DNA of 47,333 nucleotides from Vitrella brassicaformis CCMP3155. Its lineage: Eukaryota; Protista; Chromerida. Each line of letters begins with the position of its first letter. Within the stretch, counting starts at the first letter, position 1. The position numbers and the translations under genes are program-made. Location of the stretch: contig CDMY01000582.1 in assembly GCA_001179505.1 (NCBI GenBank), positions 1 through 47,333 of the forward strand, written 5' to 3'. A model generated the notes under the pieces. It saw only the letters and a program-made list of their open reading frames with translations. It searched no databases and was not told the DNA's origin. Positions 1-47,333 of the stretch are shown here, one piece after another.

Positions 1-614
1 GGATTCGTTCTCGCTTGTCTATCGCCCTCGCGCGTGCGACTAGCTTCTGTCTGCGTGGGGGAGGGAGGGGAGGGTTTGCGGGACTGGGGTGTGCTGATGG
101 GGCGGGGATTGATCCCTCCTTTCCTTGAGCCTGTTTGACTCTGCGTGCTGATGGGACTGTATTTGTATAAGTATCACGGACACACAGACGAGTGTTACGG
201 TTAATGACAGTTTCTCCCCAGGAAAAGGCGAGAAAAAGGGAGGCAGAGGGAAAGAAGAGGGACGGACAAGAAGGACATGGTATGAAGGCGACATAATGAA
301 TATCACATCACGCATGGGCATGACAGAAGCTTTGTGCTCAGATGCTATGCATGGATCAATGACGCACACACATGAATGCGGGCGCACACACATGAATGCG
401 AAAAGACCCGCATACAGGACACACAGATGGGAGCATATGTGTACAAGCTGGAATACTGCGTCGCGGCCATCAGCACGGTGAGAGAAGGCGGCAATGCGGC
501 CAAACGAAACACCAACACACCTGCCAGACGAACACGCGCAGACGAGTAGATCTGTGTGCCGGAGTCCTGCGTGACGGTCGACGCGCTCTCTTCTGCCTGT
601 GACCCTTGGCTCAT
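1..614 (-). CDS. Possible 5' portion of a spliced gene of unknown function running off the left edge
   Basis: ATG at 614 opens MSQGSQAEESASTVTQDSGTQIYSSARVRLA followed by a G|GTGTGT donor; further AG acceptors downstream and an open frame (..PISTQSQTGSRKGGINPRPISTPQSRK..) reaching base 1. No recognisable domain; exon chaining uncertain. Confidence 0.3.
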
Positions 615-630
615 GGAAGCCGACCTTTTG

Positions 631-692
631 CAGCCCCCTCCCCCATTCAAGGGGGAGGGGCAGCCCCCTCCCCCATTCAAGGGGGAGGGGGC
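631..692. repeat. Perfect 2x30-bp tandem repeat, each unit a GC-rich hairpin
   Basis: CAGCCCCCTCCCCCATTCAAGGGGGAGGGG at 631-660 and 661-690; CCCCTCCCCC pairs with GGGGGAGGGG around an ATTCAA loop (10-bp stem; 12 bp in the second unit). Confidence 0.95.
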
Positions 693-913
693 GATGTTGC
701 GTCGTCCGCATCGCCACCTCCCTTCGCTGTCCGTGCCCTCTCTTCAGTCACACACAAGTGCAGCCGGTTTTTGGTTTCTCGGCCAGCATTGTCGTTCACG
801 AGCAAGCACCTTTTCATTCGGCTTCCCCAGGTCTTCAGGAATGGCCGCCAACTCACACTGCCCAACCAATCACGGCGCCTCTGTGTCGACGCAACTAAGG
901 CACCCCAGCCGAC

Positions 914-1199
914 AGGCTAGTATTCAAGCTAGTCTATGTGTTGCGTGCGAGACGGTGGATGGGGGCCAGGACCCTCTGCCAACCTGTGCACACACTGCAC
1001 GAACACCAAGCGCGAGACAGACACGTACACGCACCTCCCCGACATATACCTGACACGCCACCTCCCCCGACCCAGGGGAAGTATGCAAGCCGGGCGGCCC
1101 GGCTTGGTGTTCGTGCAGTGTGTGCACAGGTTGGCAGAGGGTCCTGGCCCCCATCCGCCGTCTCGCACGCAACACATAGACTAGCTTGAAGACTAGCCT
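914..1199. repeat. Long inverted repeat (98-bp arms, 90-bp spacer); foldback/MITE-like or hairpin-RNA locus
   Basis: 914-1011 is the reverse complement of 1102-1199 with 2 mismatches; an additional small hairpin CAAGCCGGG-CGG-CCCGGCTTG sits at 1086-1106. Confidence 0.95.
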
Positions 1200-2887
1200 T
1201 GAAGACGTTCTCGGAGTGGCCAGAGCATGCCTGAGCTTCACCATGCATGTGCAATGTGACCCCGAGTGCCCGTCTTTTGTCTGGTCTCACCTCCTTACGT
1301 TTTACCTCACCGAAGACGCTTTCCATCCGTCTCTGGACAGCTCAGTGCTGCAGCCTCCCCCGCCGAAGCTTCTCCTACCCCTGCAATGTCACGCTGCCCA
1401 CGGCAACGGCGGTCGATGGGGCAACCGGTGTGCTCCACATTGTGCTTCACTGCAAGTTGCACATCATCCGGACCGAACTGATGAGACGGAGGTGTCCTTG
1501 GCCTTCTTCAACCTCGAAAAAGCCTCGTGACGGAGAAATACTCTCTCGATGAAAAATACAAAGGACCGACCACCACTGTAAACATGCGCACCTGTGAGGG
1601 TGTCAACTTGAAGGCATGCTGCACCACTCATCCATTGCGCTGTATTAATGTCCCCCCAGGCCCAACGGATAGCGACTCTCACGGCGACTCTATCTGCTTC
1701 GACTCCTACCTTCAGACCATTTCTGAGGATCCCCAGGTCATCATGGAGTCGCCTTTTGTTGATGTTATCAAAAAAATCCCGTCAACGTGGTGAGTGAAAG
1801 ACACAATCTCTGTTTGAGTCACTCCGCATTCTTGATTCAGGGACGAGACGCGAGTTCTGGAGCCATCGGTGATCGGGAGCTGGCCGTCATTGTACGCAAG
1901 AAAGACGACGAATGGTTCCTGGGGGTGCTGAGTGGATCGAAGAGGATGGTGGCGAGCTTTGGCGGAGCTCGCGGTGAGTGAACGGCAGCAGCGCGAATCG
2001 GCATTGTGTCTTCCTCCCCCCCCTTGATTTTCACTGTGTCGTATTGAGTGTTACGTATTGAGTCACACATGAGTGTTTGTCTGATGGATGCAGACGAAAG
2101 CTTAAAGTGTCTCTGTTTCGCTACGTGCACATGATGCAGGCTTGTGTCTGCAGTGAGTGGCTCGAGTTGCCGTCTTGTCTGCTTGTGTTTTGTATGTCTA
2201 AGTCTGGCGGAGCCTGGCAAGCAGGACATGGTGAGCGTTGCCATGTTCTCAAAGGCGTTCGTCACCTCGCCGACCAGCTTCAGCACTGGGCAGTGACAGC
2301 TGATCATCCTCCATAACGCTGAAAGACACCACACACACACACACGCATCCAGATCTGCAGCGCACGGTTGTGTGGTTGTGTGGGCTTCATCTTCACCTTA
2401 TATGGCAACGAATGCCAATTACCTATCTGACCGATATCCTGCGAACGCAATACGATAAATCAATCAGTGCAAAGATGACCGTACGTGATTGCTCTACACG
2501 TCTGTGGCCTCCGCAGATGCAGGCGCAAGTCGAACGTGCGTTGACGATGCAAAATCAGTGAGAAACTGAGGTACTCTTTGGATGTCTTCCGGCGTATTTT
2601 GACGGGCGACTGAGCATATATCCACAAGTTTCTCGAGCCACAAGTCGCCGCACAAGACGACAACGGTCACTGAAACAGCTTGAACCACACACAAAGGTCT
2701 CATTCACTTCTAAGCAAGACGCCCCCATTACACGCCCCCGCATCATGACAGCGCGCAGTCTCCCTCTGCAAACTCCACCGATACCAATGCCTGCCGTCCT
2801 ACCGAAATGCGCTCGTCTTCCTATGCATCATCGTCTGCCTCGAATACCTACACGTCTGCCCTTTAATTCCCCCCCCCCCCCCCCTTT

Positions 2888-3187
2888 NNNNNNNNNNNNN
2901 NNNNNNNNNNNNNNNNNNNNNNNNNNNNNNNNNNNNNNNNNNNNNNNNNNNNNNNNNNNNNNNNNNNNNNNNNNNNNNNNNNNNNNNNNNNNNNNNNNNN
3001 NNNNNNNNNNNNNNNNNNNNNNNNNNNNNNNNNNNNNNNNNNNNNNNNNNNNNNNNNNNNNNNNNNNNNNNNNNNNNNNNNNNNNNNNNNNNNNNNNNNN
3101 NNNNNNNNNNNNNNNNNNNNNNNNNNNNNNNNNNNNNNNNNNNNNNNNNNNNNNNNNNNNNNNNNNNNNNNNNNNNNNNNNNNNNNN
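2888..3187. other. Assembly gap (300 N)
   Basis: Run of N, flanked by a poly-C tract on the left and poly-G on the right. Confidence 1.
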
Positions 3188-3705
3188 GGGGGGGGATTGC
3201 ATTGCTCCTCTCGTCGAAGCCTTTGTAATTGCAGCCTTCCTGTTCCTCAGCGGTCGCCCCATGCACTCAGCAAACAGAACGATAAACTTGGAACAAAGAT
3301 CGTTTCCGTGCACCACACGTGAATTCCGCCGAAATCTCTGCCGTCTCCTCTTGTCCAGCGCTTCTAAAATACGTACTCAACCTCACTCTACCTCAAGGCG
3401 AGCAAAAATCACTCTCGAAAAATATGTGTATATTTGTTGCCCGGAAATTTCGTATGCTCTCCGTCTGGCCGATCGCCTCCCATTACTCGGGGGCCCCTCC
3501 CCCCTCGTAACAGTTCGACGACACGCATTCGCGTGGGGTCCCATCGACAAAAGGCGGGCATTTTTCTCTCAAATGTGAGCGTTTGCGGTGAGTGATGGTC
3601 TCACTGATACAGTGAATGTGGGAGGGCCATTGACTCTGCATTGAGAGAGGCTCACAGCGTCGGTTTCATCGTTGCTTCCGAATGATTATCGGCGCTGACT
3701 GAGCG

Positions 3706-6700
3706 ATGAGGCCCTTCCGTCCGCCCCCAATGCATCAGATGCATCCCAGTCATCGCAGCGAGCCGGAGGGCGAGCACTTCCCTCGTAAGGCACTTCACTT
3801 TGGATGGATGGACGTTCATTGCTCAGAATGGATGGAAATGTCGCTTTCTGTGTCATCTTCAGACACATCCAGCCCCCAGTGGCCTCCCATGCCTCCGGTG
3901 CGTCCTCCCATCGCACCAGGCTTCGTTGACCGTCCGGCCACATTCTCATCTCTACATGTGGCCGAGAACTCCATCGTTCGACCCATCCCGCCCACCTTCC
4001 AGCCCATGCCGCCCAGCACAGCCGACGGCAGCAACCGCCCGGCCGTCCAGAGGCCCGAGCGAGTGGAGCGCAGGATGGCACAGGCGGGTGTGGATGGGAA
4101 TGCTCCTCTCGCCGGTTGGGGGGCCGTGCGTCGCGAGGTGGATAATGTAGGAGTGGGTGTGCACATGGGTGAGGAGGCTGCCGCTGCCGATGAGATACCG
4201 GAATCGCAGGAAGGATTCGAGGACGATGCCACACCGGATGCCGGTGGGTACACATGGTGGAGGGGAAAATGTGATGTGCGAGGTGATGTGGCGTCTCTGT
4301 GTGCATGTGTGTGTTGGTGTGGTAGGTCCATTGGGTGTGTCGCTCAAGCTGGAGTTCTCGGCGCTGCCCATCGACCAGTCCATGGCGGTCTTCGTTCTGT
4401 GCAAGGTCGCCAAGGAGCCATGCACTACCAACTCCAACTCCAACTCCAACGACAAAGTATGCCACACATCACATACAAAGGCAGGCACCACACACCACAC
4501 ATTCTTTCCTCTCCCTCCTCTCACACTAACAGCCGTCTCCGGCTTCTGCTGTTGCTGTGGCGGCGGCTGCCAGCAGTGGTGGTGGTGCTGTGTCTGCGTC
4601 TGGGGGGCTTGGCCAATTTGGTGGTGGCGTCGGTCTGGATCTCGTGACCATTCTGGACGTGTCGGCGTCAATGTCGGGAGCCAAGCTGCGGTCGGTGCAG
4701 GACGCGATGCGCTTCATCATCTCCCAGCTGACAGACAAAGACCGGTAGGTGGAGATGGGATGGTGTGGGGTGAGGGGGGCACAACTCCCAACGTGTATTG
4801 TGTTGTCTTGCGTTTCGTTGCGTTGTCTGCAGGTTGTGTGTGATTACGTTCTCGAGTGCTGCACGGGTTGAGTTGCCCTTCACCATTATGACGGAAGCCA
4901 AGAAGAGCCTCGCCACCACATGCAGTAAACACATCCCCACGAGACACACACAAACCGCCACATCGCCCCATCATCGGCCCCCATGTTTCATTGTCTCTCT
5001 CCGTTCGTGGCAGTCATGCGTCTGCATTCTCGTAGCGGCACGTGCATCAGATCTGGCGTGGAGAGCGCCATTCAGTGTCTGCAGTCCCGCCGCACGCGCA
5101 ACCCCACCTCTGCGGCATTCCTGCTGACGGACGGGATGGACAACGTCGGGTACGATCCTGCCACGACGCGCCAGCTGGTGCAGTCGTGCTTCACAGCCAA
5201 CCGATGTACGTCATCGGTGTGAGGGAGGGAGGGAGGGAGGGACGGATCTCACACACACGCATCTCGGCCTCTGTGCTTTAAAATCTGCAGGTGCTGTGTA
5301 TCCCTTTGGGTTTGGTGCCGATCACGATGCGGTGACGCTGGGCGGGTATGCCGAGCTCTGCCACACGCCATTCACATACATCGAAGTGAGTGAGGAGGGA
5401 GGGAGCCGGGGGGGTGGAGACACACGGATGGACTGCCGGCCGCTGCTATGGATTCAGTCTCCGTCCGTGATGGGTGAGTCGTTTGCCGGCGCCCTCGGGG
5501 TTGCCAAGTACATCAAGTACCAGGACATCGTGCTGGAATTCAAGGTAAGGCCTGCAGCCATCCACACCAGACAGACACGGCCAGACATGCTGGCTGTGTG
5601 TGTCTCGGTCTTGCGTGCATATCAGGCCACTGAGGCTGACAATTCGGCGATCAAGGCCTTCCACTCTGACTTCGACCACCGCCTCGCTCCTGGCGGCAAG
5701 ATAGGCACTCTCACCCTCCCCGACTGCGTCGCCGATGAGGAGCGACAAATCCTTCTCGAAATGGTGACACACACACCACACACGCCGCTGACATACATAA
5801 CACAGCAGCGCACATCTCTCCCTTGTTATCTATTTGTCTGTGCGGTCAGGAGGTGCCCGAGGTCGCTAGTCCCACCGACACCGAGGAGGCCATCCTGACC
5901 CTCACTGGCTGCTACAAGGACCTCACAGCCCGCAAGATCTTCCACTTCGCACCCCAGACACTCACCATCCACCGTGTGTGGGCGCCACAGCCTGAAGACG
6001 AGCCAGAGGAGGCCGACACGGGCGAGAATGGTGTGCCCGCAGCAGCTGCGGCTGCGGCTGGTGGTGGTGGTGGTGGTGACAGTGTGGGTGCGAAGCGTCT
6101 GCTGGCCATGGGGATACGTGCTGATGAAGAGGTGGGCGAGAAAAGGGCGAGTGGGGGCAGGCAGTGTGTTGATGTGTGCTGGATGCGATGGGATTGATGT
6201 GATGCAGGTGTCGATGGCTCGTGCTGAGCGCGTGGCTCAGCGAGCATTGACTACCGTGTTGCAGGACGGTACACAGCGACCCACACAGTGCGTGTGCGGC
6301 ATTGTCTCCATTCTCACCTCTGTTGTGTGTGTGTGTGTGTGTGTATGTGTGTCAGAGACCGCCGGTCGTGGCGATCTGATGGACCAGCGGATCGGCTCAG
6401 CGATGGAACAGATGGACCGCCTCTCGAAGCGTTCCGCTGCTCCGTCCGTCGCGTTGTACTCAGACCAATTCAGGCTTCAAACTGAGCAGATGACGGTATT
6501 CACACACGCCCAGCCACAAGATTGAGCAGGCGAGACACAGACAGAGCTCTTTCTTATGTGTGTTCTCTCTTTCCCTTCAGTATCGTCGTCCTGGCCATAG
6601 CCCTTCGGCCAACTCGCCCATGACGATGCAGCACCTGTCGGCCATGCGCGCACAGAGGTGGGCCGAGAGGAAGGAGATATCGATGCATTGCTTTCACACA

Positions 6701-7321
6701 GAGACGCGATGGATTCGTTTTCTTCCGTCTCTGTGCAGGACCGCTCGTCCCGTCGGTTCGCCGTCTGTGTGCTACACGCCCAGCTCGCGGTTCCTCTCAC
6801 ACGCCTACACTGCTTCCCGCCCCGCTCCCATGGACAATCGTGACCAAGACATGAGACGTCCCATCAGCAGCCACACATCACTCCGATACGACATCAACAC
6901 ACGTGGCTACGAGCGAGGGCGGGACAACAACCAGGAGCAGCAGCAGAGGGACGATCTGCATGCTGGGAGGAAGCCGCTCCTCCCCGCCGGCAACCCCCGT
7001 CGCCGTTCATCAGCTGGCCTTGAAGCTGCTGCAGCTGCTGCGTCAGATGCAGCGTCCTCCCGCTTCCCACCGCCTCCCCCCTACCCGCCTCCCCCCTGCC
7101 CGCCTCTCCGCCCAAAGGCTGCACCTGCTGCCTCAGCTGCTGCTGCATCGGGCAGTGCGTCGTCGAAGGCCGATAAGGGCGGGAGTGCCCGGTAAGTGAA
7201 GAGAGCAGCTAGCAACGCGGCACACCATGCGATATTCGCTATGTCTGTATGCCGTGTGCTCAGCGGTGGTGGTGGTGCTGAGTCCAGGCATGGCAAGAAG
7301 CGATCGGTGGAGGAACAGTAG
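3706..7321 (+). CDS. von Willebrand factor A domain protein (Vwaint-like C-terminal region, Pro-rich termini), multi-exon
   Basis: Spliced exons give GPLGVSLKLEFSALP..., LDLVTILDVSASMSGAKL (MIDAS DxSxS, ~4657-4671), ..SGTCIRSG.., FLLTDG, YPFGFGADHD; GT-AG introns keep frame; last exon ends ..KKRSVEEQ-TAG at 7321. Confidence 0.85.
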
Positions 7322-8167
7322 ACAGGCTGAGAGACAGACAGGCAGAAAAACAGACGGATAGACAGACCGACAGATACAGACAGAAGAGACACGGACGAGC
7401 AGACAGGACAGGACAGGACAAGATAACATGAGATGAGCTGAGATGAGAAAGGACGAGAGAGACACTCACCGTCCCGCACTCACCTCATCTCAGGAAGGGC
7501 CCCAGTATGTATCGTTTGCGTAGCCAGATGGACCGACTGATACACACAGGAAGAGACACCATGCATTATACCTCATGTGATCGAGTGTGTTTGGCTGGAA
7601 GGCAGATAGCGGGAGAGAGGTGTCTGTCCGGTGAAATGAATGCGTGGATGGTTGATCGGCTGTCATGTGATTGGATGGATGGATGGATGAATGGATGGAT
7701 GGAAGGAGTGATGAGACGTCGCGGAAGGCACGGAGCGCTCTCTCTTCATTCAAGATGCATCGGACAGACAGGTTCTGTCAGTGACACTCAGACACTCCAA
7801 CTAATTAATCGATCCGCCACACACCCACCTCAGCTCATCGCCAATGCCAGACAGCCTCAGTGAGCATACATAGAGCAGTCTCTGCAAATGTCGTGATCGA
7901 GCTGTCAAGTGGAAGAAGCAGAGAAGTCACTGTGCAGCTTGTGAGACACACCAAAACCGAACCACACCAGCTCCCGAACACATCGTTTCACACACGACGA
8001 CTCACTCAAGCCCAGACAGAGACAGAGGGTCACCAGGCAACAGAGAGCCCAGCGCCTTGCAGCAAGCGACCTGCACAATTGGAATTCTGACGGCACGGAA
8101 GCCCCGCGTTGTGTGCGTGCTTCGGGCCCACCTGTGTGTCGACGGCGGCAGCGTACGAGAGGTCGAG

Positions 8168-9741
8168 CTACTCTTCCCTCATGGCGTCCACCTTCGCCCG
8201 CACCAGCATCGTCGTGCGAGGGAAGCGCTGAGCCGCGCTCCGTTTGCCCGCCACGCGGGGCTCCATCGTGAAGATCGCCAAGTTGCAGGTGTATGAGCCT
8301 GTGGGGGAGTGCATGTCGGAAAACGTTGTCACGCGCATCCAGGCAGCAAACTCGTCAATCGCCTTATCTCCACACAGAACCACCACGGTCGTGCACTCGC
8401 GGCGCTTCGTCCACACGTGCACAAGACGACTACCGCCCCACATCGAGCCCAGCCGGACGGTGAGCTGATTAAGCTGCTCCATCACCTGCTCGTGGGCGGC
8501 CTGCGTCATGACTTCGTGGGGTGCTACGCGGTAGACGAATAAATGTGTAGCTTTGATGTCTTTGAAGATTGAGTAGAAGCACATGTCAGTGAACGATGCG
8601 GCCAAGTTCCTCTTGTCTGCACACAAACAACCAGCCAAACGACGCATTGCCATCTGTGCCGTCACGCCACTCGGCATACAGGTGTCGTCTCACATGTGAT
8701 CGGCGGGTCGGATTCGTTGAGCTTGTCGGAGAGCAGGTCGGCCGGCAAGATGCCGGGTGTCAGGATTCCCTCCAGGGCCTCAGTGAATCCCTGGCGGCTT
8801 CGCACGTTGATGTGGTCGGCGACAATAGACGGGATCGACGAGCGGTCGGAACGGCCAAAGCGAGCGCTGAACAGCGACAGCTGCCGCATTGCCTCAAATC
8901 TCGACTTGAACAGCGCACTGCTGCCCACTTGACGCAGGTCATGAGCCGTTATCGTGATGGGTAGACGTGGGAGGTAGTGGCACTTCCTCAGCAGGTGAAC
9001 AAGCTCTACACACCGCTTCCATGACCCTCCCTCTTCGACGACGTACATCATCCTCAGCAGATATTGCATTCCGGTGATTCTCTCGCGGTACCCCAGCAGC
9101 ACCAGCAGCCCGCTCCACACAGGCCCATGGATGGCCTTCTCGATTTCTCCCTCCTTGGTCTTGAACCGCCTTATGAAGGCAAACTTGCCCAGCCATCCCG
9201 ACCATTCGGCAAAAAGCAAGACGCCCCAGATGAGGGCGATTCCCGGTAGCCAAATCGTGCAGACGCACACGGCGAACGTCCCCACGGCGGTTGAGAACAG
9301 GATCCACGAAGTAAATGGTTCTCCCCGCGGAAACATGTGGCCGAGAATCCAGCGGACCATCAAGGCAGTAGGAACCATCGGCAGATACCAAGAGGCGACG
9401 AAGACCACCCAATATGCGACAAATGCCCACAGATCCCCATCGAGCAGACCGAGTGGACCAAGAGTGGCGGTGCAGCACGCCTTCAGATAAAGCAGCGTCG
9501 TCTTGTGCCGCTTCTTGACAGCCACCACGCTGTCCAGGCCCCTCTCGCGGATGGATCCGTCGAGGCGGTCGGTCAGATAGTCCTCACTGATGAACTCACA
9601 GCCAATGCTCTTGGAGGTCGCTCGGAGGGTGCCGCAGCTGGCGGCCGGAAGGAAAGTTTTCAGCTCTGCGGCGACGTCCTCGGGCAAACCGACGAGATCA
9701 TGGAAACCACTGTGGTCTCCACTCATCGCGGAAGAAGGCAT
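8168..9741 (-). CDS. Chromerid lineage-expanded family protein (F-box-like N-terminus) with a hydrophobic multi-TM insert
   Basis: Long exon (GLPEDVAAELKTFLP..LRATSKSIG..ISEDYL; YLLRMMYVVEEGG), one phase-1 intron (~8615-8693) joining DPPIT|YKRN, then VVVLCGDK..IFTMEP..RFPRTTMLVR. Alternative in-frame ATG at 9852. Family assignment is from motif recall only. Confidence 0.7.
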
Positions 9742-9833
9742 GCGCACACTTCTCTTACTTCTCCGCTCCAGCTCGCGGCGCGTTAGGGTTGCGTGAAATT
9801 GCTCGTCGTTGAAGGAGGGGATAAACTGAAGTG

Positions 9834-10861
9834 ATGAGAAGAATAGCCTCATCGTGTCTACGGCCCTTCTGGCAGCCCATCGTGGCCATCACCATCTGCT
9901 GTGTGGCGGCTCTCGCCTACGCCGAGCAGCGGGAGGCACAGAAGCACCCCGACGGAAAGGACAAGCACTCGGAAGGGTCTGAGGGTGGTGAGGCTGTGCC
10001 CAAGATCCTTCTCGTCTGCCACAGTAAGCAAAAGCAAGCAGGGGATGAATGATTCATCCCTTGAACACCGTCCACGAGTGCGTCCGGATCTTCTGCTGTG
10101 TGCCTACAGCTCCGTTCGACCACCTTCCCTACCCGACACCGGACGTCACCGAGGAGTGTTATCGGCAGAAGGTCGCCTACGTCGACTGGCCGCAGTTCAC
10201 CGCACCGGCAACCGACTTTCCGAGACGGCTCGCCAGCTGGCGCCTCGTCAAGGAGAAAAAGATGGCTGCTGTCGACAGTGGTAACGATGCTTATCATCAG
10301 CTGAGCGACGCCAAGCTGACCTTCCAGCACTATAGCGGCCGGCTGCTGCAGGCGTCATACACCAACGTTCGCAAGACCAGAGTGACCACGTCGCCCAAAC
10401 ACGGCCCGCGGGACGTGCCTGCCTGGTGGCAGTTCGACATCAGCGACCGCAAGCACCTCTTGCTGGCCCAGACACACCTGGGGATGCCCACACGGCACTT
10501 TGAGAAGATCTACTTCGTGGACTGCCCCCAGACGCTCTTCTTCTATGAGGACATTATGCGCCTGGCCGAGAACAGCCACAGGGGGATGCCGTTCGACAGT
10601 GACGTCGATGACGGCTATGGCGAGTGTCCGCGGCCCAGAATGATTGACTTCCTTTTGCGACGGCCGCGAGTGGCGCCCCCCCATTGCGGGTGCGGCCATG
10701 ACACCGACGGGCACTATCAGTGTGTCTTCTCGCCCAACCGGGCATTCTGGGCCAATGTGAGGGACCTATTAGCGCCCGGCGGCCACGTGCTCATCAACTC
10801 CCTGGTCAGTCAGAGAGCCATTGACGGCCGCAACACGGGCACACACGCGCGCATATGTGCA

Positions 10862-10895
<34 letters not shown>

Positions 10896-11233
10896 TGTGT
10901 GTGCAGCCGTGGCACTTTGGGGGCGTCGAGTGCGAGTGTACAGAGTCGACTGACCCGCCCGAGCCCCTGTACGATCTGTCCCCAAAGTGCTGTGGGTGCG
11001 AGGTGGTCTGCCAGACGATCAACGGCCGGCGGTACTGCTGGCGGGAGCGGTTCCACGAGGCCCTCATGTGTCTCGCCAAAGAAGAGGGCGTGCAGCTGGC
11101 GGACACCTGGAACGAGCCGAGAGAGGAGCTCGCGCACGTCATGGGGGTGGACCTAGTACTGGGGCAGCACAACAGGGATGAAAGGGCACAGAAGGAGCCG
11201 ACGGACATGGTGTATGCTGCTGCTGGGGCGTAG
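9834..11233 (+). CDS. Secreted protein with class I SAM-methyltransferase-like motifs and Cys-rich segments
   Basis: MRRIASSCLRPFWQPIVAITICCVAALAYAEQ signal-like N-terminus; introns at ~10024-10109 and ~10805-10905; motifs KILLVCH, QFDISD, HFEKIYFVDCP, AFWANVRDLLAPGGHVLIN; stop TAG 11233. Confidence 0.65.
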
Positions 11234-11940
11234 ATGGATGGATGGATGGATGGACGGATGGATGGCTGCATAGGCAGAGCGGTTTGATGGCGCACAGAGT
11301 CTGGAAGGGTGTGTGGGAGGGGACGCTGTACAGCAAGGAGGGAGGAACACATGCCAGCCATGCGTCTTACGGTGGATGGAGGGGCTGATCGGAGACCGGA
11401 GTGTACATATGCCAGCGACATTTTTTCGTAAGACAGACACGCTCGTTTGCTACGCTACGCTACCAGCAAGAAGTGAACTGAACGGACGTGTGACTTCAAT
11501 CAATGCCGACCGACAATCAAGTGAACGCATCATTCATTCAAGTGATCATGCATCACACATGAGGGTCCGTCTGGTCAAAGCTGGTAGGTCGTTTGGTGTG
11601 CGACCGACCAGCGGCAAAAGAGATAGATGGCTCTGTACAACTCTCTCTGCCGAAAAGGTAATACTAACGAGCAGACGTGCAGTCCGCGTAGCATCGTCTG
11701 TCTGTCTGTCTGTCTGCCCAACAGTCAGAGCTGAGTAAGCTGGAACGTCAAAACCACCCACTCTCTGACTCCAGACATGACATGCAGCCAGCATACAGCC
11801 ACCCGAACACCTTTGGTGGTCGTCTGAGCATAGGCTTGACCAAGACCATCACCACACGACCACCTCTCACTAGTCCATCCATCCCCTCATGTCGTCATCC
11901 TCATGTCCTCCTCTGCCGACGTCTTCTCTTTCTGGCCGGC

Positions 11941-14208
11941 TCAGCCCTCTCCCTCCTGCTGGTGGCCCTCCATCTCCCCTCTCGGCCGCTTCGTCCCGCG
12001 ACGCACCTGAGTGACAGACACAGACACACAGCAATGGGTGTATGTGTCATCAGGCCATGAGTGCCACTGACTGCATGACCTACCTGCTCCTTGAGGACGT
12101 CTATCTCCTGCCGAAGGCGTTCGTTCTCGGCCTCCAACCGCCGCCGGTCGGCCGACTCCTGAGCCACGAACAGACACACAGGAAGGCATGAGAAGTGGAC
12201 CTGCCGATCAAAGGGAGAAAAGTGTGGCTGACCTTGTTGCTCCTTGTGGTTTCTCGCTCGATGAATGCGCTGCACAGCTCGGTGAAGGCATCCTCATTCT
12301 GCGGTTCGAGTGCCTCCTTGAGGGCGGCCATGAATTCCGTTCGCACCGCTGAGGGAAGGATGGGAAGGATGGGAAGGATGGGAAGCACAGCAGGCACGTC
12401 CCTCAGGTTCTCCCGCATGAAGTCGGTGTCGTCGGTGTCGTCGGCGTCATCCCCCTGCAGTTGGGATATGATGATGTCGGCCTTGAGCTGCGCGAGCCTC
12501 TTCACGGCTGCCGCCCAGTGCAGCATGAGGGCAAGTCGATGATGCTGCGCCGCGACCATAAACGAGAACATCGACGCAGCAACCTCACGATGGATCGACC
12601 TGCATCCACACACCACACGCATCAGCCAGTCAGCCATGCACATGCACACGAGCACATCTTCCCTTCTCCCTCACTCACCGGGCCATGTTGGTGACTTCGT
12701 CCCAGCACCCGTCCTTGGCGCAGAGTCGGAGGTAGTGCAGGGCGAGGACGCGCATCGGGAAATGCTTGACTGTCAAGTTCAAGCGGACGTCCTTGAGTCG
12801 CGCCCCTCCCACCCCCTGCCGCGATAGTGCATCAGCCGAGATGTTGGCCTGGTTCATGTGCAGGCAGGTCTCTCCCGCGAGCAGCTTTACGCAGGAGTCC
12901 CCGACTGAGGGCTCTGACTCGTCGTTGCCCATCCGGATCCGCTCGGTGAAGAGAGAAGGGGGCCTGTGGAGCCGAATGGCAGTAGAGTCACCACGGAGGA
13001 CATCTAGTGAGCCGTCGACACCATAGCAGGTCACGTAGGCCTCTCCCTCGTCGCGATTGTTGAGCCTGTGGACCACCACGTGCCAGCCCGCGATGTCGCT
13101 CAGCTTCGTCTCGCCGTCTTTGATGGCGTCGATGGGAGGGGAGGAGGGGTAAGGGGGGACGAAGCGAGGCAGCCCAGCAACATAGGCGGCGCAGTCGTTG
13201 GTGAAGATCTCGGGACTGTTGACGGTGAACGGGTGGATGGTGCCGGAGACTGCATGGGCGAAGACGTCTTTCTCGAAAGCAGCACCTGCGGCCAAAGGGA
13301 AAAGAGGCAGCGGTAAGCTTCACCAATGAATGCATTTGGACATCCCTGCTTGCAAGGCGTACCGTGAGCAGCAGCGATCGATCGAGACCCGGTGGAATTG
13401 GTGATGAAGTTGCCCAGCTCCTCTCGACCTATATCGATCTCATCATACGACAGCGCCTCTGCCAGGCTGGCCAGCAGGCTCACGGCTGCCTTGGCCGCGG
13501 GCGAGTCCGCCCCGTCCCCTCCGCGCAGACAGGCGCGCCAGTGATCACGGACGATATCAGGCTTCTCGCGCACACACGGCAGCAGACGCTCGCAGATGTC
13601 TTTGTGCTGGTGGATGAAGAGCGCAATGAGCCCATATCGGGCGAAGCTGTCGAGCAGGCTGCTGGCCAGGCGCTGGTCATCCAGCCAGTTCTCCAACACC
13701 ATCTGACACATGACATGCAGAACCCAGACACATAGGATGAGAGCCTACGGCCTGTCTTCATCCTCTCGCCCACCCGTCGATGCAGACGCCACAGTACGCT
13801 GCTGGCTGTGGTGGCCTGGTCGGTGTCGAACTGCAGGTAGTCGAGTGCGATCATGGCGTCCAGCAGGTTGTCCTTGGTCAGCGAATCTACTATGTCCAGC
13901 TCATGCTGCAGCACCACCACATCGATGGCCCGAGTGACCTCCTTGATGCGGACCTCGCCCTGCTGCGCTTCCCGGAACTCGCCTGGCCCATCCAACACCT
14001 GTTGTTTGAAGCACAAACACGACAGGAGCGAAGAGCAGCCAATGAATCATCTGTCATTCTTTCACCTTTTATGTGTGCGTCCTTCGTTCCTGACCTTCTG
14101 CAAGTACTTGAACTGTTGAGCAATTCCCTCCGCAATTCTAAGAGGCTCATCTGCCTCGCCATCGTCGGCGAAACAAACCATGATGGTTCGCTCCATGGAG
14201 GTATCCAT
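11941..14208 (-). CDS. BTB/POZ (Skp1-like) domain protein with C-terminal coiled coil and basic tail
   Basis: Exons: MDTSMERTIMVCFADDGEADEPLRIAEGIAQQFKYLQK|VLDGPGEFREAQQGEVRIKEV..LTKDNLLDAMIALDYLQ (BTB pattern); later exons end RRRLEAENERLRQEIDVLKEQ|VRRGTKRPR..TGA; consistent GT-AG junctions. Confidence 0.75.
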
Positions 14209-14794
14209 TGAGATGAATCAAGTGAAGAAGAAAACACACAATAGAGCCGCGTTCTGCCCTTTGCTTTGCTCCTTTCCCTCTCTGTTGCGAGCTTATTGAC
14301 GGGCGGAGGATGGCGATGAAGGTGAGAATGGGTCAGAAAAGGGAAGCAAAGCAGCTGTGAAGGCCATCCATGGTCGGATCTTCCAAAACATGCGGTCGCC
14401 GTTTGCGTGGTGTCAGACACAGCTGCGATGGAGGACTGATGGAGGTCTGTGTGAGCCCCGGCGCATTGGCCAGCTGGCATATGACAGAAGTGAAGATTTT
14501 GCTTTCCTGTCCCTCGCTGAGGACCGTCACCCCCAGAAGGCGAGCAGCCAGCATGACATGCTGCGACACGCGTGAATACTCATTCATTCTCTGTGCATTT
14601 CTTCATTCAGCCGCTCAGCTGCCATCATGGCAGAAACGCTGCAGGGCGTGGGCAAACGCCTCTCGCTTCTTCATCGACCCGTGAGGTGTGTGCGTGCGAG
14701 TAGAGGAAGTCGCTCTCTGCTCTGCGACTCCCCTGTTTGTTTGTGTGTTTCCTTTTCTGCAGTGGCGTGCGATCCCCACAGGCGGCTTGCAGTG

Positions 14795-16245
14795 ATGCGT
14801 TGGCTGCTCCAGTGGTGGACGTCTCGCTTCTTCTACCGACGAGTTTCCGATAGCCAGCAGGATGACTCTATCACTCGGCCACTGTCGGTGGTCACGGCTC
14901 AAGAAAGCGCTGATCAAGGGCTCCCTGCTGACGTCTTTGCCCGTGTGGTCATCCCCTTTCTGCCCGTTGACGATGCCGTGCGGCTCCGGGCGGTCGGCAA
15001 GGCTTACGGCACTCGGCTGATCAATGAGGAGTTTCTACTTCGTCGCATCAGCAGCTCCCTCGCCCAGCAGCAGCTCACCGGCCTCATTGTTGTGGAGAGG
15101 GACCGCGGCGTCGACCCCTGGTTCCGTCCCCTCCCACCATCCCTCTCGCGATTTGGGTATCTCGCTCGCTGTGCGTACGTCATCGAGCAGGCGGCTGAGT
15201 GGCGGATGATGGCCGCATTTATCAAGGTGGCAGGTGTCTGCGGTGTGGGTCGCCCACTGCCCCTGGTACTCTCGGCTGAGAGAGTGGCGGCTCACCTTCC
15301 CGACAAGGCCAGCTTCCATCGGCTGCCCGCTGCCGTGGCCGTCTACAAGATATTTGGTCTGTTGGGCATTGGCCAGCTGGAGCTCAGGGAGGGCGGCAGA
15401 TGTGAGACTGACGTCTGTTTCGTGCCTTCCCGTCTGCTAGTTGGAGACATGTCTGCGGCCATTTTCGCCCTCTACCTGCTGGCGTATGGCTGGATCGTCC
15501 TGAGCATCCCGCTGTTTCTTCTTCCTGACACGCGCAACGGCCCGCATGGTGTCTGGTTCATCGTGCGCTGCCTCGCTGCCTGGGGGGCTGCTGCTGTGTT
15601 CGTTACGCTCTTCTACCCTGTGGCGGAACTTTGCGGATGGTTGCTCGCATTCTGGCTGCACAAGAGGAGGAGGGTGGTGCAGTGGTATGATCTCGGCGAA
15701 AGGCGATTCCGCATCATCGAGCGTGACGAGCTGTGGCAGCTCGTCCCATTCGTTCGGCCCAATCGCCACACTGACCGACCCATCAGCACGCCCAATGATT
15801 ATTGCGTGTATCGCTCCTTCAGCGGCTTTACCCTCGACTCGCTGCTGCAGATGCACGATGTTCGTTCCCGCATGAGGGTCGCTCTTGACGTTACGGTGCG
15901 GCGGCGCTGTCCGTGTTGGGAACCGGAACCCGATGGGACTCTGCCGACTGAATTCTCCACCCGTGAACCCGACCTGTCCGTCATAACGTGGTGCGAGGCC
16001 ATGTGGGGCAAGGGCCGAAATCACTTGGCTATGCTGCCGTGTGCGTGATGGTGCTGTTGCTGAATGGTGGGTCTGTGGTGGCCGCCGTGTCTGTCATCCA
16101 CAGGCGTATTGTGGTCAGGACGACCGAGGCGGAGGTGGCCGGTTGGGTTACGATCGACGAGCGGTTCCCTATCACGGTCGCTCGTGTGCGGCAGCTGCTG
16201 AGGCGACTCGGGCTCGAGAATGATGTCATTGGCCCACCGCCATGA
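14795..16245 (+). CDS. Second member of the chromerid lineage-expanded family with TM insert; frame break near 15990-16040 (cryptic intron, pseudogene or sequence error)
   Basis: GLPADVFARVVIPFLPVDDAVRLRAVGKAYG..INEEFLL..YLARCAYVIEQ; main frame stops at 16048, but the family-type C-terminus (VLLLNGG..TTEA..RFPITV..R..L) lies in another frame ending 16245. The 14681-14762 intron is 82 nt (not 3n), so ATG 14795 is preferred over 14627. Confidence 0.65.
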
Positions 16246-16363
16246 TTGAATGGATTTGTGACATCCTGTGATGAGAATCTCTAGGAGATCGGACGGACGA
16301 TGTGTCTGACCTTTTTTTGTCTCTGACTCACATACATATCCATGAATTTAATTATTGGTGTAT

Positions 16364-17575
16364 CTATCTAATCATGATTATGATATCGCGGGATCGCAAC
16401 TGTCCATTCATTTCATTCGCGCACCCCCAGTGACAGCCCCAGCACATATACGCATCCACGAGTACGGGTACACGCATCCTGTCACGCACACTACACACAC
16501 ACATACATACAGACATGTGCACACACAACTACTACCGAGGGCATTCCGTGTGCGCCTTGACAATCACGTGTGTGAGGGTCTCCTTCACGGCCGCCGGGCC
16601 CTCCAAATGCCGAACGCTATCTTCAAGAGACACCAGCTTCTGATACTTCAACATCTGCCCACCACACCCACAAGACCCACACACGTACTGCATCCATCCC
16701 CTCGTGTGTGTACACACCTGTATTCTATCAACATTGTCATAGAAGAGGTCTGTAAGGGTGTCGGGGATCCTCAAGTCCACCGCACACGAGAGGCCGCCCG
16801 CTTTCGACGGCACCAGCCCAGCATGGATGGGAGACACCCACACCTGAGTGCCGTTCGGCAACGTGAACAGCGGCAAGTCGGCTGCTCTGTGCCACTCAGA
16901 CACCTGCATGCACAGAGCGGCCTCTTGTGTGTCTCAGGCCTTCCTCTCTCCCTGATCTCCGTTTGCCTCACTGTATAGTGTGTCGGGCTTTATTCGCCTG
17001 ACTGTGCATTGCCACAGGCTGACTGGCGGCGGGATAACGCGATAATGCTGGCCGTTGTCAGCCGTCTTGTCGACCACCTGACCCGTCAACAGACGCTCCT
17101 TCTCACCTGCACAGACGGGCACACTCCTCTCCTGTTGCCCGTCTCACTTGTGAGTGACTGACCATCAGTGAATGAGGGCACCAGGTCGGGCGTGACAATG
17201 TCCTTGGGCCCTTGGAGCTGCAGCGTCGTCTTGGCATCGCGGGGCGACACACGAATCCAACAGTAGCTTCCAATCGCCGCATGGCGAGACACAGCAAGGC
17301 CCTTGAGGGGTTTTGTCAACAGCAGTGAGGCCAGCGTGACCTCCTGGTCCCATGGTGCGACGATAGAGAGGGCGTCGAAGATTGCGGATGAGGCGGAATC
17401 AGATGTCGCATTGGCTCGGTTGTGCTCAGAGTCCACCCTGACCCTGCAAACGTAATCTTGAAGTAACAGTCTGGTTCATGGCTTGCTGGCTGTGTGGTTG
17501 CCTTGATAATTCGCCATTGGCCTTCACTGCGGTGAAAGTGAGGTGCAGGAGGACGAGAAACCGTCGATTCATCAT
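16364..17575 (-). CDS. Hypothetical secreted protein, about 6 exons
   Basis: MMNRRFLVLLHLTFTAVKA signal-like start; exon chain (VRVDSEHN.., GEKERLL.., VSEWHRAADLP.., MLKYQKLV.., ..CWGCHWGC..) keeps frame only if intron 1 (17444-17501) uses a GC donor. No domain recognised. Confidence 0.5.
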
Positions 17576-18416
17576 CAATTTCCGATACGTCCCTGAGGAG
17601 GAGACGGAAAGAGAGACAGGATCATGCAGTGCAAAGCCATCTGTTCAGTAAACTTCTGGTGCATGGAAGCATCAGTGAGCTCTCTCCAGCATCAAATTAC
17701 TTGATCTATCCGTTTCGTCAGCCGCAGAGCACTCTTGCCCCCGTAAAACACTCCGGGCCAGGCTCAGATTCTGAGGATTCTTTCCATGGGGGAGCGGTGG
17801 GCTTCAGCCTCTACCCCTCGACACAATCGTGTTCCGCACCCTCCTTGCGTCAGCATCTACTTCAGGCCCGAAACACCTCCATTGGCTTGGTGGTGGCGAC
17901 GTGAAAAGACCAGTGCTCTCAATGCATAATTGAAAGGGGCCCATCCATAAGGTGGCTGTCCCTTTGCTACTCTTAGCTGCATGGCCATTCATTTTTGATT
18001 TGAATGCATGGGCAAGTCCATTCCATTTGCTCGCACAAGTCGATAAGCTAACTCGGCGTGGCTGCGGTGCTCTGTCGTGCGTCGTGAGACAGCAGGAAAT
18101 ATGCACGGAGGTCGTCTTCACACGCATACGACAAAGCAAAACCGCCTCACATCACCGGTCATTGTGATGACACCCGACATGACCGACCGACACCCCTCTC
18201 CATTCCATCGCATGCACACGAGCAAAATCGCAACGGGGTCAAGTCAGTGGGAAAAACTCAGCCGCCTCAACGTTAAGACACACACGCATCTCACCCCACA
18301 CTCATATCAGTCAGTATCGTACACATACAACAATCAGAATACTCACAATCAATCGACCGAGAGGAGGAAGTGAAAAATTCGCATCGCTCCCTCCCTCTCT
18401 CTCCGTCTTGCCTGTC

Positions 18417-19656
18417 TCAGTATCCGGCGGCCTTGTCGATGGGCGTCAGCATCTCCTTCTCGCCCGCCAGGAATCGGTCCAGGTTGCCCTCCATGACGTG
18501 CAGGGCACACTCGCTGTAGTCGGGCGTCCAGTCGGCGTTGTGGGCCGTGATGAGCACGTTGTCCAGCCCCCACAGCCCGGAGCTCTCCGGCAGCGGCTCC
18601 ACGTGGAACACGTCAAGCGCCGCGCCCCTGATGGCGCCGCGCTTCAGCACGTCGATCAATGCGTCCTCGTCAACCACTGTGCCACGACCTGCACCCATCC
18701 ATCCATCCATCCATCCACAACACGTACAGGATGGCCGTGCGTGTGTCTGTGTCTGTGTCTGTGTCTGTGTCTATGTCTGTGTCTGGGTGTGCTCTGACCG
18801 ATTGAGATGAAGACGGCAGTTGGCTTCATGGCGGCGAACTCCTTGGCGCCACAGAAGTTGAATGTGTCTGGCGTCCCGGGCAGCGAGCACACGACATAGT
18901 CCGAACGACGGAACACCTGCACAGAACGCACATCACATGCACACAGTCATGAACGAAAGCGTGAATCGATTGCATATGTGTCCAATCCATCTGTGTATGT
19001 GCAGTCTGGCTGACCTCCATCTTTTCCTCCTCGATTTCTGGCGAGAAGACCTCGTCGGCCAAATCGTCAGCGCCCTTGTTCTTGGAGCGCCTGAGTGCCA
19101 GTATCCTCATGCCGAAGGCGTGTTTGGCGATCTTGGCGGTGGCCTTGCCGATGTCACCGAAGCCCACGAAGCCCATGCTCTTGCCGTGCAGCTCGTGCAT
19201 GATGAACTTGTCCCAGTGCCGCGACTTGGTGTTGGCCATGATCCGCGGCACCTGCTTCTCGAAATGCAGCGCCGCAGCCATCGAGTACTCGGCCAGCGAC
19301 CGGCTGAAGGCCCCCTTGGCGTTGGTCACGGGGATGTCGGGCCGGTTCAGCAAAAACTGCTTGATGAAGGGATGCAGGGGCTCCAGGCCGGCGAACCACG
19401 AGTGCACCCACCGCACCTTGGGCAGCAGCGGCCACAGATCAGGGAGGATCTTGGCATCACCTGGCGGCACCCACACGAGCGCCTCGGCCTCGCTCAGATT
19501 GGGGTAGGCGGTGAACTCGGCGAGCGTGTTCCCGAGCAGGATGTCGGCCTTGCTCTCAAGGGTGCGGACGAGGGGGAGGGCGGCTGCCGAGGGATTCTTG
19601 TCCTTGTCGGCCAACACAGCTATGACGATCTTCTGGGATGAGGGACGTCCATTCAT
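18417..19656 (-). CDS. D-isomer-specific 2-hydroxyacid dehydrogenase (NAD(P)-binding)
   Basis: VTNAKG, GFVGFGDIG dinucleotide-binding loop, FISI|GRG (catalytic Arg), AALDVFHVEPLP (Glu), ITAHNA (His); 3 exons. Confidence 0.95.
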
Positions 19657-19688
19657 TGTTGTCGTCTGGGGAGGAGGCTGCGGGGAAA

Positions 19689-19701
19689 GGAAATTGAATG
19701 A
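19689..19701 (-). promoter_or_regulatory. Putative initiator-like core promoter element TCATTCAATTTCC
   Basis: On the minus strand ~33 bp upstream of the dehydrogenase ATG; resembles protist Inr (TCAYTY) plus an AATTT element; a similar TCATTC..GCATTTC occurs at ~14580-14600. Not tested statistically. Confidence 0.3.
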
Positions 19702-19870
19702 GAGAAGCGCCGGTGCGAGCTTGACTGGGAAATTGGACCGTTTCACGGTCACTTCGACGTGCGGACGCGAACGTCTTCACCGTGCAAGCATAGCGACAGC
19801 TGCGGCAAGCAAGGCTGTTCAGCGCCATCGCACAGGCGTCTGCGCCAGGCCAACACGACTGAAGCCACCG

Positions 19871-22800
19871 ATGGTGATGATGCTTCAGCGGCTGCTGCTG
19901 TGCCTTTGCGCCGTCTTTCTCTTCGGCGTCAGCCAGGTGAGGATCAGGAGTGCTTTTGTGGACGAAAATAGGTGTGTTGTCATCTCCGTACAGGCCGCGC
20001 CCATTGAAACCTTGATTGAGACTGTAGCGGATGTCCTCAACCAAACAGCCGACCCATGCACCGTACGCAGACCTCTTCTGCACAGATCTGAGCCTGTGTT
20101 GAGATGTGTCTGTCGGTCCATGCAGGATGTGGTAGAGTACTCGTGCGGCAAGTGGCGGGAAGCCTTTGAGCTGCCCAAAGAGGAGTCAAGATGGCTGAGA
20201 GCGTTCCATGGGCTCGACAACACAACAAAGTCAACCAACTGCGTGCACACCACTTGACAGATCAGAACACACGGGCCATCCACGTGTCTGCCCGCGTCTG
20301 CTTCTGTCCAACAGGCATTTGATCCGTGACGTCCTGGATGGTGGCAAGTGCTCTCAGCTGCCCAATCAAGAGGAGAAGAAAGAACCGGCAGACGGATGGG
20401 AGGAACTGCTGTTTTGCTACTACCAGGTGACGAAACACACGCGCGATCACACACGCGCTCATGTCGGCTGCTGCATACGTTGTCTGTCATTCAGGCGTGC
20501 ATGGATCAGGACCGCTTGGATGAGCTGGGCAGCCAGCCTCTGCTGTCCTTCATGGAAAGAGAGCTGCCATTTCTACTGGAGACAGACATCGGTGGATGGG
20601 AAACGATGACACCAGCTGGTCAGTCAGCCGATGCACGTGTACAAAGGTGTGGGAACACACATCACACACGACACGCCTACGTCTGTCTGCTTTGTTTCCC
20701 GTGTGTATGGTATGCAGAGAAAGGCAAAGTGATGGCTGAGATCCTGGCTCGCATGCACATTCACCCCTTTTCGCCGTTCTTCTCTGTTTACCTCGACGAG
20801 AACCCCCTTGTGGAAGAAGACAAAGTTGGGATTGCGATCAGCCAAGGCGGCCTTGTCCTGGACTATGGCCAGTACGACGAGGAGAAAGTGCTTCAGGCTT
20901 ACTTGGATTATCTCTCTGGAAGCCAGGAGCTCTTCCAAAGCGCCGTTGCTACCGGCAGTCCGCCGTCCCTCAAAGGCTCCCGCCGGGCTTTCCTGGAACC
21001 ACCTGCCGCTGCTGAGGAGACACTGGACATTGAGAAAGACCTGCAGAACATCTCTCTCAGCCCAACAGAGATAAAGGATCCTGTTGCGACAACGAATCTG
21101 ATGACCTTTGCTGACCTCAAGGACCTGATGCCTACATTCGACTGGGACACATTCTTCAAGACATTCGGTATGGAAGCACGAAAGCACGCGGCCAATGGTA
21201 CTGCATGAGATAGAATGTTCGTTGTGATGCTTCCATCCTTCCTTCAGGTGATGCACTCGGCTTGCCGGCAATGACAAACGAGACCGAGGTCATCATCCAC
21301 AACGAGACCTACTTCCGCGAGCTTAATAAGCTCCTCACAGAAGTGTGGGACGACAAGGCAATCCTGGCATACCTCCAAGGGCAACTATTTTCCGGGTAAG
21401 AGCAAAAGCTCAATAATGGCACACACCATTACGGGATTGCCTGTGCCCTTTCTCGTGCATATGTGGTCTGTCTTTCAGAATGGGTGCCTTGTTGAGCCGT
21501 GAGTGGTTGGAATTGTCATACGACTTCAACCGGAACGTCAAGAATGCCGAGCCCAGGGAGAGATGGGATGAATGTCAGGGTATGGCAAGAAGCACACTGA
21601 AATGGGTCAGACAATGTGAACAGCAAATCAGCGACGGAAAGGGAGAACAAGAGATCTTTGCGCTGTCCTTTTTCTCAGATCGTCGCTCGTGTTGTCCTGG
21701 AGGAGTTCGACCCGAACCTGAAAGCGGTGGCGGACGCCATGGTCGCCAACGTGAAAGCTGCCTTTCGCGATGTGCTGGACGAGATCCAATGGATGACCAA
21801 TGAGACCAAGTGAGTGCATTGAGTGCATGCCGAAGCGCACGGAAGCTCTGCTGGCATGGTGGGTTGCTCATCCAGGGACGTTGCGTACGAGAAGCTCGAG
21901 AAGGTCTGCAACACATCCGTCCACCCATGTATGTGTGCGGGTCTTTCTGTCTGGGTGTATCGAGAAGGTCACTTACCAGATCGCCAATCCCGCATGGATC
22001 CTCACCGACGAAGAATATCGCGTCAACTTCGAGAAGATCTACGGTCCTGAGACGGCGGCCGCTGAGCTGGATGCTCATCTTTTCGATGCAACTCTATACG
22101 TCCAGGAACAGACGGTATGCGAGGGAGCGACCAATGCTTCACACTTGCGCGCTTCAAACCTCTCCGCCTTGCTTACTTGTCAGCAACGATACTCTGTGAG
22201 TTTCTTCGGGAAGCCATTCGATCGTGAAGTCATCGGCTGGTATCGCTCGCCCATTGACACGAATGCCTTCTACGTTGCTGATTGGAACACCATGTGAGTG
22301 GGACGAGGTGAAGATTGGCGTGCGTGCATTATCATGCGTGTATTCTGCATGTCCTGGGCATCGCAGGACCTTTCTTGCCGGCATATTGCAAGCGCCTGTG
22401 TTCTACCCATTCAACGAGAGTGATGACTCTGAGAACGCCATTCTCGCGAAGACGGTCAGACGACCAAACAAGCGTGTCTCTCTCTCTCCCTCTATTGAAG
22501 TCTTTGTCTTTGTGTGGATGTGTCAATGTCTCGGCAGGCGATCAACCATGGTGGCATCGGGGCTGTGATGGGTCACGAACTAATCCACGGTACGTGAGCA
22601 TACAGGCAACTGACGATTGATGCCGCCCATCCAACTGTCCCTCTGCTTCGCATGGCCGTTTGACAGGGTTCGACACAAGAGGCCGCGAGTACAATCCCGA
22701 CGGCCTGCTGTTCAATTGGTGGAGCGATGTCTCTCGGGTAAGTAAGCGACGTCATGTATAATTCGTCGTGTACTCACTCTCTCTGTCTCCCTCTCTCGCC

Positions 22801-23272
22801 TACGTGAATGCAGACTGAGTTCGAAGCCAAGACTGACTGTGTCGTCGCACAGTTCTCCGAGTATGTGGCCGTCGAAAAGGGGGAGCTCGATGACCTGCAA
22901 GAGGACATCAAAGTAGATGGCTTGCTCACCGTGACGGAGAACACGGCTGACTTAGGAGGGATCTATCTCGGCTACAAGGCGCTACTCAAGGAGCTGACCG
23001 AAGAGCAGCTGCAGATCAAGCCGCTGGAGGAATACGGACACGACCTCACTGTCGGACAGCTGTTCTTCCTGGGCTGGACACAGGTTTGGGCATGCCACGA
23101 GACGCGGCCCGAAGAGAGGAAGAAGCGCGTCGAGAGGGACTATCACGCGGCTGCAGCAGTGCGGGCGCTGGGGCCGGTCTCCAATCTGGCTGAGTACTCG
23201 AAGGCCTTCAACTGCCCGCCGGACTCGGCCGTCAATCTGCCGGCCAGGGACGAGCAGTGCAAAGTGTGGTAG
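19871..23272 (+). CDS. M13 family zinc metalloendopeptidase (neprilysin/ECE-like), with signal peptide
   Basis: MVMMLQRLLLCLCAVFLFGVSQ|AA; DPC..DVVEYSCGKW; NAFY; GHELIHGFD (HExxH at 22574-22588); ENTADLGG; DYH..VR; terminal FNCP..CKVW. Confidence 0.95.
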
Positions 23273-24081
23273 ATAGGGGGGGAGTACTCCGTTGTGTGTT
23301 CGTTGTACCTGTATGAGTGTGTCTCGCGAATCGTTTGCACGACTAAGGGCTGGCTGTTCATAGATATCGACGTGTGTTTATAGCAGTGTGTTGTCCTTTT
23401 TGGAGAGCTCAGTTATTGTGGTGTGGGCGTGGATGAGGTAGGCATAGTTTCCGATCCAGTGAGGCCAAAACGGACCCCTGCTGAGGTATGTGCGTGAGTG
23501 AGTGAGTGAGTGGGCGAGTGGGAAGGGGTTTATAGAAGTAGCTGGAGTTGTTTCTGTCAGCTAAGTTTGCTGAAGGCCTCAATGACCTAATCAACGTGCT
23601 GCGTCATGCCTGCCTGCCTGTCTGTCTGTCTGTCTGCCTGACCACAATGGCTTGGAAGACATTAAGTATTTGTGAGAGAGTGACCAGTCGGGGTCCTCAA
23701 GCTTCTTCTTTGTCTCTATCTATTGTTCGTGCTGTCTGTCTGTGTACTGTCTTGTCAGCAATGTGTGTGTGCGTCCATGCGGTTTATCTCCCGTAGATAT
23801 GGACACAGCTTCTCCATAATCGATAATAGACATGATGTGGACACATGGATATTGGCATGCTCACCTGAGTCTTTTCCAGGCCTGCCTGCCTGTCTGCCTA
23901 TCTATCGGGTCGGTCTGCGTGTGTCCGCACAGCGACGAACCAATCAAACAGACAGAATGGGTGACTGACTGACCGACAAACCAGCTGCCACTGCACGCCT
24001 TCCTTGTACACTAACGCACAGATGCACATATATGACACCCACGGAGAGGAGAGGAGCCATCCACCCGTCGCTTCAGTTCAT

Positions 24082-26095
24082 TCACTTCTTCTTCTTGGCT
24101 TGCTGTCTGACGTGCAGGGGGTTCTGTGTGGTGAGCGAGCGGATGTACGTCAGCCGACCGAACGCAGCGATGCGGGGCTTGCTCCGCTTCGTGTTCAACG
24201 GATGCCTGCACACACACACACACACACACACAGAGAGACACGCACACGGCAATATGCGTCACACGACGACACGCGCATCCATCAACAATACCTCTCCACT
24301 GGGAGCGCCCTGTTGAGCAGCGCCCAGTAGTAGTGGCTGGGGCCGATGTTATCCCAGACCTCCTTCATGGCATTGATGGCCTAACCACAGTCACATGATT
24401 CACACACATGGAGAGGGAGGGAGGGAGACATAAAGAGATAGATGCCAATCAGCGTGCAGACAGCTGCTGTGGTGGGCGGTGGTCTCTCACTCACCCGTAT
24501 TTTGCTGGCGAAGTCCCAGCCGCGCGATCGCTCGAGGATGCGGATCGTGTGCACCACATTGGCCCGATCTAACGGACGGACACGGAAGGGAGCAAAGGAC
24601 GATGTGCACCTGTTAGTGCAGCTGGCCCGTTCTATCATCTCGCTTACACTTCCAGTCCTTAGGCAGAGAGTGCGCGAAGCGCTGGAGAGTCGGGTACCTG
24701 CACACACACACACAGACCATACACACACTCGAGCGTCCGTCCGTCTATGAGCCATCCACCCACCGACCCATGCACCGTATTTTGGCGAGTTCTTCTTCGA
24801 GCGGTTTCCTCGGTTTGCCCATGGTGATGCCGCCCGTGACACCATGGGGGACGGCACTCTCGAACCCGAAATGGTTGCGGAAGGGGTGCAGGGGGTGGGC
24901 CCTGACGAGCGGAGGGAGTGATGAGTGGATGGACAGCACAACACACACACACACAAAGACAGTAAGGGGACCTTTTCCTTGTGTTGATATTTCTGTCTCC
25001 TCACTCTTCTGTGGGCTGGTTCTCCGGCAAAATGCTCAGGACTTCATCCACGTCAACCTTCTCACCTGCGCACACATTAGCTCCCACATGCATGTTCGTG
25101 CATTGGCTGGCCTCATCCACCCACCGACCCACTTACTCGCCCACCGTTCTCTCTCTTGACGTGCAGCTCGTTGATGATGGCCCCGATGGCGTGCAGCTTC
25201 TGCTGCAGCCTCTCACGGCTGTCGTAGTGGTACCGCACATCGCCGCGGAAGGCCATCAACGGCTCAATCACCTCGGGCGGCATCTTTGCCTGGAGGACAA
25301 GACGGAGACAACACTCCCTCTCTCTTTGCGTGCATGGCTGACTGACATCTCTCTGTGGGTGTGTGGATTACCTCCAGCCGCAGTTTGGTCAGGTCTGGCC
25401 GATACTTGTCCAGATAATTCTCCACCTGCACACACACACAGCGACAATCCATCCGTTGAGGTAGACATACGGCCGTGCCGCAGACATTTGTGTGTGGTGT
25501 GTGGCGTGTGGTTTGTGCGGTGCGGTGCATGCCTGTTCCTCGTCGAGTTTGTTGCGCGTGCAGTGGTCGTAGAGGATGCGTTGGAGCACCGCCCGCTTCA
25601 TCATGTAGGGGTTGTCGTAGTCAGCCAGCACGTTGACCAGCTTCGGACGGCTGCAATGACACACAATACACTTCCGCCTTTAGCCATCGACGGACGCATC
25701 TCCAGGGCTGACCTTTGATCCATTAGGTCGTCCCTCACTGCATTGGACATGACGTCGAAGAACTGGTCGGTCGGCGCACTCTAAAGGAAGGGATGAACCG
25801 ACATGACAGCACATCATTAGAGTGCACAGTGACTGGATTGACATACCGGCGTCTTCCACTGGTTCTTGAGCCGTTTTGTGATGTGCTCGTAGAGTTCCGC
25901 CTTCTGCCGGTCCTCACAGAGCGTCTGCAGGGCGACGCGGTCAGAGAAGGCCTCTGACCTGAGAGTGAGTTACACCCACACAGACAAACAAACGTTTGTG
26001 TGACGGCGGCCGACGGCTGTTGGCTGTCTTGCCGACTTACTCGGCTGGCTGCTCCTCTGCGCCCATCAGCTGAAAGCGTTTGTACTGCATACAAA

Positions 26096-26129
<34 letters not shown>

Positions 26130-26666
26130 GAGCAAGCACAGGCAATGGTTGGCTATGTGTCGGTCTGTCTATCTTTCGCCCAAACGCACCTTGACGGGTT
26201 TCCGCCGCGCATAAGCTGGCTTCCCCTTCTCCCGCTTCTTGACGCCCCGCTCCCTTTCCTCCTGCTCACGCCTGTCCACCACACGCCTCTCCACCAGCCG
26301 ACGGTCACGGCCCTGCAGCTCCGGCCCTATCTGCATCGCCGCAGCGTCGTCCGACTGCCACTTGGGCACCTCAGCCGACGGCGGATACACTCGCCGGTCG
26401 ATGAGGGTCTTGCGCGCGTCCCAGTTGCGCCTGTCGAACTGCCGCAAGAGCGCCTTGACCCGGGCCTTCTTCCGTGCCGCATCGGTGAGGAGGGATGAGT
26501 CATAAGCTGCTTCTTCTGTTTGGGGTAATGCTGGGGAGTCGGGGCTGTCGGTTGGCTCACGGGGCGGGGTAGAACGGGAAGACAAGAGGCGCGTGGTGGT
26601 GCACCTCACGAAAGAGCCAGATCCTCGGTGGTGGGGAAGCAGCGCCGCACATCGATGGCGGATCAT
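24082..26666 (-). CDS. Conserved-looking hypothetical protein, possibly mitochondrial/RNA-associated (complete copy A)
   Basis: About 12 exons in continuous frame from MIRHRCAALLPHHRG.. (Arg/Ser-rich presequence-like) to ..HVRQQAKKKK-TGA; includes YPTLQRFAHSLPKDWKYRANVVHTIRILERSRGWDFASKIR; one GC-AG intron (25426-25532). Confidence 0.75.
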
Positions 26667-26712
26667 TGTAGAAATGGAAGATGCCAGATGGGTACCACTT
26701 GGCCGCCTTGAC
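24888..26712. repeat. Segmental duplication, copy A (paired with 27727-29592)
   Basis: Colinear near-identity in exons and introns with scattered SNPs and microsatellite indels; homology stops sharply after ..GCCTTGAC at 26712/29592. Confidence 0.95.
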
Positions 26713-27239
26713 ACTCTCCCTGTATATATGTGTGTGAGCCTCTCTGCGACCCGAGATCTGTGCGTGTTCGTCTAAGCTCGCAGAAACCCCACACCCTAAA
26801 CCCTAGACTCTCTGCTTTGAGGGCTTCTTCCCATTGCAGGGGGGGGGGGAGGCCGGGGAAATAATGTTGGTGTGATGGGCTGTGTGTGTGGGGAGTTTGA
26901 GGGGATGGCCTTGCGTGTGTGAGAAGTGGGTATGCGGCAGGGGGGGTATCGATGGGGTGAGGGCGGTGAAGTGGTGAGAGGTGCAATTTGGTGGAAAGGG
27001 CGAATGGCCAACCGATGGGCGTTGGCAGTTCTCAGAACAACTTGCAGTAAAGGTCTCCAGTCAATACTCGTCCATCCAGGGCATCGCCAAGTTGGCAAAA
27101 AAGCCATGGACACAGACAGAGAGTGAGAGACAACCGAGTGAGTGCAGGGGTGAGTGGGGGTGCAAGGGGGGGTCCATACGATACACACACACACACACAA
27201 CAGACACACACACAGACAACAGACACACACACACACACA

Positions 27240-27383
27240 GGCTCGGCCCTTCGGGCCTCGCCTTCGCATCAACGGCCCACACACACACTTAGAAAGACAC
27301 AGGCGAGGCAGGTTTCGCTCTGCTCGGCTCGGCTCGGCTCGGCTCTGCTCGGCTCGGCTCGGCCCTTCGGGCCTCGCCTTCGC
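27240..27383. repeat. 28-bp direct repeat bracketing (GCTCG)n and (AC)n tracts
   Basis: GGCTCGGCCCTTCGGGCCTCGCCTTCGC at ~27240 and ~27356; AGGCGAGGC at 27301 is complementary to part of it. Confidence 0.8.
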
Positions 27384-27426
27384 CTGAGTGACACACACAC
27401 ACACACAGAGGGAGGGAGAGAGGGAG

Positions 27427-27726
27427 NNNNNNNNNNNNNNNNNNNNNNNNNNNNNNNNNNNNNNNNNNNNNNNNNNNNNNNNNNNNNNNNNNNNNNNNNN
27501 NNNNNNNNNNNNNNNNNNNNNNNNNNNNNNNNNNNNNNNNNNNNNNNNNNNNNNNNNNNNNNNNNNNNNNNNNNNNNNNNNNNNNNNNNNNNNNNNNNNN
27601 NNNNNNNNNNNNNNNNNNNNNNNNNNNNNNNNNNNNNNNNNNNNNNNNNNNNNNNNNNNNNNNNNNNNNNNNNNNNNNNNNNNNNNNNNNNNNNNNNNNN
27701 NNNNNNNNNNNNNNNNNNNNNNNNNN
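27427..27726. other. Assembly gap (300 N)
   Basis: Run of N. Confidence 1.
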
Positions 27727-29546
27727 GCAGGGGGTGGGCCCGGAGGGAGGGAGGGAGGGAGGGAGGGGTGGGTGGGTGGGCAGCATACACACACACACAC
27801 ACACACACACAAAGACAGTAAGGGGACCTTTCCTTGTGTTGATCTTTCTGTCTCCTCACTCACTCTTCTGTGGGCTGGTTCTCCGGCAAAATGCTCAGAA
27901 CTTCATCCACGTCCACCTTCTCACCTGCACACACATTAGCTCCCACATGCATGTTCGTGCATTGGCTGGCCTCATCCACCCACCGACCCACTCACTCGCC
28001 CACCGTTCTCTCTCTTGACGTGAAGCTCGTTGATGATGGCCCCGATGGCGTGCAGCTTCTGCTGCAGCCTCTCGCGGCTGTCGTAGTGGTACCGCACATC
28101 GCCGCGGAAGGCCATCAGCGGCTCAATCACCTCGGGCGGCATCTTTGCCTGGAGGACAAGACGGAGACAACACTCCCTCTCTCTTTGCGTGCATGGCTGG
28201 CATCTCTCTGTGGGTGTGTGGTGTGGACCTGATTACCTCCAGCCGCAGTTTGGTCAGGTCTGGCCGATACTTGTCCAGATAATTCTCCACCTGCCACATT
28301 AACACACACAGCGATCGTCCGTTGAGATAGACATACGCTCCCGTGCCGCAGACATTTGTGTGTGGTGTATGGCGTGTGGTTTGTGCGGTGCGGTGCATGC
28401 CTGTTCCTCGTCGAGTTTGTTGCGCGTGCAGTGGTCGTAGAGGATGCGTTGGAGCACCGCCCGCTTCATCATGTAGGGGTTGTCGTAGTCAGCCAGCACG
28501 TTGACCAGCTTCGGACGGCTGCAATGACACACAATACACTTCCGCCTTTAGCCATCGACGGACGCATCTCCAGGGCTGACCTTTGATCCATTAGGTCGTC
28601 CCTCACTGCATTGGACATGACGTCGAAGAACTGGTCGGTCGGCGCACTCTAAAGGAAGGGATGAACCGACATGACAGCACATCATTAGAGTGCACAGTGA
28701 CTGGATTGACATACCGGCGTCTTCCACTGGTTCTTGAGCCGTTTTGTGATGTGCTCGTAGAGTTCCGCCTTCTGCCGGTCCTCACAGAGCGTCTGCAGGG
28801 CGACGCGGTCAGAGAAGGCCTCTGACCTGAGAGTGAGTTACACCCACACAGACAAACAAACGTTTGTGTGACGGCGGCCGACGGCTGTTGGCTGTCTTGC
28901 CGACTTACTCGGCTGGCTGCTCCTCTGCGCCCATCAGCTGAAAGCGTTTGTACTGCATACAAACAAACAAACAAACAAACAAACACACACACACACACAC
29001 ACACGGGGAGAGCAAGCGCAGGCAATGGTTGGCTATGTGTCGGTCTGTCTATCTTTCGCACAAACGCACCTTGACGGGTTTCCGCCGCGCATATGCTGGC
29101 TTGCCCTTCTCCCGCTTCTTGACGCCCCGCTCCCTTTCCTCCTGCTCACGCCTGTCCACCACACGCCTCTCCACCAGCCGACGGTCACGGCCCTGCAGCT
29201 CCGGCCCTATCTGCATCGCCGCAGCGTCGTCCGACTGCCACTTGGGCACCTCAGCCGACGGCGGATACACTCGCCGGTCGATGAGGGTCTTCCGCGCGTC
29301 CCAGTTGAGCCTGTCGAACTGCCGCAAGAGCGCCTTGACCCGGGCCTTCTTCCGTGCCGCATCGGTGAGCAGGGATGAGTCATAAGCTGCTTCTTCTGTT
29401 TGTGGTAAAGCTGGGGAGTCGGGGCTGTCGGTTGGCTCACGGGGCGGGGTAGAACTGGAAGACAAGGGGCGCGTGGTGGTGCACCTCACGAAAGAGCCAG
29501 ATCCTCGGTGGTGGGGAAGCAGCGCCGCATATCGATGGCGGATCAT
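27727..29546 (-). CDS. Copy B of the 24082-26666 gene; 5' exons present, 3' end lost in the gap
   Basis: Same exon series from MIRHRYAALLPHHRG to ..ILPENQPTE; many differences from copy A are synonymous; the next acceptor AG is removed by an 8-nt deletion at the gap edge. Confidence 0.7.
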
Positions 29547-29890
29547 TGTAGAAATGGAAGATGCCAGATGGCTACCACTTGGACGCCTTGACGGGGACCT
29601 TCTGCAGCGCAGATGAGCTGCGAGGCTCCAGGCTGTGGTGCGCCACCGGTTTCATGCAGCACCCTAGGCGACTCTTGCGAGCTTTAGTCAAGCTTGCGAG
29701 GAGATCTGAAGGCGAATCTCCCCCGATAGATGCAGTAGCAGCAGTTGTCAGACATTGCACAGCCAACAGACGCTGCCACAGCCAACAGACACTGTCAGCC
29801 AGTGCCGGCTCCTGTAAGGTACGAGGAGGAGATCTGCACAGCACCGCTCCGGCGCACTTTGCGACGGCCTGAGGCGTCAGCACGGCACAG

Positions 29891-32755
29891 ATGTGGGTTT
29901 TGGCAGCAACAGTCTCAGCAGCGCTTCTCGGGACTGCCACAGCAGGTCAGTGCGGAGGAGATATGGAGAGGATCACAAGAAGGCCGCAGTTAGCGGGCCT
30001 GTCCGTGCTGTTTGTGTTTGCAGTGTCGTTTGTGCAAGATGCGCTGCCGTATGCTTATGACGCGTTGGAGCCGGCGGTCGACGCGCAGACAATGGAGCTG
30101 CACTTTAGCAAACACCACGCAGGATACATCACAAACCTCAACAAGGCCATCGCGTAAGGCCTTGAGAGATGGAAGGGCAGAGCAGAGCAGCGGAGTGGCT
30201 GATGTGTCAATCCATCCTCATCATTTCTCTCGCGTGTGTCTTACTTGTCTGTCAGGACCAATGCGTCGTCGTTTGACAGCCTGTCGCTTACTGACATAAT
30301 CGAGGTCGCTAAAGAGCAAGATGGTACGTAGCCAACCAGCTGTAGGCCGACATGAGCATGCGACATTCTGTGTGTGTGTATATGTGTGTGTGTGTGTCAG
30401 TCTTGGTGCGCAACAACGGAGGCGGCGCCTACAACGTGAGCCGACAGACAGACAGACAGACAGACAGACAGATAGGCTGTGATCCAATCCACACATGCTC
30501 TCACTTGGTGTGTCTTCCTTCCCCCATCGCACCCCGCCCCGCTGCAGCACGATCTGTTTTGGAAGGCCATGGCACCAGTGGACGGGGTCGGCCAGCGGTC
30601 CGCCGCACTCGAACAGGTGAGTCACGCACAGACGACAAATGGCACATCGACTGACTGATCGGTGAAATGCCTCTTCCCAACGTGTGTCCATCCCTCAGGC
30701 TATCACGAGTGCGTTCGGGTCTTACGATGCCTTCGAGGAAGCCCTCAGCGAGGCGGCGGGAAGCGTGTTCGGGTCAGGGTGGGCATGGCTGGTGGTCGGC
30801 CGCACAGGCGCACTCTCCATCATGACCTCACCCAACCAGGTGAGCACGCGGTGAGATCTGTCGGCCTGTGTGTGCACGTGTGTATGTGTGTGTCATCCGA
30901 CCATCCATCCATCCATCAGGACTCTCCCCTGATGGGCCTTGAGGCGATTCCCATATTGGGTATCGACGTCTGGGAGCATGCTTACTACCTCAATTACCAG
31001 AACAGGAGGTCGGCAAGGGAGAGGGGAGGGAAGCGATCCACACGCGCAGCACGTCCATCTGTCTAACGATTCTCTGCTGCTATAGGGCTGAGTACATCGC
31101 CGCCTGGATGAACATCATCAACTGGACACAGGTACGCACAGAGACACACTACACTCGCTTTGCCATGCCAAAAGCTCCCATCCCTTTCTCCCTCCATCCA
31201 TCCATCCACTCGTTCAGGTGTCTGAGAATTTTGAGAGCTACGCGTTGGAGGGCAGCCCGGTGCCATCCCTGACAGAGGAGGAGGCCACCACCGCTCCACC
31301 ACCAGAAGACTCAGACGCAGACGTTCTCAGCGCCGCTGCCAACGGCGATACGCTCAGAAGCAGACAACTCGCAGAGGCAGACGCACCAGGTAGGAGGGAG
31401 GACCTTTGTTGGGCGCCAGGTCATCCGTCCTAAATCGTGCCTTGTGTGTTGACCTGTTTGGTGTGCAGTGGTGTTCGAGCAGGCGGAGCTGCCGTATGCT
31501 TATGACGCCTTGGAGCCGGTGATCGACGCGCAGACAATGGAGCTGCACTTCAGCAAACACCACGCCGGATACATCAACAAACTCAACACGGCTATCTCGT
31601 AAGGGAGACCACACAACAAGAGGACACACACACATCCATCCATCCATCCATTCATTCACAGGACTCTGAGTGAGGTGCCGACTGAGCTGACGGCCCTGCT
31701 GCCGAAGATCAAGACACTCGGCGGTGAGTGTAGCCACGACCATTTGCTTCCCGTCATTCGGCAACACACTGACTGACAGGTCTATGTATGCCTTGTGTAC
31801 GTGTCTCGATGTCAGCTGCTGTGAGGAACAACGGAGGCGGCGCATACAACGTGAGCAGGGCTGGATGCAACAGAAACACATGCATACATACATTTCCCGT
31901 TCCCTCCCGTCCCCTCCCCTGATCTCCCCCTGTGCACCGCTGCAGCATGCCATGTTCTGGGAGACCATGGCGCCCAACGGCACAGCCGCCAGCCAGCCGT
32001 CAGAAGCCCTCATGAAGGCAAGCGACCGACCCACGCCCCCAAGTCCCCACATACCCCTCGAGCACGGACCATTGTGAGGCCATTCACCGTGTGTGTGCAG
32101 GCCATCGAGGTGTCCTTCCCGTCCTTCGAGGCCATGCAGGAGCAGTTCAGCATCCGTGCCGGAAGAGTGTTCGGGTCAGGCTGGGCGTGGCTGGTGGTCG
32201 ACCCCAAGGACCCCCAGAACCTCGCCATCGTGACCACGCCCAACCAGGATAGCCCCCTGATGGACGACGATGCAGGCGACGCCATGATCCCCATATTGGG
32301 TTTGGACGTCTGGGAGCATGCTTACTATCTCAAATACCAGAACAGGAGGTCGGCAGGGCAGGGCAGTAAAGGTCGCGGGCAAGCGGCATCTCATCTGTCT
32401 CTGTGGCTGGCTGTGTGCGTCAACCAGGGCGGATTACATCGCTGCATGGTGGGGCCTGGTCAACTGGGATAAGGTGAGTAGCACTAAGCACACACAACTG
32501 CCTGTGCGGTGTGCGTGTGTCCTGATCCATCCATCCATCCATCCGTCCGTCCGTCAGGTGTCGTCATTCTACGACGAGTATGCGTCCAAGGGCCAGCCCG
32601 TCCCCCTCCTCACCAGCACACAGCAAGGCGGCGCCCAACCAGAGGAGGGCAGCCCCGACTCCTCCAGTGCTCTGTCGGTGACGGCGTCGGTCATGTCTCT
32701 GCTGCTGCCGACGCTGGTCGTGGCCATGGCTGTCGGTGGTGGGGTGCGGTGGTGA
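29891..32755 (+). CDS. Two-domain Fe/Mn-family (Mn-signature) superoxide dismutase with signal peptide and C-terminal GPI/TM-like tail; 16 exons
   Basis: [18 protein letters not shown] signal; both domains carry [58 protein letters not shown] (all four metal ligands); tail ..[31 protein letters not shown]. Confidence 0.92.
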
Positions 32756-34206
32756 AGCTGGTGTCTCGTGTGTCCGCCTTTGCCTGTCTGTGTATGTGTG
32801 TGAATGAATGAATGTTTGTTTAGTGCGTGTGTGCGTAAGTGTTTCTATGGTGTCACATCACACCACGGAGGGGTCGACGTGTCGAGTGTGTGTGTGTGTG
32901 AGTGTATGTGTGGTATCGCAGATCGAGCTAGCAGCTAGTGACTCCCCCGGCTGCCATGCCAGGCCAGGCCAGGCCCATACCTACCTTTGCGATGGATGCA
33001 GCCATGCCATGCCATGCCATGTATGTCTCATATATGTGGATGTGTGTGAGTTTGAGAGTGGATGTGCCTACCGTGCCACCCTACGTACACCTCCCCCGTC
33101 TCCCGGCGTCTTGTGGTCAGTGTCCTTCACTTGCCTCTTCCTTGCTAATGGAAATAGCATGGAAGCGCCGAGATGAAGGACGCCGGCCACAAGACGCCAA
33201 AGGCGGTGCTAGAAGACGCAAACCGGCCTACACACCTACTTCTGCTTTGCCTGTGAATGCAGCAATGCCTTAATGCACGTATCATGCGCGTACACACGGA
33301 TGGATGGATGTGTGGATGGGTGGATGGGTGCGCGTGCGTGTGAAAGCGAGGGCGGTGCATTTTTTGCGCCTGCTGGCCATGGCTCGGTGGGTGAGGGACG
33401 AGATGGTTGGACGACGAATGGATGGACGTACGTGTACGTGTGTGTATGTGTGTGTAATTAGATACATATGTAGATCTGGAAAGACAGCCGACCAAGGTGA
33501 CAATACCTCTGACGGCCAGGGAGGGAGGGAGGGAGGGAGGGATGGGGAGGTGTGCGCGTCTGTCGGTTTTCTGCCTGATGTGCCGATGTGCCGAAGGGCA
33601 TGAGAACCTCTTCTCGTCCTGCCTGGTACAAAAACCCATCTCGTATACATACCTTTTCAGACTAGTGTGCCCATCCGGCCATGTGGCCGGCCAGCCGGTG
33701 CCTTCCTTGCTTCTGCCACATATGTACAATTTTGGAGGTGCTTTTGTTGTGTGCGCTGTGTGTCTGAGCCCGGCGATGGATACAGATCGGTCTCGTTTGC
33801 GTCAGTGCAAAGTTCCGTTTCTCACGCGTGTCGACGCACATATGGGGCGCATACCTCACCGGCACAACCTGATGCGAGATCCACGTGCGAGCTTGGCGAT
33901 CCCTCCAACAGCGTTTACATTTCGCGGCCGTTGCGGATCCCCGCGCGCTCTCCTCTCTCTTCGTTAGCCGTGCGACGACAGCCCTCCCTGTCTCTCTGCC
34001 CTCTGTCTTAGCGGCCAGGCTCCTCTCCCCTTTCTGTCCTCTCATCTGCAGCATTCTCCCTCGACTCCCTCCACTCTCATCGCTTTTGACTCCGAGTCTG
34101 TCTCTCCTCGACTTGTTCTCTTCAGCCAGCCCCTTGTTGTTGTTGTTTCTTCACCTGCCCGCTGCTCGTCTGCGTTTCCACCCGTCGTCCGCCCGCTCCA
34201 CGACCG

Positions 34207-34878
34207 ATGAAGCTCCTTTCCCTTTCCCTGCTGGTATGCCTGCTTGGCATCGCACTGGTCTGCGCTGATGATCAGAAGCGGCGGGCTGCTAATGCCGATG
34301 CTCCGTCTGCGGTGGCCCGGCGTTTGCGAGGAGGGGAAGCTGGTGACACCACAGACGAAGTGACATCCGATGGTACGCACACACGAAGTGACATAGATGC
34401 CTCGCAGTCAGAGGTACGCCTTTCGTGTGTATTTGTCTGTGTGCTTGTAAGTAGGTGGTGTGTCTGATGCTCTTGTGACGGAGCCAGCGGCAGCAGACGA
34501 TGAGGTCGCGGCTGATGAGTCGACGGCGGCACTTACAGGTGGGTGTGCAGACAGACATCCCCGCCGCAACTGCACACACGTCATAGATTATTTTGGCCAC
34601 GTACTGTATGTGTGTGTGGTGTGTGTGCAGATAAAGATGAAGATGAGCCCAGTGGCCTGGAGGCTGTGGAGGAGTCATCGAGTCCCACAGAGCGGAGGCT
34701 GGGCCCGGACTTCTGGGACAAGCTCAAGTACTACAAGAACAAGCTCAAGCAGAAGTGGTATGGCTACAAGAACAAGAAGTATGGTGGCGGTGGCTACAAG
34801 AACAAGAAGTATGGTGGCGGTGGCTACGGCCGTGGGTATGGCCGTGGCTACGGCGGTGGCTACGGCGGTTACTGGTAG
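34207..34878 (+). CDS. Small secreted precursor: signal peptide, acidic pro-region, Tyr/Lys/Gly-rich C-terminal peptide; 3 exons
   Basis: MKLLSLSLLVCLLGIALVCA|DD..; two phase-1 introns keep frame; ERRL followed by GPDFWDKLKYYKNKLKQKWY(GYKNKKYGGG)x2GYGRGYGRGYGGGYGGYW*; perfect 30-bp coding duplication 34762-34821. Confidence 0.85.
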
Positions 34879-36229
34879 ACACACCACAACCAACACATTG
34901 TGTGTGTGGGTGCCTTGACACATAGTATAGTATAGGATGGGTGAATGTGTAAAGGCTCGCGCGTCTTTGTTTAAGCACGAGCACCGTATTACGTGTAGAG
35001 AGAGGTATGGATGACATCAAATGGGTGGGCATAGAGGGTGGCTGGTGTGTGTTTGCCTCAAGTGACTGGAGGGATGCCATTGGGATGGTCCATCCCATCC
35101 ACGTGTCTGTCGATTGTGCATTGCACACATGTACATAACATATCTGGTCGTTCTTTGTTAGTGAGACAAGAAGCGAGGGAGGGTGTAGTGTAGTGTGGCT
35201 GGTTCTGGCAGTATGTTCTGTCTAAGTGCCTGTCTGTGTGTCTGCTGCTCTGCCAGATGTGATCGATATCGATGCTGCCCGTGCAAAAGTCTTTTGACCG
35301 CATTTTCTTGCTCCCAAGGGATCGGCGTCGTCGTGTGAGCTCTCAAGTGCGTGTATGTGTGTGGGGGGGGGAGCGTGTTGATACAGACCTTGGACGATAC
35401 GCGATAAGGCGGTACAATAGTGCACAATCATGAGCTGCACAGAATGATCGCACCGCACTCTGGATAGCTCATTCAGTCATCAGTCTTTGCGGCACGTTCA
35501 TCCATCCACCCATCCATCGCTCCATCGCTCCATCGCTCCATCCCTTCCCTCGTCATATATCACAATTGCCTACATCGACTCCCCCGCCTGATGTGTCAGT
35601 CAGTCAGTCAGCTATACGCGGAGAGGTCAGTCATTGCAGCTACATAGCTCTTTGCCACGGCTTATTGTGTGTCTCACGGTCTGATGTGTATGTGTGTGTG
35701 TGTGTGAGGACAGATCAATTGGTGTCGCTGTACAACCAGGAGGATCTCTTTGTCTGTGTTTCGATTGATCAAGCTTAAGACACGTCGCACATCGGAAACG
35801 ATCAGCTCATGAGTCGCACATCCCCTTGCATGAATCTGTGGGTCCACTTGCTGGCCGATATAAAATGAAGACAGCGATAGATAGCAGCGGCCAGGCATTC
35901 TCCAATTACCACACTGCAAAAATCTCTGATTTGAGACACAACAGAAGTGTGATCGAGCTGCCCTTCTTTTGTTGGTCCTCCAGCCCCATGCGCACCTTGA
36001 TCTTCATGTCGCGCAGCTACATCTTCGTCTTGGTTGGGCTCAGTAGAACCAGCCGTGTCGTTGACTGGGTCAACCAGCGCCAGCAGCGGCCACTCTCCCT
36101 CTCGCCGTTTCTCTCGCCCTTTCCCATTCCTTCGCTGTTTGTCGCTTTGTTGTTCCAGCCACAGCCGTACCGAGACCTTCATGTGGGTGATCAGTTGGAC
36201 GTTGGTCTTGGGTGGCCGGGCTAGCCCCA

Positions 36230-39200
36230 TCAGGTGTGAGGCGTAGCAGCAGCGGCAGAGTCCCGTCTCCGCGAGTGCCTGAGCGGCCTTGCTCCGCCGC
36301 CGTTGCGGAGGTAGTTTCGCCATCCAGTGCCCATCCTCGCGGGCGTGAGGCCCTGCTCAGCCGTGACGCGGCGGGCCGGGTCGATCTGCAACAACCTGCA
36401 CACACACATAAAGACACATACACCAGAACATGTGTCTGTTTGTGTGCATGGCGTCCATGTGTGAGTGGAGTGAGTGAACTTACCTGTGAATGAGTTTGAC
36501 GATCGGGTCGTTGGCCTTGATATCAGGGCGGCCTATGAGGTTGGCGATGGCAGTGAGCTCTGCGGCAGTGTCCGTGAAGTTGCCGAAGGGCAGATACTGC
36601 ACACACACACACACACATACCGACACACACAGAAACGTATACACCGGTATGTGTGTGTGCCACAGTTAGTCCGGCACCCACCTGCCCTTGGCTGGCGAAC
36701 TTCTGCACGAGTGGCATGCTGTTGAGTGTGTGGCGGTAGTGCTGCGGGCAGTTGATCTTCTTGACAATATCGCATAGTACCTCAAACTTCACGAAGCCAC
36801 AGAGACACGAACCACACAAACGTTTCTGTCTGTCTGTCTGTCTGTTGGTGCGTACCTGGCCCTGTTCGTCGTCCGCCTTGGCCTTGCCCGCGAAAGGGTA
36901 CTTGCCGCTCAGGGCCTCGACAAACATGACGCCCACCGACCTGCCATGCCGTCCAAGATACATACACCTACACACAGGTGTGTCTGGTCCACTTACCATT
37001 CATCTGCGATGAGTCCGTATGAGTTGTTGCCCCCGAGGAGCTCGGGGGGACGAAGTAGCAAACTAACCTGCTCACACCAACAACACAGACAGAGAGACAG
37101 ACAGACAGACAGACAGACCGGTGCATTTCTGTTGCATAGACAGACTTGTGCCTTTCATACCACGACGGTCGGGTGCTGGGGGTCGGGCGGGTCGAACAAC
37201 CAAAACAGTCCTGATTATAAGACACACACACACACACACAGAGGGACGAGGACTGGTGTGCGAAGGATCCATCCACATATGCTGCTGATGTGGTGGCGCA
37301 CCGAAGTCGCCGATCTTGGGCGCGCCTGTGGTCGTCATTAGGATGTTTTCCTTCTTCAAATCCAAGTGCGCGACTACATGGAAGACACAGACACACAAAG
37401 CAGTACGTGTGTATGTATGTGTGTCTTCGACGCATACCCTTTTTGATGTGCATATGGCGGAGCCCATCGAGGATGCCCCTCCCCTTGTCCAACACCGTGT
37501 CGACCTTGATGCCTGCACATACGCACAAACAGAAGAAAAGAGAGGCATACACAATAATGCGCATCGTGGAGGTGTGTGTGTGTGATGCACCCACCCACCT
37601 TGGAGCCCGAGTGTCTGTGCCTTGGCGCGCTCTTTCCTGAGCCACCCGGCCATGTCGCCGTCCAGCAGCTCAGTGAACAGGTAGGCCGGGCCGTTCGCGT
37701 CGGGCTGATACACGGTGTGAATTGTCTGGAAGAGGGAGGCGTGAGAAACGCCTGAGCAGAACAGGTCACATTTTGCAAAAACTCATTTCCAGAACACTTA
37801 TAGAGAGACACTGGCAATGCTCCACAGTGCAGACAAGTCGGTTGGCCGGGTGCGGTATGGATGAGGCGGCAGATGGGCACAATGCAGCACTTGGTCCACA
37901 CGTGCAGCCGAGTGCGCAGCTCGGGGCACGGCTGGGGGGCCCAGATGGCGATGAGTGTGTGGATGTACAACCACTCGTACTGACAGAGAGAAAGGAACCA
38001 CACACAGCAGACACACACACAGGGAATGATCCGAGTGCATTCAATTCATGTGTGTGTCTGGTGTGCCGTTTCTGCGCTTACATTCCACTCTCTGCTGTGG
38101 TGCGCAACTCGTCATTGGTCATCTGAAGGTACTGCATCACGATGGGAATATAATACTCGGGCAACACGGTGTACTGCACCACACACACAAGACCCACACA
38201 CAAACACACCAGAGGCACATTGACAGACGGACAGATGCATCAAACGCATCCTGGCCCATTGCTGTGTTGGTTGATCAGGCCGTCTTTGGTTTCGCCAGGT
38301 TCTGAAATGGCAAACACACGGCCTGGATGGATGGCGACGCCAATCCGGTCCGTCACTTACTCATGCTGCGCCTTTTCCCGCTGTGGTCCCACTTGCGGAA
38401 CTCCTCCCTCAGCTGCGTCTCGAGGCGCCCCCTCTTCAACCTCCCCCCCGTCTGGGCGTGCAGGTGGTTGGCCACCGAGTATAAGAGATCCTCCACTGTC
38501 CTGCAGCTCGACCCCTTTTTGACTGCACACAAATGTAAGGAAGCGAGGCTCAAGGGGCCATGCCTCCTTGCTTTCGCGTGTCACGTTTGGTCTTCCTCTG
38601 CTTGCTGTCTTCTGCGCGCGCACACACGCACACACACACACACAAAATAGACAAGCATCAAGAGCGTCGTCACATCTCACCCTCTCCTTCGTCTTCTCCT
38701 TGTCTGCACACACGTATGCAGCCGCAGAGAACACACACCCGGGAAAAGAATGTCCTCACACTTAAAGAGAATCCCTCCATTCACCCTCAAACCACTCCGC
38801 CGGCGGCTGTCTGTCCGCCCTTTTGCGTTCCTTCCCTTTCAGACGAAGCAGTATGCAGCCTTGCAATGAACTGGGCTGCTGCAGTGCTGTACTCTTCCTT
38901 CAGCTGGGTCTCGAGGCGCCCCCTCTTCAACCTCTCCCCCGTCTGGGCGTGCAGGTGATTGGCCACCGAGTACAGGGGATCCTCCACTGTCCTGCAGCTC
39001 GACCCCTTTTTGACTGCACACAAATGTAAGGAAGCGAGGCTAAGGAACCATGCCTCCAATTTGCAATTTCATGCATCCTTGCTCTTGCGTGTCACGCTTG
39101 GTCTTCCTCTGCTCGCTGTCGTCTGCACACACACACACACACAGGCACACAAAATACAGTAGACTCAATCGTGGAGACGGGAGAACGCACGGGTGGCGTC

Positions 39201-39403
39201 GGGTGTGGTGGGAGGTGGGGTTGTCGTCCTTGCTGCTCGTCGGCCAGCAGTGCCATCTCTCTCTCTCGATCAGCACCGTCATGTGCCGCCGGGCTGTGAT
39301 CGGCAGACGTGGCGGCACAATGGGTGGCTGCTGTGGCAGCGGAGTGGATGGCTGCTGACAGCCCCTGTCGTCCGTCTGTGCACTGGTGAGTGGCATGCAG
39401 CAT
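36230..39403 (-). CDS. Ser/Thr protein kinase (CMGC/CDK-like C-lobe, non-RD) with long N-terminal region; start uncertain
   Basis: YLFTELLDGD hinge, AHLDLKKENIL, KIGDF|G, LLRPPELL, ADEW|SVGVMF, LLQIDPARRVTAEQGL; exons 36230-37730 chain cleanly, upstream exons are ambiguous. Confidence 0.8.
38410..39156. repeat. Tandem duplication of a two-exon module (38410-38649 and 38901-39156)
   Basis: Near-identical exon and intron sequence; differences are largely synonymous in the frame VKKGSSCRTVED(L/P)LYSVANHLHAQTG(G/E)RLKRGRLETQL. Confidence 0.9.
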
Positions 39404-40325
39404 GGATGGCGGAGCAGGTGCTGACGTGGAGCCAGTGCGCCCGTCTTGAATGAAAATCTGCCAGGGCGAAGAAACGATTCTGGATAAAGCTCCCAAACCG
39501 TCTCCTCGTCCCCAAATTCTCGCCGTCTCGACTTTCTTATTTTCTTCCTCCTCCTCCCTGTAGCACCTTCCATGCCTGCACAATGCGCGACTTCTTCTTC
39601 CGTATTCCTCCCAACCGCCATCAGACCGACACGTTCATTCCTCAGTACTCGCGATCGTGTGACACATTCGTGCCTTGATTGCTTGAGACGGGGCGTCTCA
39701 CGTTCGGCACCTGCCGCCGACACGCCGACTCGTCGCAGAAAGGGCATCTCTGCCGTACGCCGCCATCCTGTGAGGGAGTTCAGCATGGACGTGGCTCAAA
39801 AAGCACGAAAGCCTCCCACCATCCCGTCCTCTCCCGTCGCGTCTTCCGTTTTCCCTTGCAAAGCGTTTACAATGCCATTGCGACGAGGATGAATTCTGTG
39901 GATAATGTTGCCGACGATCAAATGGCAGTATTGTGAGGAAATGTAGCACCATCAGCCACACATGCTGAGTCCTCTGCACTCATACACACAACACAGTTGA
40001 CGCGACGACCGAGTGCATCAACTGGCGAACTCGGCTTAATCCCTCATCTACCTATCGCACTTGACCTACACAGCGACACGAGGCGAAAATTCCCTGTGTG
40101 TATGCAGGGGGAGGCACCCACGAATATCTGAATGCCTCACACGGGCTCAAGAAAGTGCAATCCCGCTCTCTCGTGTCTCTCCCCCCACCCCTTCACGCGA
40201 CCACAACACCACACCCACAGTCGGTCAATCGAGAAATGCCCCCGGCAATGTCTACGTTGCCGGCCGAGAAACTACGGCGCAGTCAGCCCCGGCCCCCCGA
40301 TGGGCTCGTTCGTCCGCTGATTCGT

Positions 40326-41966
40326 TCACTTCTGCGGCGGAGCGTCTTCATAGCCGTAGGGGTTGGTGGACTGCCACTTCCACGCGTTGGCACACGCCTC
40401 CCTGTTCATCACATCAACGATATCCATCCATCAGACACGAACAAACTACATTCACGCAATCCCTGTCATGTGCCGTGTCTTCGTCGTACTGTATGGTCCT
40501 CTTTGCGGTCCAGTTGAGCTCCTTGTTGGCCTTGGAGGGGTCCGCAACGACAGTCGCCAAGTCGCCAGCACGCCTGACACCACACACATACACACAGGGA
40601 ACGAATGGGTGTTGGGTGCTGGTTTGGCTAATCGATTAGGTCTGACCCACCTGGCTTCGATTTTGTAAGGTATTTTGACGCCGGAGGCCTTCTCGAAGGA
40701 GTCGACCATTTCCAGTACCGACACACCCTTACCCGTGCCTATGCACACATACACGTACACGTACACGTACACATGCGCTTCGTCGGTGGTCTCTCTGAGT
40801 GCGTCTGTACCTACCGAGGTTGTGTGTGATGCAGCATGGGTCGCCCTGGAAGAGCTTGGTCAAGGCCGCGATGTGGCCCTCAGCCAAATCCTCCACGTGC
40901 AGATAATCCCGCACACCTGACACAACCACATACACAGACAACACATACGCGTACACGTCTGTAATGTGTGCACACGCACGAGTGCAAGCTCACGTACCGG
41001 TGCCGTCCGGTGTGTTGTAGTCGTTGCCGAACACGCTGAGCTGTGGTCGTCTGCCGACGGCGACCTGCTGAATGTAGGGTAGGAGGTTGTTGGGCTGGGA
41101 GGGCGACTCGCCGATGCGGCCGGAGGGGTGCGCGCCCACGGGATTGAAGTACCGCAGGATGGAGATCTTCCACGACGGATCGCTCTTGTACAGATCCTGC
41201 AATATCTGCAGATGATATATATGATCGACAATGCCATCACATCCTCTCTCACAGACGGCCAACCCCATGTGCTGTGTTCGTATGCATGTGCCCCTTTCTC
41301 CCACACACACACACTCACAGACCTGTTCGATCATGAATTTGGTCCATCCATAGGGATTGGACGGCCCCAGCGCGTCTTGCTCGGTGAGCGGCGTCTCTTT
41401 TGGCGCATACACGGTGGCGCTGGACGAGAAGACGAGCACCTTGCAGCCCGCCTCGCGCATCACTTTGAGCAGCGTCAGAGTCCCCGAGACGTTGTTGGTG
41501 TAGTACTCGAGCGGCATCGCCACGCTCTCACCCACGGCCTTCAACGCCGCGTAGTGGATCACACCATCGAATTTCTGTCGGCCAACCCACCACAACGGCA
41601 CACCGCATAAATATACTCTGTATGGTGTCTGTGCATTGTCCCGTCTCTCTCTCACCTGTTCTTTGAACAACTTGAGCAGCGCGTCTGTGTCGATTGTGTC
41701 GGTGGTGAAGAGCGGGACGTCCTCGCCGGTGATCTGCTTGAGGCGCTCCTTGACCTTGAGCGACGCGTTGCTCAGGTTGTCCAGAATCGACACGCGATAA
41801 CCCGCCTTGAGCAGATGCACCACCGTGTGTGAACCGATATAACCCGCGCCACCCGTACTGCGCACCAGAAGAGATGACAAGTGCATTCGGGGAACCAACA
41901 GAGATCTGCCTTTCCTCGCATCTTTCCTCACCAGAGGATGTGTTTGGCTCCCCCTTCGCCAGCCAT
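40326..41966 (-). CDS. galE: UDP-glucose 4-epimerase
   Basis: [12 protein letters not shown]|[37 protein letters not shown] (YxxxK), [20 protein letters not shown]|GVRDYLHV, R|RAGD, ..WQSTNPYGY. Confidence 0.98.
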
Positions 41967-42243
41967 GGCTGCCCTCAGTGCCGTCCTGCACCCTCTTTGG
42001 CTCTCCGAAGACGACGCACAGGCGGCTCGACACAGATGGAAGCAATCACCCGGTGCTGCCGCCACAAGCAGGAGCAGTGCGCAGCCAACAAGCAGCACAC
42101 TGCGGCGCATCCACCGAAGGGGATCGCCGAATCGTACGCGAGCTAGACTTGCAGATCTCCCCCAGATACACGAACGAATTGACGGCTTTCATGCGACTCA
42201 GGAGGGCCTTCATGCACAGCTGAGTCGAAAACAGCCGACCGAA

Positions 42244-44868
<2,625 letters not shown>

Positions 44869-45116
44869 CTTGTACTCCGCTGTGAGGGGTGCCTTGTCTG
44901 TCTCCTTTTGTCTGTCTGCATAGCGTGCCTATGTGTGTTTGTGTGTGTAAGAGAGGGTGTGTGGCAAACTGCCTGTTTTGCCTGTTTTGCTAGTCTGTAA
45001 GGCTAATGTGCATAGGCCACTGGGTAAGGGTAAGGGTGGGAATGTGGGTGACAGTAGGCTTTGGATGCATCAATGACAATCGTCCCGAAAGGAATGAGTA
45101 CAACCGTCAAAAGCCG

Positions 45117-47230
45117 TCAAGCTGTCGCTGTCTCTTGCCTGGCCTCTTGCTGCCTGACCAGTCTCTTCTTCTGATACGCATACTCCCTCTCGAACAAACC
45201 CCACTCATCATCCTCCCTCAGCCCCTTCTCCCTTATCTCGCCCATCAGCTCGTCCAGCTCCTCACCACTCTCAGCAAGCTTCAGCCTCCCCACATACTTC
45301 CACCCAGCAACACGAACCGACCCCTCCGACCGACAGAGCTCTCCACCAACCTCTCTCTCCCTCCTGACGGGCGACAGTGGGGTCCATTTCCACCCATCGC
45401 TCGGCGGCGGACACATGGCCAGCGTGTGGACGAGGCGGTCGGCCTGCGTCAAGACGGCCGGCATCTCGACCACCTCTCCCTCTCTCCTCCAAGACGGGAA
45501 GGACACCGACAGCCTCACAGTGCCAGGGGCGGGCGGGGGGCGCCGGTATGCAGGTGGTGGTCGGAGGATGAGAGCGTCGTCATTGTGCGGTGGGGGGTCA
45601 CTTGTGGTGCTGTCGGGAAGAGAGAGAGACGGCAATGAGGGATCGAGGAAGGCATTGACAAGTGATGAAGGGGGCGGGGAGAAGAGGGGGTCGAAATGGG
45701 ATGACGGCTGGTAGTGAGTGGGGGTCTGACGGGGAAGGAGGGAGAGGGCATGCCCGAGAAGGCCGTCGAATCGCAGACCAGAATGGTACTCAACGAAGGA
45801 AAGAGGCACCTAAATGAACACAAGGAAGAAGTTTGACCATTGGCGCCTTCCCTCCCTCTTGGTGCGCACCTGGAAGTCCTTCGGATGCCTGTCGTCGTAC
45901 AGAGGCCCGTTGGGCATCACAAATACCCCAAAGCACACGGCGGGGATGTCGGTCCCCTGCTGGTGCTGCCCTCTCGCCGTGTTGCCACTACTGCTCTCTT
46001 CCTCCATGACAGCATCTCTCGGCCTGACCGCCATGATGATCTTGAAGAGATGGGTGGGAACGGCCACGTGCCCCTCGCCCACAACCTCATGACGCACAAA
46101 TCTCTTCGGCGGTCTGATACTGGGTTGGGGAAGGAACAGCGGCCCAGATACGCAGTAGACATCTTCATAGTAGCGGGTTAGGTGGCGACTTAGATGCTCC
46201 AGACGCAGCCAATCGGACCTGGACGAGATGAGTCAAAACGCACGTTATTTGCGGCAGGTCATGTGTCTGTCGGCCTACCCATTGTTGGACATTTCCTGCG
46301 GCAAGATGTTGCCACTGAGCCAGAAGGTCTGGTCCATGGCCTCCTACTAGCAACAGACGTAGCATACACGCACTTCTGTCCACAGACGCGCTTGTGAGCC
46401 CCCCCCCCGTCAACGGCGCACCTGTGTGTCTTTGTGTGCCCCTGCAGCAGCCATGTGCCCACGAGAATACCCCGAGCCACGGTAATCCTAAAGCGGCACC
46501 CACAATCTTCAAGCAGAGTGTCAAACAACCATGGCCTCGCCTTTCGCACCTCGTTTGTCGCCGTGAAGAACCGGGGGACCCTCGGATCAACGCGGAAGCT
46601 CGACTTGGCGCGGTCAGCGGGCCCATTGACCGACGCGTACGTCAGCTTCTCGGCAACCCTGACCCAGACAACACAGACAAAGGCAATGGAAAGGAAGCGT
46701 GTGTCGGCTCTTTCTGGTGCGATTCTCACCAGTTGGGTATTCGATTCTTGAGATTGACCGAGGCCAGGTAGCTGTGGCAGCTGACGAGATTCTCATTGCT
46801 GGGCAGCACCAGCGATGGATAGTGGGACAAGACCGGGTCAGTGCAGGGCACATCTGCAACGCCTGCAACGAGAAACGAACAATGGCTGGCACTGTTCCAT
46901 AGGTCGTTCCATGCAGATAGATCTATGTATCATTGTTCACGGCTCACCTGCCCAGTCATTCTTGAGCAGCGACGGTCTGCCGTTCTTCTCCCTCGTAGCG
47001 ATGCTGCTCGTCCAGACAGGCGAAGTTGCCTCCTCGCATCGAGCCGGACCTCTCGGTTGTGCCTTTCTCCTGTTGACGTATTCGCACGATACGAGCGCAA
47101 TGGAAAAACATCCGGTACTAGCAGCTGCTACGGGAAGCAGCCGGCATCCCATGGCCACCGAGTCGAGAGGGGGAGAAGGGCAAGAGGAGAAAGGCTGAAC
47201 GTTAGTGCAGTTCTTGTTGGGATTTGCCAT
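45117..47230 (-). CDS. EndoG-family (beta-beta-alpha-metal) nuclease of EXOG type with C-terminal wing-like domain
   Basis: RIPNW|VAEKL, DYRGSGYSRGHMAAAG, TFWLSGNILPQ..NNG, WLRLE, VSGPLF, VAVPTHLFKI, FVMPN, VEYHSGLRF; C-terminal ELCRSEG..RLKLAESGEELDELMGEIREKGLREDD..YAYQKKRL. Alternative start 47152. Confidence 0.88.
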
Positions 47231-47333
47231 GTGTTTTACGAGTCATAGCGCTCTACCTACTGTTTTGGCACACTTGAGCGTTGACTGACTTTGCTGCCTG
47301 TTTCCTGCCTCTGCCTTCATGTAAGTGGGTCGC

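What the first reader, a model, noticed from the sequence alone, without database searches (positions are those of the whole stretch)
29891..32755. Single-chain tandem Mn-type SOD with signal peptide and GPI-like anchor
Seen: one spliced ORF with two complete SOD domains, each with His/His/Asp/His ligands, an acidic Pro/Ala linker, an N-terminal signal peptide and a C-terminal small-residue (SSSA) plus hydrophobic tail. Established: Fe/Mn SODs work as dimers or tetramers in cytosol and organelles; well-known extracellular or GPI SODs are Cu/Zn- or Cu-only; characterised apicomplexan SODs are Fe-type. The GGG and NQD signatures (versus AAQ/NA) indicate Mn or cambialistic specificity. Inference: a covalent pseudo-dimer displayed on the cell surface, detoxifying extracellular superoxide or supplying H2O2. 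I am not aware of this architecture being described.
Basis: partly seen in the sequence, partly recalled or inferred. Interest (0 to 1): 0.85.

Follow-up and report, generated by a model that had tools for sequence, protein, structure and literature searches.

The report
Secreted tandem manganese superoxide dismutase, membrane-tethered
A gene of the coral-associated alga Vitrella brassicaformis really does encode, on one messenger RNA, two complete manganese-type superoxide dismutase units joined in a single chain behind a secretion signal and ahead of a lipid-anchor-like tail. This layout is rare and seems undescribed in print, although the protein is already in public databases.

Summary
Window 29891-32755 (+) holds a 16-exon gene whose 531-aa product is identical to the deposited Vitrella brassicaformis CCMP3155 protein CEM24553.1 / A0A0G4G7T0.

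- **One mRNA:** transcript contigs from three RNA-like runs and three full-length cDNA contigs have all 15 introns removed. This includes the 79-nt intron 9, which joins the two halves, so "two genes" is refuted.
- **Two working domains:** each half is a complete Sod_Fe_N + Sod_Fe_C unit with all four metal ligands and Mn-type signatures. The nearest solved structures are all MnSODs.
- **Internal duplication:** the halves are about 58% identical, share 7 of 8 intron positions and phases, and are sisters in a tree (95/95).
- **Targeting:** exon 1 encodes an 18-aa signal peptide with no room for a plastid transit peptide. The C-terminus fits a GPI signal by rule (acidic Ser/Pro/Gly stalk, Ser-Ser-Ser-Ala, spacer, 19 hydrophobic residues, Arg-Trp end). 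No trained predictor was run, and a plain transmembrane anchor remains possible.
- **Pseudo-dimer:** the ESM Atlas model (pTM 0.79) suggests the two domains pack together. My own AlphaFold run was uninformative.
- **Other tandems:** tandem MnSODs also occur in a dinoflagellate, oomycetes and a diatom-like organism, probably by independent duplication.

Localisation, metal and anchor are untested. I class it as a new variant of a known kind, of moderate interest.

The parts
29706..29890 (+). 5' UTR (185 nt). It holds a 2-codon uORF at 29730 and a 19-nt tandem repeat at 29749-29794.
   Evidence: All transcript and cDNA contigs begin at 29706. No in-frame ATG, GTG or TTG lies upstream of 29891 after the preceding stop. 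Repeat.
29891..29945 (+). Exon 1, which encodes the signal peptide (residues 1-18, ending Thr-Ala-Thr-Ala before the predicted cleavage).
   Evidence: Hydrophobic segment at residues 1-22, KD 1.79. Ala at -3 and -1. The splice 29945|30024 is seen in RNA contigs. Published SignalP tables list a Vitrella MnSOD with an 18-aa signal peptide (the id mapping is ambiguous).
30024..31250 (+). SOD domain 1 (residues ~19-222), spread over exons 2-8 and the start of exon 9. Exons: 30024-30153, 30256-30323, 30401-30435, 30548-30616, 30699-30839, 30920-31008, 31086-31131, 31218-.
   Evidence: Pfam Sod_Fe_N and Sod_Fe_C. Best PDB match 6gsc, E 8.5e-67. Ligands His45, His97, Asp182, His186.
31251..31389 (+). 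Acidic Pro/Ala/Thr-rich inter-domain linker (residues ~223-268, end of exon 9). It continues for a few codons into exon 10.
   Evidence: No Pfam hit. 12 Asp+Glu against 2 Lys+Arg. pLDDT below 30 in the AF2 model.
31390..31468 (+). Intron 9 (79 nt, GT-AG), the splice that fuses the two SOD halves. If retained, the frame runs into a TAA at 31431-31433.
   Evidence: The joint that skips 79 nt is present in X1, X2 and X7 and absent in the DNA-like run X3. cDNA L001-L003 are contiguous across it. The unspliced ORF ends at 31433.
31469..32593 (+). SOD domain 2 (residues ~269-478), spread over exons 10-15 and the start of exon 16. Exons: 31469-31598, 31662-31723, 31816-31850, 31946-32017 (GC donor), 32101-32348, 32428-32473, 32558-.
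   Evidence: Pfam Sod_Fe_N and Sod_Fe_C. Best PDB match 6gsc, E 1e-65. Ligands His295, His345, Asp437, His441. There is no in-frame ATG of its own.
32594..32689 (+). Polar Ser/Gly/Pro/Glu stalk, the candidate omega region (Ser501-Ser502-Ser503-Ala504 at 32660-32671) and a short spacer.
   Evidence: Direct reading. The same pattern is kept in the second expressed variant, P0153, despite 8 substitutions and a 2-aa indel.
32690..32755 (+). C-terminal hydrophobic tail (residues 511-529, 19 aa), followed by Arg-Trp and the TGA stop.
   Evidence: KD 2.42 over residues 502-529. Among 476 SOD-family proteins fetched, only this cluster and the dinoflagellate tandem have such a tail.
32756..32842 (+). 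Start of the 3' UTR. It is covered by a 240-nt transcript contig, and the variant cDNAs align, diverged, as far as about 33873.
   Evidence: Contig 32603-32842 in X1, X2, X7 and X3. L001 positions 1582-2891 align to 32556-33873 at 72% identity.

Best explanation
This is a nuclear gene of Vitrella brassicaformis for a single-chain, two-domain manganese-type superoxide dismutase that enters the secretory pathway.

**Shown**
- One mRNA and one 531-aa ORF.
- Exon 1 encodes a cleavable-looking 18-aa signal peptide.
- Two complete, diverged (~58% identical) Fe/Mn-SOD folds with all catalytic and dimer-bridge residues.
- An acidic, probably disordered ~50-aa linker.
- A polar stalk, then a hydrophobic C-terminus.
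- Origin by internal duplication of an exon block.

**Inferred**
- After ER entry and signal cleavage, the two domains fold against each other through the canonical Fe/Mn-SOD dimer interface. In that interface, the Glu of WEHAYY in one unit completes the active site of the other. The result would be a covalent heterodimer whose assembly does not depend on concentration.
- Mn2+ is loaded in the ER/Golgi lumen.
- The C-terminal signal is exchanged for a GPI anchor at one of the Ser501-503 residues, or else the tail stays as a single-pass anchor.
- The enzyme therefore faces the extracytosolic side, most likely the cell surface, on a flexible stalk. There it would convert external superoxide to O2 and H2O2.
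For: - **Gene model:** it is identical to the deposited protein.
- **One transcript:** the splice across intron 9 is seen in three RNA-like runs and absent from a DNA-like run. Full-length cDNA contigs carry one 530-aa ORF with the Pfam architecture N-C-N-C.
- **Mn-type:**
  - Both halves carry the GGG...NH and NQD signatures.
  - The solved-structure matches whose depositors name a metal are Mn, or Mn/Fe for two entries, at E 1e-65 to 1e-47. They include the Sphingobacterium entry 5a9g and Bacillus, Anabaena, Deinococcus and E. coli MnSODs.
- **Secretory entry without a plastid leader:**
  - A hydrophobic N-terminus with Ala at -3 and -1 is followed, only 7 residues later, by the conserved start of the fold, and that stretch is acidic.
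  - Published SignalP and HECTAR tables list a Vitrella MnSOD with an 18-aa signal peptide, no transit peptide and a chloroplast score of 0.04.
- **Tail:**
  - It is 19 hydrophobic residues ending 2 residues from the C-terminus, preceded by small residues and a polar stalk.
  - The physicochemical pattern is kept in a second expressed variant whose tail sequence differs.
  - Such a tail is almost absent from 476 other SOD-family proteins.
  - GPI-anchor synthesis is reported as conserved in chromerids (PMC4501334).
- **Domain packing:** the ESM Atlas model of this exact protein has pTM 0.79. That is about the ceiling if both ~205-aa domains are confidently placed relative to each other and the rest is disordered.
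- **No free thiols:** there is no Cys in the whole protein.
- **Internal duplication:**
  - 7 of 8 intron positions and phases are shared.
  - The halves are sisters at 95/95.
  - dS between the halves is 0.71.
Against: - No trained signal-peptide or GPI predictor could be run here.
- The tail could be an ordinary transmembrane helix.
- My AlphaFold2 run with a 6-row alignment was poor (pLDDT 55, pTM 0.38). It neither supports nor refutes an intramolecular interface, and no coordinates or PAE were available for any model.
- The signal peptide has no basic n-region.
- If cleavage were after Ser20, a Phe would sit at +1, the plastid-import hallmark. One paper's table gives ASAFind 'SP/plast_L' and a final call of 'Plast' for a Vitrella MnSOD with an 18-19 cleavage site.
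- The id mapping to this gene is unverified, and the two papers swap Vbra_9701 and Vbra_1709.
- There is no proteomic or localisation evidence.
- Metal specificity from sequence signatures is imperfect, because cambialistic enzymes exist.
Confidence: 0.6

Rival explanations
1. Plastid-associated tandem MnSOD. The signal peptide would be the first part of a complex-plastid route. The enzyme would end in the plastid, or in the lumen between its outer membranes, tethered by the C-terminal helix.
For: - Vitrella has a four-membrane plastid reached through the ER.
- ASAFind 'SP/plast_L' and an author call of 'Plast' are given for a Vitrella MnSOD with an 18-19 cleavage site.
- A Phe sits at position 21, which would be +1 if cleavage were after Ser20.
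- The nearest algal single-domain relatives, P0003 and P0007, carry long plastid- or lumen-type leaders.
- Authors working on Chromera suspect that its abundant MnSODs are plastidial (PMC12830998).
Against: - Only 7 residues, followed by an acidic stretch, separate the predicted cleavage site from the conserved fold. There is no room for a basic, hydroxylated transit peptide.
- HECTAR chloroplast scores are 0.04 and 0.019 for the two signal-peptide-bearing Vitrella MnSODs, and TargetP finds no transit peptide.
- DeepLoc calls them 'Extra.'.
- The PSI-bound SOD of Vitrella is a different protein, the FeSOD Vbra_10461.
Confidence: 0.15
2. Type I membrane protein, or a shed/soluble secreted enzyme, rather than a GPI protein. 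The hydrophobic C-terminus would be a permanent transmembrane helix, with the SOD domains in the ER, Golgi or vacuole lumen or outside the cell. Alternatively, the tail would be clipped and the enzyme released.
For: - A 19-residue hydrophobic segment followed by Arg can span a membrane.
- A related diatom-like tandem, P0270, has a signal peptide but no tail, so it is presumably soluble and secreted.
- No GPI predictor was run.
Against: - The segment contains Pro, Ser, Thr and a Gly-Gly-Gly run.
- It ends 2 residues from the C-terminus with no cytosolic domain.
- It is preceded at the right distance by Ser-Ser-Ser-Ala.
- This is the classical GPI-signal layout (direct reading; established rules of the omega site).
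- The sequence is free to vary between the two expressed variants while the pattern is kept.
Confidence: 0.3
3. The two domains do not pair within one chain. Instead each would pair with a domain of another chain, giving chains or tetramer-like assemblies, or each domain would work separately.
For: - The ~50-aa flexible linker does not force intramolecular pairing.
- Many eukaryotic MnSODs are tetramers (established knowledge).
- The AF2 run gave no confident arrangement.
Against: - ESM Atlas pTM of 0.79 for the whole chain.
- Tethering gives a very high local concentration that favours intramolecular pairing (inference).
- Both halves keep the bridging Glu and Tyr of the canonical interface.
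Confidence: 0.25
4. Annotation artefact: two adjacent single-domain SOD genes wrongly merged.
For: Tandem gene duplicates are commonly merged by gene predictors. If intron 9 is retained, the first ORF ends at 31433.
Against: - The spliced junction 31389|31469 is seen in three RNA-like assemblies and in three independent cDNA contigs with one continuous ORF.
- The second half has no start codon or signal peptide of its own.
Confidence: 0.02

Closest known systems
Bacterial and organellar dimeric MnSODs (SodA type; solved examples 6gsc/6gsb, Sphingobacterium 5a9g, B. subtilis 2rcv, Anabaena 1gv3, E. coli 1vew)
   Same: - Same two-subdomain fold.
- Same four ligands, the Mn-type Gln in NQD and the Gly-rich GGG...NH motif.
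- Same dimer-bridge Glu and Tyr.
- Each half matches them at E ~1e-65 to 1e-50.
   Different: - Those enzymes are ~200-aa chains that assemble non-covalently, and most are cytosolic or organellar.
- Here two diverged copies sit in one chain with a signal peptide, a linker, a stalk and a hydrophobic tail.
Other natural tandem Fe/Mn-SOD chains in sequence databases: Dinoflagellata sp. TGD P0269, Logan transcript P0270, Lagenidium giganteum DBA01410.1 (P0271), Albugo candida P0272, and the Fe-type fusions P0001, P0002 and P0278
   Same: - Two SOD units in one polypeptide.
- P0269 also ends in a hydrophobic tail.
- P0270 also starts with a signal peptide.
   Different: - In the tree their domains fall in separate clades, each near single-domain SODs of its own lineage. 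The fusions therefore look independent, although an AU test cannot exclude a shared origin with the dinoflagellate one (p = 0.26).
- The oomycete proteins have neither a signal peptide nor a tail.
- The Fe-type ones carry other domains.
- I found no paper characterising any of them.
GPI-anchored or extracellular SODs: the fungal Cu-only SOD5 family, Dictyostelium SodC and animal EC-SOD (from established knowledge; Fusarium Sod5 in PMC7960929 appeared)
   Same: The proposed logic is the same: a signal peptide plus a C-terminal anchor places a superoxide-removing enzyme on the outer face of the cell.
   Different: Those are Cu/Zn- or Cu-only beta-barrel enzymes, unrelated in fold and metal. This one is an Fe/Mn-family alpha/beta enzyme and is duplicated in tandem.
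Heterodimeric Fe-SODs: Chromera velia PsaSOD1/PsaSOD2 on photosystem I (PMC12830998) and Arabidopsis FSD2/FSD3
   Same: Two different SOD units work as an obligate pair, and Vitrella's close relative uses such a pair.
   Different: - Those units are separate polypeptides, Fe-type, with plastid bipartite leaders, bound to PSI or to nucleoids.
- The Vitrella PSI-associated SOD is the FeSOD Vbra_10461, not this gene.

Membership tests
Fe/Mn superoxide dismutase family (Pfam PF00081 + PF02777) | An N-terminal alpha-hairpin domain and a C-terminal alpha/beta domain, both above the Pfam gathering scores | tested here: met
   Exon-level hits of 39.8-94.7 bits against cut-offs of 20.9-27, in both halves. 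The precomputed architecture is N-C-N-C.
Fe/Mn superoxide dismutase family (Pfam PF00081 + PF02777) | Four metal ligands (His, His, Asp, His), plus the gateway His and Tyr and the dimer-bridging Glu and Tyr | tested here: met
   His45/97, Asp182 and His186 in domain 1. His295/345, Asp437 and His441 in domain 2. KHH..Y and WEHAYY are present in both halves and are invariant in alignments.
Fe/Mn superoxide dismutase family (Pfam PF00081 + PF02777) | Superoxide-dismutating activity | not testable with these tools
   Needs an enzyme assay.
Mn-specific (SodA-type) subclass | The outer-sphere Gln comes from the C-terminal domain (NQD), and the first domain has Gly-Gly-Gly before NH in place of the Fe-type Ala-Ala-Gln | tested here: met
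   NNGGGAYNH and PNQDSPLM occur in both halves. The Fe-type tandems P0001 and P0002 instead show AAQ..NH and GA.NP. The solved-structure matches that name a metal are Mn, or Mn/Fe for two entries.
Mn-specific (SodA-type) subclass | Mn bound in vivo, and activity resistant to H2O2 and KCN | not testable with these tools
   Needs ICP-MS and an in-gel assay. Cambialistic behaviour cannot be excluded from sequence.
GPI-anchored proteins | A cleavable N-terminal ER signal peptide | tested here: inconclusive
   Hydrophobic residues 1-22 with Ala-x-Ala before position 19. Published SignalP tables give an 18-aa signal peptide for a Vitrella MnSOD, but the id mapping is ambiguous. No predictor was run here.
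GPI-anchored proteins | A C-terminal signal made of small omega, omega+1 and omega+2 residues, a 5-10-residue spacer and a hydrophobic stretch running to the C-terminus, preceded by a flexible polar region | tested here: inconclusive
   The rule-based reading fits: Ser501-Ser-Ser-Ala, a 6-7-residue spacer, 19 hydrophobic residues, then Arg-Trp at the end. NetGPI, PredGPI and big-PI were not available.
GPI-anchored proteins | Covalent GPI attachment (PI-PLC release, detergent partitioning, MS of the C-terminus) | not testable with these tools
   Experimental only. The GPI pathway is reported as conserved in chromerids (PMC4501334).
Complex-plastid-targeted proteins of chromerids (bipartite leader) | A signal peptide followed by a transit-peptide-like region, usually with an aromatic residue at +1 | tested here: not met
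   Only 7 residues lie between the predicted cleavage site and the conserved fold, and the following stretch is net acidic. Published TargetP finds no transit peptide, and HECTAR chloroplast scores are 0.04 or lower, for the signal-peptide-bearing MnSODs. Caveats: Phe21 could be at +1 with an alternative cleavage site, and ASAFind gives 'plast_L'.

The most novel reading that the evidence does not exclude
Vitrella displays on its surface a GPI-anchored, single-chain heterodimeric MnSOD. This would be an ecto-enzyme of the Fe/Mn family, a role so far known only for Cu-containing SODs. It would set the superoxide/H2O2 balance at the interface between alga and coral or seawater.

The same head-to-tail fusion would have arisen independently in at least four protist lineages, because a covalent dimer stays assembled in dilute, extracytosolic settings.
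Probability: 0.3. Interest if true: 0.7.

Novelty: new variant of a known kind. Interest (0 to 1): 0.55.

Why it matters
**Enzymology.** Fe/Mn SODs are textbook obligate non-covalent dimers or tetramers of the cytosol and organelles. A natural single-chain version would be a ready-made model for asking how inter-subunit coupling works. The bridging Glu-His network could be mutated in one half only.

**Cell biology.** If the enzyme is on the outside of the cell, it would be an Fe/Mn-family counterpart of the Cu-only fungal surface SODs.

**Ecology.** Many phytoplankton and corals produce and control extracellular superoxide, and the degrading enzymes are largely unidentified (for example PMC5150980 and PMC6247811, listed). 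A surface MnSOD in a coral-associated alga is a concrete candidate.

**Evolution.** Recurrent fusion in dinoflagellates, oomycetes and diatom-like organisms suggests a general selective advantage.

Tried and rejected
1. **AlphaFold2 on the whole protein.**
   - Only six tandem sequences could be aligned over both halves, and the model was poor (pLDDT 55.5, pTM 0.38).
   - A deeper 58-row MAFFT alignment placed every single-domain homologue, and even residues 19-230 of the protein itself, on the second half. That left the first half with about 8 noisy rows, so I did not fold it.
   - The second structure job and the fold searches were not used, because no good model existed.
2. **The 'quick' 97-row tree was unreliable.** A constrained search found a tree 26.7 log-likelihood units better than the free search. 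I replaced it with a 48-row 'careful' tree.
3. **The AU test was inconclusive.** It did not reject a clade of Vitrella domain 1 with dinoflagellate domain 1 (p = 0.26). Independent origin is therefore favoured but not proven.
4. **Residual homology between matching introns of the two halves.** Scores were no better than for non-matching intron pairs, because the introns share low-complexity repeats.
5. **Mapping the gene to a Vbra_ id.** The two papers disagree on which of Vbra_9701 and Vbra_1709 has the 18-aa signal peptide, so I left the gene unmapped.
6. **A photosystem-I-bound SOD, as in Chromera.** Rejected. The Vitrella PSI SOD is the 37-kDa FeSOD Vbra_10461.
7. **Literature searches.** Four searches for tandem, duplicated or GPI-anchored Fe/Mn SODs found nothing relevant.
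8. **ESM Atlas look-ups of two other tandems.** Neither had a structure model.
9. **Protein searches were capped.** Each scored at most 8000 candidates, so the census of tandem SODs is a lower bound.
Full report
**1. What is in the sequence**

The window has the look of a eukaryotic nuclear genome: about 57% GC and many short introns. Reading 29891-32755 on the + strand, I defined 16 exons joined by 15 introns of 63-112 nt. Fourteen introns are GT-AG and one (32018-32100) is GC-AG. Together the exons give a 1596-nt ORF of 531 aa.

The product is identical, letter for letter, to P0384. That is CEM24553.1 / UniProt A0A0G4G7T0 of Vitrella brassicaformis CCMP3155, recorded on a contig of exactly the window's length. 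The gene model therefore already exists in public databases. It is auto-named 'unnamed protein product' / 'Superoxide dismutase [Fe]'.

**2. One transcript or two genes?**

- Transcript contigs in three RNA-like runs (X1, X2, X7; 1594, 1658 and 1601 nt) begin at 29706. They carry the joints expected from my model, including the one that skips the 79-nt intron 9 (31390-31468, GT..AG) between the two SOD halves.
- The DNA-like run X3 shows the unspliced sequence and no joints.
- One odd 'joint', 30323 to 31827, is an alignment artefact. The 35-nt exon 4 lies next to a skipped repeat, and its paralogous exon 12 took the match. The record coordinates account exactly for exons 3-5.
- Independently, three JGI cDNA contigs (L001-L003, 2.8-3.1 kb) carry a 185-nt 5' UTR and one ORF of 530 aa with the Pfam order Sod_Fe_N, Sod_Fe_C, Sod_Fe_N, Sod_Fe_C. 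By blastn they show all 16 exons contiguous.
- If intron 9 were retained, the frame would stop at 31431-31433. The second half has no start codon of its own.

The 'two separate genes' alternative is therefore refuted.

**3. The two SOD units**

- Exon-level Pfam hits are all above the gathering thresholds.
- Both halves have the four ligands: His45/His97/Asp182/His186 and His295/His345/Asp437/His441.
- Both have the gateway His and Tyr (KHH..Y), the FGSGWAWL strand, and the WEHAYY motif. The Glu and Tyr of WEHAYY bridge the two active sites in canonical dimers (residue roles from established knowledge of E. coli MnSOD).
- Both have the Mn-type signatures NNGGGAYNH and PNQDSPLM. The Fe-type tandem proteins recovered in the same search show AAQ..NH and GA.NP instead.
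- Against the PDB, each half matches best to 6gsc/6gsb and 5a9g (Sphingobacterium MnSOD), then B. subtilis, Anabaena, Deinococcus and E. coli MnSODs, with E from 1e-65 to 1e-50. Matches whose depositors name a metal are Mn, or Mn/Fe for two entries.
- Mn, or cambialistic, specificity is thus well supported by sequence. The actual metal is untested.

**4. Origin by internal duplication**

- The halves are 58% identical over 233 aligned residues.
- Seven of eight intron positions coincide in place and phase (phases 1, 2, 1, 0, 0, -, 2, 0). The second half has lost one intron.
- Similarity runs on past the fold into the start of the linker and stalk (...G-x-P-V-P-x-L-T...). The duplicated unit was therefore the SOD exons plus a post-domain stalk.
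- dS between the halves is 0.71 and dN is 0.33.
- Matching introns no longer align better than non-matching ones, so the duplication is not recent.
- In a careful ML tree of 48 domains, the two Vitrella halves are sisters (UFBoot 95 / SH-aLRT 95).

**5. Other tandem SODs**

- The halves of a dinoflagellate tandem (P0269) lie in a 100/99 clade with single-domain Alexandrium SOD and Vitrella's own single-domain MnSOD, P0414.
- The halves of a diatom-like tandem (P0270) are sisters (98/92), next to a Nitzschia SOD.
- The oomycete tandems (Lagenidium, Albugo) form their own 100/99 clade.
- The simplest reading is four independent head-to-tail fusions.
- An AU test does not reject Vitrella-d1 + dinoflagellate-d1 (p = 0.26). 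An ancient fusion followed by gene conversion therefore remains possible.

**6. Targeting signals**

- Exon 1 encodes almost exactly the N-terminal hydrophobic segment (18.3 codons), which ends Thr-Ala-Thr-Ala.
- The conserved [10 protein letters not shown] start of the fold follows 7 residues later, and that stretch is acidic. There is no room for a chromerid plastid transit peptide.
- Published in-silico tables agree. They list a Vitrella MnSOD with an 18-aa SignalP peptide, no TargetP transit peptide, HECTAR signal-peptide score 0.81 and chloroplast score 0.04 (PMC5643376 supplement).
- A second paper lists cleavage at 18-19, DeepLoc 'Extra.' and ASAFind 'SP/plast_L', with an author call of 'Plast' (PMC6920818 supplement).
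- The two papers attach these values to different ids (Vbra_9701 and Vbra_1709), so I could not map the gene with certainty.
- In what I read of these papers (passages found by search, and the supplementary tables), neither mentions two domains or a C-terminal tail.

**7. The C-terminal tail**

- After domain 2 come a polar Ser/Thr/Gln/Gly/Pro/Glu stalk, then Asp-Ser-Ser-Ser-Ala, a 6-7-residue spacer, 19 mostly hydrophobic residues (with Pro, Thr and a Gly-Gly-Gly run) and finally Arg-Trp.
- This is the classical layout of a GPI-attachment signal, but I could not run a trained predictor.
- A second expressed variant (P0153) is identical in protein up to residue 491. It differs at 8 positions plus a 2-aa indel in the tail, yet keeps the pattern. 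That is the behaviour expected of a signal read by its physicochemistry.
- GPI-anchor synthesis is reported as conserved in chromerids (PMC4501334).
- The protein has no Cys and three N-x-S/T sequons.

**8. Covalent pseudo-dimer?**

- Monomeric Fe/Mn SODs are not known to be functional (stated in PMC5643376), and both halves keep the interface residues.
- The ESM Atlas holds this exact sequence with pTM 0.79 and mean pLDDT 0.79.
- About 410 of the 531 residues are in the two folds and the rest is probably disordered. On that basis 0.79 is about the maximum attainable, and it is reachable only if the two domains are placed confidently relative to each other. That last step is my inference.
- My AF2 run with a 6-row MSA failed to fold even the N-terminal hairpins, so it is uninformative.
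- A ~50-residue flexible linker is long enough to span any SOD dimer (inference).
- I rate intramolecular pairing at about 0.7.

**9. Most likely mechanism**

The chain enters the ER and the signal peptide is cleaved. Both domains then fold and load Mn, and the halves pair through the canonical interface. The C-terminal signal is exchanged for GPI, or kept as an anchor. The enzyme ends up on the extracytosolic face, probably the cell surface, on a flexible stalk. There it would dismutate external superoxide.

My probabilities for the individual steps:

| Step | Probability |
|---|---|
| Secretory entry | 0.85 |
| Membrane tethering | 0.75 |
| GPI specifically | 0.5 |
| Cell surface | 0.45-0.5 |

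The rival readings are plastid-associated (0.15), a plain TM or shed enzyme (0.3), intermolecular pairing (0.25) and a merged gene model (0.02).

**10. Comparison with the known, and novelty**

- The catalytic units are ordinary SodA-type MnSODs.
- The proposed display logic resembles the fungal GPI-anchored Cu-only SOD5 family and other extracellular Cu/Zn SODs, which are unrelated in fold.
- The idea of two different SOD units working as a pair resembles the Chromera PsaSOD1/2 heterodimer. Those are separate Fe-type plastid proteins, and Vitrella's PSI-associated SOD is another gene.
- Tandem Fe/Mn-SOD chains exist in databases for several protists. Four literature searches found no description of them.
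- The combination of signal peptide, two MnSOD units and a GPI-like tail is, as far as I could find, shared in full by no other protein. The dinoflagellate tandem comes closest, but its N-terminus shows no signal peptide and may be incomplete.
- I class the finding as a new variant of a known kind. The protein is deposited and has been counted in two papers, but its architecture has gone unremarked and nothing about its location or chemistry has been tested.

**11. Earlier notes from this scan**

Notes from this scan on the same genome mention other predicted GPI-anchored secreted proteins in Vitrella. I did not test them and use them only as a lead.

Noticed in passing
window 30901-30917, 31189-31208, 31633-31655, 32525-32552: Four introns of this gene (6, 8, 10 and 15) end in a (CCAT)n/(CATC)n microsatellite immediately upstream of the CAG acceptor. 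Similar GGAT/ATCC repeats recur downstream, at 33298-33330. This may be a lineage-typical substitute for a polypyrimidine tract.
   Followed up: no
L001:1582-2891 against window 32556-33873: A second expressed variant (P0153) is 98-100% identical to the window through exon 15. Over the last exon and 3' UTR it is only 72-79% identical, with many indels. Both variants are present in transcriptomes. Whether it is an allele with a sharp recombination boundary or a second locus homogenised by gene conversion is unresolved.
   Followed up: partly
window 32018-32100: Intron 13 uses a GC donor (AAG|gcaagc ... cag|G). RNA contigs confirm it.
   Followed up: yes
window 29706-29890: The 5' UTR contains a minimal uORF (ATG CAG TAG at 29730) and a 19-nt unit repeated 2.5 times at 29749-29794.
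   Followed up: no
literature (PMC5643376 supplement Table S3; PMC6920818 supplement Table S1): The two papers assign the 18-aa signal peptide to different Vitrella MnSOD ids. Vbra_9701 and Vbra_1709 appear swapped between them.
   Followed up: partly
window 40990-42045 (-) and 18826-19752 (-): Neighbouring long ORFs hit NAD-dependent epimerase/dehydratase (E 2e-33) and D-2-hydroxyacid dehydrogenase NAD-binding domain (E 4e-13). Five other long ORFs, including those in the low-GC stretches at 2-4 kb and 27-28 kb, have no Pfam hit.
   Followed up: no
proteins P0064, P0116, P0148 and P0001/P0002 (hits): Two other unusual SOD architectures turned up. One is Lys/Asn-rich 362-868-aa fusions of one MnSOD domain with long unknown regions; ESM Atlas clusters of ~509-aa SOD-family proteins are labelled mostly viral. 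The other is Fe-type tandem SODs of up to 1217 aa with a shared, unidentified C-terminal module.
   Followed up: no

Follow-up and report, generated by a model that had tools for sequence, protein, structure and literature searches.

A gene family of Vitrella brassicaformis predicted to encode secreted precursors with conserved Arg-x-Leu sites and hypervariable cationic peptides of possible defence type

The window analyzed was the whole 47,333-nucleotide stretch of contig CDMY01000582.1 (C582) of Vitrella brassicaformis CCMP3155. The translated gene at 34207-34878 was found to be the database protein CEM24555.1 (A0A0G4G7I3; P0001 in our set, 165 aa), and the open reading frame pieces, coordinates and last-exon frame proposed from the letters alone were borne out by this match. 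The features of the locus are listed in Table 1. Both introns had GT-AG borders and were kept in eight of eight close paralogues, as was the GT donor of the first intron at 34373. The spliced transcript product from MMETSP (P0003) carried the exon-2 residues of CEM24555.1 that are specific to C582; this product is a mosaic of three paralogues and is either chimeric through assembly or encoded by a gene from a different strain. The cleavage site of the signal peptide was predicted from a V-x-A pattern at positions -3/-1 together with the hydrophobic core, and the AF2 model contained a helix at residues 3-28 that spans this core. We are highly confident that CEM24555.1 is a real, expressed and secreted precursor.

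Table 1. Features of the CEM24555.1 locus (positions are those of the window)
Feature	Position	Strand	Remarks
CEM24555.1 gene	34207-34878	+	Vitrella brassicaformis CCMP3155; three exons, intact, product 165 aa, unnamed
CEM24555.1 exons	34207-34372 / 34455-34538 / 34631-34878	+	Annotated and transcript-supported model
Upstream region, promoter / 5' UTR	33910-34206	+	Conserved; co-duplicated with the gene
Exon 1	34207-34372	+	Signal peptide, short basic stretch, first Arg-Arg-Leu, start of acidic spacer
Signal peptide	34207-34266, residues 1-20	+	Predicted cleavage after Ala20
ARRLRGG motif, TEXEL/PEXEL-like site 1	34315-34335, residues 37-43	+	Invariant in 12/12 family genes
Intron 1	34373-34454	+	82 nt, GT-AG; P0001 junction, same in MMETSP transcript product P0003
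Exon 2, acidic spacer	34455-34538	+	P0001
Intron 2	34539-34630	+	92 nt, GT-AG, GT-rich
Exon 3 pro-part	34631-34701	+	Acidic stretch with SSSPTERRL at its end
Second Arg-Arg-Leu, site 2	34693-34701, residues 105-107	+	Arg-x-Leu here in 12/12 genes
Predicted mature peptide, 58 aa, net +12	34702-34875	+	Lys/Trp/Tyr helix (~34705-34779), then Gly/Tyr/Lys/Arg repeat tail
Perfect tandem duplication, 30 bp, 2 x 10 codons	34761-34790 / 34791-34820	+	Inside the peptide; TRF
12-nt repeat array (GGYG / GRGY), 4-5 units	34815-34874	+	Inside the peptide
Stop codon TAG	34876-34878	+	
3' UTR / downstream part of ~1.5 kb duplicated unit	34879-35380	+	Conserved

In the upstream region, homology to seven of seven close paralogues began at approximately 33907-33911, with a mean pairwise identity of 0.85 over aligned bases. 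On the other side of the gene, 88% identity to the C738 paralogue extended up to approximately 35380, and the mean identity of this downstream part (3' UTR) among paralogues was 0.83 over aligned bases and, with gaps counted, was above that of the peptide-coding part. The possibility that C582 is an allelic copy of C738 was rejected because homology ends at the gene unit. A functional link to the secreted Mn-SOD encoded upstream was also rejected, as the duplicated unit is only ~1.5 kb and the SOD accompanies none of the paralogues.

The predicted mature part contained exactly the 12 Tyr, 12 Lys, 19 Gly, 2 Arg and 2 Asp residues that had been counted in the sequence-only reading, together with 3 Trp and no Ser, and the strongly acidic pro-region described there was found to have a net charge of -15 after the signal peptide compared to +12 for the peptide. 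The 12 Tyr within 58 aa lie in Tyr-rich basic repeats of the GYGG, GRGY and YKNKK types. The 58-aa peptide of CEM24555.1 is very polar. The 30-bp duplication was confirmed as perfect (TRF score 134, 100% match) and is recent, since the closest paralogue (C738) lacks it and has, apart from this, the same codons throughout its mature region. The AF2 model predicted a helix at residues 109-133 (pLDDT 71-77) and a disordered Gly/Tyr tail. The segment ahead of the repeats, which had been described as amphipathic-looking, was predicted to be helical in this model. Its own hydrophobic moment was not above that of shuffled sequences (p = 0.24). Across the family, 8 of 13 peptides had a hydrophobic moment above shuffles at p < 0.05 (combined p about 2e-6), and in both subfamilies AF2 predicted helices immediately behind the RxL site.

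The search for paralogues with the order signal peptide, acidic region, RRL and cationic peptide revealed a family of 12 intact genes in Vitrella, CEM24555.1 and 11 others, all with this layout. In all 12 the scaffold consisted of a signal peptide, ARRLRGG approximately 18 residues further on, an acidic spacer, a second Arg-x-Leu and a cationic C-terminal peptide. ARRLRGG was invariant across subfamilies that share just ~38% identity overall, and the cationic peptides beyond the second Arg-x-Leu differed strongly between genes. In one paralogue (C748:31204-31994), the unit formed by the acidic spacer, SSPTERRL and peptide was present twice in one chain. The four genes of the sister subfamily 2 encoded helix plus C-terminal Cys-loop peptides without the Gly/Tyr tail, and this tail was truncated in the C748_19k paralogue and lost through a premature stop in C366. 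The charges of the two halves were paired in both subfamilies, with pro-pieces of -13 to -18 and peptides of +8 to +13 in subfamily 1, and pro-pieces of -2 to -6 and peptides of +4 to +7 in subfamily 2. Weak matches in the same genome (L023-L025) were rejected as genes of this family.

No relatives outside Vitrella were found in an exhaustive profile search of 1.84 billion representatives, in which a match to P0011, a repeat protein resembling a phage tail fibre, was spurious. Neither the mature peptide nor P0006 had a match among PDB sequences, and the ESM Atlas contained the CEM24555.1 sequence itself and no neighbour. As judged by these searches, the family is private to Vitrella, and its layout is one common to germ-killing peptides and diatom wall peptides. 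The automatic UniRef name of these proteins is 'RxLR effector protein', a database label and not a tested assignment. A host-directed effector of the oomycete type, with RRLR marking delivery into coral cells, would agree with this name, with the coral association of Vitrella, and with an R-R-L-R (residues 38-41) that lies 18 residues past the signal peptide and, as in oomycete RxLR-dEER effectors, within 40 residues of it and ahead of an acidic region. Nevertheless, such a role is very unlikely. A Pfam scan of seven family proteins gave nothing above noise at E <= 10, RXLR family included; neither a dEER downstream nor a WY-type domain was present; AF2 predicted two helices only and no folded effector domain; and no oomycete homologue was found among the 1.84e9 representatives. 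Vitrella is moreover of an unrelated lineage, free-living and photosynthetic, and we found no paper linking it with RxLR, nor one describing antimicrobial peptides of Vitrella.

When the locus was compared between paralogues, the peptide-coding part was the most variable stretch, above introns and UTRs. With gaps included, identity was lowest in the peptide (0.53) compared to 0.71-0.73 in the introns and 0.68 in the 3' UTR, and the pro-part of exon 3 was the most conserved stretch, at 0.95 with gaps included and with a mean identity of 0.96. The peptide dN/dS of CEM24555.1 (and its C738 twin) was 0.14-0.17 against three other genes of the same peptide type. Across every informative pair within a type it was 0.08-0.17, and one such pair had 6 synonymous and 0 non-synonymous differences. 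Against the C748_19k and C366 peptide types, the peptide dN/dS of CEM24555.1 was 1.6-1.7. In subfamily 2 it was 1.2-2.7 (p = 0.02-0.05 for three pairs), and one pair had 6 differences in 145 prepro codons compared to 44 in 54 peptide codons (p = 4e-21). The dS of the peptide exceeded that of the prepro part. These findings show that the peptide is hypervariable between paralogues and under purifying selection within a peptide type, though homogenisation of the flanks by gene conversion, as opposed to selection on the peptide, could account for part of the hypervariable pattern. Together, the recurrence of the layout, the invariant Arg-x-Leu, the two-module gene, the tracking of charge between the halves and the divergence focused on the peptide give good support to the prepro-peptide architecture proposed earlier, and we infer that the 58-aa peptide may be released from the precursor.

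A conserved prepro-region joined to a hypervariable cationic mature peptide is characteristic of frog dermaseptin/brevinin-type precursors. The Vitrella genes are similar in forming a multigene family with recent duplications, in their conserved signal and acidic pro-piece followed by hypervariable cationic peptides predicted to form helices, in a dN/dS above 1 in the peptide part, and in the terminal motif of the subfamily 2 peptides, a small disulfide loop that resembles the 'Rana box'. In contrast to the frog precursors, the site is Arg-x-Leu and not Lys-Arg, the producer is a single-celled alga, homology is absent, and the peptide of CEM24555.1 is far more polar and Gly/Tyr-rich. The combination of a conserved signal and anionic pro-piece with a hypervariable cationic mature peptide is that of antimicrobial-peptide precursors, which are a functional class and not a homology family. 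Fast divergence between paralogues, a prohormone-like layout and a two-module polyprotein gene would also be expected of secreted signalling or recognition peptides cut at RxL from prohormone-like precursors, acting as pheromone- or quorum-like cues in the zoospore/sporangium cycle or in the interaction with a coral host. We consider such a role improbable, as receptor ligands are not typically 28-62 aa long with low-complexity tails and a net charge reaching +13, no candidate receptor is known, and an acidic pro-piece that matches its peptide in charge is the mark of toxic cationic cargo, not of a hormone.

Arg-x-Leu was invariant at 25 of 25 sites in the family and recurred before the second module of the two-module gene. 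The sole change, RRL to RGL, kept the P3 Arg and the P1 Leu, pointing to Leu-dependent and not dibasic cleavage. In CEM24555.1, Arg38 is the 18th residue past the predicted signal-peptide cleavage, and the second RRL precedes the C-terminal 58 aa. Both RRLRG (residues 38-42) and RRLGP (residues 105-109) fit the TEXEL consensus RRLxx; the PEXEL consensus RxLxE/Q/D is matched at neither site because position 5 lacks E/Q/D. PEXEL motifs typically lie 15-30 residues after the signal peptide, a range that includes the position of site 1, and ASP5 cleaves RRLxx after the Leu and matures substrates at their N- and C-terminal ends (PMC4764566). The Vitrella genome contains an exon on C688 (L034:1468-2631:-) with DTGS and DSG motifs that encodes an aspartyl protease of the plasmepsin V / ASP5 type; its top PDB match was plasmepsin V at 4e-39 compared to 3e-7 for any other aspartic protease, and it is the candidate cognate clade-D aspartyl protease. 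Processing by a dibasic convertase is placed second because searching the Vitrella genome exon by exon in six frames revealed no kexin/furin P-domain, a negative that does not prove such a convertase absent. In the two-module gene, the first peptide would keep an acidic tail of 15 residues if cutting took place at RRL only, which implies further trimming or an incomplete model. Overall, the precursor is somewhat likely to be processed at its RxL sites.

The likeness to substrates of Toxoplasma ASP5 and Plasmodium plasmepsin V lies in an RRLxx approximately 18 residues past the signal peptide, a second RRL near the C-terminal part and a PMV/ASP5-type protease encoded in the same genome. Unlike those systems, Vitrella is a free-living phototroph with no host cell for export, its cargo is a short, cationic peptide of low complexity in place of a folded effector, Gly or Pro occupies position 5 where PEXEL has E/Q/D, and CEM24555.1 has no sequence homology to GRA or PEXEL proteins. 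The same N-terminal region might be taken for a bipartite plastid-targeting leader (signal plus transit peptide) of a plastid or periplastid protein that is not secreted, as chromerid plastid proteins begin with a signal peptide and the ~20 residues that follow it here are rich in Ala, Ser and Arg with a net charge of +2. However, Asp-Asp comes first after the predicted cleavage, a later stretch of ~67 aa is acidic (net -17) and unlike a transit peptide, and the invariant motif, an RxL site of the protease type, recurs ahead of each peptide module, all of which makes plastid targeting extremely unlikely.

Basic decapeptide-type repeats of Gly, Tyr and Lys are present in sandcastle-worm Pc-1/Pc-2 and in mussel foot proteins, which have acidic partners for coacervation. 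The decapeptide repeats of CEM24555.1 are similar to those of these cements, its acidic and basic halves almost cancel, and the Gly/Tyr tail is under strong purifying selection within the CEM24555.1 peptide type. The genome was found to encode one tyrosinase and to have about three loci for haem peroxidases of the animal type, so that a tyrosinase is available as in the cement systems, and none of these loci is linked to the family. The peptide may accordingly be viewed as a wall-building or adhesive polycation (silaffin- or cement-like), cleaved or still joined to the acidic half, which would reside in the thick sporangial wall or an attachment pad, form complex coacervates with polyanions and be cross-linked through Tyr (DOPA, dityrosine). 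In contrast to the long repeat proteins of marine cements, the Vitrella tail is short (~30 aa) and is not family-wide, being dispensable in C748_19k, C366 and the four subfamily 2 genes. A dN/dS above 1 and unrelated peptides on one scaffold are also unusual for structural matrix proteins, and Vitrella is not known to form silica or a comparable mineral. The nearest layout among wall proteins is that of the diatom Sil1p precursor (Cylindrotheca fusiformis), which consists of a signal peptide, an adjoining RXL, an acidic N-domain of ~88 aa and a basic Lys-rich C-part with RRIL/RRNL motifs (PMC4557024). CEM24555.1 matches it in each of these elements, including RR(x)L delimiters, and its architecture fits a wall-building precursor of this kind equally well. 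In Sil1p, however, each of seven repeats closes with the motif, which is then trimmed away. In Vitrella the motif stands ahead of a single peptide, or of two peptides in one paralogue; the Vitrella peptide has Tyr/Gly repeats and a Trp-containing helix, lacks the Ser on whose phosphorylation silaffins rely, and shows no homology. A wall or adhesive function is rather unlikely, yet it is the main rival of a defence role.

Among the three functions that had been proposed from the sequence alone (adhesive, wall or defence), the family-level evidence leans to defence, namely the magainin-like helices, C-terminal Cys loop and dN/dS > 1 of the subfamily 2 peptides, and the wall and adhesive proposals remain at a lower probability. 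Our preferred reading, to which we assign a probability of approximately 45%, is that CEM24555.1 is a secreted precursor from which processing at RxL frees a cationic peptide of defence type; the defence-type function taken by itself is possible but held at slightly less than even odds. In the proposed sequence of events, the signal peptide would be removed in the ER after Ala20, and a PMV/ASP5-type protease would then cut on the C-terminal side of each RRL, after Leu40 and Leu107, as at apicomplexan PEXEL/TEXEL sites. The acidic pro-piece (-15) would mask the +12 peptide during export, and the freed 58-aa peptide would be an extracellular polycation. Its N-terminal Lys/Trp/Tyr helix would bind anionic surfaces, most likely microbial envelopes, making it a defence or allelopathic peptide. 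The wider proposal that the PMV/ASP5-type protease of Vitrella acts as a pro-peptide convertase at Arg-x-Leu, freeing fast-evolving secreted cationic defence peptides, is at present doubtful.

Vitrella is related to the malaria and Toxoplasma parasites and is itself free-living and photosynthetic. If the proposal is true, the PEXEL/TEXEL export signal of the parasites descends from an ordinary peptide-maturation site, and the same logic might be common to the RXL sites of diatom wall peptides and to oomycete RxLR. The family would supply short and assayable candidate natural substrates for the ancestral form of the apicomplexan export-licensing protease, so that the role of PMV/ASP5 before parasitism could be put to direct test in an alga that grows in culture. 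It would also be the first family of gene-encoded antimicrobial peptides to be reported from a chromerid alga, and it may add lineage-specific cationic peptides (Lys/Trp helices, Gly/Tyr tails and Cys-loop helices) from a coral-reef microbe that could matter for interactions between alga, bacteria and coral, or as peptide or biomaterial leads.

In the preferred defence reading, the Gly/Tyr(/Arg) tail would add binding based on Tyr and cation-pi contacts, as in nematode NLP-29/31. The nematode NLP/CNC peptides have neither a Lys-rich helix nor an acidic pro-piece of such length, and their release takes place at dibasic sites. Without homology to them, CEM24555.1 is like NLP-29/NLP-31 and the CNC family in its predicted secretion and in its GYGG / GRGY-type repeats, and NLP-31 is a Gly/Tyr-rich antimicrobial, DNA-binding peptide (PMC5019075).

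The window gene (34207-34878 on the forward strand of Vitrella brassicaformis CCMP3155 contig CDMY01000582.1, or G000:C582, all 47,333 bp of which make up the window) was found to consist of three exons, and its 165-residue product (P0001; CEM24555.1, A0A0G4G7I3) is entered at NCBI as an 'unnamed protein product' and in UniRef under the automatic label 'RxLR effector protein'. Both introns are of the GT-AG type, and the splice sites were kept in 8 of 8 close paralogues. The last exon and its frame in the annotated model were as the sequence-only reading had assumed, and the composition that it gave for the 58-residue peptide predicted to be released after the second RRL (34702-34875; 12 Tyr, 12 Lys, 19 Gly, 2 Arg and 2 Asp) was exact. 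The net charge of this peptide was +12, and the pro-region, rightly described as strongly acidic, carried a net charge of -15. In P0003 (MMETSP Transcript_52073), the exon junctions were exactly as annotated. P0003 is an exact mosaic of three paralogues, with exon 1 of C748_157k, an exon 2 stretch specific to C582 and the peptide of C748_19k (names give contig and approximate position). Either several expressed paralogues were joined into a chimera during de novo assembly, or the gene is a recombinant one carried by another strain. In both cases P0003 shows that spliced transcripts of the family exist, and very probably spliced transcripts of the window gene itself. We put the probability that the window gene encodes a real secreted precursor at about 0.9.

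When the alga's own genome was searched exon by exon, 12 intact genes with the same signal peptide-acidic-RRL layout were found, the window gene among them. Subfamily 1 (n = 8) comprises C582, C738, five genes over 140 kb of C748, and C366. Subfamily 2 (n = 4; proteins P0006 to P0009) consists of two tandem pairs, at G000:C342:49240-52570 and C338:108162-111496 (-); a run of N follows the C338_108k gene. Identity between the subfamilies was only approximately 38%, and the scaffold common to both is a signal peptide, (A/V)xARRLRGG, an acidic spacer, SS(S/G)P...Arg-x-Leu and a cationic peptide, with a 39-residue spacer insert in two subfamily 2 members. The duplicated unit of the window gene spans approximately 1.5 kb (window 33910-35380), with promoter region and 3' UTR inside it. 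Beyond this unit, C582 and C738 have no flanking sequence in common, which makes C582 a genuine paralogue of C738 instead of an allelic copy. The proposed recent expansion also held, because the perfect 30-bp tandem duplication (34761-34820) is the sole difference between the peptides of the window gene and its C738 twin.

No Pfam family or PDB relative was found for the family proteins, and no Atlas neighbour for the window protein. When 1.84 billion representatives were searched exhaustively by profile, no genuine relative emerged outside the Vitrella members and one Logan/ENA-derived subfamily 2-like fragment (P0010, P0012); a match to one repeat protein was spurious. P0010 and P0012, from Logan and ENA contigs of 2.4-2.8 kb, are intron read-through open reading frames with a slightly different subfamily 2 exon 1, and the family is therefore present in another assembly, either of another Vitrella strain or of an environmental sample.

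The (A/V)xARRLRGG motif was invariant in the family and lies 17-22 residues past the signal peptide; PEXEL sites lie 15-30 residues past it (PMC4764566). Arg-x-Leu was kept at 25 of 25 sites (12 first, 12 second and one extra in a two-module gene), the sole change being RRL to RGL in P0008, with Arg and Leu retained. The two-module gene, C748:31204-31994 (-) (L005/L015), encodes a mini-polyprotein in one reading frame, in which each peptide module (+8 for the first; the second much less basic, +3) has its own acidic SSPTERRL junction ahead of it. Copying of the junction before each module is the strongest sequence-level argument that it is a processing site. Simple dibasic cleavage is disfavored, since Leu is invariant and the RGL variant exists; no kexin/furin P-domain was found in an exon-wise six-frame search of the genome, which does not prove its absence. 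Among several pepsin-family proteases encoded in the genome (clade-D proteases are treated in PMC8540915), an exon at C688:132600-133091 (-) (L034:1468-2631), with DTGS and DSG catalytic motifs and a Cys-rich insert, matched plasmepsin V structures (PDB 4zl4, 4e-39), compared to 3e-7 or worse for all other solved aspartic proteases. This plasmepsin V/ASP5-type protease is a candidate for the enzyme that cuts RxL sites, and processing of the precursor at these sites appears probable. That the protein is an RxLR effector, as labeled in UniRef, is less likely, and no link between Vitrella and RxLR was found in the literature; a plastid-targeting leader is likewise a less likely explanation of the N-terminal part.

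Pro-piece charge followed peptide charge: in subfamily 1, pro-pieces of -13 to -18 accompany peptides of +8 to +13, and in subfamily 2, pro-pieces of -2 to -6 accompany peptides of +4 to +7. In the AlphaFold2 model of P0001 built on the family alignment, just two elements were predicted, one helix in the signal peptide and another spanning residues 109-133 (pLDDT 71-77) directly past the second RRL, and the spacer and Gly/Tyr tail were disordered. The predicted helix of P0006 also starts at the RxL site, with lower confidence. Over their first 26 residues, 8 of 13 family peptides had a hydrophobic moment above that of shuffles, though the peptide of the window gene did not (p = 0.24); with one peptide per type combined, p was approximately 2e-6. 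Subfamily 2 peptides, rich in Lys, Phe and Gly, have the appearance of classical helical antimicrobial peptides and finish with a small two-Cys loop (CGGPC or C-x5-C).

With gaps counted, identity among subfamily 1 genes was 0.93 in the signal peptide, 0.95 in the pro-part adjoining RRL, 0.71-0.73 in the introns, 0.68 in the 3' UTR and 0.53 in the peptide-coding part. Among the five genes of the window gene's peptide type, the peptide is clearly under purifying selection (dN/dS 0.08-0.17; in one pair, 6 synonymous and 0 non-synonymous changes), and against the two most divergent types, C748_19k and C366, dN/dS was approximately 0.7-2.0. The contrast between conserved prepro part and divergent peptide was sharper in subfamily 2, with 93-98% identity in flanks, introns and prepro exons and 55-75% in the peptide part, and dN of 0.02-0.06 and 0.32-0.54 in prepro and peptide, respectively. 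Peptide dN/dS was 1.2-2.7 (pooled 1.84; three pairs individually significant, p = 0.02-0.05), and one pair had 6 differences over 145 prepro codons compared to 44 over 54 peptide codons (p = 4e-21). Some of this pattern may come from gene conversion of the flanks; with or without it, peptide diversity is being kept.

We propose that an ER-targeted precursor would be cut at both RxL sites by a plasmepsin V/ASP5-type protease, that the acidic pro-piece would neutralize the +12 peptide in transit, and that the released peptide would work outside the cell as a polycation, most likely in defense or allelopathy. Defense itself is a tentative assignment from sequence features, and no antimicrobial peptides of Vitrella were found described in the literature. 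The main alternative, a wall or adhesive polycation, is rather unlikely. The peptide composition resembles that of marine cement proteins, and tyrosinase and heme peroxidases are present in the genome, yet the Gly/Tyr tail is dispensable across the family and the peptides evolve under diversification. The precursor shares the architecture of the diatom silaffin precursor Sil1p, in which a signal peptide and RXL come ahead of an acidic domain and of basic Lys-rich peptides with RR(I/N)L motifs (PMC4557024), but the predicted mature peptide of the window gene is without Ser. A secreted signaling peptide is less likely than a defense polycation. In C366:114442-114959 (-) (P0005), a premature TAG removes the ancestral Gly/Tyr ending, leaving a Lys/Trp peptide of 28 residues (+13) without the tail; its former '...YY-stop' codons can still be read immediately downstream. 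Tyrosinase is encoded by a single gene (C759:118921-119703, -) and animal-type heme peroxidases by approximately three loci (C206, C556 and C870); enzymes of both kinds could modify secreted peptides that are rich in Tyr, and neither kind is linked to the family.

Exons of the window gene and domain matches elsewhere in the window
Feature	Position	Strand
Exon 1, window gene	34207-34372	+
Exon 2, window gene	34455-34538	+
Exon 3, window gene	34631-34878	+
D-2-hydroxyacid dehydrogenase exon match	18826-19749	-
Peptidase M13 (neprilysin-like) exon match	20348-21205	+
NAD-dependent epimerase/dehydratase exon match	40990-42042	-
TPP enzyme exon match	42911-43684	+

None of the four neighbors in the table was common to the paralogous loci. 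The window also contains a direct tandem duplication of approximately 2.87 kb (25000-27860 and 27859-29600), in which an open reading frame at 26796-27860 had no Pfam match. The copies were 96-100% identical over the stretches compared and lie just upstream of a secreted Mn-SOD gene.
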